From Dehalococcoidia bacterium (GTDB lineage Bacteria > Chloroflexota > Dehalococcoidia > UBA2979), in the NCBI GenBank assembly GCA_964291495.2, contig OZ219872.1:192001-256000 (forward strand): a stretch of 64,000 bases of DNA, read 5' to 3'. Positions 1 through 64,000 of this stretch are shown here, piece by piece (position 1 is the stretch's first letter; every line of letters begins with the position of its first letter). The translations under genes were made by a program, and so were the position numbers. The notes below the pieces were generated by a model. That model made no database searches. It was not told the origin of the DNA and worked only from the letters and a program-made list of their open reading frames with translations.

Positions 1-588
1 GCCCTGGAGCACGGCGCGCAACGGCTCTCGTTCGAGACGATCGTCGCCGCCGGACCGCACGGCTCGATGGCGCACGCGCGCCCTCGCGACGTCGCCGTCG
101 AGGCCGGACAGGGCGTGGTCATGGACCTCGGCGTGGTCGTCGACGGCTACTGCTCGGACCTGACGCGCACCGTCTTCGCCGGCGAGCCGGATGAGCGCTT
201 CGCGCGGGTGTACGATGCAGTCCTGACCGCGCAGACGATGGCCGTCGAACGAATCGAGGCCGGCATGAGCGGGGCCGAGGCGCACGCCATCGCGGCGACC
301 GTGCTCGCCGAAGCCGGGTACGGCGAAGCCTTCACGCACGGCCTCGGCCACGGCGTCGGCCTCGAGGTCCACGAGGCGCCGCGGCTCGCGGCCGACTCGG
401 GCGACGTGCTCGCCGACGGGCACGTCGTGACGGTCGAGCCGGGGGCCTACTTCCCCGGCTGGGGCGGAGTGCGCATCGAGGATCAGTGCGTGATGGAGGA
501 CGGACGGCTGCGCGTACTCTCGCGCGCGCCGAAACTGGATCTGGAAGTGGGACCGTCGGTTGGGTCCGGAGTGGGGGTGGCCTCGTGA
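1..588 (+). CDS. Xaa-Pro aminopeptidase (M24 family), 5'-truncated by window edge
   Basis: Frame open from base 1; motifs DLG..DGYCSDLTRT, HGLGHGVGLEVHE, TVEPG.Y, GGVRIED; directly upstream of efp. Confidence 0.93.
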   Translation, partial: ALEHGAQRLSFETIVAAGPHGSMAHARPRDVAVEAGQGVVMDLGVVVDGYCSDLTRTVFAGEPDERFARVYDAVLTAQTMAVERIEAGMSGAEAHAIAATVLAEAGYGEAFTHGLGHGVGLEVHEAPRLAADSGDVLADGHVVTVEPGAYFPGWGGVRIEDQCVMEDGRLRVLSRAPKLDLEVGPSVGSGVGVAS

Positions 589-1148
589 TCGGAAGCGGCG
601 ATCTGCGGCGCGGCACGACCGTCGAGGTGGACGGCACGCTCTACCAGGTGGTCGACGCGCACCACATCAAGACCAAGAAGTCGGCCGTCTATCGCGTCAA
701 GATGCGCGACATGCGCGCCGGCCACCAGATCGAGCGCACCTTCAACGCCGGGGAGAAGCTGACCGCCGCGCGCGTTGAGCGCCGCGCGATGCAGTACCTC
801 TACTCCGACGGCGACGCGCTGACCTTCATGAACACCGAGACCTACGACCAGATCGACGTGCCGCGCGCCGTCGTCGACGACCAGCTCCCCTACCTCAAGG
901 AGAACGACGTCGTGCAGGTGCTGACCTACGGCGAGGAGGCGCTCGGCGTCGAGCTGCCGGCCGCCGTCACGCTCGTGATCACCGAGGCCGAGCCCGGCGT
1001 GAAGGGCGACACCGCGACGGGCGCGACGAAGCAAGCGACGCTGGAGACCGGCCTGGTGGTCGACGTGCCGCTGTTCATCAACCGCGGCGACACGATCAAG
1101 GTCTCCACCTCCGGCGGCGGCTACCTCGAACGGACCGCCACCGCCTAG
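585..1148 (+). CDS. efp: Translation elongation factor P
   Basis: GTG start overlapping upstream TGA; MQYLY.DG, FMNTETYDQ, PGVKGDTA, ATLETG, VPLFI motifs. Confidence 0.95.
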   Translation: MIGSGDLRRGTTVEVDGTLYQVVDAHHIKTKKSAVYRVKMRDMRAGHQIERTFNAGEKLTAARVERRAMQYLYSDGDALTFMNTETYDQIDVPRAVVDDQLPYLKENDVVQVLTYGEEALGVELPAAVTLVITEAEPGVKGDTATGATKQATLETGLVVDVPLFINRGDTIKVSTSGGGYLERTATA

Positions 1149-1207
1149 CAGCGCTCCCCGACTGGTTCCTCCCCGGACTAGTTCTCCCCGGAAGGCGCGC
1201 CAGCACG

Positions 1208-2413
1208 ATGCCACCCGAGGTCTACCCGGTCCGCCAGGTCACCCGTTACCTGCGCGAGCTGATCGAGGTCAACCGCCACCTCTCGCAGATCTGGGTCGCC
1301 GGCGAGGTGCGCAACCTCACGGCGGCGTCCTCGGGGCACATCTACTTCACGCTCAGCGACGAGCAGGCGCGCGCCGGGCTGCGCTGCGCCTTCTTCCGCC
1401 AGCGCAACATCGGCCAGCGCGAGCGGATCGCCGAGGGCGTCTCGGTCGTCGTCTACGGCTCACTCTCCGTCTACGAGCCGCGCGGCGAGCTGTCCTTCAT
1501 CGTCGACTTCGTCCAGCCCGAGGGCACCGGGGCGCAGGCCGCGGAGTTCGAGCGGCTGCGCGCGCTGTTCGAGGCGGACGGCCTGCTCGCGCCGGAGCGC
1601 AAGCGCGCGCTGCCCCCCTTCCCGCAGCGCATCGGCGTCGTCACCTCGGCCGCCGGCGCGGTGCTGCACGACGTGCTCGACGTGCTGCGCCGCCGCTGGC
1701 CGATCGCCGAGGTGATCGTGCAGCCGACGCAGGTGCAGGGCGAAGGCGCGGGCGCGCTGATCGCCGAGGCGCTGCGCGCCCTCGGCGAGCGGGCGACGCC
1801 GCAGCGGCGGCCGGACGTGATCATCCTCGCGCGCGGCGGCGGGGCGGCCGACGACCTGCAGGCCTTCAACGAGGAACCCGTCGGCCGCGCGATCTTCGCC
1901 TCGCCCGTGCCTGTCGTCTCCGCCGTCGGGCACGAGACCGACACCACCCTCGCCGATCTCGTCGCCGATCTGCGCGCGCCCACCCCCTCGGCCGCCGCCG
2001 AGTTGGTCGCCCCCGACCGCAGCGAGGTCGCCCAGCGCATCGATGCGATCTCGCGTCGCGGCGAGGCGCGGCTGGCCCGCCTGCTGCGCGACGCCCTCGA
2101 ACGAATCGGCGGGCAGCGAGCGGCGCTCGAGGCAGCGCTGCCGGACCTCGCCGCGACGCGGCGCGAGCTCGACTGGCACGAGGCGGCGTGCGCGCGCGCC
2201 CTCGACGAGCGGATCGGCCTCGCGCGGGAGCGCACGGCGGCGCTCGCCGGGCGGCTCGGCGCACTCTCGCCGCAGGCCACGCTGGAGCGCGGCTACGCCG
2301 TCGTCGAGCGCGCCGACGGCACGCTCGCGACCTCGGCGGCGGCCCTGCGGCGCGGCGAGGCGGTAGCATTGCGCCTGCGCGACGGCCTCCGCGGCGCGCG
2401 CATCGAGGACTGA
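1208..2413 (+). CDS. xseA: Exodeoxyribonuclease VII large subunit
   Basis: SGHIYFTL, RIGVVTS..GA, ARGGG, SAVGHETD, ADLRAPTPSAAAE, L.RGYA motifs. Confidence 0.96.
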   Translation: MPPEVYPVRQVTRYLRELIEVNRHLSQIWVAGEVRNLTAASSGHIYFTLSDEQARAGLRCAFFRQRNIGQRERIAEGVSVVVYGSLSVYEPRGELSFIVDFVQPEGTGAQAAEFERLRALFEADGLLAPERKRALPPFPQRIGVVTSAAGAVLHDVLDVLRRRWPIAEVIVQPTQVQGEGAGALIAEALRALGERATPQRRPDVIILARGGGAADDLQAFNEEPVGRAIFASPVPVVSAVGHETDTTLADLVADLRAPTPSAAAELVAPDRSEVAQRIDAISRRGEARLARLLRDALERIGGQRAALEAALPDLAATRRELDWHEAACARALDERIGLARERTAALAGRLGALSPQATLERGYAVVERADGTLATSAAALRRGEAVALRLRDGLRGARIED

Positions 2414-2439
2414 CGGGGCTCGGGCGACGGCCGCCCGCT

Positions 2440-2546
2440 CCCTCCCCTCCGGCCCCCTCTCCCCGAGGGAGAGGGCGGGGGGTGAGGGCGGTCCCCTCCC
2501 CTCCGGCCCCCTCTCCCCTGGCGGGAGAGGGCGGGGGTGAGGGGGT
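2440..2546. repeat. Two tandem REP-like palindromes (CCCTCTCCCC..GGGAGAGGG..GGGGTGAGGG)
   Basis: Two near-identical ~50-nt units between xseA and xseB; reverse orientation of the element at 7551 and 62.7-63.6 kb. Confidence 0.85.
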
Positions 2547-2580
2547 TCCCACCGAGCGAAGAGAGCAACGAAAGGGCAAC

Positions 2581-2832
2581 ATGGCGCAAGCCGAATTCCC
2601 GGACGAACCCGCCCCCGGCGACGACGCCACGAGCGACTCCTTCGAGGCCCTGTTCGCGCGCCTCGAGGAGGTCACCGAGCAGCTCGAAGCCGGCGATGTC
2701 GCCCTCGATCGCGCCGTCGCGCTCTACGAGGAAGGCATGACCCTCGCCCAGCGCTGCCAGCGCCTGCTCAGCGAGGCCGAGCAGCGCATCGAGCAGCTGC
2801 GCGAGGCCTACGACGGCGCGGGGGCCCAGTGA
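2581..2832 (+). CDS. xseB: Exodeoxyribonuclease VII small subunit
   Basis: SFEALFARLEEVTEQLEAGDVALDRAVALYEEGMTLAQRCQRLLSEAEQRI. Confidence 0.95.
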   Translation: MAQAEFPDEPAPGDDATSDSFEALFARLEEVTEQLEAGDVALDRAVALYEEGMTLAQRCQRLLSEAEQRIEQLREAYDGAGAQ

Positions 2833-2845
2833 TAGCGAGGCACCC

Positions 2846-3658
2846 GTGACGCTGCGCATCGGCTGGTTCACGACGGCGCGCGGCCCCGGCTCGCGCGCGA
2901 TGTTCGAGGCCGTGCGCGCCGCCATCGACGCCGGCGCGATGGACGCCGAGCTGGCCTTCGTCTTCTGCAACCGCGAGCGCGGCGAGGCCGAGGCGACCGA
3001 CTCCTTCTTCGACCTCGTCGCCGAGGGCGGCACGCCGCTGGTCGCGCGCTCCTCGGTCCACTACCGGCGCGAGGTCGGCGGGAAGCTCTCGCGGCCGGGC
3101 GAGCCGCTGCCGGCCTGGCGGCTGGAGTACGACCGGCTGGTGGACGAGGACCTGGAGGCGCACCCCTTCGAGATCGGGATGCTGGCCGGCTACATGCTGA
3201 TCCTCGAGCGCGAGTTCGTCGCGCGGCACGCGGTGCTGAACCTACACCCGGCGCTGCCGACCGGCCCGGCGGGCATGTGGCAGGCCGTGATCCGCCAGCT
3301 GATCCGCGAGGGCGCGGAGGAGAGCGGCGTGATGCTGCACCGCGCCATCGCCGAGGTAGATGAAGGCCCGGTGGTCGCCTACTGCCGCTACCCGCTGCGC
3401 GACCCGGAGCTCGAAGCGCTGCGCGAGCGCCTGCCCGGCCCGCCCGCCGAGCTCGACGACGCCACCCTCGACGGCTCCGAGTTGTTCGCCGCGATCCGCG
3501 CCCGCGGGGTCGCCCGCGAGGCCCCGCTCGTCGTCGCCACCCTCGCCGAGTTCGCCGCCGCCCGCCGCCGCGTCGAGGGCCCGCTCATCCTCGACCCCAC
3601 CGGCGCCCGCGCCGAACCCGCGGACCTGACGTCGGAGGTGGACGCGCAGTTGGGGTAG
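2846..3658 (+). CDS. purN: Phosphoribosylglycinamide formyltransferase (PurN-like)
   Basis: LAGYMLIL, LNLHPALP, SGVMLH....VDEGPVV formyltransferase motifs. Confidence 0.8.
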   Translation: MTLRIGWFTTARGPGSRAMFEAVRAAIDAGAMDAELAFVFCNRERGEAEATDSFFDLVAEGGTPLVARSSVHYRREVGGKLSRPGEPLPAWRLEYDRLVDEDLEAHPFEIGMLAGYMLILEREFVARHAVLNLHPALPTGPAGMWQAVIRQLIREGAEESGVMLHRAIAEVDEGPVVAYCRYPLRDPELEALRERLPGPPAELDDATLDGSELFAAIRARGVAREAPLVVATLAEFAAARRRVEGPLILDPTGARAEPADLTSEVDAQLG

Positions 3659-3742
3659 GGGCGGGGAATGCAAGAGCCAAGCCGTCTGAACGCGGTGCAC
3701 GAAGTACGCGTGGTGGCGGAGCGCTGACTATGCTCGCGCGCG

Positions 3743-4675
3743 ATGAGCACACATCGCTGGACGCCGCCCGACTTTAGCGACCTCGACGCACTCGCCGCGG
3801 CGCTCGACCGCGCCTGCCCTGCTGCTGCTCCGGTCCGCGAGTTGCGCATCCTCGGCGAGGGTTACTTCAGCGTCGCGGTCGCCTCCGCGTCCGGTTACGT
3901 CTTTCGGCTCGGCACGAGCCCCGATGTCACCGCGCGCTACCGGAAGGAGTGGACCGTCCTCCCGTGGCTGGCGACCAAACAGCTACCGATCGCGACCCCC
4001 GAGCCATGCTGTCTGCTCGGCGACGGAGACCCGTTTCCTTACGGTGGCATCGCCTACCCGCTGCTCGCCGGCCGGGTGCTGCGCCCGGCCACCCTCGCCC
4101 GCTCGGACCGCCCGGCGCTGGCGCAGCAGATCGCTGCATTCAACCTCGCGATGCATCGACTCTCGATCGACGAGGGTCGCGCCGCCGGTCTGCCGGACGG
4201 GCGCGAAACAGACCGGCGCTGGCTAGAGGCATACCGCGAGGCATCGGTCGACGCCCTCCGCGAGGTGCTCGACCGGGTCGAGCACACGACGCTGGTTCGG
4301 TGGTGGGAGGCTGCGCTCGCCGATCGGCGAATCGCCGACTACCAACCGGTGGTCGTCCACGGTGATGTCGGGGAGGAGAATCTCCTCGTGGACGACCAGG
4401 GCCGGCTCGTGGCTGCGGTGGACTTCGAGCACGCCGCTGTGGGCGACCCGATTCACGACTTCCGCCAACTCCGCTACCTCGACGAGGCCTTCATGGAGGA
4501 GGTCATCGCCGCGTACGTGGCGCTGGGCGGGCAGATCGACGCTGGGTTCCGCTACCGCGTGGAGCGGGAGCGCCAGTTTGCCGCGTTCGGCTCCATCCAC
4601 CGCGCGTGGGGTCGGGGCGAGCGCGACGCGATCGACCGTGCCCCGGCTCGGCTCCGAGCGCTCGGCGTCATCTAG
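3743..4675 (+). CDS. Aminoglycoside phosphotransferase (APH/kinase-like) family protein
   Basis: LGEGYFS, HGDVGEENLL, AVDFEHAAVGDP motifs. Confidence 0.85.
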   Translation: MSTHRWTPPDFSDLDALAAALDRACPAAAPVRELRILGEGYFSVAVASASGYVFRLGTSPDVTARYRKEWTVLPWLATKQLPIATPEPCCLLGDGDPFPYGGIAYPLLAGRVLRPATLARSDRPALAQQIAAFNLAMHRLSIDEGRAAGLPDGRETDRRWLEAYREASVDALREVLDRVEHTTLVRWWEAALADRRIADYQPVVVHGDVGEENLLVDDQGRLVAAVDFEHAAVGDPIHDFRQLRYLDEAFMEEVIAAYVALGGQIDAGFRYRVERERQFAAFGSIHRAWGRGERDAIDRAPARLRALGVI

Positions 4676-4766
4676 TCACCGACCGCCCGTCAGCACCTAG
4701 TCCCCCGGAACTAGCCGCACCCGCGGGTGCGCGCTAGGCTGGCGGCATCCCCACTGGAGGCAGCGC

Positions 4767-5057
4767 ATGGCCGAACGTTATCTGCCGGTGCCGACGCGCC
4801 GAGGGCGGGTCGTGCGGCGGGGCGCGGGGCTGCCGGCGCGCGTCGTGAACCTCGTGCCGGCGCGGGTCGTGCCAGTGCTACAACGCTCGCTGCTCGTCGC
4901 GGGGGCGGCGCTCGCCGCCGAGTACGCGTTGCGCGCCGTAGTCGGCGGCACGCTGCTGCGGGTGCTCTCGCCCTTCCGCTCCGGCGCGATCTCGCGCACC
5001 GAAATCACGGACTGGCTCATCGTGGAGCGCTTCCGCCGCCGGGGCGAGGACGGGTAA
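4767..5057 (+). CDS. Hypothetical protein with hydrophobic segment
   Basis: GGAGG RBS before ATG; fills gap before pseudouridine synthase. Confidence 0.6.
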   Translation: MAERYLPVPTRRGRVVRRGAGLPARVVNLVPARVVPVLQRSLLVAGAALAAEYALRAVVGGTLLRVLSPFRSGAISRTEITDWLIVERFRRRGEDG

Positions 5058-5068
5058 GCCGCCCGCCC

Positions 5069-5797
5069 GTGCCCGAGGAACGGCTCCAGAAGATCCTCGC
5101 GCGCCACGGCCTCGGCAGCCGCCGCTCCGTCGAGCAGCTGATCCGCGAGGGCCGCGTGCACGTCGACGGCGCCGTCGCCGAGCTCGGCCGGCGCGCCGAC
5201 CCCGCCGCCAGCCTCGTCACCGTCGACGGCGCGCCGCTGCCCCCGCTCCCGCCCGAGCTGACGCTGCTGCTGCACAAGCCGCGAGGCGTCCTCGTGACCG
5301 CCTCGGACGAGCGCGGCCGCACGACGGTCTTCGACCTGCTCGACGACCCGCCGGCGAGCCTGCGCCACGTCGGGCGGCTCGACCGCGACAGCGAGGGCCT
5401 GCTGCTGCTCACCACCCGCGGCGAGCTGGCGCACCGCCTGATGCACCCGCGCCACCGCGTCGACAAGACGTACGAGGCGCTCGTCGAGGGCGTCCCGGAC
5501 GCCTCGGCGCTGGTCCTCCTGCGCGAGGGCGTCGAGCTGGACGACGGCCCGACCGCGCCCGCCGGGGCGGAGCTGCTGCGCCGCGACGGCCGCGGCGCCT
5601 GGCTGCGCCTGGTGCTGCACGAGGGCCGCAAGCGCCAGCTGCGGCGCATGCTCGACGCCGTCGGGCACCCGGTGCGGCGGCTGATCCGCACCGGCGTCGG
5701 CGGCATCGCGCTCGGCGACCTCCCGGCGGGCGCCTCGCGGCCGCTCGACGCGGCCGAGGAGCGCGCGCTGCTCGCGCTCGTCGGCCTCGGCGAGTAG
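5069..5797 (+). CDS. rluB: rRNA pseudouridine synthase (RluB/RsuA family)
   Basis: ERLQKILA..G.GSRR S4 domain; GRLDRDSEGLLLLT; EGRKRQLRRM; GTG start. Confidence 0.9.
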   Translation: MPEERLQKILARHGLGSRRSVEQLIREGRVHVDGAVAELGRRADPAASLVTVDGAPLPPLPPELTLLLHKPRGVLVTASDERGRTTVFDLLDDPPASLRHVGRLDRDSEGLLLLTTRGELAHRLMHPRHRVDKTYEALVEGVPDASALVLLREGVELDDGPTAPAGAELLRRDGRGAWLRLVLHEGRKRQLRRMLDAVGHPVRRLIRTGVGGIALGDLPAGASRPLDAAEERALLALVGLGE

Positions 5798-5863
5798 CCC
5801 GCCGACGCTGGACGCCCGCCGGACCGCGTCCATATCATCGCGGCGCGAGCCGCGGACGCCTCG

Positions 5864-6634
5864 ATGGCGACGGGCAGCGCGGGGACGGAGGCACGCCCGA
5901 TCGCTGCCCAATCCCCTACCCCGTCCCCTCCCGAGACCTCGAGCGAGTCGGTCGCGCGCAGCCTCGCGCTCGACGGGCCGACCGCCTCGGGCAAGAGCGC
6001 CGTGGGCCGCGCGCTCGCCGCGCGACTCGGCTTCGGCTTCCTCGACACCGGCATGATGTACCGCGCCTGCACGCGCGCCGTTCTCGACGCAGGGATCGAC
6101 GCCGACGACCCCGCCGCCGTGATCGACCGCGTCCGAACGGCAGACCTCGACGTCACGTGGCCGGCGGACCCGGCGACGCCTCGCGTCTCGGTCGACGGCG
6201 CAGACGTGACCGAGGGCCTGCGCGAGCCGGCGATCGAGGCCAGCGTCTCGCTGATCTCGCGCGTGCCCGAGGTGCGCGACGAGATGGTGCGCCTGCAGCG
6301 CGCGGTCGCCGAGCGCAGCCCGGTCGTGATGGCCGGGCGCGACATCGGCACGCGCGTGCTCACCGACGCGCGCGCGAAGATCTTCCTCGCCGCCTCGATC
6401 GAGGTGCGAGCCCGCCGCCGCCTCTCCGAGGAACTCGCCGCCGGGCGCGAGACGGACCTCGAGCGCGTGATCGAGGAGACCGCGCGCCGCGACGGCCTCG
6501 ACCAGACCGGCAAGCGCGCGATCCACCCCGAGCAGGCCGCGCCGGACGCGGTCATCCTCGATACGGACGCACTCGACATCGACGAGGTCGTGGCGCGCGC
6601 CCTCGCGGCCTACGAGCGGGCGAACGCCTCGTGA
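5864..6634 (+). CDS. cmk: Cytidylate kinase
   Basis: ALDGPTASGKS, LDTGMMYRA, GRDIGT.V motifs. Confidence 0.95.
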   Translation: MATGSAGTEARPIAAQSPTPSPPETSSESVARSLALDGPTASGKSAVGRALAARLGFGFLDTGMMYRACTRAVLDAGIDADDPAAVIDRVRTADLDVTWPADPATPRVSVDGADVTEGLREPAIEASVSLISRVPEVRDEMVRLQRAVAERSPVVMAGRDIGTRVLTDARAKIFLAASIEVRARRRLSEELAAGRETDLERVIEETARRDGLDQTGKRAIHPEQAAPDAVILDTDALDIDEVVARALAAYERANAS

Positions 6635-7332
6635 TGGGCTGGCTGTGGGGTCGCTTCTCGATCTTCGCGTACTGGATCGCGACGAGCGCCATCTACTGGT
6701 TCATCCGCACCTTCGCCCGCCTGGAGGTGGTCGACGCCTCGAACGTGCCGGCCGAGGGCCGCGTGCTGATCGTCGCGAACCACCTCAGCAACTTCGACCC
6801 GGTGCTGGTCGCCGCCTGCTCGCCGCGGCGGGTGCGGACGATGGCGAAGCGCGAGATGTTCGAGACGCCGTTGGTCGGCTGGACGGTCTGGGCCTACGGC
6901 GCCTTCCCGGTGCGGCGTCACTCCGCCGACATGGGCGCGCTGCGGGTGGGGCGCAACCACCTGGTGGCAGGCCGCGCCGTGCTCGTCTTCCCCGAGGGCA
7001 CGCGAGCGCCCGAGCGATCGCTGATCCCCGCCCTGCCCGGCTCGGCGATGCTCGCGCTGCTCGGCGACGCGCCCGTCGTGCCCGTCGCCGTGACCGGCAC
7101 CGAGAGGCTGAGCGGGCCCGGCGCCATCCTCGGCGGGCTGTTGCGCGGGCGGCCAACGGTGCGCGTGCGCTTCGGCGAGCCGTTCTCGCTCGGCGACGGC
7201 GCGACGACCGCCAGCCGCGCCGAGGAGGCGACGGACCTGCTGATGCGCCACATCGCCGCGCTGCTGCCGGAGGGCTACCGCGGGGCCTACGGCGCGGGCA
7301 GCGAGGGCCAGCTCGTCGTCTCCCGCCAGTAG
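6634..7332 (+). CDS. plsC: 1-acyl-sn-glycerol-3-phosphate acyltransferase
   Basis: NHLSNFD and FPEGTR motifs; start overlaps cmk stop. Confidence 0.9.
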   Translation: MGWLWGRFSIFAYWIATSAIYWFIRTFARLEVVDASNVPAEGRVLIVANHLSNFDPVLVAACSPRRVRTMAKREMFETPLVGWTVWAYGAFPVRRHSADMGALRVGRNHLVAGRAVLVFPEGTRAPERSLIPALPGSAMLALLGDAPVVPVAVTGTERLSGPGAILGGLLRGRPTVRVRFGEPFSLGDGATTASRAEEATDLLMRHIAALLPEGYRGAYGAGSEGQLVVSRQ

Positions 7333-7367
7333 CGAGCTTCGCGTAACCCTCTCCTCGGGGCAGCGAG

Positions 7368-7592
7368 CGCATCCCTTCCGGTCCCCTCTCTCCGAGGGGA
7401 GAGGGGACCGGAGGGGTGGTTCTCCAACCCCGTCATTCCGGCGAAAGCCGGAATCCAGCCGAGCCGCGCAGCGCGCTCGTCCGACGCCCGTGGGGCCGGA
7501 GCTCTCGGGGGCGCAACAACCGATCGAGGTGGGGAGCATCCGCGGGCGAGCCCCCTCACCCCCGCCCTCTCCCCGGGGAGAGGGGGCCGGAT
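7368..7592. repeat. Composite palindromic repeat unit (diverged copy of the 62.7-63.6 kb array)
   Basis: Long hairpin 7368-7415; CGTCATTCCGGCGAAAGCCGGAATCCAG at 7431-7458; CCCCCTCACCCCC..CCCTCTCCCC.GGGAGAGGGGGCCGGA at ~7551-7591. Confidence 0.85.
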
Positions 7593-7803
7593 CGGGCTTG
7601 TGGGAGTTTCGCAACGGTCTACAGTAGCGGGAGGCAGAGGGGCGTACCCGGCCGCTCCGCCTCGTGGCGAGTGTTGGGCGGGGACGGCCTATACTGCGTA
7701 CAGAGTGCGGGGGCTGCGCGAGCCCGTTGCGGCGCGCGTCTCTCGTATTCCCGTGAGCTCTTCCCCTGCGCGCGCGACGCCGACGCGCCCGCGAGAGGCA
7801 ACC

Positions 7804-10518
<2,715 letters not shown>

Positions 10519-10534
10519 CGCGCGCCTCGAGGCC

Positions 10535-10705
10535 TCAGAACGCCAGCCAGGCGAGGACGGCCGTCGCGGCGGCGACGGCGAGGCCGGTGACCGTCACGGC
10601 CGCGCTCTCCAGCGTGACCGGCCCCAGATAGAGCAGCGGGAAGCTGACGATCGTCCCGAGGAGGACGACGTGGCGCAGCTTCTGCTTCGTCGCGTCCGGC
10701 AGCAC
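10535..10705 (-). CDS. Small (56 aa) two-helix membrane protein
   Basis: GTG 2 nt after the permease stop; MLPDATKQKLRHVVLLGTIVSFPLLYLGPVTLESAAVTVTGLAVAAATAVLAWLAF. Confidence 0.55.
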   Translation of the reverse strand: MLPDATKQKLRHVVLLGTIVSFPLLYLGPVTLESAAVTVTGLAVAAATAVLAWLAF

Positions 10706-10707
10706 GG

Positions 10708-12303
10708 CTACCTCGACAGTCCCGGCAACAGCTCGATGATGATGATCGCCTCGATGCCCACGAGCAGCACGAGCAGCAGGATGTAGGGAATCACGAGCCG
10801 GAAGATCTGCCGCTCGCTGCCCGCGAGGCCGACGACGGCGGCCCCGACGAGCACCTTCGCCGGCGCCATCGGGCTGCCGACCGAGGCGCCGATCGACTGG
10901 ATGCTCGCGATTGTCACGCCGCCGATGTCGAGCGCCCGCGCGGTCTCCAGCTGGAGCAGGCCGAACATCACGTTGGAGTTCGTGTTGCTCCCGCTCATGA
11001 ACGAGCCGAGCAGGCCGATGAACGGCGAGACGAGCGGGAAGACCGGCCCCGAGGCGTCGGCGATGCCCCGCGCCAGCAGCACCGTCATCCCGGAGTCGGC
11101 CATGACGACGGCCATCATCACCATCGTCGCGACGCCGATCGTGGTGCCGAGGCACTGCGAGTAGGTGAGCGTCGCCGCCTCCCAGGCGACGCCGCGCCGC
11201 CAGCGTCCGGCGAGGACGTAGAGGACGGCGCTGATCGCCACGGAGAAGGCGATCAGCGGGGCCGGGTGATTGAGCAACCGGATCGGCGCGTAGTCGTCGA
11301 CGGTCGGGACGGCGAAGCCCTCGGCGGTCACGAAGCCGGGGTAGTCGAGCGCCCACCTGAGGTCGGCGACGGCCTCCTTGATCGGGCCGATCTGCGAGAT
11401 CACGCTCAGCGTGATCAGCAGCAGGTACGGCATGAACGCCAGCCAGAACGGCAGCGACTCGCCCTCGTCGCCGTCCGGCTCCGCGGGCGCCTTCGGAGAG
11501 TCGGGCTCACCTCGGAACAGCGGTGTGCGAGCCACGAGGGCGATCGCCACCATGCCCAGCACGGCCGGGACGCTCGAGGCGATCTGCGGCGCGCCGGCGA
11601 GGGCGAGCAGGTACATCCCCGCCGCCATCACCGCACCCGCGACGATCACGACCGGCAGGCTGCGCCTCACGGCGTCCAGCCCGCCCTGGATGTGGGCGAC
11701 GAGCGCGCCGCTGACGACGATCACCGGCGCGAACAGCAGCGCCATGTGCGGGGCGATCACGTCGCCCTCGATGCCGGTTACGAGCTGGATCGTGTAGTAG
11801 GACGAGCCCATCGAGCCGAAGGTGACGGCCCAGCCGTGGCCGACGAGCGCCATGCCCGCCGCCCTCGCGGGCGAGAAGCCGAGCATGATCAGCAGCGGCG
11901 CGGCCACGGCGATCGGTACGCCGAAGCCGGTGATGCCCTGGATGAAGCTCGAGAAGCCCCAGCCGATCAGCAGCGCCTGGGTGAGGCGGTCCTCGGCCAG
12001 CCGGGCCATCGCGCGGCCGATCGCGTCGATGCCCCTCAGCCTGTCGACGAGGTTGAACATGTAGACCGACGCCCAGACGATCGTGAGCACGAACAGCGCC
12101 AGGCTGAGGCCCTTCGCGCTGGCGATCGCCACGTGGTCGCGCGCCGCCCCGAAGACCGCGAGGCCGAGCGCCATTGCCAGCACCCAGGCCGCCGCCCCCG
12201 CTCGGGGCGCGCTCCAGTCGAGGGCGAGAATCGTCACCACCAGCAGGGCCACGGGCGCCAGGGCCAGCAGCCAGTTGGCAATCGTGAGTTCGGGACCAGT
12301 CAC
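10708..12303 (-). CDS. lctP: L-lactate permease family transporter
   Basis: Many TM helices; F.QGITGFGVPIAV and G.FMSGSNTNSNVMFG.LQ motifs. Confidence 0.88.
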   Translation of the reverse strand: MTGPELTIANWLLALAPVALLVVTILALDWSAPRAGAAAWVLAMALGLAVFGAARDHVAIASAKGLSLALFVLTIVWASVYMFNLVDRLRGIDAIGRAMARLAEDRLTQALLIGWGFSSFIQGITGFGVPIAVAAPLLIMLGFSPARAAGMALVGHGWAVTFGSMGSSYYTIQLVTGIEGDVIAPHMALLFAPVIVVSGALVAHIQGGLDAVRRSLPVVIVAGAVMAAGMYLLALAGAPQIASSVPAVLGMVAIALVARTPLFRGEPDSPKAPAEPDGDEGESLPFWLAFMPYLLLITLSVISQIGPIKEAVADLRWALDYPGFVTAEGFAVPTVDDYAPIRLLNHPAPLIAFSVAISAVLYVLAGRWRRGVAWEAATLTYSQCLGTTIGVATMVMMAVVMADSGMTVLLARGIADASGPVFPLVSPFIGLLGSFMSGSNTNSNVMFGLLQLETARALDIGGVTIASIQSIGASVGSPMAPAKVLVGAAVVGLAGSERQIFRLVIPYILLLVLLVGIEAIIIIELLPGLSR

Positions 12304-12396
12304 GAGCAGCGTCCCCGCCGTTCCGTCAGCAGTGTCGCTCGCGGGCTATGCGCCCGGCCAATCCGCCCCGAGCATCGCCCAGCGAGCGGTGTCGGG

Positions 12397-14250
<1,854 letters not shown>

Positions 14251-14537
14251 GGTCGGCGCTCCTCGCCGGCCCCCCGCGCAGCAACCAGCGTACCGCGAGC
14301 GGTAGCGCAGCGGAAACGCCCGGCCGCGCGGGCTGCCAGCCGGGCCTTGATACAATGCCGCGGTTGCGGCCCGGATCGGCGAGGAACGTACGCAGGGCCC
14401 GCCGAATCGGACGTTCACCGAGAGCGAACCGGACGACGCGGCGCCCGCCGATTGGCCGCCCGGGCTGGAGCGGAATCGTGCACAGCATCTGCGCAGTGAT
14501 CGAGGTGCGGCGCGCCCCGGACGCGCGGGCCTGAGTC

Positions 14538-15488
14538 GTGCAAGACGCGCCTGACGGAGGCTCCGGCCGCCGGCGCTGGCTCGTGCCGCCCCTTGTGCTC
14601 GTCGTCACGGCCGCGGTCACTGCCGGCGTCGCGCTCCTGTTCTTCGACAGCCCGTCCGGCGAGGAGCCCGCCCCACCTGCGGCGCCCGCCAGCCCCGCCA
14701 CCCTGGCGACGCCGAGCGCGAGCCCGAGCCCCGACGCGAGCCCGAGTCCCGCTCCCGCATCGCCCACCCCTGCGCCGCTTGCAACGGAGACACCGACGGC
14801 GACCACCTCCCCTGCAACTTCGCCTTCGCCCACGCCGTCGCAAGAGGCGCGCCCCACGCCCGATCCGTCGCGAACGGACTACCCGGACCTCGTCGTGAGG
14901 GAGGTGTTCTCGCGCCTCAACCAGCTGTTCGTCGTCGTCGCCAACGCTGGCACCGCCGACGCCGACGGCGTGATCGAGGTCAGCATCGACGGCGGCACGC
15001 CGCACCCAATCGACACCGGCAAGGCGTTGCGGCCGGGCGACCTCATCGAGTACCCGCTCGAGGGCGAATACGTGCAGCGGCGTGGGCAGGTGGTGGTGAC
15101 CGTGCGCCCAAGCGCCTCGATCGTCGAGCGCAACGCCGGGAACAACGTCTTCGTCGGTGTCGTCACGCCGGACGCGCCCAACGACCTCGCGGTGATCGAC
15201 ATCACCTACGGAGGCAGCGGCCCCCACCTGATCGCGACCATCCGCAACCGCAGCCCGATCCCGCTGCGGGGCGAGGTTACGATTGCGATCCGGGAGATCG
15301 AGGCCCAGGACGACCTCTTGCTGCGCGAGACGCGCGAGCTCGACGTCGAGCGGGGCGCCACGCAGGCCTTCGAGTTCCCGGCAATCACGACGGCGCCGCT
15401 GGAGTCCGTGCAGGTGATCATCTCGACCGACGCGATCAACGATGCCGACGCGTCCAACAACTTGCTCCCCCGCCGGGGACCGCGCTGA
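14538..15488 (+). CDS. Membrane-anchored protein with Pro/Ser/Thr linker and two CARDB/Ig-like domains
   Basis: N-terminal TM, low-complexity linker, two PDL/NDL...(E/D)....NN repeats. Confidence 0.65.
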   Translation: MQDAPDGGSGRRRWLVPPLVLVVTAAVTAGVALLFFDSPSGEEPAPPAAPASPATLATPSASPSPDASPSPAPASPTPAPLATETPTATTSPATSPSPTPSQEARPTPDPSRTDYPDLVVREVFSRLNQLFVVVANAGTADADGVIEVSIDGGTPHPIDTGKALRPGDLIEYPLEGEYVQRRGQVVVTVRPSASIVERNAGNNVFVGVVTPDAPNDLAVIDITYGGSGPHLIATIRNRSPIPLRGEVTIAIREIEAQDDLLLRETRELDVERGATQAFEFPAITTAPLESVQVIISTDAINDADASNNLLPRRGPR

Positions 15489-15497
15489 GGTGACGCC

Positions 15498-15956
15498 GTG
15501 AGCGAACGTGCGGAGCAACCGATGCAATCCCGCGACGACCGCGTCGAAGCATTGCGCGAACGCCTCGAGCGGTCGCGGGCGACGCTGCTCGAGGCGCTCG
15601 CGAGCCTCACGGAGCGGGACTTCGCGAGCGAGATCGAGGATGGACGCAGCGTGCTCGACCTGCTCGCGGAGCTTGCGCCCGCAGAGTTGGCCGACGCCGC
15701 CGCCGCGGCGGCAGGCACTGCCGGCGTCCGTGACGTGGCCGTCGCGGGGCGGCGCCGCGACGCAATGATGGCGCCGCAGATGGTCCACGACCTCGCCGGC
15801 GCGCGCCGGCGCACGCTGCTCGCCCTCGCTGCAATCGAGGCGGCAGGAGGCGGCGAGGACGACCCGCTGGCGGCGCTGCGCGCGGTCGCCGAGCGCGAGG
15901 AGCAGGCCGCCGCCGCGATCCGCGCCCGCTTCGGGGACGGTTCGGCCGATTCGTAG
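15498..15956 (+). CDS. DinB-like helical hypothetical protein
   Basis: L...R..LLEAL..L...DF.......SV.DLLA.L pattern; GAGGTG RBS. Confidence 0.5.
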   Translation: MSERAEQPMQSRDDRVEALRERLERSRATLLEALASLTERDFASEIEDGRSVLDLLAELAPAELADAAAAAAGTAGVRDVAVAGRRRDAMMAPQMVHDLAGARRRTLLALAAIEAAGGGEDDPLAALRAVAEREEQAAAAIRARFGDGSADS

Positions 15957-16015
15957 CAGATCTGCCGCCGCCGACCGTAACGATCGGGCCGTTGCGGTGT
16001 CTTAACAGATGGACC

Positions 16016-18037
16016 ATGAGTACCATCGAAGAAGTGAAATCGCGTCTCGATATCGTCGAGACCGTCGGCAACTACGTGCCGAACCTCAAGCGGAGCGGCC
16101 GTACGTGGAAGGCGAACTGCCCCTTCCACAACGAGCGCACGCCCTCGTTCATCGTCGACCCCAATCGCAACAGCTGGCACTGCTTCGGGGCCTGCTCGAC
16201 CGGCGGCGATGTGATCGAGTTCGTGCGGCGCTTCGAGGGGCTCGATTTCCGCGAGGCGCTGCGCCGCTGCGCCGAGCGCGCGGGCGTCGAGTTGCGCCCG
16301 CCGACGCGCGCCGAGCGCGAGGAGCGCGAGCAGCACGAGCAGCTGCTGAGCGCCAACGAGGCCGCCGCCGTCTTCTTCCAGGCCGCCCTCGACAGCCCCG
16401 AGGGCGCCTCGGCGCTTGCTTACGCCGAGGGGCGCGGGCTGGACGCGGGGGCGCGGCGCGACTGGCAGATCGGCTACGCGCCGGACAGTTGGCAGGCGCT
16501 CACGGACCACCTCGGCGCGCGCGGGTTCGGCCCGGACGTGCTGATCGCCGCCGGCCTCGCCATCGAGGGCAACCGGGGACCGTACGACCGCTTCCGCGGG
16601 CGGCTGATCTTCCCCACGCGCGACGAGCGCGGCAGGCTTACCGGCTTCGGAGGGCGCGCGCTGCTCGAGGACCAGGAACCGAAGTACCTCAACACGCCGC
16701 AGACTCCGCTCTTCGACAAGAGCGGCACGCTCTATGGCCTCGACCGCGCGGGCCCCGAGGCGCGCCGCGCCGAGCAGCTGATCGTCGTCGAGGGCTACAT
16801 GGACGTGATCGGCTGCTGGCAGGCCGGCCTGCACAACGTCGCCGCCTCGATGGGCACGGCGATCAGCGAGCGCCAGATGCGCCTCGTCAAGCGCTTCACG
16901 CCCAACGTCGTGCTCGCCCTCGACGCCGACAACGCCGGCTCCGAGGCGACCCTGCGCGCGATCGGCGTCGCCGCAGGGGCCGCCGACCACGACACGGTCG
17001 CGACCATCGACTGGCGCGGGCTCGTCTCCTACCAGGACGTGCTGCGCGCCGACATCCGCATCGCCGCGCTGCCCGAGGGCGAGGACCCGGACTCGCTGGC
17101 GCGCAAGAACCCGGACGACCTGCGCGCGCTGATCGACGCCGCGCGGCCCGTCGCCGACCACCTCTTCGACGCGATCGAGGAGCGCACGAACCTCGAGGAT
17201 CCGCGCGCCCGCTCGCAGGCGGTCGAGGCGCTCGCGCCGACGGTCGCGGCGATGGCGGACGCAGTGGTGCGGGCGCACTGGCTGCAACGGCTGGCGCGGC
17301 TGGGCCGCATCAGCGAGGCGGCCGCGCAGGCACTGGTCGCGCGCGGGCGCGGCGCGGTCCGTCCGGCGCCTGTGCCCTCCTCGCGCGAGGTCGCGGCCGC
17401 CGCGCGCCAGCAGCCGCCGCCGGGTGCGCCGCCCGCCAGCGACGTGAACCCGGGCGAGACGCAACTTTTGAGACTGCTGCTGCGTTATTCCTCCTGTCGC
17501 GAGGCCGGCGAGGCGCTCGACTCGGACACGTTCGAGGACAGCGAGTACCGCCGCCTGTTCGAGACGTGGCGCGAACACGACGACTTCGACGAGCGTCTTG
17601 ACGAGTTCGACGAGGAGTTGCAAGGGCTGCATGCCTCGCTGAGCGCGGGAGGACTGCCCGAGGCGTACGAGCGGATGTCGGCAATGGAGCTGTGCGAGGT
17701 GGTCGAGGGCACGGCCTGGCAGCTGCGCACCCGCCGCCAGCAGGCGCGCATCCGCGCCGAGGCAGGCGCGGTCGCGGAGCAGATGGCCGAGGCGCGCCGC
17801 GAGGGCGCCGGGGTGCTCGAGTTCGCCCTCAGCGCCGCCGAGCGCGGCGCGCTTCCGGCGGACGCGGCCAGCGAGGAGGCCGAACTGGCCACGAGCTTCG
17901 TCGAGCTGAGCCGGCAGCAGCGCGAGCTGGCTCGCGTCTTCGCCTCGGCCGGCGCCGGCAACGGCGAGCACGCCGAGCCGACGGAGACACACGACGACGG
18001 AAGCACTGGATTGGATGCGCCGGACGGCGCAGAGTGA
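16016..18037 (+). CDS. dnaG: DNA primase
   Basis: [18 protein letters not shown] zinc finger, [37 protein letters not shown] motif. Confidence 0.97.
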
Positions 18038-18059
18038 ACGAGCGGAACGGGGGAACGAG

Positions 18060-19799
<1,740 letters not shown>

Positions 19800-19876
19800 A
19801 CGGCCGCAGCGGGCGGCCGACTGCCAGGCGCCGCGCCCACAGCGAAGCGCGCCGCGCCGTTCGGAGAGGGATCGAG

Positions 19877-20179
19877 ATGCCGATTTACGAGTACCGCTGC
19901 AAGAAGTGCGACCACGAGTACGAGCAGCGGCGAAGCATGGCGGACATGGACAAGCGCCGTGCCTGCCCGGAGTGCCGCTCCCGCGCCGTGGAGCGCAAGC
20001 TCAACACGTCGTTCGCCGTCGTCGGCGTCTCCCGGACCGGCGGCGACTTCGATCTCGGCGACCTCGAGGGCATGGAAGGCCTCGAGGACATGGCCGGCAT
20101 GGAAGGCATGGGCATGCCCGAGATGGGCGGCATGCCCCCGGGCATGGGCGGCATGCCGCCCGGGATGGACGCCTTCTAG
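19877..20179 (+). CDS. FmdB-family zinc-ribbon protein with Gly/Met-rich tail
   Basis: MPIYEYRCKKC...CPEC motif; GGAGAGG RBS. Confidence 0.85.
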   Translation: MPIYEYRCKKCDHEYEQRRSMADMDKRRACPECRSRAVERKLNTSFAVVGVSRTGGDFDLGDLEGMEGLEDMAGMEGMGMPEMGGMPPGMGGMPPGMDAF

Positions 20180-20231
20180 CCGTCGCGAGGGCGCCTCGAT
20201 CGCACGCGCTTCGCGGAGCAGCAGCCCGTCG

Positions 20232-20954
20232 CTACGCCTCAGCCGCGAGCAGCCCCAGCGCCCGACGGCGCTCGCGCTGCTCGAAGACCAGGTAGACGTG
20301 CCCGGCGGCAGCGAGCAGGGCGCCCTCAATGGCGCTGATCAGGCCGACCGCGAGGGTGACGTCGAACCAGAAGCCGCGCGGGTACATCTGGATCAGGTGA
20401 TCGCGGGCCGGGCTGAGCTTCCACAGGTCGTTCGCGAACGAGATCACGTGGAACTGCCGGAACAGCTCGTCGAAGCCGACCAGCACCGCCCCCGCCGCGA
20501 CCCCGAGCAGCACCACCGTCAGCCCGCCGGCGAATCGCAGCAGGCCCGCGAGGTGCGCGACTGCCTCGCCACGGCCGTACGCCAACGCCGCCGTGACGTA
20601 GAGCACGAGGATGGCGAACGCGATCTCGTGCACCCGGAAGCTGGCCTGCATCAGCCACTTCACGTCACGCATGTGCAGCACCTCGCGCTCGCTGAACAGC
20701 GGCGCCGGCGCGCCGTCGACCGTGACCTCGATGTCGAGCAGATCCTCGCCGTCGCGGAAGTAGTCGATGATCTCGCGCGCCGCGCGGTCGAGCTCGGCGC
20801 GCGCGACGCCCGTGGTCGGCTCGGCGTCGTAGCGCGCGAACGCGTACTCGTGCACGGGCGGCCAGAGGGCGGCGATCCGCACGTTCGTGAGCACCAGGAA
20901 GAGCGGCAGCGCGACGACGAACAGCGCCGTTGCAACCCAGCGAAGTGTCAGCAC
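20232..20954 (-). CDS. Integral membrane protein (TIGR01906/DUF1461-like)
   Basis: FSEREVLHMRDVK and F..FH..SF.NDLW.L.P..D.LI.MYP..F motifs; GTG start. Confidence 0.8.
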   Translation of the reverse strand: MLTLRWVATALFVVALPLFLVLTNVRIAALWPPVHEYAFARYDAEPTTGVARAELDRAAREIIDYFRDGEDLLDIEVTVDGAPAPLFSEREVLHMRDVKWLMQASFRVHEIAFAILVLYVTAALAYGRGEAVAHLAGLLRFAGGLTVVLLGVAAGAVLVGFDELFRQFHVISFANDLWKLSPARDHLIQMYPRGFWFDVTLAVGLISAIEGALLAAAGHVYLVFEQRERRRALGLLAAEA

Positions 20955-20994
20955 CCCACGAGTATACTCGCGCCATGATTCACGTTCCGTGGCG

Positions 20995-21768
20995 ATGAGC
21001 GGCGAACCCGGCGCCGATCGCGGTGCGGCCTCGCCGGACGCCGCGCGCGAGGACACACACAACGTCGACGGTCTGCGCGCCATCATGGCGCGCCTCTACG
21101 CGCCCGGCGGCTGCCCCTGGGACGGCGAGCAGACGCACGAGTCGCTGCGCGGCTCGCTGATCGAGGAAGGCTACGAAGCCGTCGAGGCGATCGATCGCGG
21201 CGACCTTGCGGGGCTGAGCGAGGAGCTCGGCGATCTGCTGATGCAGATCGTCTTCCACACGACGATCGCCGAGGCGGCGGGCGACTTCAGCTTCGACGAG
21301 GTGGTCGAGGCGATCTGCCTCAAGATGCTGCGCCGCCACCCCCACGTCTTCGGCGGCGAGGAGGCCTCCGACAGCAGCGAGGTGTGGGCGCGCTGGGAGC
21401 AGATCAAGGCGCAGGAGCGCGCCGACTCAGGCGTGGACGAATCGCCCGCGAGCGCGCTCGCCTCGTTGCCTCGCGCCTTGCCGGCGCTGCAACGGGCCCA
21501 GTCGCTGATCGGCCGTGCCGAGCGCTCGGGGATCGCTCCCGCGGACGCGCCACCGCTCGAGGCGCTCGGCGCTGCCATCGAGGAGCTGCGGGCGCAGGAT
21601 GGCGCGGACGGCGCGGGAGACCGCGGGGAGACGCTGGGCGCGCTGCTCTGGGCCGTTGCGCGCTACGCCCGCACGCACGACATCGACGCGGAGAGCGCGC
21701 TGCGCGAGCGCGCGGGCCGCTACATCGAGGCTGTCGCCGATGCGGCCGGGGAGGACGGGTCCGGCTAG
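20995..21768 (+). CDS. mazG: MazG nucleoside triphosphate pyrophosphohydrolase
   Basis: GCPWD.EQTHESL, EELGDLLMQIVFH, RRHPHVFG, WEQIK. Confidence 0.92.
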   Translation: MSGEPGADRGAASPDAAREDTHNVDGLRAIMARLYAPGGCPWDGEQTHESLRGSLIEEGYEAVEAIDRGDLAGLSEELGDLLMQIVFHTTIAEAAGDFSFDEVVEAICLKMLRRHPHVFGGEEASDSSEVWARWEQIKAQERADSGVDESPASALASLPRALPALQRAQSLIGRAERSGIAPADAPPLEALGAAIEELRAQDGADGAGDRGETLGALLWAVARYARTHDIDAESALRERAGRYIEAVADAAGEDGSG

Positions 21769-22352
21769 CTGTCCAGCGCGCCCTCAAGCAGGGAGCGCAG
21801 CTCGCTGAGTTGCGCGTGCCGCCAGCCGACCGAGCGCTCCCACGTCGCGTCCATGTAGCGCGCGCGAGCGTCGTCGAACTCCGGGCTGCCGCGCTCGACG
21901 CCCTCCATGATCTCGCGCAGCGGGGCCATCTCCGCGTTGGCGAGCTCGGGCCGCTCGATCCAGTGGCCGAGCTCGTTGTGGTCGGCGTCGTAGAAGACGA
22001 TCGTGGGGATCGACTCGAACTCGCCGTCCTTGAGGAACTCGGACATGATGTCGTTGTTCTGGTCGCGGAAGAACATGCGCAGTTCCATGCCTGCGCGCTC
22101 GGCGATCTTCGCGATCACCGGCAGCCCTCGCCAGACGTCGGGGCACCAGTGCTCGCCGAGCACGAGCGCCTTGACGCCGTGCGAGCCGACGAGCGAGGCG
22201 ACGGCGGCGAGGTCGTCGGCGTCCGGCTCGTACTCGTCATAGTGGCGCTGGAACTCGGCCTCGCGCCCCTCGATCGCGTCCATCCACTCGCCGAACGAGC
22301 GAATGCCGCTCGCGAAGCGCTCCGGGGTGACGACGGAAGTCTCGCTGGTCAT
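21765..22352 (-). CDS. Thioredoxin-family protein (WCPD type)
   Basis: EHWCPDV, RDQN.DIM, SIPT..F, W.ERP. Confidence 0.8.
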   Translation of the reverse strand: MTSETSVVTPERFASGIRSFGEWMDAIEGREAEFQRHYDEYEPDADDLAAVASLVGSHGVKALVLGEHWCPDVWRGLPVIAKIAERAGMELRMFFRDQNNDIMSEFLKDGEFESIPTIVFYDADHNELGHWIERPELANAEMAPLREIMEGVERGSPEFDDARARYMDATWERSVGWRHAQLSELRSLLEGALDS

Positions 22353-22443
22353 CGGATCCTCCTGCTGTTGCCTTCAGACCGACGCCCCGTTGCGGGCGCC
22401 GGGCATCGAGGATACACCCGCGCGCGAGTGGATGAGCGCCGCC

Positions 22444-23115
22444 TCAGCCCTGGCTGGACCTCGATCCGCCGACCGTCTCCGCGGCCGGCTCGCGTTCCGC
22501 GTCCTCCTGGAAGTCGGGCCGAGGCGGGCGCGTGACCGGCTGGATCATCTCGGCCGCCGCGGCGGCCCGGGCGGCGCGGCGGCGACGGCGGGTCGGCTGT
22601 TCCTCGACGGGGGCGCGCTCCTCCTCGACAGCGGCGGGTTCCTCGGCGGGCTCGGGCGCCGCGGGTTGCTCGCGAGGCACGGCGCAGTAGGGGCAGTGAC
22701 GCCAGGAGTTCATCAGCAGGCGCTCGCAGCTCTGGCACGGCTGCTTCAGCTCGTTGCTGCAGAAGGCGCAGATCATCCACTCGCCATCGATCGGCCGCCG
22801 ACACTCCGGGCAGGTGGGCGCCGCCTGCAGTTCCGAGAGGATCGCCTCCTGCTCGAGCTCGCGGTCGTAGGCCTCGCGCAGCGTCAGCGAGGGTCGCACC
22901 GCGAGGTAGACGGGGTAGCCGATCAGCGGCAGAAAGAGCATGACCGAGAGGCCAGCCAGCCGGGTCACGAAGTCGCGCGTGCGGCTGCGCATGTCGCGCC
23001 AGGCCCAGAACAGCGAAGCGATCCAGATGAGGAAGAGGTAGGCGCCGACGACCACGCCGAGGATCCTGGCGATCGTCAGGATGTTGCCCGGCACGCTGTC
23101 GATCAGGGTGTCCAC
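22444..23115 (-). CDS. Membrane protein with double zinc ribbon
   Basis: Two TM helices then CPEC/CAFC/CQSC/CPYC; AAGGAG RBS before GTG. Confidence 0.75.
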   Translation of the reverse strand: MDTLIDSVPGNILTIARILGVVVGAYLFLIWIASLFWAWRDMRSRTRDFVTRLAGLSVMLFLPLIGYPVYLAVRPSLTLREAYDRELEQEAILSELQAAPTCPECRRPIDGEWMICAFCSNELKQPCQSCERLLMNSWRHCPYCAVPREQPAAPEPAEEPAAVEEERAPVEEQPTRRRRRAARAAAAAEMIQPVTRPPRPDFQEDAEREPAAETVGGSRSSQG

Positions 23116-23239
23116 GCGCGCTCCTTCGCTCGTCCCGCACGCTCGCCCCGCCAGCACACAGAGCGTACCATGAGGCCGCCGGGCCCGCCGTCGGCGCATT
23201 CCCGGCTGCGCTACCGCTCCCATCCCACACGAAGGCCTC

Positions 23240-25471
23240 ATGAGCGCCGCCACTGACGTCCTGCACGGCCTCAACGAGGCGCAGCGCCGCGCCGTCGAGG
23301 CGCCCGACGGGGCGCTGCTGATCCTCGCCGGGCCCGGCTCCGGCAAGACGCGCGTGATCGCGCATCGCATCGCCTGGCTCGTGCGGGCCGGCGATGTGGC
23401 GCCGTGGCGCATCCTGGCCGTGACCTTCACCAACAAGGCCGCGCGCGAGATGCGCGAGCGCACCGCGCTGCTGCTCGGCGGCGACGCGCACGGCGTCACG
23501 CTCGGCACCTTCCACTCCGTCTGCGCCCGCATCCTGCGTCGCGACGGCGAGGCGATCGGCCTGCCGTCCGACTTCGTGATCTACGACCGCGACGACCAGC
23601 TCGGGCTGATCCGCCGCGCCCAGCAGGCGCTCAGCATCGACCCGAAGCGCTGGCCGCCCGGCGCGCTGCTCTCCGCCATCTCCGCCGCCAAGAACGAGCG
23701 GCGCGACGCCTCGACGACGCTGCGCGACGCCGGCTCCTACTTCGAGGAACTCGTTGGCCGCACCTTCGAGCACTACCAGCAGGCACTGCGCAACAGCGGC
23801 GCGGTCGATTTCGACGACCTGCTCGGGGAGACGCTGCGGCTGTTCGAGCAGCATCCGGATGTCCGTGACCGCTACGCGGAGCGCTACCGCCACGTGCTGA
23901 TCGACGAGTTCCAGGACACGAACCTCGTGCAGTACCGCCTCGCCCACGAGCTGGCGAGCGCGCACGGGGCGATCACCGCGGTCGGCGACCCGGACCAGTC
24001 GATCTACTCCTGGCGCGCCGCCGACGTGCGCAACCTCCAGCACTTCGAGCGCGACTTCCCGGACGCGCAGGTGATCCTGCTGGAGCAGAACTACCGCTCC
24101 ACCGGCCGCATCCTGCAGGCCGCCCACGCGTTGATCGATCGCGCCAGCGAACGGCGCGAGCGCGCGCTCTGGACCGAGAACCCCGAGGGCGACCCGATCA
24201 TCGTCGAGGAGCTCTACGACGGCGACGAGGAGGGCCACTTCGTCGCCCTCGAGATCTCGCGCCAGCTGCGCGAGGAGGGCCGCGAGTTCGCGGACTTCGC
24301 GGTGATGTACCGCACCAACGCCCAGTCGCGCGCCATCGAGGAGGCGTGCATCCAGCAGGGCATCCGCTACCGCATCGTCGGCGGCACGCGCTTTTACGAC
24401 CGGCGCGAGATCCGCGACCTGCTCGCGTACCTGCGGCTGATCCACAACCACGCCGACGCGATGGCGTTCCGGCGCATCGTCAACGTCCCCGCCCGCGGCA
24501 TCGGCGCGCGCTCGCTCGAGCGCATCCAGCAGGCCGCCGAGCAGCTCGAACGTCCGTTGCTGGCGATCGCGGCGATGATCGCGCGCGGCGACGAGGATCC
24601 CGCGCTGCCGCAGCTGCGCGGCGACATCCGCCTCGCCCTCCGCGACTTCGTGGCCCTGATCGACCGCCTCAGCGCCGCCGCCGATGCGCAGAGCGTGTCC
24701 GGCCTGCTCGGCGAGGTGCTCGCGGAGACCCGCTACCGCGAGCACCTCGAGCGCTCCGAGGAGGAGCGCGCCGAGCTGCGCTGGGAGAACGTGGAGGAGC
24801 TGCTCAACGTCGCCGCCCAGTACGAGGACCTCGAGGGCGAGGCCTCGCTCGCCACCTTCCTCGAGGAAGTCGCGCTCGTCGCCGACGTTGACGACCCCGG
24901 TGCGGACACGCCCGACGCGGTCACACTGACCACGCTGCACGCGGCGAAGGGCCTCGAGTTTCCCGTCGTCTTCATGCCCGGCGTCGAGGAGGGCCTGCTC
25001 CCGCACTTCCGATCGCTCGACGACCCCTCGCAGATGGAGGAGGAGCGGCGCGTCTGTTATGTCGGCATCACGCGCGCCCAGGAGCGCCTCTACCTCACGA
25101 GGGCGCGACGGCGGCAGCGCCAGGGGCGCTACCAGCCTGCCCTGCCCTCGCGCTTCCTCGAAGACCTGCCGGAGAGCGTGACGATGAGCGCGAGCGGCGG
25201 CCGGGCGCGCACGCGGCCCACGCGCAGCGCCCGCGAGCGCCGCGCCGAGATCGCGCAGTGGCGGAGGGCGGACCAGGACGAGGCAGACGACGGCGCCGTC
25301 GACGAGCCGCGCTACGCCCCCGGCGACAAGGTCGAGCACGCGACGTTCGGCCCCGGCGTCGTCGTCTCCTGCGAGCTGCTGCGCGGCGACCAACAGGTCA
25401 CGGTCGCCTTCGAGGACAAGGGCGTGAAGAAGCTCCTGCTCTCACTCGCGCCGCTCGAGCCGCGCGCGTAG
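23240..25471 (+). CDS. pcrA: ATP-dependent DNA helicase PcrA/UvrD
   Basis: AGPGSGKT, TFTNKAAREM, DEFQDTN, VGDPDQSIY.WR.A, LEQNYRST, HAAKGLEF, EEERR..YVGITRA, C-terminal Tudor-like domain. Confidence 0.97.
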   Translation: MSAATDVLHGLNEAQRRAVEAPDGALLILAGPGSGKTRVIAHRIAWLVRAGDVAPWRILAVTFTNKAAREMRERTALLLGGDAHGVTLGTFHSVCARILRRDGEAIGLPSDFVIYDRDDQLGLIRRAQQALSIDPKRWPPGALLSAISAAKNERRDASTTLRDAGSYFEELVGRTFEHYQQALRNSGAVDFDDLLGETLRLFEQHPDVRDRYAERYRHVLIDEFQDTNLVQYRLAHELASAHGAITAVGDPDQSIYSWRAADVRNLQHFERDFPDAQVILLEQNYRSTGRILQAAHALIDRASERRERALWTENPEGDPIIVEELYDGDEEGHFVALEISRQLREEGREFADFAVMYRTNAQSRAIEEACIQQGIRYRIVGGTRFYDRREIRDLLAYLRLIHNHADAMAFRRIVNVPARGIGARSLERIQQAAEQLERPLLAIAAMIARGDEDPALPQLRGDIRLALRDFVALIDRLSAAADAQSVSGLLGEVLAETRYREHLERSEEERAELRWENVEELLNVAAQYEDLEGEASLATFLEEVALVADVDDPGADTPDAVTLTTLHAAKGLEFPVVFMPGVEEGLLPHFRSLDDPSQMEEERRVCYVGITRAQERLYLTRARRRQRQGRYQPALPSRFLEDLPESVTMSASGGRARTRPTRSARERRAEIAQWRRADQDEADDGAVDEPRYAPGDKVEHATFGPGVVVSCELLRGDQQVTVAFEDKGVKKLLLSLAPLEPRA

Positions 25472-25490
25472 GCCCGAGGCGAGTGACGGC

Positions 25491-26039
25491 ATGGTCTGGA
25501 TCGTCGCGCCGCTGTCAGCAGTAGTCGCGGCCCTGCTGGCGCTCATCGGCGTGGGTCTCGCGCTGCCTCGGAAGCACGTCGCGGCGCGGCGCATGCGGCT
25601 GCGGCGGCCGCCGGAGGAGGTGTGGGCGCGCATCCGCGACCACGCCGCCGAGCCGGGCTGGCGATCGAAGCTCGACCGCGTCGAGCGTCTGCCCGACGAG
25701 GGCGGGCGCGAGCGCTGGAAGGAGCTGCAGGGCCGGTCCGCCCTCACCTTCGAAACCCTGGATGCCGACCCTCCCAGCAAACTCGTACGCCGCATCGTGG
25801 ACGAGAAGCTGCCCTTCGGCGGCTCGTGGACCATCGAGGTCACGGGCGACGGCGCGAGTGGGTCGGTCGTCGCCGTCACCGAGCACGGCGAGGTCAAGCA
25901 CCCGCTGTTCCGCGTGATCAGCCGCTTCGTAATCGGCCACACGAGGACGATCGACGGCTACCTGCGGGACATCGCGGCGAGCCTCGGTGAGGACGCCGAG
26001 CCGGAGCCCGCCGAGCCGGCGGGCCCGCCCGGTTCGTAG
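25491..26039 (+). CDS. SRPBCC (polyketide cyclase-like) domain protein with N-terminal TM
   Basis: PPEEVW..I.D....P.WR, PFGGSWT.E, TEHGEV. Confidence 0.75.
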   Translation: MVWIVAPLSAVVAALLALIGVGLALPRKHVAARRMRLRRPPEEVWARIRDHAAEPGWRSKLDRVERLPDEGGRERWKELQGRSALTFETLDADPPSKLVRRIVDEKLPFGGSWTIEVTGDGASGSVVAVTEHGEVKHPLFRVISRFVIGHTRTIDGYLRDIAASLGEDAEPEPAEPAGPPGS

Positions 26040-26048
26040 CGAAGAGCG

Positions 26049-26903
26049 TCAGCCGGCGAGGAGGCCAGCGAGCGTCTCGTCGTCGATGGCGGCGGCCATC
26101 AGCTCGCCGGCGCGCTCGGCCTTGGCCTCGCCGGCGAACGCCGAGCGCCCGAAGCTGCCCTCGATGTCGCGCACGGTCTCGACCGTGCCCTCGGGCGCGA
26201 GCAGCAGCGTGGTGCGCCGCGAGGAGGCGACGCGGTCCAGCAGGTAGGGGCTGGGTTCGCCGCCGCCGCTGAGGATCAGGCACTCCGGATCCACGCGCAG
26301 CGCGGCGAGGGCGACGTCGACCTTCTCCGCGCGCGTCACGACGGCGCTGCGCGCGAAGCGAGCGAAGTAGTCGTCACCGGCGTCCGAGGCGATCGGCCCG
26401 ACGACGATGTGCTCGCAGATTGCCGCGTCGCCCTCGGTCGAGCGGGCGAGCACCTGCGCCCGGCTTGCCGCGATCAGCGTGCCGACGGTCGGGGCGGCGA
26501 GCAGCCGGTCCTCAGGCAGGGCGAGCGGGCCGCCCGCGCGCGCGTGTGTGGCGAGGGCGATCGCACCGTTCGAAGCGCCTGCGTCGCCTGCGCCCTCGCG
26601 AGCGACGCTGATCAGCCGCGCGCCGAGCTCGGCGGCGAGCGCCGCGCCGTCCGCGCCCGCGGGAGCCTCGGCGATCACGACCTCGTCGCCCTCGGCGGAC
26701 AGTGCGGACGCCTCGACGGGCATTCCCCCGGCGCGGGCGAACTCGAGAGCGGCGAAGGCGGTTGCGTCGGCCTCGGCGCGGGCGTCGCCGGCGAGACGTT
26801 CGAGGCGCGCTGACCGCCCGGAGGCGGCGAGCCGGTGCGCCAGCCCGGCGGCGACGGTGCTCGCGCCGGCCTCGGCGGATCCGGCGACGAGGATCAGCGG
26901 CAT
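26049..26903 (-). CDS. DRTGG-domain protein (phosphate acetyltransferase N-terminal-like)
   Basis: Degenerate P-loop at N-terminus; VVT.A..VDVALAAL, CLILSGG DRTGG-like region. Confidence 0.65.
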   Translation of the reverse strand: MPLILVAGSAEAGASTVAAGLAHRLAASGRSARLERLAGDARAEADATAFAALEFARAGGMPVEASALSAEGDEVVIAEAPAGADGAALAAELGARLISVAREGAGDAGASNGAIALATHARAGGPLALPEDRLLAAPTVGTLIAASRAQVLARSTEGDAAICEHIVVGPIASDAGDDYFARFARSAVVTRAEKVDVALAALRVDPECLILSGGGEPSPYLLDRVASSRRTTLLLAPEGTVETVRDIEGSFGRSAFAGEAKAERAGELMAAAIDDETLAGLLAG

Positions 26904-26952
26904 GGCGGCATCCTCGTCACGTCCCTCCCCTGTGGCTCCGCGCCCGGCGTGG

Positions 26953-27028
26953 TGGTGCCGAGGGGCAGATTTGAACTGCCGACACCGCGATTTTCAGTCG
27001 CGTGCTCTACCAACTGAGCTACCTCGGC
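26953..27028 (-). tRNA. tRNA-Phe(GAA)
   Basis: GCCGAGGTAGCTCAGTTGGTAGAGCACGCGACTGAAAATCGCGGTGTCGGCAGTTCAAATCTGCCCCTCGGCACCA; cloverleaf, CCA encoded. Confidence 0.97.
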
Positions 27029-27119
27029 GCGCGCGTGGATCGTACGCGAGGGCGCGAGGGCGAACAACAGCACTCGCGCCGTCAGTTGGCCTGGTGGATC
27101 GCCCTCCCCGGGCAGTGCG

Positions 27120-27536
27120 CTACTCCTCGTAGCCTTCCGGCGGCTCCTCGAACGTCAGGTGGCGGTGCTTGATCTTCCACTCGCCGTCGACCTTGACCAG
27201 CTTGTCGCGGTAGACGCCGGTGACGCCCGTGCTGGAGGCCGCGCCGGTGTTCACCATCATCAGCATGGTGGTCATCGACGCCTCGTCGCCGTCGCCATCG
27301 ATAACGGGGTTGCCCATCCAGTGGCGGCTGCCGGTGTCGCCGCCGATCTTGCCCGCCCCCGCCGAGAATGCCCTTAGTGCGTCGTGGCCCTCGAACAGGC
27401 CGACGGGCCGCGCGTCGAAAACACCGTCCGGCGTGAAGCAGTTCGCGTAGTCGTCCGGCTGAATGAAGTCGAAGGCCTGCGCGTAGCGGTAGGCGAGGTT
27501 GAGGATCGCGAGGTGGTCCTCGACGGGCAGCGGCAT
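27120..27536 (-). CDS. SnoaL/NTF2-like protein
   Basis: D.LAI..L..RY...D, CFTPDG, RHWM.N.VI.GDGD.A, Y.D.LVK.DGEWKI. Confidence 0.88.
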   Translation of the reverse strand: MPLPVEDHLAILNLAYRYAQAFDFIQPDDYANCFTPDGVFDARPVGLFEGHDALRAFSAGAGKIGGDTGSRHWMGNPVIDGDGDEASMTTMLMMVNTGAASSTGVTGVYRDKLVKVDGEWKIKHRHLTFEEPPEGYEE

Positions 27537-27642
27537 GACCGCACTCCTTCCCGGGCCGCTCCGGCGGCCCGACGCGGGGGCAGCATAGCAAGCTGTTCCC
27601 GCGTCGGGAGTCCCGCAGTCGGCCGACCCGCGAGAGTCGCGA

Positions 27643-28851
27643 CTACGAGGCGCCGGCCGGCGTCGCCTCCGGGTCGAACTCGGGAATCAGCTGCTCGCCG
27701 ACCAGGCGCATGCTCTTCTTGATCGCCTCGTGGGAGAGGTTGCCGACCTGCTGGAAGCACATCAGCCGGTCCAGGCCGATGTCGCGGTAGCGCTGCATCT
27801 TCTTCCGGCAGGTGTCGACGTCGCCGATGATCACCGTGTCCTGCTTGTTGAGGATCTCGTAGGCCTCCTCGTTGGTGATGTGCTCGCCGGAGACCATGCG
27901 GTTGAGCAGCCGCGTGAACTCGGTCTCCTCGACCTGCGCGGCGGCCTCCTCCTGCATCTCGGCCCACTCGGCCAGCGCGCTGCCGGGGTTGGCGGCCACG
28001 GCGGCGGCGAGCTCGTCGCCCGCCCGCAGCATGAACTCCCGCACCTCGAAGAAGTCGGACACGGTGTTGACGTACCAGGCGGCCGCGGCGGCCGCGCCGT
28101 TGTCGATCGCCTCCTGCTCGGTCTCCGCGCAGTGCACGAAGGTGAACAGCGCGACCTGGTCGTTCACGAACTTGCCGACCGGGTCGCAGTTCTTGATCTC
28201 CTCGCGGTAGATCGAGAGCATCGAGGCGACCGCCTCGATCGGGAAGTTGACGGTCGTGAGCAGCACGCCGACGCCGTTGCGCCCGGCCTGCTGGAAGCCT
28301 CCGGCGGTGCCCACCGCCTGCCAGAGCCGCGGGTGCGGCTTCTGGTAGGGCTTGGGGACGATGTTGCGGCGGTCGATCTGGAAGTTCTCGCTGTTCCAGG
28401 AGAACTCCTGCTCCGTCCAGATCGCGGGCAGCATCTCGAAGGCTTCCTGCATCTGGTTCCTGGCGTCGTCGGGGTCGATGTCGAACAGCCGCCACTCGGG
28501 CGCGGTCGAGCGCGCGAGGCCCACCTCGAGGCGGCCCTGGCTGACGTGGTCGAGGAAGGCGGCGCGCTCGGCCACGCGCACCGGATGGTTGAAGTTGAAC
28601 GGCGCGAGGACGGCGGCGTGGCCGACGCGCAGGTTCTTCGTCTGGTTGGCGATCGTCGTGAGCATGATCTCGGGCGCCGAGCTGTGGCTGAAGATGCCGG
28701 CGGCGTGGTGCTCCACCTCCCACCAGCAGCCGTAGCCGAGCTCGTCGGCAAGCCGCGCCTGCTCCAGCGTCTCCTGGATCAGGACGTGCTCGTGGTCCTC
28801 GCCCCAGGACTCCTCGGCCTTCTGAACCTCGCAAAAGATGTCGATCTTCAT
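27643..28851 (-). CDS. Luciferase-like (LLM) flavin-dependent monooxygenase
   Basis: ADELGY...[36 protein letters not shown]; ATG after GAAGG. Confidence 0.92.
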
Positions 28852-29031
28852 GTCCGCGCCTTCCCGACGTGCCCTCGTGTTCCAGCGGCGCAGCCTAGAC
28901 CACGTCCGCGCAACACGCAGCACCGCCGACGGCGTACCATGGATGAAGCGGCGGCGGGGATCCCAACCATCCGAGGGCATGCCTCGACCTGCCGCGATCC
29001 GCAACACACGTACGTACCGAGAGGCGCAGCG

Positions 29032-29688
29032 ATGTCCTGGTTCTTCGGCAAAAAGATGGAGCTCCCGACGGCGGAGGAGGCACTGCCGGGCCGCGACGAG
29101 CGCATGCCCGTCCCCGACGAGCACTACGTCCACGGCCGGCCCCTCGAGGGACCGTTCCCGGACGGCAGCGAGCTGGCGATGTTCGGGATGGGCTGCTTCT
29201 GGGGCGCGGAGCGCATCTTCTGGCAGCTCCCCGGCGTCTACACCACCGCCGTCGGCTACGCCGCCGGCCTCACGCCGAACCCCACCTACCGCGAGGTCTG
29301 CAGCAGCCTGACCGGCCACAACGAGGTTGTCCTCGTCGTCTTCGACCCCGAGCAGATCAGCTACGACGAGCTGCTGCGCGCCTTCTGGGAGGGGCACGAC
29401 CCGACGCAGGGCATGCGCCAGGGCAACGACGTCGGCACGCAGTACCGCTCCGGCATCTACACCTACAACGAGGCGCAGCGCGAGGCCGCCGAGCGCAGCC
29501 GCGACCAGTACCAGGAGGCGCTGCGCGCCTCCCGCTACGGCACGATCACGACCGAGATCCTCGACGCCCCCGAGTTCTACTACGCCGAGCACCCCCACCA
29601 GCAGTACCTGGCGAAGAACCCCAACGGCTACTGCGGTATCGGCGGCACCGGGGTGAGCTGCCCAGTCGGCCTGGTGCAGGCGAACTAG
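29032..29688 (+). CDS. msrA: Peptide-methionine (S)-S-oxide reductase
   Basis: [47 protein letters not shown]. Confidence 0.97.
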
Positions 29689-29689
29689 C

Positions 29690-30736
29690 TTGCCCTTCGG
29701 CTCGGGCGGGAGGCCGCACCTCGGCATCTCGTTCCGCACCGACGACCTCGGGGACGCGGAGCGCGCGCGGCTGAGCGCCATGCTCGGCATCGCCGAGGAG
29801 GTCGGCATCTCGCGGATCGCGATCGGCGACTCGCAGTGGTCGCACTTCGACGCCGTGATCGTCGCCACGCTGATGGCCGAGCAGACCGAGCAGGCGATGG
29901 TCGGCATCTCGCCGACGAACCCGGTGACACGCGAGCCGAGCGTGATGGCCTCGGTGCTCGCCGGCCTCGACTCGCTCTCGAAGGGTCGTGCCTGCCTCGT
30001 CATGGCCTCGGGCGACACGGCCGCCTACAACGCCGGGCTCAAGCCCGGCCGGCGCGCCATGATCGAGGACTACGTGCAGTGCATGCGCGACCTAATCCGC
30101 ACGGGCCGCGCGACCTACCAGGGCCGCGAGCAGGTGGTGCGCTGGGCGCAGTGGTCGTACCGCCCGGAGGCGATGATCTACATCCTCGCCGAGGGCCCGC
30201 GCATGCTGCACCTCGCGGGTCGCATCGGCGACGGCGTCGTGATCGGCTCCGGGCTGCTCCCGGAGACCATCGAGGACGCCCTCGAACGCATCGAGGTGGG
30301 CGCGAAGGAGTCCGGCCGCACGCTCGACGACCTCGATATCTGGTGGACGGCGCGGCCCTCGCTCGAGCGGACGATGGAGGAGGCGATCGAGGTCGCGAAG
30401 GGCAGCATCTCCTCGGCGGGCAACCACTCGATGCGCTTCGGCTTCGAGGGCAAGAACGTCCCGCCGGAGCTGGCCCCGCAGCTCGAGCGCTTCGTCGCCG
30501 GCTACGACACGACGCAGCACCAGTTCGCGCACGGCGACAACGTGCGGCGCATGGAGGAGTCCGGCCTCACCGAGTACTTCTACGAGCGGTACGGCGTCGT
30601 GGGCGATCCGCCGGCCTTCGCCGCCCGCCTCCGCGAGCTCCAGTCACGAGGCGTCGACAAGGTCTGGTTCGCCTGGGGCGCCGGCAAGCTCCACCACCTC
30701 GAGCTGCTCCGCGACGAGGTGCTTCCCGCGCTATAA
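29690..30736 (+). CDS. LLM-class (F420/flavin-dependent, Mer-like) oxidoreductase
   Basis: TNPVTR.P.V.AS....LD.LS.GRA, A.GPRML.LAGRI.DGV; start uncertain (TTG). Confidence 0.85.
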   Translation: MPFGSGGRPHLGISFRTDDLGDAERARLSAMLGIAEEVGISRIAIGDSQWSHFDAVIVATLMAEQTEQAMVGISPTNPVTREPSVMASVLAGLDSLSKGRACLVMASGDTAAYNAGLKPGRRAMIEDYVQCMRDLIRTGRATYQGREQVVRWAQWSYRPEAMIYILAEGPRMLHLAGRIGDGVVIGSGLLPETIEDALERIEVGAKESGRTLDDLDIWWTARPSLERTMEEAIEVAKGSISSAGNHSMRFGFEGKNVPPELAPQLERFVAGYDTTQHQFAHGDNVRRMEESGLTEYFYERYGVVGDPPAFAARLRELQSRGVDKVWFAWGAGKLHHLELLRDEVLPAL

Positions 30737-30824
30737 GCGTGGCATGGCCGCCCGGGGCGGCGGCTATGCCGTGCCGGAGCGCCGCTGAGAGATGCCCGTC
30801 GCACGTTGCGGGTGCTATCTGGAG

Positions 30825-31694
30825 ATGCCGTTGCCCGTATTCATCAGCTACTCACACAACGACGCAGACTTTGCGGAAGAGCTAGCCAGCAACCTCGTCC
30901 GCGGGAACGTGCAAGTCTGGATCGATCGGTGGGAACTCCACGTCGGCGACTCGATCCTCACGCGAATTCAGGAAGCTATTGGTGGGGCGAGTGCGCTCAT
31001 TGTCATCCTATCCCAGTCGTCAGTCGAGTCGGAATGGTGCAAGAAGGAACTGAACGCCGGGCTCGTCCGTGAACTGGATGAGAAGCGCGTAGTAGTCTTG
31101 CCCGTGCTGGTCGACGATTGCGAAATCCCGCTCTTCCTTCGCGACAAGTTCTATGCGGACATGAGGACAGACTACGATCGCGGATTGCGGCAGATACTCG
31201 AAGCCGTTGCCAGTGTGACGACACCCTACATGGCGCGCATAGACGAACCAGAGTGGACCATCGACTACTCGATGGACTGGGGCGAGATCGATGGTTTTCT
31301 CTTGCTGTCGCTGTACATTCTCGAGTGGGCCCGAGACCAGCCATATTCTGCCATGTCAAGAGTCGACATTCTCGGGAATCGTGAAGCTACAAGTCACTAC
31401 CGGGCCCGAGCAGCGCTCGGCGAAGAAGCTCAAGTATTGGATTCACTTACCGGCTTCGCCGCAGCCTCGGTTACCGAGAGTCCCGAGCTCGTAGTCGTCT
31501 TGGAGGACACCTTCCCGAAGACGAGTGAACGCATCGTTCGACCCGCTGAACTCCCTGGGGCTGAACTCGTCGTCCATACAGAGTCTAGACGACTCGGAAC
31601 GGACACTGGTCGAGACGTTCGCCTTAGGCTAGGAAATCAGATCGCCATGGTGCATCAGCGGATGCTGGATGTCTCCGCTCGTCCAAAGAGCTAG
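30825..31694 (+). CDS. TIR-domain protein with uncharacterised C-terminal domain
   Basis: VFISYSH.D, VWID...L.VGDS, SEWCKKEL (putative catalytic Glu), VLPVL; visibly lower GC than flanks. Confidence 0.88.
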   Translation: MPLPVFISYSHNDADFAEELASNLVRGNVQVWIDRWELHVGDSILTRIQEAIGGASALIVILSQSSVESEWCKKELNAGLVRELDEKRVVVLPVLVDDCEIPLFLRDKFYADMRTDYDRGLRQILEAVASVTTPYMARIDEPEWTIDYSMDWGEIDGFLLLSLYILEWARDQPYSAMSRVDILGNREATSHYRARAALGEEAQVLDSLTGFAAASVTESPELVVVLEDTFPKTSERIVRPAELPGAELVVHTESRRLGTDTGRDVRLRLGNQIAMVHQRMLDVSARPKS

Positions 31695-31904
31695 TCCACC
31701 ATCCCCGAATACGATCCGCCGCTCCGGCCGGCACTCCGCGACGCTCTGATCTGCTACGCAGGGCAGTTCGAGGGCGATCCGTGTGGCATGACGGGGCTTC
31801 GAGCAACGGGGGGGCCGCGTGGTTCGTCGAGCCCGCGGATGCTGCGGAGCACATCGCGGCGCTCGCGCGGCGCGTTAAGGCGGTGGTGCGTGAACTGGCG
31901 GACT

Positions 31905-32105
31905 CTAGCGGCCGTCGGCCGCACAATCGCCTGCGCTGAAGTCGGCAGACCTCGAAGCCAGGTCCTCGCGCGCGGCCTCGGCGCGGCGCTCGGCTATCAG
32001 CTCGTCGGCGAGCGATCGCCCCTCAGGCACGTACTTGGCGAGGATCTCTTGCGCGCGCCTGATCGCCTTCGCGCGCTCTTCGCGGCTGGTCTTACGTTGT
32101 TCCAT
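31905..32105 (-). CDS. Small protein resembling the C-terminus of AbrB/VapB-type antitoxins
   Basis: AIRRAQEILAKYVPEGRSLADELIAERRAEA; TACGAT box 6 nt upstream of ATG. Confidence 0.55.
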   Translation of the reverse strand: MEQRKTSREERAKAIRRAQEILAKYVPEGRSLADELIAERRAEAAREDLASRSADFSAGDCAADGR

Positions 32106-32225
32106 GTGACGATCGTACCTGCCCGGCGCGCCGCGCGCTCTCCCTACGTCGGATCTGTGCGCGACTCCCTCAGCGGACCAACGTCGGGACCTGAATCGAC
32201 GCAATCCAAGCCACCCCACCGCCCC

Positions 32226-32253
32226 CTGGATTCCGGCTTTCGCCGGAATGACG
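32226..32253. repeat. Palindromic element CTGGATTCCGGCTTTCGCCGGAATGACG
   Basis: Exact reverse complement of the element at 7431; near-identical to copies at 62806 and 63238. Confidence 0.85.
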
Positions 32254-32268
32254 GCTGTATGGAGGTCT

Positions 32269-33315
32269 CTACACGCCACCCATCCCCGGCAACGGCTCGA
32301 TGCCCGTCTGCACCGCGGCGTCCGCGAGGCGCTGCCAGGTGCCGTCGTCGAGGTTGATGCCGTCGCGGCGGCGGCGGTCGCGGTTGCGGCGCTCCAGCTC
32401 GCCCGGCACCACGATCTCCTCGACGCCCTCCTGGCGCGGCGTCTCCCGGACGTAGTCGAGGAAGGCGCCGAACACGCCGACGTACTCCGTCGGCTCGCGG
32501 AACCGCGCGATGTCCACGGCGATCATTGTGGTGGCGCTGCCCGTGTGCTTGCCCAGCCCCGTCTGCGGCGCAAGCGCGCCCGCCAGCGCCGTCACCGCCA
32601 GCGAGAGGCCGAAGCCCTTGTGCCCGGCCGGCCCGCCGAGGGGCAGGATCGCCCCGCCCGCCTCGATCGCCGAGGGGTCGCGCGTGGGGCGGCCCTGCGC
32701 GTCGAGCACCAAGTCCGGGGGCAGCTGGTAGCCGGCGGCGTCGGCAACCTTCACCTTGCCGCCCGCGGTCACCGAGGTGGCCATGTCCAGCACGAACGGC
32801 TGCTCCGGATCGGGGGTCGGCGCGGCGACGACGATCGGGTTGGTGCCGAGCCGCCCCTCGGCGCCGCCGAAGGGCGCGACGCTGCGGCCCTGGCCCTGCA
32901 CCACTGCGATCGCGAGCATGCCCGCGCGCGCCGCCTGCTCGCCGTAGATGCCCATCCGCCCGGTGTGTGAGATCTCCCAGGCGACCGTAATGCCGATGCC
33001 ACCGGCGCGCGCCTTCTCGATCGCCAGGTCCATCGCCTCGCGCCCGACGACCTGGCCGTAGTTCCAGTTTCCACGCAGCAGCGTCGTCGTCTCCGTCTCG
33101 CGCACCACCTTGGAGGTGGCGCCGGGCACGATCAGCCCGGTCTCGATCTGCCCGAGGTACTGCGGCGCGCGGATCACGCCATGCGAGTCGTGGCCCGCGA
33201 GGTTGGAGTCGACCAGGTGGTCGGCCAGCTCGCGCGCGTCGTGCTCGGGGGAGTCGACGGCGAGGAAGATCCGCACGATGAAGTCGTTCAGGGCACTGCT
33301 CTGGACAACGGGCAT
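32269..33315 (-). CDS. Ldh_2-family (malate/L-lactate/sulfolactate) dehydrogenase
   Basis: GHDSHG, H.GR.G.Y, APFGG.E..LGTNP, LDMATS, GHKGFGL, PGE.E. Confidence 0.9.
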   Translation of the reverse strand: MPVVQSSALNDFIVRIFLAVDSPEHDARELADHLVDSNLAGHDSHGVIRAPQYLGQIETGLIVPGATSKVVRETETTTLLRGNWNYGQVVGREAMDLAIEKARAGGIGITVAWEISHTGRMGIYGEQAARAGMLAIAVVQGQGRSVAPFGGAEGRLGTNPIVVAAPTPDPEQPFVLDMATSVTAGGKVKVADAAGYQLPPDLVLDAQGRPTRDPSAIEAGGAILPLGGPAGHKGFGLSLAVTALAGALAPQTGLGKHTGSATTMIAVDIARFREPTEYVGVFGAFLDYVRETPRQEGVEEIVVPGELERRNRDRRRRDGINLDDGTWQRLADAAVQTGIEPLPGMGGV

Positions 33316-33385
33316 CGCGGGCCTCCCTCCGGGGGCGCTGCCCGCGGCCCTTGCCTTCTCGCGGCGGGGCGGCGAGGCTTGCGCC

Positions 33386-33823
33386 ATGAGCGCCGACGAC
33401 CGGCTCGCGATCATCGAGGCGATCCAGCGCTACTCGTACGCCGTCGACAGCCGCGACGCCGAGGCGTACACGGCGCTGTTCAGCATACGCGGCGTCTTCG
33501 AGGTCACCTCGGTCGCGCACCCGGAGCCGTTCATCCACGCCGAGGGCCACGAGGCGATCCTCGAGTGGGTGCGCCCGACGATGGAGCGCTGGGGCGACGC
33601 GCAGACACGCCACAACCAGTGCTGCACGGTCTTCGACGAGCTGTCGGCGGACACGGCGCGCACGCGCACGATGCTGCTCGAGTCCCGGATGCTGCCGGAT
33701 CGACAGATTCCGAGGCCCTGGACGCAGGGCGTCTACACGGACGACTGGGTGCGCGAGCCGGACGGCTGGCGCATCACCCGCCGCGCGCTCCACCTCGACA
33801 TCCCGCCTCGCCCGCAGCGCTGA
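33386..33823 (+). CDS. SnoaL/NTF2-like protein
   Basis: DRLAI.E.I.RY.YA.D.RD, TRH, GVY.D.WVR..DGWRI..R. Confidence 0.85.
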   Translation: MSADDRLAIIEAIQRYSYAVDSRDAEAYTALFSIRGVFEVTSVAHPEPFIHAEGHEAILEWVRPTMERWGDAQTRHNQCCTVFDELSADTARTRTMLLESRMLPDRQIPRPWTQGVYTDDWVREPDGWRITRRALHLDIPPRPQR

Positions 33824-33850
33824 GGAGCTGCCGGCGGGCGTGAGAACGGC

Positions 33851-34243
33851 TTAGCCGGCGACGCGCTCAGCCAAGCCCGTTTCGCGGGCCACGGCCGCCG
33901 CCAGCCAGCGGTTGAGGCTCATCCCTTTCTCGGCCGCGAGCATCGCGGCCCGCTGGTGGATGTCCGGACCGATCCGCAGGTACATCTGACCCGAATACTC
34001 CCGCGTCTCGAAGGGCTCGGGGATCAGTTGCCCGTCCTCAAGCATTGTCAGGATGACCCCGCGCAGCGCCTCGCCCGCCATCCCGATGGCCTCGCCGGGG
34101 TCATCGCCTTCGGAGATCACTCCGCTCATCTCAAGTACGCCGGATGTCCAGATCCCGTCCTCGCCGCGCACCGCGGTGAAGGTATAGGGGCGCTCCGCGA
34201 GCTGCCTCGCCCGTTCGCGCATCGCCTTCGTGACTCTAGCCAT
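33851..34243 (-). CDS. hicB: HicB-family antitoxin
   Basis: V.E..G.IS.GD...EA RNase H-like part; YSG...LRI.P..H...A..A...G.SLN.W ribbon-helix-helix. Confidence 0.9.
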   Translation of the reverse strand: MARVTKAMRERARQLAERPYTFTAVRGEDGIWTSGVLEMSGVISEGDDPGEAIGMAGEALRGVILTMLEDGQLIPEPFETREYSGQMYLRIGPDIHQRAAMLAAEKGMSLNRWLAAAVARETGLAERVAG

Positions 34244-34476
34244 CGCTCTGCTCCTCCACCTGCAGGGCCGTCCTGATCAGCCTCCGAACAGTTCCCGTGC
34301 CGCGAAGTCGCTGCGGGACGGACAGCCTGTGCGGGCCGTTCTTGTAGTAGTGGTGACCACCCTCCGTGCGGACATGGATCCAGCCCCGCTCCTCGAGCGC
34401 TCGGCGGGAGGTCGCGAGACCTGACGTTTCCGGCTCCGGCGAGCATCCGCCGGAGGTCGTAGTTCCGCCGATTCAT
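34236..34476 (-). pseudogene. hicA: HicA-family toxin, frameshifted (+1 nt)
   Basis: Deleting one base at 34406-34408 gives MNRRNYDLRRMLAGAGNVRSRDLRRALEERGWIHVRTEGGHHYYKNGPHRLSVPQRLRGTGTVRRLIRTALQVEEQSDG*, overlapping the hicB ATG. Confidence 0.8.
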
Positions 34477-34494
34477 AGTCGCACTATAGCGACT
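34477..34494 (-). promoter_or_regulatory. hicAB -10 box (TATAGT) inside a palindromic putative operator
   Basis: AGTCGC-ACTATA-GCGACT inverted repeat directly upstream of the hicA ATG. Confidence 0.65.
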
Positions 34495-34557
34495 GTCACG
34501 GCGCCAGTCACGCACGCCCGTCGCGGTCAGGCGCGCGGCGTGCTTCCCTTGGCGGCG

Positions 34558-35781
34558 ATGAGCGTGACGAATGCGCTGCTCCCGGGCGTCGACGCCGATG
34601 CGCGGCGGATGGTCGCGACGAGGGCGATCCGCTCCCTCGGCGACGGGTTCGCCAGCGTCGCGCTCGCCGCCTACCTGAGCGAGCGCGGCTTCAACGCCTT
34701 CGAGATCGGCGCGCTCGTGACCGTCGCGCTGTTCGGGAAGTCCGTCGCGACGCTGATCGCGGGCTTCGTCGTCGATCACTTCGGGCGGCGGCGCACGCTG
34801 ATGGCCGGGTCGCTGTTCGTGAGTGCGAGCGGCGTCGCGTTCGCCCTCGCCGAGCCGTACTGGCTGCTGCTGGTCGTCGCCTTCTTCGGCACGATGAGCC
34901 CGAGCGCGGGCGACTTCTCGCTGTTCCAGCCGGTCGAGCAGGCGGCGCTGGCGACGACGACCGAGACACGCCGGCGCACCTGGGTCTACGCCCGCTACAC
35001 GCTGTTCGGCTCGCTCGCCTTCGCCCTCGGCTCGCTCGCCAGCGGCGCGGCGGGGCCGGTCGCCGACATCACCGGGGTGGAGCTCGCCACGACGCTGCGC
35101 TGGGCCTTCGCCCTCTACGGGCTGACCGGCATCGCGATGCTCGTCACCTACCGCCCGCTCAGCCCGGCGGTCGAGCTGGAGACCAGCGACAAGGCGCCGC
35201 GCGGCCAGCTGCGGGAGTCGCGAGGCACGGTGTTCCGCCTCTCGAGTCTCTTTGCCGTCGACGCCTTCGGGGGCGGCCTCGCCGTGCAGGCGGTGATGGC
35301 GGTCTGGCTGTTCGATCGCTTCGGCATCTCTATCGAGGAGGCGGCGGTGATCTTCTTCGCGGCGCGGCTGCTCAGCACCTTCTCGCTGCTGCTCGCGCCG
35401 CCGATCACCGCGCGCATCGGCATCATCGAGACGATGGCTTACGCGCACCTGCCGGCGAACATCGCGCTGATGGTCGCCCCGCTGATGCCGACGCTGCCGC
35501 TGGTCCTCGTGGCGTTGTTCGTGCGGCAGGCGCTCTCGCCGATCGACATCGCGCCGCGCACGACGCTGATCGTCTCGGTCGTCTCGCCCGAGGAGCGCGC
35601 GCCCGCGGCGAGCGTCACGAACGTGGTGCGCACGCTCTCCGCCGCGGCAAGCCCCGCGCTCGGCGGCGCCCTGCTCTCGGTGGGTCCGTGGGGGCTGCCG
35701 CTGCTCGTGGGCGGCGCGCTCAAGGCTGGCTACGACGCCGCCCTGCTCGTCGTGTTCCGCCGCATCCAGCTCCGCGACTAA
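34558..35781 (+). CDS. MFS transporter
   Basis: About 12 TM helices; G..VDHFGRRRTL motif A. Confidence 0.9.
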   Translation: MSVTNALLPGVDADARRMVATRAIRSLGDGFASVALAAYLSERGFNAFEIGALVTVALFGKSVATLIAGFVVDHFGRRRTLMAGSLFVSASGVAFALAEPYWLLLVVAFFGTMSPSAGDFSLFQPVEQAALATTTETRRRTWVYARYTLFGSLAFALGSLASGAAGPVADITGVELATTLRWAFALYGLTGIAMLVTYRPLSPAVELETSDKAPRGQLRESRGTVFRLSSLFAVDAFGGGLAVQAVMAVWLFDRFGISIEEAAVIFFAARLLSTFSLLLAPPITARIGIIETMAYAHLPANIALMVAPLMPTLPLVLVALFVRQALSPIDIAPRTTLIVSVVSPEERAPAASVTNVVRTLSAAASPALGGALLSVGPWGLPLLVGGALKAGYDAALLVVFRRIQLRD

Positions 35782-36746
35782 CCGGCCGAGGGCGCAAGCG
35801 CCCGGGCGACCCGCTCGAAGTCCGGCAGGCGGGGCAGCAGCAACGCCTCCGCCACGCCGGCGGCGCGGTACTCCTCGATCCGCTCCCGGCAGCGCTCCGC
35901 GTCGCCGAGCAGCACGAAGGCTTCGACGAGCGCGTCGTCGACGAGGCGCGCAGCCTCGGACGGGCCTGCCGAGGCGATCGTCTCGCGCAGGCGGGGGGCG
36001 AGCGCCGGGTCGAAGCCGCCCCACTCGAGCAGCACTTCGCCGGTGAACGCCTCGGCGAGCAGGCTGGCGAGCCGTTCGCGGAGTTGCGGGAGCAGCTCGT
36101 CGGGCCGGTCCGTGAGGCGCACGACGAGCATGCAGGCGATCCGCACGGCGTCGGGGTCGCGGCCCGCCTCGCGGGCGGCGTCGCGCACCTCGGCGACGGC
36201 GCGGCGCACGTAGTCGGCCGGGGCGTAGGCGTTGAGCACCACGCCGTCGGCGACGGCTCCCGCGAGGCGCAGCGCCCGAGGGCCGATCGCGGCGACGTAG
36301 ATCGGCACACGTTCGCTGCTCGGCGTCAGCGCAAGCCGCACGCCCTCGACGGGCTCGCCGGAGAGCAGCGCGCGCACCGACTCGACGGCCTCGCGCAGGC
36401 GCTCGCGCGGGCGGCCGTAGGGGATGCCGAGAGCGCCCTCGATGACCTCGCGCTCACTGCGGCCGAGGCCGAGGATGAGTCGGCCGCCGGAGAGGTGATC
36501 GAGCGTGGCCGCGGCCATCGCCAGCAGCGCCGGCGGGCGCGTGTAGGGATTGACCACGCCGACGCCGAGGTCGATCCGCTCCGTCCCCGCCGCGAGGAAG
36601 CCGAGCAGCGCGGCGGTCTCCTCGTGGAAGTAGCGCTCGGTGACCCACAGCGAGTCGTAGCCGAGGCGCTCCGTGAGCTGCCCGTAGCCGCGCAACTGCG
36701 CGCCGTCCTCGATGCCGTGGTGCAGCACCATGCCAAGCTGTGACAT
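35778..36746 (-). CDS. LLM-class flavin/F420-dependent oxidoreductase
   Basis: ERLGYDSLWVTE, NPYTR.PALLAMAAATLD.LSGGRLILGLG, AAIGPRALRLAG.VADGV. Confidence 0.9.
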   Translation of the reverse strand: MSQLGMVLHHGIEDGAQLRGYGQLTERLGYDSLWVTERYFHEETAALLGFLAAGTERIDLGVGVVNPYTRPPALLAMAAATLDHLSGGRLILGLGRSEREVIEGALGIPYGRPRERLREAVESVRALLSGEPVEGVRLALTPSSERVPIYVAAIGPRALRLAGAVADGVVLNAYAPADYVRRAVAEVRDAAREAGRDPDAVRIACMLVVRLTDRPDELLPQLRERLASLLAEAFTGEVLLEWGGFDPALAPRLRETIASAGPSEAARLVDDALVEAFVLLGDAERCRERIEEYRAAGVAEALLLPRLPDFERVARALAPSAG

Positions 36747-36856
36747 CGCCGCTCCCCTCGCTCCGAGGGTCGCGCAGCCATCGAGGGCGGGTCAACGCGT
36801 CGCGCTGCCTCATGCGCGCGGGAGCGCTACCATCCGCGGTGGGGACGGGGTGCGGC

Positions 36857-37243
36857 ATGGCGCTATCGGCAGCGGACCGACTCGAGATCCTCGATCTCGC
36901 GGCGCGCTACAACCACCTCATGGACGGCCGCGACGCTGAGGGCTGGGCGGACTGCTTCACGCCGGACGGGGTCTTCGATGGCGGCCCGCGCCTCGAGGCA
37001 AGGGGCCGCGACGAGCTGGTCGCGTTCATGGAGCGGCTGATCGCGCGTGACCTGCCCGCCGTCCACTGGACGAACAACATCGTCATCGAGGGCTCGGGGG
37101 ACAGCGCGAGCATGACGCTCTACCTGCTCGTGATAGAGCTTCGGGACGGGCCGCGCGCGACACACTTCGGCGTCTACCACGACGAGCTGGTACGGACGGC
37201 GGAGGGCTGGCGTTTCCAGAGGCGCCGCCTCGGTCACCGCTGA
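36857..37243 (+). CDS. SnoaL/NTF2-like protein
   Basis: DRLEI.DL.ARY...D, CFTPDG, HW..N.VIEG, Y.DELVRT.EGWRF..R. Confidence 0.88.
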   Translation: MALSAADRLEILDLAARYNHLMDGRDAEGWADCFTPDGVFDGGPRLEARGRDELVAFMERLIARDLPAVHWTNNIVIEGSGDSASMTLYLLVIELRDGPRATHFGVYHDELVRTAEGWRFQRRRLGHR

Positions 37244-37271
37244 GAGGCATGCACGCGGGAGAGGACTTGTG

Positions 37272-37709
37272 ATGCAGGCTGAGACGCAGACCGCCGACCG
37301 GCTCGCGATCCTGGAGCAGATCGCGCGCTACTCCTACGCCTGGGACGACCGCGACCTCGAGGCCTACGTCGCGCTCTTCGCCGCGGACGCCGCCTTCGTG
37401 GTCGACCCGGAGCTGCCCGGCGGGCCGAGCGTGGACGCGCATGGCCACGAGGCGATCCGCGCCTGGGCGAGCGAGCGCATGGACGCGCGCGCGCCCGGCG
37501 TGCAGGTGCGGCACCACCAGAGCGGGACGCTCTTCGAGGAGCTGGACGGGGACCGGGCGCGCACGCGCACGATGCTGCTCACCTCGCGGGTGGGGCCGGA
37601 CGGCGAGCCGCCCAGCAGCGGCGTCTACTACGACGAGTGGCGCCGCACCAGCGAGGGCTGGCGATTCGCCAGCCGCACCCTGCGTCACGACTTCCCGGGG
37701 ATGTTCTGA
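37272..37709 (+). CDS. SnoaL/NTF2-like protein
   Basis: DRLAI.EQIARYSYAWD.RD, RHH, GVY.DEWRRT.EGWRF; paralog of 33386-33823. Confidence 0.85.
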   Translation: MQAETQTADRLAILEQIARYSYAWDDRDLEAYVALFAADAAFVVDPELPGGPSVDAHGHEAIRAWASERMDARAPGVQVRHHQSGTLFEELDGDRARTRTMLLTSRVGPDGEPPSSGVYYDEWRRTSEGWRFASRTLRHDFPGMF

Positions 37710-37768
37710 GGGCTCACGCCGCCTCGGCGCCGCCCGCGCGCCGCCTCGCCATCGCATAGGATCGATCG

Positions 37769-40700
37769 GTGCTGCCGATTGGACCGCTGGTCGCCCTGGC
37801 GCTGGGCAGTCTCCGCGAGCAGTGGCATATCACGCTCGCGCTGCTGCTCGGCGCGCTGCTGCTGAGCGGCGCGCTCGCGGCGGTCCCGATCACCCACGAG
37901 CGGCTGCGCGACGTCGCGCTGCGCGATTCGCTGGCGACGGCCCCGCCCGGTGCGCTCGAGCTGCGCGTCAGCCGCGACGGGATCGCCCTCGACCGCGTCG
38001 CCTACCTCGACGCGCAGGCCGCCCTCGACCAGGCCGTCGCCGCTGCGCTCGGCGACGCGATCGCCGGGCAGACGCGCACCGGCGCCACGGGTGTGCTCTC
38101 GCTCGCCACCGTGCGCGGGGGCGACGGCCCGTTCCCCGATGCCGTCGACGAGACGCTCGGGCCGGCCGCGCTGCGCTTCCGCTCGGACCTCGAAGCGCAC
38201 GTCACGCTGCTGGAGGGGCGCTTCCCCGCGGCGCTTCCCCGCGGCGTCGGCGATCCGGTACCGGTGCTGGTCGCCCGCGGCAGCGCGCGCGAGGCGGGCC
38301 TGACGCCGGGCCAGGAGCTGGTGCTGATTCCGCGCTCCTCGATCACGGCAAGGTTCCCGATCGTGATCGCCGGCATCGCCGAGCCTCGCGACCCGGCGAG
38401 CCCGTACTGGAGCGGGCGACCCGGCGTGCTCGAGCAGACGACGAGCGGTGCGTTCTCCCTGTTCGTTCCGGAGACGACCTTCTTCGGCGCGCTGCCCGAC
38501 GTGCTGAGCGGGGCGAGCGCCGCGCTCGACTCGACCTACGCCGTGGACCCGGCCGCGATCCAGACCGGCGATGTCTCGGAGATCGCGGCGCGCGTCCGCG
38601 GACTGCCGCGGCAGCTCGCCGCCCTCGGGGGCGCCGAGGTCGAGAGCAGCCTCCCGCACGCGATCGAGAATGCGGCCGACCTGCCGGGCTTCGACCTGCC
38701 TGCGCTCGCGCTGCGCTTCGGGCAGATCGCTGCCGCTCTCGGGGTGCTCGTCTTCGGCGCGGCCTCGTTGCTCGCGCGGCGGCGCGAGCGACTGCGCGCC
38801 GGGCTGCGGCTGACCGGCTCGTCGCGCAACCAGATCGCCGCCGTCGAGCTGATCGCCGCCCTGCCTGCGGCGCTGCTCGCGCTCGTGGCCGGAGCGCCCG
38901 TGGCGGCGCTCGCCCTCGCCGCCCTCGGCCGCCTCGAGGGCTTCGAAGCGCTCGGCAGCTCCTTCGCGGTGACCCTCCAGCGCGACCTGCCGTGGGCGGG
39001 CGCGGGTGCGCTGGCGGTGCTCGTCCTGACCGTCACGGCGTCGGCCGCCGCGAACCGTGGGGTCGGCAGCCGCGGCGCCTGGCTGACGGCGGCGGCCGTG
39101 GGCGGCGGCGCGCTGTTCTGGGCGCTCACGCGCCACGAGACGCTGTTCGAGGGCGCGACGGTGCGCTACGCGCTGCTGCTCGCGCCCGCGGCGCTACTTG
39201 CGCCGGCGACGCTCCTCGCCTGGCGGCTCGTACCGCTGATCGTGCGGCTGCTCGCGCGGCCGGCGGCGTTCGCGCGAGGGATCGCGCTGATCGGCGGCCT
39301 GCGAGGCGTCGCGCGCCAACCGCTCGGGGTCGTCTTCCCGCTCGTGGTGCTTGCGGCTGCCGTCGCGGTGTTGCTCGCGGCGCTGCCCGGCACGCTCGAA
39401 CGCTCGCCCGCCGATCGCGCGGCGCACGCCGCCGGAGGCGATCTGCGCGCGAGCGGCTTCGCCGGCCTCGAGGGTGCGGGCGAGGCGGAGCGCCGGTCGG
39501 CGATCTTCGGCGCGGGCATGGACGCGGCCACACCGCTGGTGCGCGCCAGCGGCGTGCTCAGCCGCGAGGGCGCGAGCATGCCGATCGAGGTGCTCGGCAT
39601 CGACCCGGCCACCTTCCAGACCGTCGCGCACATGCGATCGGACCTCACCGCGGACCCGCTGCCATCCATCCTCTCCGCCCTCAGCGCGAACACGGCCGCC
39701 CTCGAAGGGCGCCCCATCCCGGCGGACACCCGCCAACTCGGCGCATGGGTGAGGCTTACGGACACGAGCGGCGAGGTGCGCATCGCGCTCTCGCTGCGCA
39801 ACGCCAAGGGACGCTACGTGCAGCTGATGCTGGGCGTCACCGACGCCGACCCCGGCCTCGGGCGCTGGAGGTTCCACGCGGCCGATCTTGAGACGCCGCT
39901 CGATCCCGAGGGCGCCGCCATCGCAAGCGCCTCACTCGCCGGGCCGCTCACGCTGCACGGCTACTACCTGCTGCTCGGCGATGCGGCCGCCGCGACGCCC
40001 GGCAGCGCGCTGCTCGGACCGGTGCTCGCCACGCCGGATCCGCCGGCCGCGCCGCGCGACAGCGTCGGCCTCCTCAAGAGCGCCGGCGAGGCGTTCGGGC
40101 AGCGCTCGATCGTTTACGGCATGGTCAGCCTCGAGGACCTCGAACCGATGACGGGCTTCGCCGCCGGCGGAGCGCAGGTGATCGCGCGGAGCACCCGCGC
40201 CGCTCCGCCCGGCATTCGCGGATCGCAGCACCTGGACTGGGGCGTCGCGGATGAGGCGGGCGCGTCCGCGATGCGCGGACTGCGTCAGAAGACGGACGGC
40301 GCGCCCGTGCTCGTCTACGCCTCGCGCGCCGCGGTCGAGGAGCTTGCGATCGAGCCGGGCGAGGAGCTGACGCTCACCGTTGGCGGGGAGGACCTGCGCG
40401 CGCAGCTGGCGGGCGCGCTGGAGGGCTTCCCGACGTTCGCGGCCGGCTCGTCCTTCGTCGTCGCGGGCCTGGACCGGCTGCTGGCCGGGGTCAACGCCTC
40501 TCCACGCGCCGATCCGCTGGCGACGAACGAGGCATGGTTCGCCAGCGGCGCGCCGGCGCGCGCCGCCCCCGAGCTTCGCGGCGCGCCGCTCGAGGCGGGC
40601 ACGGTGATCGAGCGCGAATCGATGCGCGCCGCCCTCGGCAGGGAGCAGGCCGCGGCGCTCGGTTGGCGCACCGTGCTCACGCTCGCCTTCGGCACGTTGG

Positions 40701-41098
40701 TCATCGCGGCGCTTGCGGGCGTGCTGCTCGACATCGCGATGCGCCGGGAGCAGCGCGAAGCCGAGCATGCGGCGATCGACGCGCTTGGCGGCAGGGCAAC
40801 GGGCTGGCTCGGCGGGGTCGCTGGCGAGACGCTGATCCGCCTCGGCGCCGCGGCTGCGGTGGGCGTGGCCGGCGGCATCGTGTTGGCGCGCTGGCTGCTC
40901 GCGATCCTCGCGCGCGACGCGAGCGCGAGGCTGATCGAGCCGCCGCTGCGCTTGCAACTGGAGCCCGCGCCGCTCTGGATCGCCGCCGCCGCGCTCGCGG
41001 CGGGCGTCGTTGTGACCGTGACCACGGCGGCGCTACGGTATCGAGGGCGCGTCGTGCGGCCGGCGGCGGCCCGCGCCGTGCCCGCCGGGGAGGCCTGA
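37769..41098 (+). CDS. Large FtsX-like ABC permease (two permease halves, large extracytoplasmic loops)
   Basis: TM clusters, GL RLTG.SR.Q and ALGG motifs; followed by two ABC ATPases. Confidence 0.75.
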   Translation: MLPIGPLVALALGSLREQWHITLALLLGALLLSGALAAVPITHERLRDVALRDSLATAPPGALELRVSRDGIALDRVAYLDAQAALDQAVAAALGDAIAGQTRTGATGVLSLATVRGGDGPFPDAVDETLGPAALRFRSDLEAHVTLLEGRFPAALPRGVGDPVPVLVARGSAREAGLTPGQELVLIPRSSITARFPIVIAGIAEPRDPASPYWSGRPGVLEQTTSGAFSLFVPETTFFGALPDVLSGASAALDSTYAVDPAAIQTGDVSEIAARVRGLPRQLAALGGAEVESSLPHAIENAADLPGFDLPALALRFGQIAAALGVLVFGAASLLARRRERLRAGLRLTGSSRNQIAAVELIAALPAALLALVAGAPVAALALAALGRLEGFEALGSSFAVTLQRDLPWAGAGALAVLVLTVTASAAANRGVGSRGAWLTAAAVGGGALFWALTRHETLFEGATVRYALLLAPAALLAPATLLAWRLVPLIVRLLARPAAFARGIALIGGLRGVARQPLGVVFPLVVLAAAVAVLLAALPGTLERSPADRAAHAAGGDLRASGFAGLEGAGEAERRSAIFGAGMDAATPLVRASGVLSREGASMPIEVLGIDPATFQTVAHMRSDLTADPLPSILSALSANTAALEGRPIPADTRQLGAWVRLTDTSGEVRIALSLRNAKGRYVQLMLGVTDADPGLGRWRFHAADLETPLDPEGAAIASASLAGPLTLHGYYLLLGDAAAATPGSALLGPVLATPDPPAAPRDSVGLLKSAGEAFGQRSIVYGMVSLEDLEPMTGFAAGGAQVIARSTRAAPPGIRGSQHLDWGVADEAGASAMRGLRQKTDGAPVLVYASRAAVEELAIEPGEELTLTVGGEDLRAQLAGALEGFPTFAAGSSFVVAGLDRLLAGVNASPRADPLATNEAWFASGAPARAAPELRGAPLEAGTVIERESMRAALGREQAAALGWRTVLTLAFGTLVIAALAGVLLDIAMRREQREAEHAAIDALGGRATGWLGGVAGETLIRLGAAAAVGVAGGIVLARWLLAILARDASARLIEPPLRLQLEPAPLWIAAAALAAGVVVTVTTAALRYRGRVVRPAAARAVPAGEA

Positions 41099-41099
41099 G

Positions 41100-42014
41100 A
41101 TGGCCGCAGCAGCAGAGCCGATCGCCGACGTGGGCCTCGCGAGCCACGTCGAGTGCAGCGGACTCACGCTGGAGGCCGCGAACGGGCGCGGATTCGCCCT
41201 CCGGGAGCTGTCCTTCACGCTCGAACGCGGCGCGCTGCGACCGCTGCTCGGCCCCGCCGGCGCGGGCAAGAGCGCGCTGCTGCGCGTGATCGCCGGGCTC
41301 GTCCGCCCGCACTCGGGACGCGTCCGTGTCGACGGCCTCGAGCTCTCGCTCGCGAGCGATGCGGAACTGCGCGAGTTGCGCCGCGGCTCGGTCGCTCTCG
41401 CGAGCAGCGCCGGCCCGGCGCTCCGGGGCAGCGTCACCTCGAACGTCGAGCTGCCGCTCCGGCTGACTGGCGTCCCGGTGGGTCGCGCCCGGCGGCGCGC
41501 CGCCGATCTGCTGGCGCTCGCCGGCCTCGATGAGATGGCGGCCGTGCGCGCGGAGCGGCTGCCGCCGCTTGCCTCGATCCGGACGGCGATCGCCGTCGCG
41601 CTGGCGCACGAGCCGGGCCTGCTCCTGCTGGACGAGCCGGCGGCCGCGCTGAACCTGGACGAGCGCGAGGAGCTGATCGACGTGCTGCGGCGGCTGCACC
41701 GCAACCTGGGACTGACGATCCTCATCGCCACCCGCGACGCCTCCCTCGCCCGGCGGGTCGGCGGCGAGGCGCGGATGCGCGAGGGCCGGATCATCTCGGA
41801 GCTGGTGCGCCGCTCCGCCTTCTCCCGCGGCGAGGGCGAGCGCACCGACGAGCTCGCCATCCTCGACCGCGAGGGACGCGTCGAGATCGCGCCGGCCGAG
41901 CGCGAGGCGCTCGGCATCGGGCGGCGCGCGCGCGTCACGAACGAGGGCGACCACGTCGGCGTCTGGCCCGACCGCCCGCCGCCGGACCCGCGGCCACCCT
42001 GGAGACGCCGGTGA
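41100..42014 (+). CDS. ABC ATP-binding protein (degenerate signature) with C-terminal AbrB-like extension
   Basis: Walker A GPAGAGKS, Walker B LLLLDEP; C-terminal LDREGRVEI..ALGI..R motif. Confidence 0.8.
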   Translation: MAAAAEPIADVGLASHVECSGLTLEAANGRGFALRELSFTLERGALRPLLGPAGAGKSALLRVIAGLVRPHSGRVRVDGLELSLASDAELRELRRGSVALASSAGPALRGSVTSNVELPLRLTGVPVGRARRRAADLLALAGLDEMAAVRAERLPPLASIRTAIAVALAHEPGLLLLDEPAAALNLDEREELIDVLRRLHRNLGLTILIATRDASLARRVGGEARMREGRIISELVRRSAFSRGEGERTDELAILDREGRVEIAPAEREALGIGRRARVTNEGDHVGVWPDRPPPDPRPPWRRR

Positions 42015-42763
42015 TGTCCGACGAGCCGCTGATCGCCATCGAGGGCGTCTCGCTCGCGTATCGCACGCGCGACTACACGCGGCAGGCGTTGCGCGGGGCC
42101 GGCCTCACGGCGCGGGCAGGCGATATCGTGACCATCGAGGGCCCGCCGGGCGCCGGGAAGACCTCGCTGCTGCGCGTCGCCGCCGGGCTGCTCGAGCCGG
42201 ACGAGGGCACGGTCCGCTTCGAGAGTGAGGACCTGGCCGCGCTGGGGTCCTCGGGGCGGCGCGCGCTGCGCGCGGGTCCGATTGCCGTGCTACTGGAGGG
42301 CGGCGGGTTGCTTCCGACGCTCGCCGTCGCAGAGCAGGTCGACCTCGCGTTGCGCATCGCGGGCCTCGGGAGGCGCGAGCGCGCGGCTCGGCGAGGCGAG
42401 CAGCTCGCGGCGACCGGCATCGCGCACCTCGCCGCGCGCCGTCCTCACGAGCTGACGCCGAGCGAGCGCGCGCTGGCCGCGCTGGCGCGCGCCATGGCGG
42501 TCGAGCCGCGCCTGCTCCTCGCCGACGAGCCCGCCGCCGCGATGGACGCCGAGGCGGTGGCGACGCTGGAGCGGCAACTCGCGCTGCTCACGGCCCGCGG
42601 CGGAGCGGCGCTGCTCACGACGAACATCGAGGCAGCGGGCGCCGTCGCCGCGCATCGGCTCGCCATCGAGGATGGCCGGCTGCGTCCGGCAACCCCGTTC
42701 GCCGAGGCGCCCGGCGCGCTACCCATGACCGGGCCCGCGCCCGGCGGGCAGGCCGCGGGCTAG
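42014..42763 (+). CDS. ABC ATP-binding protein (LolD-like, degenerate)
   Basis: Walker A GPPGAGKT, Walker B LLLADEP. Confidence 0.8.
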   Translation: MSDEPLIAIEGVSLAYRTRDYTRQALRGAGLTARAGDIVTIEGPPGAGKTSLLRVAAGLLEPDEGTVRFESEDLAALGSSGRRALRAGPIAVLLEGGGLLPTLAVAEQVDLALRIAGLGRRERAARRGEQLAATGIAHLAARRPHELTPSERALAALARAMAVEPRLLLADEPAAAMDAEAVATLERQLALLTARGGAALLTTNIEAAGAVAAHRLAIEDGRLRPATPFAEAPGALPMTGPAPGGQAAG

Positions 42764-42769
42764 CGCGCG

Positions 42770-43351
42770 ATGACCGCGACCGTGCTGCACCTGGTGGTCG
42801 CGGGCCTGCGTGACGAAGTGGGCGCGGCGGAACGCGACGAGCTCGCCGCGCTCGCCGGCGCGCTCGCCTCCGCCGAGGGCGTGCGGGCCACCCTCGCCGC
42901 CTGCTCCCGACGCGAGCTGATCACGGCGACCTGGCTGGGCTCCGCGGACGACCTCGAGGCGTTCGCCTCATCGGCGCCGCACCTGCGCTTCGTGCTCGAG
43001 GGCGTCGCACGGCACTCCACGGGGATGTGGAGCGCGGCGGCGAGCGTGGACGCCGGGCCGCCGCCCGATCCCGCCGATCTCGCTGCGCTCTGGGCCTTCG
43101 GGCTCCCCGCGGAGCCGCCCGCCTTCGAGTGGCAGGTGCGCGATCTGCTGGCGGAGATCGACGCGCTCCCGGGCCGGGCAGCCGCCGGACCGACCACCGA
43201 GGAGCGCGAGCGCTTCCGCGCCGCGGGCGTCGTCCTCGTAGCCACTGAGCAGTCGCAGCAGTTCGCTCAGGCGCTCGGCGAGGCGCGTTCCTCGTGGGGT
43301 GAGCTCGGCGAGAGCCTGCGCGAGGCGCAGGCCCCGCTGCTCGGCTCGTAG
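42770..43351 (+). CDS. Hypothetical protein (possibly Dabb/ferredoxin-like barrel)
   Basis: Co-oriented 6 nt after the ABC operon; HLVV...L and S.DDLEAF....PH pattern. Confidence 0.5.
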   Translation: MTATVLHLVVAGLRDEVGAAERDELAALAGALASAEGVRATLAACSRRELITATWLGSADDLEAFASSAPHLRFVLEGVARHSTGMWSAAASVDAGPPPDPADLAALWAFGLPAEPPAFEWQVRDLLAEIDALPGRAAAGPTTEERERFRAAGVVLVATEQSQQFAQALGEARSSWGELGESLREAQAPLLGS

Positions 43352-43364
43352 CAGCGCGACGCGC

Positions 43365-44111
43365 TCAGCGCCCGCCCGTCTCGACGAGGCGCAGGAACAG
43401 TGTCCCGTTGTCCCACTGCACGACCTCGTGCGGAGGCTCGACGTGGATCCAGGCGATGCGCGTATCGCGGCCATTGCGCACCTGCAGCCGCCACGTCTCG
43501 AACGAACCGGCAGGCACCTCGATGGTCTGGCGGTCGACCAGCACGAGGCGCGCCGTGACCTGCGACGCATCGCGCGGGTTGACCGAGACGTAGTTCGCCT
43601 CGAAGCCGTCGGCGAGTGCAATCGTGCGCCAGATCCAGAGCGAGGACTGGCTGTCGTAGTGGTGCTCGCGCAGCTTGAGCTCGCGCGTGCGTTCGCTCTC
43701 GCCGCTGCGCTGCGTGACGACGAGCTGCGGCTCGCCGCCCCCGGCCTCGTAGCGCCCCATGTACCACTCGTCGTCCGTGGGCTCGCGCCGCTGGATCGAG
43801 CGCTCGGAGATGCGCGGTTTGAGCGTGGCCGCATCCACGACGACCGTCGCGACGTCGATGATCGGTCGCTCGCCCGAGGGCGTCTCTATCTCCTCGTAGA
43901 TCTGCACGAGCCCGAAGGCATCGTCCTGCGCCGTGGTGGTGAACACGCCGTGGCCGACGACCGCGCCGTCGGCGTCGACCAGCTCGTACACCAGGCGCTC
44001 GCCGTCGGCGAAGGGCACGGAGCGGACGATGTCCTCGGTGTCCCCGCCGCCCGCGCCGCCGCTCGCGCAGGCTGTCCCGAGCACGACCAGCAGCGCCGCG
44101 ACCAAGCGCAT
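43365..44111 (-). CDS. Lipoprotein (DUF3108-like)
   Basis: Signal peptide with LGTAC lipobox; PF.DGERLVY and I.VPAG.FETW motifs. Confidence 0.7.
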   Translation of the reverse strand: MRLVAALLVVLGTACASGGAGGGDTEDIVRSVPFADGERLVYELVDADGAVVGHGVFTTTAQDDAFGLVQIYEEIETPSGERPIIDVATVVVDAATLKPRISERSIQRREPTDDEWYMGRYEAGGGEPQLVVTQRSGESERTRELKLREHHYDSQSSLWIWRTIALADGFEANYVSVNPRDASQVTARLVLVDRQTIEVPAGSFETWRLQVRNGRDTRIAWIHVEPPHEVVQWDNGTLFLRLVETGGR

Positions 44112-44204
44112 CCACACGCAGCTACTCCCAACGCCGAGGCCGGAACGGGCCGCCGTGGAGGCTAGCAGAGGGGACGGTTGAGATCGCCGTGCCGGAGTTG
44201 CGGA

Positions 44205-44654
44205 CTACGTGGTGGGAGCGCTCTCCCAGAGGGACTCGTAGCCCTCGCCGCCGATGATCGCCGAGACGACCTCGGCGCGCTCGGCGGAGCGGACCTCGTC
44301 GAAGACCTCGCCGCAGCGCCGGGCGAGCGCGGCCCCGCCCAGCTCGAACATGCGCTGCTCGAGCCGCTGCCAGAGTCCGGCATCGCGCATCACCTCGATG
44401 TAGCGAGGCCAGCTGAGGACGGTGATCTGGTCCGGCAGCGGAACGCCGGGGCGCAGCTTCTGCAGGTAGCGGTAGCGCTCCTCGGCCGAGGAGACGGGCG
44501 GCACGAGGCGCAGCTGCGGGCTGTCCTCGGCCGACTCGCGTGTGTCCACGAGCAGGCGCTGCGGGATGACGTGGAAGCGGATGATCAGGACGCCGGCCTC
44601 GTCGATGACGCGGCCCATCTCTTCGATGTCGAGTCCGCTGAACTCGCCTGGCAT
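44205..44654 (-). CDS. Hypothetical protein
   Basis: 149-aa ORF with host-like codon usage; TACGCT box 7 nt upstream. Confidence 0.7.
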   Translation of the reverse strand: MPGEFSGLDIEEMGRVIDEAGVLIIRFHVIPQRLLVDTRESAEDSPQLRLVPPVSSAEERYRYLQKLRPGVPLPDQITVLSWPRYIEVMRDAGLWQRLEQRMFELGGAALARRCGEVFDEVRSAERAEVVSAIIGGEGYESLWESAPTT

Positions 44655-44748
44655 CGCAGGAAGCGTAGCAAACGTCGCGGGGCATTCACAACGGGGGGCG
44701 GCGCGAGGGCGGCGCTCTGGCGTCGTCTGGCCTCGCTTCCGCGGGGCG

Positions 44749-45533
44749 TTATGCCGGGATCTGGTAGGTGCGGTCCAGGTACGGGATGTTGATCAGCCCG
44801 CTCATCTGCAGCCCGAGCGCGATCAGCAGCACTCCCCCGATCCGCGTCGCCGTGTCGAGGTGCTGCTGCACCTGGCCGCCGAGGAACCCGGCGGAAGCGC
44901 CGACGAAGGCGAACACCAGCGTGAAGCCGACGACGAAGACGACCGAGTGGATGAACATCTGCCGCCGCGCCGAGATCGAGCTCCCGGCCAGCTGGAACAC
45001 CTCGCCCGCGAGGTTCGCGAGGTAGACGGGCACGAGCGGCAGCACGCACGGCGAGAGGAACGAGACCATGCCCCGACGAAGGCGATCGCCGGGCCGGCGA
45101 CGCCGTCCGTGCCCTGCGAGAGGTTTTCCTCGGCGCTGGCCGTCTGATCGAAGAGGAAGCCAAACGACTGGAAGTAGGTGTTGAGCCGGCCGAACTCACC
45201 GAGCAGCATCAGCGCGCCGACGACGATGAACAGCGCACCGCTCACTGCCATCAGGCCCGGCATGTACGGCTGCAGCTTCCGCACCCTGGGCGCGAACCAG
45301 CCGAACGCCGCCCCGAAGGCGAGGAACCAGACCCCGAGGCCAAGCGAGTAGAAGACGAGCAGCAGCGCGCCCTGCGCCGCCGTCCCGGATGTCGCCGCGA
45401 GCGTCAGCACCACCCCGAGGATCGGCCCGATGCAGGGCGACCACGCGATCGAGAACGCGGCGCCGATGGCGAACGAGCGCGGGTAGCCGCTGCGGTACCA
45501 GGGAGACGGAGCCGAACCGGCCGCTGCCGTCAT
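44749..45533 (-). CDS. ccdA: CcdA/DsbD-beta thiol-disulfide transporter, circularly permuted, with a -1 frameshift at 45071-45074
   Basis: WSPCIGPILG half precedes SFLSPCVLPLVP half; adding one G restores AFVGGMVSFLSPC in one frame. Confidence 0.8.
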
Positions 45534-45538
45534 TGGCG

Positions 45539-45751
45539 TTACTCCTCTTCTCCGGGGTCGGGAATGCCGAGCAGGCGGCGGCGCGCCATGTCGTAGCGAT
45601 CCTTGGCGGTGGCCTCGCGGTTGAGCAGTCCCTTGAGCTTCGACGGGTGCAACGGCTCGCCCTCGAGCAGTACGGCGTGCACCTGATCGAGCTGCTTGCG
45701 CCAGCCCTCCCAGGCGTTGCGGTAGGCGACCTGCGGCGTCTCCTCGCTCAT
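45539..45751 (-). CDS. Small hypothetical protein (70 aa)
   Basis: TACACT box 6 nt upstream; stop 5 nt before ccdA start; its end provides the GAGGAG RBS for ccdA. Confidence 0.7.
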   Translation of the reverse strand: MSEETPQVAYRNAWEGWRKQLDQVHAVLLEGEPLHPSKLKGLLNREATAKDRYDMARRRLLGIPDPGEEE

Positions 45752-45823
45752 GGATCCAGTGTATCCGAGACGACGCTTCTGGACGCCCTCGCGATGGGGC
45801 GGATCGCCCGGTCTGGAGCCCAG

Positions 45824-48805
45824 TCAGTCCGGGTTCCCGACAGCGAGAATCGCGAGGATCGGGGCCAGCGCGGTGAACAGGACGGCGACCGGAACGTCGA
45901 GCGGCGAGCGCGCATCGAGGACGGCGTCCCGGCGCCACCAGGTCTGGAGGCGGAGCCGGGTGCGGTCCCACCAGTCGCGCTGCAGGAGGACCGTGAGGCC
46001 GATCGCCAGCAGCAGGAAGCCGGCTGCCGCGAGCATGACCCAGTAGGGAACGACGTCGGTATCGCGGTTGACCCAGAGGAAGCGCAGCGCAACTCCCGAG
46101 AGCGTGACCACCCCCGAGACACCGAGCCAGCGCGCACCCAGCGCCATTGCGATCCCCAGCAGCACGATGCCCTCGATCAGCAGGACCAGGCCCCAGCGGG
46201 CGCCGCCCGGCTCGAAGCCCTGCTCGGCCTGCGGCAACACCAGCAGCGCCGCACCGGCAAGCTGCAGCACCTCGTGCCAGCCGAGGTGCTCCGAGAGCCT
46301 CCCCGAGGTGCGCACGAGCAGTCCAACGAGCGCGAGATAAAGTGCGGCCGGCACGGTGTGGGCCTGCACGTTCGCGGGCTCGAGCGTCGCGATCGCCAGT
46401 TCAAGGGCGACCATGACGAGCGCCGACGCCGGCAGGGAGGCCCAGCGGACGCCGAGCCGCCGCCCCTCGAACTCGACCGCGGCGGCAAGCGGCAGGAGCA
46501 GCGCAATGAGCGTGCGGAACTCCACCAGCGTCGCCGGATTCACATCGATCGTCTCGAGGAGGGAACCGAGCTCCAGCAGCGCCGTGAGCGGACCGAGCAC
46601 GAGGCCCGCCCAGGAGAGCGCCTGCACGGACAGCGCGGCCGGGTCGTCGCCTCGGCGACGCCAGCGGGAAAGCGCGAGGAACGCGCCCGCCCCCGCCAGC
46701 GAGTACGCCACCGCGAGGGTCCAGGTCGGCCAGTCGAACACCGGCCAGAGCGCAGCCGCGCAGCCGAGCACCACGGCGAGCGCGGGCACCGCGAACTCCC
46801 AGCGCCGCAAGCGCCACGCCTCGTACGCGAACAGCGGCGCGAACAGCAGCACGACCAGCACCAGCGCGCGGTACTCGGCGGTGCCGGGCGCCTCGATGCC
46901 CGCGCCCTCGATCCGGGCCTCGAGGGCGATCGCGGCGGCGAGGACGGCTGCGGCAGGGATCAGCCAGGAGAGCGCCTGCACGGCCAGCGAGGTCTCGGCT
47001 CCGGGCGGCTCGGGCGCCTCGTAGCGGCGGAGCGGCGTGAGCGCGCCGAAGAGCGGGAGGGCGACCGCCGCGTAGAGCACGGGGAGCCGCCACCACGGCC
47101 ACGCCTGCGCCTCCCAGAGCGCCGCGAGCGCGAGCATGGCCAGCGCAGCGCCGACAGCCGCGAGACTCCAGCGCCGCAGCAGCACGAAGGCGGCGAGCAG
47201 GTGCGCGGCGGGCAGCGCGAGCAGCACGGCGTCGTGACCCGCGAAGGGATCCACCGGCTGGATCGAGATGCCGGTCGCGAGCAGCAGGAGCGGGAGGATC
47301 GCCCAGAGCAGGTCCGGTGAGCGCCGGGCGGTGGCGACGAGCGCTGCCGTCAACAGGGCGGCGACGGCAGCGAAGGCCCAGCCGGTGTCCGGACGGGCGA
47401 CCTCGAGCGCGCGCTGCGCGAAGCCGAGAGCGGCCAGCGCCGCGATGAAGCCGATCCACACGAACGCGATGCGCTCCGCCGGGTGCGTGGTGGACCGGCG
47501 GTCCCAGTCCGGCGCGAACACGCCGTCGCCGGTGTTGCGCCAGGCGGCGGCTGCCGCCAGCACGGCGGCCGCGAGGAAGGCGGCCGCGGCGCCCCAACTG
47601 TTGCCGTCGAGATGGGTCTCCGTGAGCAGGAACGGCGACAGCAGGCCAGCGGCAGCGAGGAGCCACGAACCGCGCGAGAGCTGCGCGCTCCAGCCGCTCC
47701 AGAGATCGCGGCTGAGCAGCAGCAACGCCACGGCGGCCAGCGGCGGCGCGCTGAACCACTGCGCGGGCAACTCGGCTGCCCACACCCCGGCAAGACCGAC
47801 CACGGAGGCAAGCACCACCACCGCGAGGAGCACGAGCGGCTGGCGCAGTGACCAGCCGGCAACGGCCACCAGCGCCAGCAGCAGCGCGCACGTGGCCGGG
47901 AGCTGCCAGCGGTGCTCGGTGGAGGCGTCGAAGGTGACGATGAGGATCGCGAACAGGAGCGCGAGCGCGGCGATCACGGCGACCGGCGCTGCCGTGGCGA
48001 CGCTCCAGCGGCGCGTATACGAGAGCGCGATGGCGGCGGCGAGTGCGAACGCCATCCACCAAGCCCCACCCCACTCGAGCGGCAGCCCAACGGCGACCGC
48101 GAGCGATCCCCAGCCGTTCAGCAGCGCGATCGCGGCGGGGATGAGGTAGAGCCGCCCGTGGCCGCGGGCAAACAGGAACGAGTAGAAGGCCGTGCTGTAG
48201 ACGGATGCCGCGAACCAGACCACCGCGCCGGAAACATCGCGGTCGCCGAGAACCTCGTTGTGAAGCAGCAGGAAGTTGAGCGGCGTCAGCAGCGCACCGA
48301 TCGCGAGGAACGCCGGGCCTGCCTCGCGCACCCTCGGCCAGCGCTGGAGCAGCGCTCCGGCGGCGATGAAGGCGGCCGTGTAGAGGGCGAGCAGCACCAC
48401 GCGCCAGCCGCCGGACAGGGCATCGTCCTGGCTCGATGCGAAGATCAGCGCGGACATGACCAGCAGGAACGCGCCGAGGTAGAGCAGGATGTCCGCTTGC
48501 CGGCGCGCGGCCCACTCGCCGATGGACGGCGCGGGCGGGCGCCGGGACGGCGCCGGCGGATCGGGAGACTCGAGGACGCGCGCCTCCGCGCTGTCAGGCG
48601 CTGCGGCAGTGGGCTCGCCCGGCGCATCGGACGGCGCCGCTGCCGGAAGCAGCTCGGCGCGGCGCCGTTCGTAATAGCCCCTCAGCCGCTCGAACGAGGC
48701 GGCGTCGAGCAGGCCTCCCGCACGCCAGACGTCGATCTCGTCGAGCAGCGCCGCTATCGACTCGGGCGTCTGGCCGATGGCGTTGGTGTCCTGGGGTTCG
48801 GAGAT
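45824..48805 (-). CDS. Large polytopic membrane protein (DUF2157-like N-terminus), probable ATC start
   Basis: More than 20 hydrophobic segments; frame open 116 codons upstream of first ATG to GGAGGTG-N5-ATC. Confidence 0.75.
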   Translation of the reverse strand: MSEPQDTNAIGQTPESIAALLDEIDVWRAGGLLDAASFERLRGYYERRRAELLPAAAPSDAPGEPTAAAPDSAEARVLESPDPPAPSRRPPAPSIGEWAARRQADILLYLGAFLLVMSALIFASSQDDALSGGWRVVLLALYTAAFIAAGALLQRWPRVREAGPAFLAIGALLTPLNFLLLHNEVLGDRDVSGAVVWFAASVYSTAFYSFLFARGHGRLYLIPAAIALLNGWGSLAVAVGLPLEWGGAWWMAFALAAAIALSYTRRWSVATAAPVAVIAALALLFAILIVTFDASTEHRWQLPATCALLLALVAVAGWSLRQPLVLLAVVVLASVVGLAGVWAAELPAQWFSAPPLAAVALLLLSRDLWSGWSAQLSRGSWLLAAAGLLSPFLLTETHLDGNSWGAAAAFLAAAVLAAAAAWRNTGDGVFAPDWDRRSTTHPAERIAFVWIGFIAALAALGFAQRALEVARPDTGWAFAAVAALLTAALVATARRSPDLLWAILPLLLLATGISIQPVDPFAGHDAVLLALPAAHLLAAFVLLRRWSLAAVGAALAMLALAALWEAQAWPWWRLPVLYAAVALPLFGALTPLRRYEAPEPPGAETSLAVQALSWLIPAAAVLAAAIALEARIEGAGIEAPGTAEYRALVLVVLLFAPLFAYEAWRLRRWEFAVPALAVVLGCAAALWPVFDWPTWTLAVAYSLAGAGAFLALSRWRRRGDDPAALSVQALSWAGLVLGPLTALLELGSLLETIDVNPATLVEFRTLIALLLPLAAAVEFEGRRLGVRWASLPASALVMVALELAIATLEPANVQAHTVPAALYLALVGLLVRTSGRLSEHLGWHEVLQLAGAALLVLPQAEQGFEPGGARWGLVLLIEGIVLLGIAMALGARWLGVSGVVTLSGVALRFLWVNRDTDVVPYWVMLAAAGFLLLAIGLTVLLQRDWWDRTRLRLQTWWRRDAVLDARSPLDVPVAVLFTALAPILAILAVGNPD

Positions 48806-48911
48806 CGGGCCACCTCCAGAAGGGTGCGCCTACTGGATCGCGCCGGCCCCCGCCGATCACTCTACCCGATGCGCGACCTCGTATGATCCCCGAAGCCGGG
48901 AGGGAGCCACC

Positions 48912-49250
48912 ATGGCCTACGACGAGACGCTCGCCGAGCGCGTGCGCGAGTTGCTTGCCGACCTCGTCGACCCCGCCGAGGTGCGCGAGCAGCGCATGTT
49001 CGGCGGCGTCGCCTTCATGGTGCGCGGCAACATGTGCTGCGGCGTGCACGGCTCCGAGCTGATCGCGCGGCTCTCTCCCGAGGACGGCGAGAGCGCCCTC
49101 GGCGAGCCGTTCGTGCGGCCGATGGACATGACCGGTCGCCCGATGCGCGGCTGGCTGTTCGTTGGCCCGGCGACGGACTTCGAAGAGGAGCGGCTCGAGG
49201 GCTGGCTGCGCCGTTGCCTCGACCACTGCCTCACGCTCAAGCCGAAGTAG
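48912..49250 (+). CDS. TfoX/Sxy N-terminal domain protein
   Basis: MAYDE.LAERVR, MFGG.AFMV.GNM.CGV, M.MTGRPMRGW. Confidence 0.9.
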   Translation: MAYDETLAERVRELLADLVDPAEVREQRMFGGVAFMVRGNMCCGVHGSELIARLSPEDGESALGEPFVRPMDMTGRPMRGWLFVGPATDFEEERLEGWLRRCLDHCLTLKPK

Positions 49251-49403
49251 CGCCGCGCACGGACCCGCCCTCGATACGTCTGCGTGTTGTGAGCAGCGCC
49301 CGCTCCGGTGTAGAACGGGAGGGAGCGGCAGGGGTGCGCCGGCAGGGCGCACGGCGCGCAGCCGCGCCCCCGCACGCCGCGCCAGCAGCGAAGGAGCAGC
49401 CCG

Positions 49404-51101
49404 ATGACCACAGTCGCCGCCGCCACCACGCGGGTCTACGACCCGACCGGCCACCCGCGCATCATCCCCGTCCAGGCGGCCCCGCGGCCGCAGAGCCTCG
49501 AGGGCCTGCGACCGGGCATCCTGACGAACCGCAAGATGAATGCCCGCGCCCTGCTGGAGGCGATGATGGGCGAGGTCGCCGGCGCGGTCTCGCTCGCCTT
49601 GGCGCCGGTCGTGGAGAGCAAGCCGTCCAACGGCCCGCCCATCCAGCGCATCGTCGACAGCATGAAGGAGAACGCCGACTTCGCCTTAGTCGGGACAAGC
49701 GACTGAGGGTCCTGCACCGCGTGGAGTGTCCACGCCGCCATCGTCCTCGAAGAGCTCGGTATCCCGACCGTCAACGTCACCACGCCCGCCTTCGTCGATC
49801 TGCTGCACCTGGAGGCTGAGCAGCGCGGCCTGAAGGATCTGCGCTACGTCGTCGTCTCGCACCCGATCGGCGGGCTGCACGCCGACGCGATGGGCCCGAA
49901 GGCGCAGGCCGTGACCGGCGAGCTGATCGAGGCCTTCACCAAGCCCTACGCCAGCGATAACGGCGCCAGCACTAACGGCGCGGGGGGCGCCGTGGTAGCG
50001 ACCGACCTCGGGCGCGAGAGCGTGATGGTCGAGCTGCCCGCCGACGAGCAGGCGCTGCGTCGCGAGTTCGCGCGCCGCACCTGGTCCGACGGCCTGCCCG
50101 TGATCGCGCCCACCGAGGAGCGCGTCGAGGCGATGCTCGAGTACTGCGACCGCGACCCGCTCGAGGTGCTCGGCGTGATCGCGCCGCGGCGCGGCGAGGC
50201 GACGGTCCAGGCGACCGCCGTCTGCGCCGTGATGGCCGGCTGCGAGCCTCGGATGTTCCCGGCGCTCGTCGCCGCCGTGCAGGGCATCGGCCGCGAGGAG
50301 TTCAACGTCAGCGGCGTCAACGCCACGACGCACCCGAACACGGTGATGATGCTGCTCAACGGCCCGATCGCCCGCGAGATCGGCGCGCACGGCGGGATGG
50401 GCTGCTTCGGCCCGACCTTCGAGACCAACGCCACCCTCGGGCGCGCGCTGCGCTTGGTGCAGCTCAACATCGGCGGGGCCACGCCCGGCCTCGGCGACCG
50501 CGCCACGCAGGGGACGCCCGCCAAGTTCACCTTCTGCTTCGCGGAGAACGAGGCAGAGAGCCCCTGGGCGCCGTTCCAGACCACGCGCGGATTCAGCGCC
50601 GAGGAGAGCACCGTCACGGTGTATGCCTGCGAGGCGCCGCACAATATCGAGGACCACGGCAGCAACACCGGCCTCGGCATCATGCAGACGGTCGTCGGCT
50701 CGATGGGCCAGGCGGGCAGCAACAACATCCTCGCGAGGGGTGACACGCTGCTGGCGCTGACGCCGGAGCACGCCGCGGTGCTCGCCGGCGACGGCTGGGA
50801 CCGCGAGAAGATGCGGGAGCACATCTTCGAGCTGGCCCGCTTCCCCGCCGACCACCTGTCCGTCGAGTTCATCGACCACATCAACGAGCGCATCGATCCG
50901 GACACACCGACGTTCCTGAAGGACTCGCGGCTGCCGATCGCGGCGAACCGCGAGTCGATTCACATCATCGTCGCGGGCGGTCCGGGCAAGCACTCGTCGT
51001 GGATGCCCGGCTTCGGCGACATGTCGCTCCCGCAGACGGTGGCGATCACCAACCGCGACGGCGAGCCCGTGCGCAGCATCGAGGAGCTGCGGCGGGGCTA
51101 G
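49404..51101 (+). CDS. UGSC-family selenoprotein fused to a conserved uncharacterised domain (565 aa, Sec at codon 101)
   Basis: In-frame TGA 49704-49706 in GTSD-U-GSCT; frame stays open into the 49890 ORF; SECIS-like hairpin follows. Confidence 0.85.
49704..49735 (+). promoter_or_regulatory. Bacterial SECIS-like element
   Basis: TGA, 12 nt, then perfect stem GCGTGGA-GTG-TCCACGC with G in the apical loop. Confidence 0.7.
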
Positions 51102-51141
51102 CCGCAACGGGCGCGGGCGCGCCCCCCGGGACGGAGGCCGC

Positions 51142-52221
51142 ATGACCGACGGCGGCGCACGGGCCGAGGCCGAACGTGCCGCCGTCGCCGCCGTCGAGGC
51201 CTTCTACGAGGCCTGGAGCGCGGGCGATCTCGGGGCGCTGCGCGGGACGATGAACTACCCGCACGTCTCGCTCTTCCCCGGCCACGTCGAGGTGCGCGCC
51301 ACGCCCGAGGAGTTCGAGTCGCCGTTCGAGCGCCTGCGCGAGCTGCAGGCCTGGCACAGCAGCAGCCTCGACCGCATCCACCCGATCTGGACGCGCGACG
51401 ACAAGGTCTGCCTGAGCGTCGACTGGAGCCGCTACGGCGAGGACGGCGCGCGCTACCTGTCCGGCAACATCGTCTACATCGTCACCAACGTGGACGGCCA
51501 CTGGGGCATCCAGTTCCGCGCCCGCAGCGAGCCGCGCGACCGCGACGGGCCGCCAGCGGACGCGGCCCAACGCCCTCGAAACACGCTGCTGACGCTGGTG
51601 CCGGAGGAGATCGAGGAGTTCGCGCGCAGGCACACCACCCCGCTGCCGCCGCACCTCGAGGAGCTCTCCCGCTTCACGCTCGAGGAGATTGAGTACGGGC
51701 TGATGCTCTCCGGCCCGATCGAGGGCGGGCTGCTGCAACTGCTCGCCTGGGCCACGAAGGCGAGACGCATCCTCGAGGTCGGCTGCTTCACCGGATTCAG
51801 CGCCCAGATGATGGCCGCCGCCCTGCCGGACGACGGCCGGCTCATCACCTGCGAGATCGACCCGGAGACCGCGGAGATCGCCCGCAAGTACGCCGACGAC
51901 GGACCGGACGGCCACAAGATCGAGATCCGCGTCGGCCCCGCCGCCGAGACTCTCGAGACCCTCGAGGGCCCCTTCGACCTCGTCTTCATCGACGCCGACA
52001 AGGATCCGTACATCGACTACTACGAGGCGGCGCTGGAGCTGCTCGCCGACGACGGGATCATCGCGGTCGACAACGTGCTGTTGAACGGCCGCGTGGTGAA
52101 TTCGGAGTCGAAGTCGGGCCAGCGCATGGCCGCCTTCAACGCGCACGTCGCCGCGGACCCGCGCGTGAAGCAGGTGCTGCTCACGATCCGCGACGGCGTG
52201 ATGCTGATCCGAAAGGCCTGA
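51142..52221 (+). CDS. NTF2-like domain fused to class I SAM-dependent O-methyltransferase
   Basis: N-terminal NYPH..W NTF2-like part; RILEVGCFTGFSA, FDLVFIDADK..Y, DNVL..G, RDG. Confidence 0.85.
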   Translation: MTDGGARAEAERAAVAAVEAFYEAWSAGDLGALRGTMNYPHVSLFPGHVEVRATPEEFESPFERLRELQAWHSSSLDRIHPIWTRDDKVCLSVDWSRYGEDGARYLSGNIVYIVTNVDGHWGIQFRARSEPRDRDGPPADAAQRPRNTLLTLVPEEIEEFARRHTTPLPPHLEELSRFTLEEIEYGLMLSGPIEGGLLQLLAWATKARRILEVGCFTGFSAQMMAAALPDDGRLITCEIDPETAEIARKYADDGPDGHKIEIRVGPAAETLETLEGPFDLVFIDADKDPYIDYYEAALELLADDGIIAVDNVLLNGRVVNSESKSGQRMAAFNAHVAADPRVKQVLLTIRDGVMLIRKA

Positions 52222-52235
52222 GCGCGGAGCGGTCC

Positions 52236-53669
52236 TCAGCGCAGCGCGTGCAGCTCCCCGCCCACCGTCGTGAAGTAGACGCCGCCGCTCGTGACGACCA
52301 CCTGCGAGAGCGAGACGCCTTCGAGGGCCCGGCGGTCGAGCTCCTGGCCGGTGTCGGGATCGACCACGACGAATGCGGACCGCTCGATCAGCAGCAAGCC
52401 CTCCGCGATCAGCGTCGGATCATCGACGAGGGGCTGCATGTCGCGCTCCCAGCGGATGCTGCCATCCTCGATCGAGGCCGCTCTCACATGGCCGTCCGCA
52501 CAGCCCAGCACCACCTGCGCGGGCTGCACGACGGGCGCGAGCGGGTCGCAGCGCAGGTTGCTCACCCAGCGGTACGGCTGCTGCGGGGTCGCCGGGGCGA
52601 GACCCCAGATGTGTGCCCAGAACCATGCCCGGCGCAGGCCCTCCCACCACGGCTGGTCGACGGCTTCGTCGAAGACGAGCGCCCAGACGTCGGATACGCC
52701 GACGACGACCCCATGACCGGCTGCAAGGTGCCTCGCGAGGGAGATGCGGGCAAAAAACTCGTGCTGGCCGGACTCGATGTTGAAGAAGTGCAGACGTCGC
52801 CAGGAGAGGAAGACGACCCGCTCGTCGCCGACGGCGATCTCGCCGAGGGCCAGCACGTCATCGCCCGAGGGCGCCACCCCAAGCTGTTCCCCGCTCTCCG
52901 CGTCGTAGGCCAGCATCGTGCCGCGCCCACCGACCCAGACGACGCCGTCGACGACCATCGGCCCGCTGAGGATGTCCTGCCCGGTGTCACTCCTCCAGCG
53001 CTCGCGGCCGCTGCGCGCCTCGATGGCGACGAGCCCGCCGCTGCGCAACGAAGCGTAGAGCGTGTCGCCGGCGATCACCGGCGAGTCGTCGAGCTGCCCC
53101 GGCACGGGGAAGGTCCAGAGCTCGCTACCGTCCGCCGTCGCGTAGGCAGCGAGCCGGGCGTCCCGGTGGGCGACGTAGATCGCGGTCTCGTCGGCGACGA
53201 GCGGCGCCGTGATCTCCGAGTCGAGCTTGCGGATCCAGGCGGTTCCGCCGTGCAGCGGCGGGCTCGCCGTGGTGACGCGGGTGGCGCCGCGGTCGGCGCC
53301 CGGCGCGCCCCAGACCGCGTGGCCGGTCACCATCGACCGCGAGCCGCTCGCCTCGTCCCTGGTCGGCGCGGGCCAGAAGCACTGCACGTAGATGAAGCCG
53401 GCGATGACTGCGAGCAGCAGCACCTGAAGTACCCGGCCCCGGCGGACACGACGCAGGTAGCGCCGCAGGCGTGTCGGCTCAGCCTCCTGCGGCGGGCGCT
53501 CGAACGGCGTCGGGGCGACGTCGCTGAGGCTCGTCAGGCACTGATGGCAGATCAGGCTCTCGGCCGGCATCTGCGCCGCGCAGCGGGGGCAGCGCTTCGC
53601 GAGCAACGGAGCGTCGCCCGGCTCCGCGTCGGCCGCGGGCCAGTCCGGCTGTGGGGCACGCCATCTCAT
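52236..53669 (-). CDS. PQQ-like beta-propeller protein with N-terminal zinc ribbon and TM anchor
   Basis: CPRC..CHQC; TM; repeated A.D..G.E.W propeller motifs. Confidence 0.8.
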   Translation of the reverse strand: MRWRAPQPDWPAADAEPGDAPLLAKRCPRCAAQMPAESLICHQCLTSLSDVAPTPFERPPQEAEPTRLRRYLRRVRRGRVLQVLLLAVIAGFIYVQCFWPAPTRDEASGSRSMVTGHAVWGAPGADRGATRVTTASPPLHGGTAWIRKLDSEITAPLVADETAIYVAHRDARLAAYATADGSELWTFPVPGQLDDSPVIAGDTLYASLRSGGLVAIEARSGRERWRSDTGQDILSGPMVVDGVVWVGGRGTMLAYDAESGEQLGVAPSGDDVLALGEIAVGDERVVFLSWRRLHFFNIESGQHEFFARISLARHLAAGHGVVVGVSDVWALVFDEAVDQPWWEGLRRAWFWAHIWGLAPATPQQPYRWVSNLRCDPLAPVVQPAQVVLGCADGHVRAASIEDGSIRWERDMQPLVDDPTLIAEGLLLIERSAFVVVDPDTGQELDRRALEGVSLSQVVVTSGGVYFTTVGGELHALR

Positions 53670-53843
53670 GCCCCGATGATAGGGCGCAACGCCGTTAGTG
53701 CCTTCGCAACTTCGCGGCGCAGCCGCGAGGCGGCGGGTTCGCGACCGGCGCCTGTCGGTCGTGAGAGGTGGACCCCGATCCCGTGAGAGCCATGGACGAG
53801 TGCTAGGATGCGGCGTCAGGCGAGCCGACTCGGAGCGTGATCG

Positions 53844-55010
53844 ATGGAGATGCCCTCGGCGTACACGAAGGGCTACGAATCGGCCCGGGCGCTCGATCCT
53901 GAGCGGGCGCGGAACTACGTCGCGCATACGGTCATCGGCGACCCCGCAGCCGACGAGCTGATCGAGGAGCTCGCCCCCCTCGGGCAGGAGGAGTTGGGCA
54001 GGCTACTCCAGATCGGGATGGACGGCGACGAGCGCGCGCTGCGGGAGGCGCCTGCCGTCCTGCGAGAGTTCTTCGAATCCTGCGCGGCTCCCCCCGACTG
54101 GCTCGACCTGCCCGGGCACGTTCCGGGCATCCGCATGTTTCACCGCAACTCGGCGCTGGTGCTGGGGGCGATGGTGGCCGGCACGCTGGTGGAGGGATTC
54201 GCGACGAATATCGCCAAGTCCTTCTTCATCACGGGAAAGATCCGTGACCAGGGCATTCGACGGCTGAAACAGAACAACCGCCACATGATCGAGATCTTCC
54301 TCCCCGGCGGCCTCGAACGAGACGGCGATGGATGGAAGCTGTCCGTTCGCATCCGGCTGGTCCATGCGATGGTCAGGCGCCTGCTGGACGCCTCCGACGA
54401 CTGGGACCACGAAGCCTGGGGCACCCCCGTCAGCGCCGCCCACACGGGCTTCGCGATCACCGCGTTCTCGGCGAGATCCCTGAAACACCTGAAGAGCCTG
54501 GGAGCCCGGTTCACCGACGAAGAGCGCGCGAGCTTCATGCAGGTCTGGCGCTACTCCGGTCATCTGATGGGCATCCCCGAAACGATCCTGTTCCGCGACG
54601 AACCGGATGCCCTGGAGACATTCAGGATTGGCCTTGCGTGCGAGCCGGATGCCGAGCTGGAGTCCATCTCTCTGTCAAACGCGCTGGTCAACTCCTCGCC
54701 GCTGATTGCGGGGGTGACCGAACCGGCCGAGCGCCGGAAGCTGGCTCACTACGTGTTCCGGGTCTCCCGCGCGCTCATCGGACGGCAGGTCGCCGACCAG
54801 CTCATGTTTCCTCGCTACCCGACGTTCGGGGTGCTCTGGTGGTTCCGCATGCAGAACCGGTACGACGGCCTCATGAACAGGCTCTACAAGAGTCGCGCCC
54901 GGAAGAACAACAAGCTGAGCGCCATGCTCGATGTCTCGATGGTCGACGAAGCGGGGATCAGCTACAGGCTGCCGGACCACGTCTATGCAGAAGAGTCCTC
55001 CTGGTGGTGA
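53844..55010 (+). CDS. Oxygenase MpaB/DUF2236 family protein
   Basis: GDP.AD, PP.W.D, RIRLVHAMVR, WG.PVS, WRY.GHLMGIP. Confidence 0.85.
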   Translation: MEMPSAYTKGYESARALDPERARNYVAHTVIGDPAADELIEELAPLGQEELGRLLQIGMDGDERALREAPAVLREFFESCAAPPDWLDLPGHVPGIRMFHRNSALVLGAMVAGTLVEGFATNIAKSFFITGKIRDQGIRRLKQNNRHMIEIFLPGGLERDGDGWKLSVRIRLVHAMVRRLLDASDDWDHEAWGTPVSAAHTGFAITAFSARSLKHLKSLGARFTDEERASFMQVWRYSGHLMGIPETILFRDEPDALETFRIGLACEPDAELESISLSNALVNSSPLIAGVTEPAERRKLAHYVFRVSRALIGRQVADQLMFPRYPTFGVLWWFRMQNRYDGLMNRLYKSRARKNNKLSAMLDVSMVDEAGISYRLPDHVYAEESSWW

Positions 55011-55194
55011 TGCGGCGCTGCCAGAGCCTTCGGGTCGCTGCGGACGCGCCGTCCTTCGCAGGCTCCGGTAGTCATGCTCGATGCTCGCGCTCGCGGGCCT
55101 CAGCCACGATCCCGACGCCGCCCGACAGCCCCATCGACGGCGCGGACGCCGCGGACGTGGCGCTCTGAGACCGAGTTATGAGTACGGGACGTGT

Positions 55195-55271
55195 TGGTGG
55201 CGCATGCGGGATTCGAACCCGCGATCTCCGCCTTGAGAGGGCGGTGTCCTGGGCCACTAGACGAATGCGCC
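55195..55271 (-). tRNA. tRNA-Glu(CTC)
   Basis: GGCGCATTCGTCTAGTGGCCCAGGACACCGCCCTCTCAAGGCGGAGATCGCGGGTTCGAATCCCGCATGCGCCACCA. Confidence 0.96.
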
Positions 55272-55332
55272 GCCGAGTGCAGTCAGCCTAACAAAGCCCC
55301 TCCGGCACGCTCAAGCAGCCTCCGGGGAGCGG

Positions 55333-56118
55333 TCAGCCCTCGACCTCGTCCGGGTAGCGCAGCCGGATCTGGCTCTCCGGGCCAAAGTGCGGCCCGAAGC
55401 GCGAGTCGAAGGCGAGGCCGGCGCGGGCGAAGACGCCCGGCGGAATGCCGAGGTCGGCGAGCCAGAGGTCCCCGGCCTGCTCGCGGCGCAGCCCGGGCTT
55501 CGGAAGCGCCAGCGTGAGCGTGCGCGCGGCCCGCACGGCGAAGCCGGGCGTCTCGCCGCTGTCCGCGTCGACGCCCGAGGGCACATCGAGGGAGAGCACG
55601 GGCGCGGTGGCGGCCTGCGCCGCCCGGATCAGCGCCATCACCGGCCCGGTCGGCGCCTCGCGCAGCCCGTAGCCGACGACCGCGTCGATCACGAGGTCCG
55701 CCTCGCCGATGTCGAAGGCGTCGGACCAGGCGATGACGCGGACCGGCGCCTCGTGCAGCATCCGCAGCTGGGCGGCGACGGCGTCGCTTGCCCTTGAGGG
55801 GCGGGCGATCGTCACGGCCAGCACGTCGACGCCGCGGCCGGCCAGCAGACGTGCGGCGCAGAGCCCGCCGCCGCCGTTGCCACCGTGCCCCGCGAGGACC
55901 ACGACGCGGGCGTTCGGCCAGTGATCGCCGAGCATCGCGAGCGCCGCGCGCGCCAGCTCGAGACCGGCGTGCTCCATCATCTGCAGCAGGCCGGGACCGG
56001 TCTCCTCGACCGCGATGCGGTCGATCTCGCGCATCTCCTCGACGGAGACGGCAGGCACGGGGCGTCCATCGGTCGTGGCGAAGTACGTGCGCAAAATCGC
56101 CACTTCCTCGTCCCCCAT
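55333..56118 (-). CDS. nnrE: NAD(P)H-hydrate epimerase (stand-alone YjeF-N)
   Basis: MMEHAG, G.GGNGGGG, VIDAVVGYG, SLDVPSG.D, T.TL..PK.GL, LADLGIP. Confidence 0.9.
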   Translation of the reverse strand: MGDEEVAILRTYFATTDGRPVPAVSVEEMREIDRIAVEETGPGLLQMMEHAGLELARAALAMLGDHWPNARVVVLAGHGGNGGGGLCAARLLAGRGVDVLAVTIARPSRASDAVAAQLRMLHEAPVRVIAWSDAFDIGEADLVIDAVVGYGLREAPTGPVMALIRAAQAATAPVLSLDVPSGVDADSGETPGFAVRAARTLTLALPKPGLRREQAGDLWLADLGIPPGVFARAGLAFDSRFGPHFGPESQIRLRYPDEVEG

Positions 56119-56256
56119 CTCCCGCCGGCGCGTCACGCGCTCGCCGGTCCGGCTCCGCCGCCGCGCGCACGATAGCAGGCGGGCGGCGCTGCCTCGCAGG
56201 CGCCCCGGGGCGCGACCGAGGGGCGCATCTCACGCGAGGGGCCTATCCTGATCCGT

Positions 56257-57285
56257 GTGCTGAGCTTCATCGGGCGCCACCGGCGCCTCGTCGCCATCCA
56301 GCTGCCGCTGATCGCGATCTCGCTCGCGCTGCTGATCTGGCGAGTCGACATCGTCGAGGGCTTCCGGCACCTGCCGGACGTGCGGCCCGGCTGGATCCTG
56401 GCGGGCATGGCCACCTTCACCCTCTCGAAGGCGATTCACGCCTACCGCTGGCGCGTATTCCTGCAGCACCGCGAGGCGCCGCTCGCGCCGCTGTTCGGGA
56501 TCTTCCTCGCCTCGAACCTGGCGAACGCACTCGTGCCGTTCCGCGCCGGCGACTTGCTGCGCATCGAGCTGCCGAGCCGGATGCTGAAGCTGCCGCGCGC
56601 CGAGCTCGTCAGCAGCGTGCTGATCGTGGAGACGGTCTTCGACGGGTTGGCGTTCGTGCTGTTGCTGCTCGCGGCCGTCGCGCTCTTCGGCGACCTCGTC
56701 GTAGCCCTGCCCGCGGTGGTCTTCTTCGCCGTCGTGGTCCTCGTCGTCTTCCTCGGCTCGAGCTGGCTCGCCCGGCTCGGCGTGCCCGAGGATCCGGAGC
56801 ATTCCGCCCTGCTGCGCTGGTTGCCGGAGCGCTGGCGCGGGCGCGGGGCGCGCTACACCCGCCAGTTCATCGAGGGCATGAGCTCGTTGCGCGACCTGCG
56901 CCGCATCGCCGGGGCGCTCATCGTCTCGATCGTCGCCTGGGTGGCTGAGGTGGCCGTCTACTGGATGATGGGCCAGGCGTTCGGCTTCAACCTCGACGCC
57001 GGCGAGGCGATCGTGCTGATGATCGCCGCCAACCTCGTCGTCTCCCTGCCGCTCACACCCTGGGACGTCGGACCCTACGAGATCGCGGTGACCGAGGCGT
57101 TCGTGTTGCTCGGCGGCGATCGCATCGATGCGAGCACCTACGCCGTCGGCTCCCACCTCGTGCTGCTCGGGTGGATCACGCTGAGCGGCGCGGTGGCCAT
57201 GCTGGCGCTGAGCCTCCGCCCTCGCGAGGTCTTCCGCAGCGGCAGCGCGAGGCCCGAAGAGCCCCCTCGCGACGATCCGGGGTAG
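56257..57285 (+). CDS. Lysylphosphatidylglycerol synthase TM / flippase-like protein (UPF0104)
   Basis: A.RW, N..VP.RAGD..R, E.VFD, P.TP...GPYE. Confidence 0.85.
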   Translation: MLSFIGRHRRLVAIQLPLIAISLALLIWRVDIVEGFRHLPDVRPGWILAGMATFTLSKAIHAYRWRVFLQHREAPLAPLFGIFLASNLANALVPFRAGDLLRIELPSRMLKLPRAELVSSVLIVETVFDGLAFVLLLLAAVALFGDLVVALPAVVFFAVVVLVVFLGSSWLARLGVPEDPEHSALLRWLPERWRGRGARYTRQFIEGMSSLRDLRRIAGALIVSIVAWVAEVAVYWMMGQAFGFNLDAGEAIVLMIAANLVVSLPLTPWDVGPYEIAVTEAFVLLGGDRIDASTYAVGSHLVLLGWITLSGAVAMLALSLRPREVFRSGSARPEEPPRDDPG

Positions 57286-57338
57286 GCTGGCCCTCGCTAC
57301 TTTTGCTTATGTCTCGTGCCGATGAGGGCGCGCGCACC

Positions 57339-58556
57339 TCAGGCGACGACCAGCGGCACGAGCATCTCGGCCGGCGTCAGCCCCGCGTGGTGCGAGCGCT
57401 GCTGCAAGGCCTCGCGCGAGGCCTTCGAGGGCTGGAAGCCGAGCACGGCCACCCCTCGCGAGATCGCCATGAAGTCGCCGAGCCGCTGCCGCGTCCGGGG
57501 GGCCAGCGGACCGGGGCCGAGCAGGCCGAGCTCCTCGACCTCGCCGGTTGTGAGCAGGTAGAAGTGCCGGCCGAACGCGAAGCGGAAATCCTCCTCGAAG
57601 CGCTCGCGCGCGTCGGGGCGGACGTGGAACTCGAGCACGCGCGCGTCTCCCGACGCCGGGCTCGCGAGGAGCGCGGGGAGGCCGTAGGCGGTGCGGATCA
57701 TGAACCGGTCCGGAGCGCTGACGCCGAGGTGCCCGTGATCCGCGGTCACGACCACGGCCGCGGAGTCGCCAAGCGCGGCCTTGAGGTCCGCGACAAGCCG
57801 GTCGACGGCGAGCACGGCGGCGCGGACCGCGCTGCTCTCCGAGCCGCCGTGGTGCGCCTCGTTGTCGACGTGGGGGACGTAGACGTAGGCGAACGTCGGT
57901 TTGCCGGCGGCCCGCACGGTCTCCGTGATCGCCTCGGCCGTTCCCGCCAGCGAGCGGTAGCCGGCGGCGGGGCCCGCCGCCCAGTAACGCGAGTAGACGC
58001 TGTCGGCGATCTGGTGCGGCAGCAGGAAGTGGCGCGACCGCTCGATCCGCGAGGCGAGGCTCGCCGCCGGGAAGGCGTCCTCGGGCGTCACGCCGAGGTC
58101 GACGAGCGAGCGGTCATCGGAGCGGCGGCGGTACTGCAGGATCGTCGCCGGGCCGCCGATCTCCTCGATGTGCGTCCACCAGCCGATGATCGCGTGCCGC
58201 GCCGGCCACTCCCCGGTGGCGAGCGAGGTGAGCGCGACGGCCGAGGAGGAGGGGAAGACCGTGCGCAGCTCGCCGCGCAGGTTGCCGCGCAGCGTGCGCG
58301 CGCCTTCCTCGCGCTCCAGCATCCCCATGCCGAGCCCGTCGGCGAGGATGAGCACGATGTGCTCGCGCTCGGCGAGCGAGGCGGCGATCTCGCCGGCGAA
58401 CGGGGAGAGCTCGAGGCCGCCCGCGCCCGCGCCGGCGGCCACAGCGCGGGCCAGGTCGACAAGGTTCGGCACGCTCGGGTCCGGGCGCAGCAACTCGCCC
58501 GAGTCGAACGCTGCGAGCAGGCCCTCGACATCCGGCGAGCGCGCGTGATCAGGCAT
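57339..58556 (-). CDS. Alkaline phosphatase superfamily protein (nucleotide pyrophosphatase-like)
   Basis: LADGLG, TVFPSSSA.ALTSL.TG..P..H, VD..AH..G, TADHGH, H.GLT..EM.VP. Confidence 0.87.
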   Translation of the reverse strand: MPDHARSPDVEGLLAAFDSGELLRPDPSVPNLVDLARAVAAGAGAGGLELSPFAGEIAASLAEREHIVLILADGLGMGMLEREEGARTLRGNLRGELRTVFPSSSAVALTSLATGEWPARHAIIGWWTHIEEIGGPATILQYRRRSDDRSLVDLGVTPEDAFPAASLASRIERSRHFLLPHQIADSVYSRYWAAGPAAGYRSLAGTAEAITETVRAAGKPTFAYVYVPHVDNEAHHGGSESSAVRAAVLAVDRLVADLKAALGDSAAVVVTADHGHLGVSAPDRFMIRTAYGLPALLASPASGDARVLEFHVRPDARERFEEDFRFAFGRHFYLLTTGEVEELGLLGPGPLAPRTRQRLGDFMAISRGVAVLGFQPSKASREALQQRSHHAGLTPAEMLVPLVVA

Positions 58557-58641
58557 TGCACGACGCTATCATGAAGACGTGGCGGGTGTGGCTGCCGCAA
58601 CGACCTGCGGCGGGCGGACGACCCGCGGATCTGGCCGGCGG

Positions 58642-60837
58642 ATGCCCCTTCCCGACGCCCTCGACGCGGACCGTATCGCGGCCCAGCTCGGGCCGGCCTA
58701 CGGGGCGATCGATGCCGCCGAGCGGGCGCGGCATCCCGCTCTCACCGAGCGCATCGCCGTGGCGACCGACATCGCCGGCGAGTGGCGGTCGCTCGGCGGA
58801 GCTGCGTACGCCGTCACGGTCGTCGCGCCGGACATCCCCGGCGCGCTCTCGCTCATCGCCGGCTCGCTGACGGCGCAGGGCTTCGACATCGAGACGGCCG
58901 ACCTCTTCACGGTGCGGCGGGCAGCGCCCGCCCGGCGCCCGCCGCCGCGCCCCGGCCGCTTCAGAGCAGCGGGGGGGCGTCCCGGCATGCCGGGACGCCC
59001 GCTGACGCCGCGCGCGACGACCCGGCCCTCGCGACTGCTCCTCGATCGCTTCGTGGTGCGAGGGGCCGGCGACCGCGACCCCTGGGAGGCGATCCGCCCC
59101 GGCCTCGCCGAGGCGTTCGCGCTGCTCGCGGGCGGCGACGCCGAGGCCGCGCACGCCTCGATCATCGAGGGCATCGGTCGCACCCTGCCGCGCGGACAGG
59201 CGCCCGCGCGCCCGCTCTATCCCGTTGCGGTCGATGTCGACGCGAGCTCGGACCCCGCCGCGACGGTGCTGACCATCGCGGGCGTCGACGAGCGCGGCTT
59301 CCTGTTCGAGTTCACCAACGCCCTCGCGCTGCTGGAGGTGTCCATCCAGCGCGCCGAGGTGCGCACCGAAGGCAGGGAGAGCCGCGACACGTTCTGGGTG
59401 ACCACGCGCGACGGGTCCAAGCTCGAGGACCCGATGCGCCTCGAGGAGTTGCGTGTCGTGGCGGTGCTGATCCGGCAGTTCACGCAGCTGCTGCCGCTCG
59501 CGCCCGACCCCACGCAGGCGCTGCGGCAGTTCAGCGCCCTCGCGCGCAGCCTGCTCGCCTTCCGCGAGCGGCGCGAGTCGCTGGCGGCGCTGGCCGACGA
59601 AGGCGTGCTCGAAACGCTGGCGGCGGCGCTCGGCGTGAGCCGCTACCTCTGGGAGGACTTCCTGCGCTTCCAGCACGAGAACCTGTTCCCGGTGCTCACC
59701 GACCTCCCCGCCCTCGACGCCGCGCGCCCCCCGGCGGAGCTCCGCGAGGCGTTGCGCGCCGCCTCTCCCGACGGCGGCCCGCCCGATGCCGCCATGCTGA
59801 ACGCCTTCAAGGACCGCGAGCTGTTCCGCATCGACCTGCGGCACATCAGCGGCCGCACGGGCTTCGCCGACTTCTCGCGCGAGCTATCCGACCTCGCGGA
59901 GGTCGTGGTCGGCGAGGCGGCGGCGATCGCCGGGCGCAGACTCGAGCAGCGCCACGGCGCGCCGCGCCTGACCTCGGGCGCCCCGTGCCGCTGGACGATC
60001 GCCGCGCTCGGCAAGTTCGGAGGACGCGAGATCGGCTTCGCCTCGGACCTCGAGCTGCTCACGGTGTACGAGGGCGACGGGACGACCGACGGCGAGGAGC
60101 CAATCCCGAATGCCGCATGGTTCGAGCAGTTCGTGCGCGGCGTGCGCGACGCGATCCAGGCGCCACGTGAGGGCATCTTCGAACTCGACCTGCGGCTGCG
60201 GCCGCACGGCGACGGCGGCAGCCTGGCCAACTCGATCGAGCAGTGCCGCGGCTACTACTCGGAGGGCGGGGGCGCGCGGCAATTCGAGCGCATGGCGCTC
60301 GTCCGCCTGCGCCCGGTCGCCGGCGACGCCGACCTCGGGCACGCCCTTGAGGAAGTGAGGGACGCGTTCGTGTACTCGGGCGCCCCGTTCGACATCGCCG
60401 AGCAACTGCACCTCCGCGAGCGCCAGGCGACGGAGCTGGTCGCGGCGGGCGAGCGCAACGCCAAGCACAGCCGCGGCGGGCTCGTCGACGTCGAGTACTA
60501 CGTGCAGGTGCTGCAGATCATCGCCGGCGCCACGGAGCCCTCGGTGCGCACGCCGAGCACCGTCGACGCCATCGCCGCGCTCGCCGCGACGGGGCACATC
60601 AGCTACGACGACGCGGCGAAGCTCCCGGAGGCGTACGCGTTCCTGCGGCGGCTGATCGGGGCGCTGCGCGTGGTGCGCGGCAACGCGCGCGACCTCACGA
60701 TCCCCTCGCTCGGATCGCGGGAGTTCGAGTACCTCTCGCGCCGCCTCTACTACGAGGCGCCCGAGGCGCTCGCGGCGGCGATCGATGTGCGCATGGAGTA
60801 CGCCGCGTCGCTCTGGAGCCAGCTCCCGGTGGAGTAG
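58642..60837 (+). CDS. ACT-domain-containing GlnE-like adenylyltransferase
   Basis: Two GlnD-like ACT domains, then ALGKFGGREIGFASDLE, DLRLRP.G..G.L, ERMAL.R.R.VAGD, K...GGLVDVEY.VQ. Confidence 0.8.
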   Translation: MPLPDALDADRIAAQLGPAYGAIDAAERARHPALTERIAVATDIAGEWRSLGGAAYAVTVVAPDIPGALSLIAGSLTAQGFDIETADLFTVRRAAPARRPPPRPGRFRAAGGRPGMPGRPLTPRATTRPSRLLLDRFVVRGAGDRDPWEAIRPGLAEAFALLAGGDAEAAHASIIEGIGRTLPRGQAPARPLYPVAVDVDASSDPAATVLTIAGVDERGFLFEFTNALALLEVSIQRAEVRTEGRESRDTFWVTTRDGSKLEDPMRLEELRVVAVLIRQFTQLLPLAPDPTQALRQFSALARSLLAFRERRESLAALADEGVLETLAAALGVSRYLWEDFLRFQHENLFPVLTDLPALDAARPPAELREALRAASPDGGPPDAAMLNAFKDRELFRIDLRHISGRTGFADFSRELSDLAEVVVGEAAAIAGRRLEQRHGAPRLTSGAPCRWTIAALGKFGGREIGFASDLELLTVYEGDGTTDGEEPIPNAAWFEQFVRGVRDAIQAPREGIFELDLRLRPHGDGGSLANSIEQCRGYYSEGGGARQFERMALVRLRPVAGDADLGHALEEVRDAFVYSGAPFDIAEQLHLRERQATELVAAGERNAKHSRGGLVDVEYYVQVLQIIAGATEPSVRTPSTVDAIAALAATGHISYDDAAKLPEAYAFLRRLIGALRVVRGNARDLTIPSLGSREFEYLSRRLYYEAPEALAAAIDVRMEYAASLWSQLPVE

Positions 60838-60899
60838 CGCGCCGTACTGCGCCCTCCTCGGCGAAGGTTCCCTCGGCGCGAGCCCTTACGTCTGGCCGA

Positions 60900-60975
60900 T
60901 GGTGCCCCCAAGCGGGTTCGAACCGCTGTTTCCACCTTGAAAGGGTGGCGTCCTGGTCCCCTAGACGATGGGGGC
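60900..60975 (-). tRNA. tRNA-Glu(TTC)
   Basis: GCCCCCATCGTCTAGGGGACCAGGACGCCACCCTTTCAAGGTGGAAACAGCGGTTCGAACCCGCTTGGGGGCACCA. Confidence 0.96.
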
Positions 60976-61151
60976 GAGCGCACGTCGAGCATACCAAGGC
61001 CGGCGCGCAGCCGCCGCGTCCCGCTGCTCGACGAGGCGAGGGCTTGCCGGCGCCCGATTCTCCCCGCGGCGCCCGCGAAACATGCCCGCCGGTACTAGCG
61101 CGCACGCCCAGCTTGTCGCACCATTCAACATCTCAGGCCAGGAGCAGGCTC

Positions 61152-62618
61152 ATGACATACGAATCGTTCCAACCGCAAGCCCGGGTCGTTGATGAGTACG
61201 AGAGTCCCATCTCGGGCTATCAGCTGCTGATGATGCTGCGGATCGAGAATGCGCCGGGCAAGCTCGGCCTGGTCACCACCGCGATCGGCGAGTGCGGCGG
61301 CGACATCGGCGCGGTCGACATCCAGGAGGCCGCCAGCGACTACATGGTCCGCGAGCTGCGCGTCTTCTGCCGCGACGTGAACCACGCGCGCGAGATCGTC
61401 GGCGCCGTCGAGGCCGTCGACGGTGTCGAGGTGCAGCGCGCCTCGGACCGCACCTTCCAGCTCCACCGCGGCGGGAAGATCGAGATCGCCAACAAGGTGC
61501 ACATCCGCACGAACGCGGAGCTCTCCCACGTCTACACGCCTGGCGTCGCGCGCGTCTCGATGATGGTGCACGACGAGCCGGACTCGGTCTGGGCGCTGAC
61601 CGCGCGCCGCAACACCGTCGCCGTCGTCACCGACGGCACCGCCGTGCTCGGCCTCGGCGACATCGGCCCGGAGGCGGCGATGCCGGTCATGGAGGGCAAG
61701 TGCATGCTCTTCAAGAGCTTCGGCGAGATCGACGCCTGGCCGATCTGCCTCGACACGAAGGACCCGGACCGCATCGTCGACATCGTCGAGGCGATCGCAC
61801 CCACGTTCGGCGGGATCCTGCTCGAGGACATCTCCGCGCCGCGCTGCTTCGACATCGAGGACCGACTCGTCGAGAAGCTGGACATCCCGGTCTTCCACGA
61901 CGACCAGCACGGCACCGCCGTCGTGGTCCTCGCGGCGCTGATCAACAGCCTCAAGATCGTGAACAAGCCGCCCGAGGACCTGAAGGTCGTCGTGCTCGGC
62001 GTCGGCGCGTCCGGGATTGCCTGCGCGCGCATCATGCTCAACTACGGCGTGCGCGACATCATCGGCTTCGACCGCACCGGGGCCGTCTACCCCGGCCGCG
62101 AGAACCTGAACCCGGCGAAGGAGTGGTTCGCCGAGCACACCAACCCGGACGGCTTCCAGGGCGACCTGACGCAGGCAATGCGCGGAGCGGACATGTTCCT
62201 CGGGCTCTCGGGTCCACGCATGCTCTCGCCGGAGCAGGTCGGCAGCATGGCCGAGGACTCGATCGTGCTCGCGCTGTCCAACCCGGAGCCGGAGATCATG
62301 CCGGAGCTGATCACCGGCCAGGCGCGCGTGATCGCGACCGGGCGCTCCGACTACCCGAACCAGGTCAACAACGTGCTCTGCTTCCCCGGGCTCTTCCGCG
62401 GCGCCTTCGACGCCGGCGCGAAGCGCATCACCGAGGAGATGAAGCTCGTCGCGGCGCATGCGATCGCCGAGGTCATTCCCGACGACCAGCTCAACGAGGA
62501 GTACATCCTGCCCTCGGTCTTCAACGAGGAGGTCGTGCGCCGCGTCGCCGCAGCGGTCGCCGAGGAGGCGCGCCGCACCGGCAACGTCCGCCAGGCCGGC
62601 TCCCGGGTCTTCGTCTAG
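61152..62618 (+). CDS. NAD(P)-dependent malic enzyme with N-terminal ACT domain
   Basis: YTPGVA, TDGTAVLGLGDIG, VMEGK, LEDISAP.CF, FHDDQHGTA, TGRSDYPNQVNNVL.FPG. Confidence 0.95.
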   Translation: MTYESFQPQARVVDEYESPISGYQLLMMLRIENAPGKLGLVTTAIGECGGDIGAVDIQEAASDYMVRELRVFCRDVNHAREIVGAVEAVDGVEVQRASDRTFQLHRGGKIEIANKVHIRTNAELSHVYTPGVARVSMMVHDEPDSVWALTARRNTVAVVTDGTAVLGLGDIGPEAAMPVMEGKCMLFKSFGEIDAWPICLDTKDPDRIVDIVEAIAPTFGGILLEDISAPRCFDIEDRLVEKLDIPVFHDDQHGTAVVVLAALINSLKIVNKPPEDLKVVVLGVGASGIACARIMLNYGVRDIIGFDRTGAVYPGRENLNPAKEWFAEHTNPDGFQGDLTQAMRGADMFLGLSGPRMLSPEQVGSMAEDSIVLALSNPEPEIMPELITGQARVIATGRSDYPNQVNNVLCFPGLFRGAFDAGAKRITEEMKLVAAHAIAEVIPDDQLNEEYILPSVFNEEVVRRVAAAVAEEARRTGNVRQAGSRVFV

Positions 62619-62666
62619 CGACGAACAGTACCTCGAGGGCGGGCGGGCCAAGCCGCCCTGCGCGCG

Positions 62667-63650
62667 TCCGACGTCCACGAGACGAGTACCCCCGAGGGCG
62701 CAACGACCCACCGAGCCGGAAGCACCTGCGGCGAGCCCCCTCACCCCCTCCCTCTCCCCCAGGAGAGGGGGTCGGAGCGGAGCCGGAGGCCGGTTTCCCT
62801 ACCATCGTCATTCCGGCGGAAGCCGGAATCCAGCCCGAGCCGCGCAGCGCGCTCGCTCCGACGTCCGCGGGGCAAGTACCCGCGAGGGCGCAACGACCCA
62901 CCGAGCCGGAAGCACCTGCGGGCGAGCCCCCTCACCCCCTCCCTCTCCCCCAGGAGAGGGGGCCGGAGCGGAGCGGGAGCGTCCTCGATGGTCGCGTCGT
63001 GCGCGGCGGACCGCTGGGGGGCGTGGGGGGCTAAGCCCCCCACAGAAGGAAAGTCCGAGGGCGGGTGGGTGGGCCGAGCGGCGCGCAGCGCCCGCTCATC
63101 CGACGTCCGCGGGGCACGAGCTTTCGAGCGCAACAGCTCATTGAGGTGGGACGCAACCGCGGGCGAGCCCCCTCACCCCCTCCCTCTCCCCCAGGAGAGG
63201 GGGCCGGAGGGGAGCCGGAGGGGCGGTTCACCACCCTCGTCATTCCGGCGGAAGCCGGAATCCAGCCGAGCCGCGCAGCGCGCTCGCTCCGACGTCCGCG
63301 CGGCAAGTACCCGCGAGGGCGCAACGACCCACCGAGCCGGAAGCACCCGCGGCGAGCCCCCTCACCCCCTCCCGCTCCCCCAGGAGAGGGGGCCGGAGCG
63401 GAGCGGGAGCGTCCTCGATGGTCGCGTCGTGTGCGGCGGACCGCTGGGGGGCGTGGGGGGCTAAGCCCCCCACAGAAGGAAAGTCCGAGGGCGGGTGGGT
63501 GGGCCGAGCGGCGCGCAGCGCCCGCTCATCCGACGTCCGCGGGGCACGAGCTTTCGGGCGCAACAGCTCATTGAGGTGGGAAGCACCCGCGGGCGAGCCC
63601 CCTCACCCCAACCCTCTCCCCCGGGAGAGGGGGCCGGAGGGGAGCCGGAG
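62667..63650. repeat. Composite tandem array of three palindrome families, ~430-bp period
   Basis: Five CCCCCTCACCCC..CTCCCC.(A/G)GGAGAGGGGG units, two GTCATTCCGGCGGAAGCCGGAATCCAG, two GTGGGGGGCTAAGCCCCCCAC; lies between convergent genes. Confidence 0.92.
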
Positions 63651-63665
63651 CGTCGGGGACGGGGC

Positions 63666-64000
63666 CTACTGGTAGGAGTAGCGCTGTTCCTTCCACGGGT
63701 CGCCGTGGATGTGGTAGCCGTACATCTCCCAGAAGCCGGGGCGCACCTCGGGCAGGAACTCCATGCCGCGCACCCACTTCGCGCTCTTCCAGAAGTAGAG
63801 CTGCGGGATCACCCCGCGCAGCGGGCCGCCGTGATCGCGCTCGATCGGCTGGCCGTCGTGGGTGTGCGCGAACAGCACGCCGTCGAGCAGCAGCTCGTCG
63901 AGCGACACATTCGTCGTGTAGCCGCCGTAGGAGTGGAACATCACTTCCTTCGCCTCGGGCAGCACCTTCGCGAGGGCCATCACGTCGCTGAAGCGCACGC
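63666..64000 (-). CDS. Sulfite oxidase-like molybdopterin oxidoreductase, 5'-truncated by window edge
   Basis: GYTTN, DHGGPLR..IP.LYFWKSAKW, GFWE..GYH..GDPW.EQRY. Confidence 0.92.
   Translation of the reverse strand, partial: VRFSDVMALAKVLPEAKEVMFHSYGGYTTNVSLDELLLDGVLFAHTHDGQPIERDHGGPLRGVIPQLYFWKSAKWVRGMEFLPEVRPGFWEMYGYHIHGDPWKEQRYSYQ

Follow-up and report, generated by a model that had tools for sequence, protein, structure and literature searches.

The window analysed here, a stretch of 64,000 nucleotides from a Dehalococcoidia bacterium, carries on its forward strand (49404-51101) a single reading frame of 565 codons that is broken only by a TGA at 49704-49706; when this TGA is translated as U, U101 is the sole step across the 565 residues that departs from genetic code table 11. 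A Shine-Dalgarno-like GAAGGAG ends 8 nt upstream of the ATG at 49404, and GC3 amounts to 0.95 ahead of the TGA, 0.90 over the next 61 codons and 0.96 further on. An earlier note on this DNA had described ORFs 49404-49706 and 49890-51101 as sharing one frame with a TGA between them, which the ORF list confirms. Readthrough gives the sequence ...ALVGTSD-U-GSCTAWSVHAAIVLEELGIPTV...VVVSHPIGG... around U101, and the C-terminal motifs quoted in that note (WSDGLPVIAPTEERV, NATTHP, NATLGRALRL, FCFAENE and VAGGPGKH) are all found in the readthrough translation. Ten other orthologs from the same genus, at 93-97% protein identity, have the identical architecture and retain exactly one internal TGA each. 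The locus is one 565-residue selenocysteine protein that ordinary gene callers split in two (Table 1).

Table 1. Features of the gene, in coordinates of the 64,000-nt window; aa, residues of the readthrough product
Feature	Position	Strand	Remarks
Whole selenoprotein gene	49404..51101	+	565 codons + TAG stop; one in-frame TGA, very probably read as Sec
UGSC domain	49434..49940 (aa 11-179)	+	PF24696
UGA codon 101	49704..49706	+	very probably Sec; opens U-G-S-C redox motif (U101, C104)
Bacterial SECIS-type hairpin	49719..49735	+	7-bp stem GCGUGGA/UCCACGC, loop GUG, 12 nt past UGA
Low-complexity linker between domains	49941..50015 (about aa 180-204)	+	pLDDT drops to about 53
Partner ('C') domain, unnamed family	50016..51098 (about aa 205-565)	+	relatives found, no family model

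The N-terminal domain matches the Pfam family UGSC (PF24696) with an E-value of 1.6e-39 and 136.2 bits against a cut-off of 25, covering profile positions 2-171 of 172. With the UGSC family (PF24696; NF041046; Zhang & Gladyshev 2007/2008) the window protein shares this Pfam domain, the U-G-S-C motif and the alternation of Sec and Cys at the same column; it differs in scoring 98.2 bits with the NCBIfam UGSC equivalog model NF041046, under the cut-off of 125. Judged by sequence, it is a family relative of NF041046 and, by NCBI's rule, no equivalog. The NF041046 model has 147 positions, and the UGSC copy in the window is a fused one. As the earlier note had it, UGSC is a computationally predicted selenoprotein family, and the passages that deal with it in the literature assign it no reaction (PMC2398784, PMC9312934, PMC13188914): an ocean survey counted 255 UGSC Sec sequences in 2008 (PMC2398784), and the relevant sections of reviews from 2022 and 2026 still give the family no function (PMC9312934, PMC13188914).

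On the comparative evidence, the TGA at codon 101 is very probably read as selenocysteine. The genome contains tRNA-Sec together with selA (523.6 bits), selB (301.7 bits) and selD (368.3 bits), each above its curated cut-off, and selD carries one TGA of its own. Within the window, other high-GC3 ORFs, 37769-41098 and 51142-52221 for instance, terminate at TGA, which excludes genome-wide recoding. Were the TGA instead a true stop, what remained would be a decayed UGSC fragment of 100 codons followed by an independent partner gene starting from the ATG at 49890, and it would come as no surprise that table-11 gene calling yields precisely two ORFs and that database entries for relatives mostly begin past the TGA (403-aa forms). 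However, the Pfam UGSC match runs unbroken from aa 11 to 179, over the TGA and beyond the ATG at codon 163, and the 61 codons between TGA and ATG evolve as coding sequence: in ten of the eleven same-genus genes (L022, which has an indel, was omitted) of the 21 codons that vary, 18 do so only synonymously, and the variable sites are distributed 5/1/18 over the three codon positions. Moreover, the TGA is invariant across 11 genomes of the genus, and across 80 loci from many phyla the same column holds TGA in 76 of 86 UGSC domains and a Cys codon in five. Cys also substitutes at this position in 18 of 25 full-length database homologs; the other seven have L, S, I or G, neither Cys nor Sec, so some family members operate without the redox centre or are inactive. 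With the Sec machinery of the genome complete as well, we regard a true stop as scarcely credible. The selenoprotein that the earlier note had suspected behind the in-frame TGA is thus borne out by the PF24696 match, the Sec machinery and the conserved TGA/Cys column, and the points it had named for checking (the Sec genes, the residue at the U position in homologs and the conservation of the 61 codons) all came out in its favour.

The 7-bp hairpin with a G-containing loop that the same note had placed after the UGA is present as described; counting the U of UGA as 1, it extends from +16 to +32 with the loop G23-U24-G25, and it overlaps the codons for A-W-S-V-H-A. Its energy lies within chance (67-nt fold z = -0.37, with 61 of 200 shuffles folding at least as well), a point that by itself would suit a true stop. 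Since energy alone is not above chance, the significance of the hairpin comes from comparison across sequences. In 77 aligned Sec-type sequences the stem positions pair in 93.9% of cells, against 17.8-49.9% for slid partners; five of the seven stem pairs have changed on both sides, a compensatory GC>CG exchange occurs in 7, and the covariation score is equalled by 0 of 500 shuffles. The loop reads GUN in 73 of 76 Sec forms. The hairpin coincides with a conserved peptide (SWSVHD), which is itself a constraint on the sequence. An Rfam scan of 49000-51500 at E<=10 returned no SECIS family and three irrelevant sub-threshold matches.

The larger, C-terminal partner domain is marked by the motifs DGLPxxPPT, NAVMAGC(280)xP, NATTHP, RANATIGRA, GxPxK, CxAENE, SPW, PEHA and VAGGxGxHS. 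The last 370 residues of the protein place it in a very large family: a search of 1.84 billion representatives gave 5253 relatives at E<=1e-3. In an unbiased set of 150 representatives, 25-85% identical to the window's domain, about 38 positions over 330 residues are nearly invariant, D229, C280, N342, R347, E381 and W388 among them, and Cys280 is kept in 90% or more. Among the 103 partner domains of the 80 loci Cys280 is present in 99, a count that is biased by the AGC motif contained in the retrieval pattern; the four exceptions have another Cys five residues upstream, on the preceding turn of the same helix, and none of the 103 has Sec at this column. Neither Pfam (searched at E<=1) nor NCBIfam (at E<=0.1) has a family that matches the domain. 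Modelled alone with a pLDDT of 96.4, it also led to no structural relative: a profile of the 150 sequences gave 0 matches at E<=10 against all PDB sequences, and Foldseek against the PDB gave no match at E<=1e-3 for either the full-length model or the partner alone, the top rows being class I fumarate hydratases at TM 0.15-0.26 and rmsd 16-19 A. VIA-align found nothing at Z>=8 for the partner domain among 48,161 chains; its best alignment, Z 6.3 to the chorismate mutase 1fnk over 90 residues (rmsd 3.2), is under the tool's stated noise level and spans only a YjgF/chorismate-mutase-like sub-domain (model residues about 187-338). The ESM Atlas returned solely 'hypothetical protein' clusters, none of them named after leaving out UGSC clusters. 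In these searches we found no relative for the partner, and we claim no new fold for a domain whose first half the searches barely covered.

Considering that no family or fold assignment supplies a catalytic precedent, the partner might be thought of as a non-enzyme scaffold, for example a redox sensor set by the state of the selenoprotein. We consider this very improbable: the nearly invariant positions include polar D, C, N, R and E as well as W, many partner paralogs occur per genome, and the neighbouring genes are catabolic, encoding luciferase-like monooxygenases, CoA-transferases, enoyl-CoA hydratases and TctC binding proteins.

UGSC and the partner are closely associated. In 77 of the 80 loci encoding a partner domain, retrieved by a pattern that included the AGC motif, a UGSC domain is fused to it or encoded by a neighbouring gene. 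At two of the three loci that lack UGSC, the partner lies at a contig end. The 86 UGSC domains comprise 22 that are fused, 52 encoded separately just upstream, 7 just downstream, 4 farther off on the same strand and 1 on the opposite strand. This 3-Mb genome has seven partner-domain paralogs, and all 6 of its UGSC domains are fused or adjacent to a partner domain. The full-length AlphaFold2 model reached a pTM of 0.94, with pLDDT below 50 in the linker segment 191-195. For a natural split Cys-type pair (locus L099), complex prediction scored 0.83 compared with 0.00 for the best control, a mark attained by 58 of 80 solved complexes and by 2 of 110 mismatched pairs; the runs had at least 83% of contacts in common, and the pLDDT of the partner was at least 84. 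In the predicted interface, UGSC residues 94-96, the C/U-G-S motif, meet residues 73-74, 77 and 107-110 of the partner, positions that border the conserved Cys and TTHP. These results support the conclusion that the fusion joins two functionally coupled parts. Of the suggestion in the earlier note that it links both into one Sec-dependent enzyme, the fusion has proved real, and the reaction is a proposal.

A 2008 study of Global Ocean Sampling metagenomes described UGSC fused to a conserved domain without assigned function, 'Unknown_1' (PMC2398784). That protein resembles the window gene in being such a fusion, and 'Unknown_1' may be the partner domain found here. The phrase 'undescribed system' in the earlier note is therefore overstated, given that the fusion was already in print (PMC2398784). 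In view of the 2008 report, the window gene is a new member of a known, uncharacterised type. What the excerpts of the published accounts do not contain is the near-obligate pairing with the partner (77/80 loci) and the links to thioredoxin reductase and thioredoxin described below. The Rossmann/flavodoxin-like three-layer alpha/beta fold of the AlphaFold2 model is a further point of difference.

In this predicted structure, Sec opens the helix 102-117 just past the strand 93-99 (pLDDT 94.9). With residues 30-188 of the full-length model, VIA-align retrieved Rossmann-, flavodoxin- and receiver-like chains at Z 8.6-10.1 (best 50 rows), and Foldseek matches for the UGSC region of this model were flavodoxin-like as well. 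No thioredoxin chain was among the best 50 VIA-align rows for the region when the 565-residue model served as query. Profile comparison shows UGSC to be a remote homolog of the Sec-bearing tail of GrdB/PrdB proteins (hhalign 95%), a family made up of selenoprotein B of the glycine, sarcosine and betaine reductases and PrdB of D-proline reductase. GRDB-family genes in 12 genomes of this class extend beyond the Pfam model into ...ILTSTUGT.TR.., and hhalign aligned 76 UGSC domains to this tail over 89 columns, U on U, with a probability of 95.2% and an E-value of 2.7e-8. The likeness to GrdB/F/H and PrdB (PF07355) concerns the second half of UGSC, namely a strand, U-G-S/T, a helix, an E..G-I/L-P strand and, further on, PHP-x-G, and only the region past the end of the Pfam model is related: PF07355 itself had no match to the window protein at E<=0.1 and none in this genome at E<=10, and control genomes likewise gave none. 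Comparison of the partner domain with the GRDB body gave an hhalign probability of 0.3%, and a relationship of the two was rejected.

GrdB and PrdB work with a partner that is a GrdE/PrdA-type proprotein (Pfam Gly_reductase), and they resemble UGSC in acting together with a separate or fused partner that, in the case of UGSC, would handle the substrate. In contrast to GrdE/PrdA, the domain partnered with UGSC gave no Gly_reductase match in the Pfam scan at E<=1. With no relation of the partner detected to GrdE/PrdA-type proteins by the Pfam scan or to the GRDB body by hhalign, the analogy to Grd/Prd is confined to the Sec module. GrdB and PrdB are re-reduced by thiol systems, as UGSC-type enzymes may be too. 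Grd and Prd enzymes belong to anaerobic amino-acid fermenters, whereas the UGSC-partner module is found in Dehalococcoidia, Rokubacteria, Binatia, Alpha- and Betaproteobacteria and some archaea.

The gene neighbourhood offers indications of an electron donor. Pyr_redox_2 matches occur in 10 of 143 immediate neighbour ORFs; the ten form one BLAST cluster, and nine of them are encoded upstream of the module. Eight have full size (about 290-345 aa), a ninth is cut by a contig end and the tenth is a 109-aa fragment. All but this fragment carry a CAxC motif. No more than roughly one locus in eight has such a TrxR-like neighbour. A paralog at locus L035 has a CPTC thioredoxin-fold (AhpC-TSA) domain at the N-terminus of its partner domain, and UGSC is the next gene. 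Taken at the level of sequence, the TrxR-like genes, together with the fused thioredoxin-fold domain and its CxxC motif, suggest a thiol-driven reductase, and the fusion probably forms one driven by thioredoxin. Reductases that depend on thioredoxin and thioredoxin reductase and have fused redox domains are known, Msr-Trx fusions being an example. The UGSC module resembles these in that a small domain of dithiol or selenol-thiol type accompanies, by fusion or as a neighbour, a catalytic domain that has a conserved Cys, and in that some lineages encode a low-Mr TrxR-like flavoprotein with CAxC alongside it; it differs from them in that the sequence and structure searches, the latter within the best 50 VIA-align rows for UGSC, showed no relation of UGSC or the partner to these enzymes.

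As to other neighbours, the downstream NTF2-methyltransferase with which the earlier note had the enzyme working follows, by tblastn, only in the same-genus loci L013-L023; in L014 it matched over its first 144 residues only, and in L022 in three pieces. Absent by tblastn from the other loci searched, all 80 distant ones included, this SnoaL-O-methyltransferase was dropped as a candidate partner. The upstream TfoX_N gene was found within the genus only, in tblastn over loci that included the 80 distant ones. Of all neighbour families TctC is the commonest: it accounts for 19 ORFs among the 143 immediate neighbours and for 5 among the 140 of the second tier. Betaproteobacteria generally have very many TctC genes.

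The same observations may be read in another way, in which UGSC is only a thioredoxin-like electron carrier. The partner would then be a self-contained thiol-dependent enzyme, such as a reductase or detoxifier of oxidised sulfur, selenium or metalloid species or of peroxide, and Cys280, oxidised in turnover, would be regenerated by U101/C104 without any Grd/Prd-like selenoether chemistry. This reading draws on the TrxR-like genes that adjoin the module, on the canonical CPTC domain that can occupy the same N-terminal position on the partner, on Cys280, nearly invariant and, in the four of 103 domains that lack it, accompanied by the upstream Cys, and on the grouping of UGSC with thiol oxidoreductases in the relevant parts of the selenoprotein literature (PMC2398784, PMC9312934). 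Against it, L035 keeps a UGSC gene beside the thioredoxin-fused partner, which indicates that thioredoxin is no replacement for UGSC; the predicted UGSC fold does not appear thioredoxin-like, going by the best 50 VIA-align rows; the homology that can be detected is to the Sec module of GrdB/PrdB; and seven partner paralogs in a 3-Mb genome fit substrate diversity better than a lone detoxification. We judge the electron-carrier role to be unlikely, though it is the strongest of the alternatives.

Our preferred reading, to which we assign a probability of about 0.72, is that one gene encodes a two-domain selenoenzyme in which a Sec-decoded UGSC domain docks on its partner for thiol-driven reduction of a substrate. 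The mRNA hairpin after UGA-101 would recruit SelB with Sec-tRNA so that Sec is inserted, a step for which the comparative evidence is very strong, and the ribosome would then read on through the rest of UGSC and the partner domain. UGSC would bear its selenol/thiol pair, U101-x-x-C104, where a helix begins, and in the predicted docking its U-G-S faces conserved surfaces beside Cys280 and the NATTHP loop. We propose that the partner most likely binds and activates a small substrate, which the selenol would attack or reduce, leaving a selenenyl-sulfide with C104 or C280 that a thioredoxin or TrxR-type system would re-reduce. Overall this would amount to a thiol-driven reduction, perhaps a reductive cleavage. 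That carboxylate-binding proteins of TctC type are so often encoded next to the module in Betaproteobacteria suggests a small organic acid as substrate, and the seven partner paralogs in this genome suggest that the family has diversified over substrates.

A wider reading, which we advance tentatively and at somewhat less than even odds, is that UGSC and its partner constitute a widespread, unrecognised class of Sec-dependent substrate reductases. Such enzymes would combine the Sec module of glycine and proline reductases with a catalytic subunit of a fold without solved relative, would serve small organic acids through many paralogs in aerobic aquatic and soil bacteria, and would be driven by TrxR-like flavoproteins. 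Bolder and less likely is the idea, drawn by analogy to GrdE/PrdA, that the invariant Gly-Cys280 might be a self-processing site giving a carbonyl cofactor.

UGSC is among the most abundant predicted selenoprotein families of aquatic metagenomes, according to the portion of the ocean survey that treats it (PMC2398784). As standard gene calling splits such genes, databases lack the selenoprotein as well as the partner's true N-terminus. The gene described here, with its fused, adjacent and Cys-type relatives, provides a concrete handle on UGSC function: a fixed partner domain, a predicted interface in which the selenol would face conserved residues of the partner, a likely electron donor, and natural Cys versions whose expression requires no Sec machinery.

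Two ORFs in one common frame, separated only by a TGA that a hairpin follows 12 nt later, had led the earlier note to propose a hidden selenoprotein gene, and translation bears this out: with TGA read as selenocysteine (Sec, U), the combined frame encodes 565 residues, the sole departure from translation table 11 being U101 in the context ALVGTSD-U-GSCTAWSV, and a GAAGGAG stretch lies upstream of the ATG. The Pfam family UGSC (PF24696) matches residues 11-179 (E 1.6e-39), spanning the TGA and reaching beyond the internal ATG, while the NCBIfam UGSC model gives 98.2 bits and thus stays below its equivalog cut-off of 125. The source genome (3.08 Mb, 8 contigs, ~71% G+C) encodes the Sec machinery on which this reading hinges, namely tRNA-SeC and selA, selB and selD, each protein gene scoring over its cut-off. 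TGA terminates other high-GC3 ORFs of the window and is therefore an ordinary stop elsewhere. The selD gene of this genome lies outside the window and, judging from its own single in-frame TGA, the selenophosphate synthetase is probably itself a selenoprotein.

Features of the window, and loci elsewhere that are discussed in the text (G000, source genome; L handles, loci in genomes or contigs, L035 being a paralog locus of the source genome)
Feature	Position	Description
Selenoprotein gene	49404-51101 (+)	
First ORF	49404-49706	
Second ORF	49890-51101	
U101 codon	49704-49706	
Hairpin	49719-49735	GCGUGGA-GUG-UCCACGC; starts 12 nt 3' of UGA
Downstream gene	51142-52221	Weak SnoaL_2 region + O-methyltransferase (Methyltransf_3, E 1.3e-55)
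Further ORF	53844-55010	Match to PF09995 (E 2.3e-17), the catalytic domain of MpaB/Lcp (rubber oxygenase-like)
selD	G000:C5:1608812-1609747	
Trx-fused partner paralog	L035:4414-5982 = G000:C2:103913-105481	
Spurious motif match	L035:1419-1463	
Rdx-family gene	L039:4181-4429	
Tandem fusions	L049:4374-8658	
TAG-type UGSC gene	L072:4465-4965	

Among 41 related genomes searched, 23 contain the protein, and 11 genomes of the genus (source genome included) have a full-length ortholog with 93-100% identity and exactly one internal TGA each. For the codon comparison we used ten of these 11 genes, excluding that of the same-genus locus L022 because of an indel. Of the 61 codons from the TGA to the ATG, 21 are variable, 18 of them synonymously only, with variable sites distributed 5/1/18 over the three codon positions; the flanks are alike (34/47 and 141/188 variable codons synonymous). 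The stretch after the TGA, which the earlier note had singled out for scrutiny along with the occurrence of Cys in homologs, is thus conserved as coding sequence, and Cys does occupy the U column in 18 of 25 full-length database homologs, a set that is stop-free by construction; L, S, I or G stands there in the other seven. In P0009, a full-length database homolog (565 aa, 81% identity), the Sec position is taken by Leu (TANLGSC). When an HMM of the UGSC part was run on 80 distant loci from many phyla that encode the partner domain, we obtained 86 UGSC domains, in which the U-column codon is TGA in 76, TGC/TGT in five, TAG in one and TCG or GGC in two, the column being uncovered in two. We conclude that the window gene truly encodes a selenoprotein, one overlooked by standard annotation, and put the probability that UGA-101 marks a genuine selenoprotein at roughly 95%.

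The stability of the hairpin is unremarkable when taken alone (67-nt fold, z = -0.37; 61 of 200 shuffles fold equally well). Across the family, Sec forms have a common UCGUGGA-GUN-UCCACGA at a constant distance from the UGA. We aligned 77 distinct sequences, from which the spurious motif match in L035 had been removed beforehand and in which a sub-family whose hairpin is shifted (four sequences) was retained and counted as unpaired. Stem positions pair in 93.9% of cells versus 17.8-49.9% with slid partners, double changes occur at five of the seven pairs (for example, G-C to C-G in seven sequences), and none of 500 shuffles reached the observed covariation score. The loop reads GUN in 73 of 76 Sec forms, and AGT encodes its serine in 62 of 76, notwithstanding the high G+C; G23 and U24 likewise lie in the loop of the E. 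coli fdhF SECIS. Of the Cys forms, the two AT-rich archaeal ones retain just 1-3 of the seven stem pairs, and the three bacterial ones keep 5-6, with the G-U loop in none. The single TAG form, on a contig labelled Blastococcus sp. (L072), has an intact SECIS-like hairpin (TCGTGGA-GTC-TCCACGA) and may reflect a pseudogene, an error or some other cause. A TGA-type gene with a bacterial-type hairpin was seen on a contig of a thaumarchaeal bin labelled Candidatus Nitrosocosmicus sp. (L100); it shares the exact motif SADUGSCTSWS with the Rokubacteria-labelled loci, and the contig is possibly mis-binned.

Neither Pfam (E<=1) nor NCBIfam (E<=0.1) has a family that matches the partner domain (residues ~205-565). 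The domain is highly abundant all the same: a word-indexed search scored 8000 candidates and recovered 4091 relatives, and HMMER with the full-length protein against 1.84 billion representatives returned 5253 matches at E<=1e-3, including 1120 at E<=1e-30. In 150 representatives, D229, G230, P232, P236, A278, G279, C280, N342, G346, R347, E381, P387 and W388 are near-invariant. The domain is tightly coupled to UGSC, which is present in 77 of the 80 partner-domain loci, two of the three misses having the partner at a contig end. Among the 86 UGSC domains, 22 are fused in frame, 52 are encoded by a separate gene directly upstream of the partner and seven directly downstream, four lie farther away on the same strand and one is on the opposite strand. 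One Chloroflexi MAG (L049) carries three fused genes in tandem, all with TGA. Six UGSC domains, five of them with TGA, and seven partner domains are encoded in the source genome, where every UGSC domain is either fused to a partner domain or adjoins one.

Remote homology links the Sec module to the GrdB/PrdB family. Pfam GRDB (PF07355) matches in 55 of 151 genomes of the class, and in 12 full-length hits the frame continues beyond the Pfam model, with an in-frame TGA, into ...ILTSTUGT.TR.GA..ELE.AG.P...PHP.G. In these genes, from 12 genomes of the class (L119-L130), the Pfam match stops exactly before the TGA, which indicates that the GrdB/PrdB-like proteins are Sec forms whose Sec tail lies outside the Pfam model. 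Aligning 76 UGSC domains with this post-Pfam region using hhalign gave a probability of 95.2% (E 2.7e-8, 89 columns) with U on U, and we therefore regard the UGSC Sec module as a distant relative of the GrdB/PrdB-family one. Kinship of the partner domain with the GRDB body was rejected (hhalign probability 0.3%).

AlphaFold2 modelled the full-length protein with a pLDDT of 94.9 and a pTM of 0.94, and the partner domain alone with a pLDDT of 96.4. In the full-length model, the UGSC part forms a three-layer alpha/beta domain, with Sec at the N-terminal end of helix 102-117, which strand 93-99 immediately precedes. VIA-align matched it to numerous unrelated chains (Z 8.6-10.1) that are Rossmann-, flavodoxin- or receiver-like, with no thioredoxin among the 50 matches listed; this predicted Rossmann/flavodoxin-like fold differs from the 'likely Trx-like fold' of the 2008 paper (PMC2398784). 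For the partner domain, a sequence search of the PDB found no relative, Foldseek no match at E<=1e-3 and the language-model comparison no named neighbour; its best VIA-align Z is 6.3 for one sub-domain only, the first half being hardly covered by the structure search. The two domains are predicted to dock. For a naturally split Cys-type pair (L099, labelled Sphingomonas sp. MAG), the complex scored 0.83 versus 0.00 for the best of three controls, on a calibration that is only rough here as own alignments were supplied (mark reached by 58/80 solved complexes and 2/110 mismatched pairs). Three runs share at least 83% of contacts, with a partner pLDDT of at least 84. The confident interface comprises UGSC residues 94-96 and 98-100, i.e. 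the C/U-G-S-C motif, and partner residues 35-38, 73-74, 77 and 107-110 (~235-238, 273-277 and 307-310 in the numbering of the window's protein), which flank DGLPxxPPT, Cys280 and TTHP. Fold searches revealed no similar solved complex.

The suggestion that the selenoprotein works with the downstream NTF2-methyltransferase found no support. By tblastn, that gene lies 3' of the selenoprotein gene only in same-genus loci (L013-L023), with the match limited to residues 1-144 in L014 and broken into three pieces in L022, and was not found in the other loci searched, including all 80 distant ones; the SnoaL-like/O-methyltransferase fusion is apparently decaying or variable in this genus. Using a simple purpose-made ORF rule, we picked the immediate neighbours of the module in the 80 loci; among these 143 ORFs, TctC (19) and Pyr_redox_2 (10) are the commonest Pfam families; among 140 second-tier ORFs, TctC again ranks first (5) and the others are diverse. 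The ten Pyr_redox_2 neighbours form one BLAST cluster, and nine lie upstream of the module, mostly in loci labelled alphaproteobacterial. Eight are full-size (~290-345 aa), one is cut by a contig end and one is a 109-aa fragment; all but the fragment contain a CAxC motif. In the eight complete proteins, ~120 residues separate it from the preceding FAD GxGxxG motif, as in low-Mr thioredoxin reductase. In L035, the partner domain is preceded in the same protein by a CPTC thioredoxin-fold domain (AhpC-TSA, E 5e-7), and the next gene is a Sec-type UGSC gene; this arrangement is the module copy that most of the searched genus genomes carry. Around the paralogs of the source genome we found luciferase-like monooxygenases, enoyl-CoA hydratases, thiolase-like proteins, a CoA-transferase, SDRs and SnoaL-like proteins. 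At L039, the closest homolog outside the genus, the gene immediately 5' of the UGSC gene encodes a small SelW-like redox protein of the Rdx family. Together, the TrxR-like neighbours, the Trx fusion and this setting fit a thiol-driven reductase. The analysis establishes gene structure, conservation, coupling and remote homology, and predicts the docking. As to chemistry and substrate, we infer that the UGSC selenol would operate close to Cys280, at a site to which the partner domain contributes, and would be regenerated by a Trx/TrxR-type system; a small organic acid may serve as substrate.

A 2007 report already named UGSC-containing proteins as a predicted selenoprotein without known function, and the 2008 ocean survey places them among the major families, with 255 Sec and 21 Cys forms (PMC2398784). 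The survey also describes UGSC fused to a conserved domain without assigned function ('Unknown_1'), which is likely the present partner domain. Reviews of 2022 (PMC9312934) and 2026 (PMC13188914) still list the family without function, and a full-text literature search showed it to be seldom named in papers. The window gene is hence a fused-form member of a known, functionally unassigned family, and neither fusion nor family is new. In aquatic selenium biology, the UGSC-partner module has long been a 'known unknown'. The comparative picture now opens it to direct testing: the partner is obligate, the predicted interface lies at the selenol, the Sec module is GrdB/PrdB-like and the likely donor is of TrxR type.
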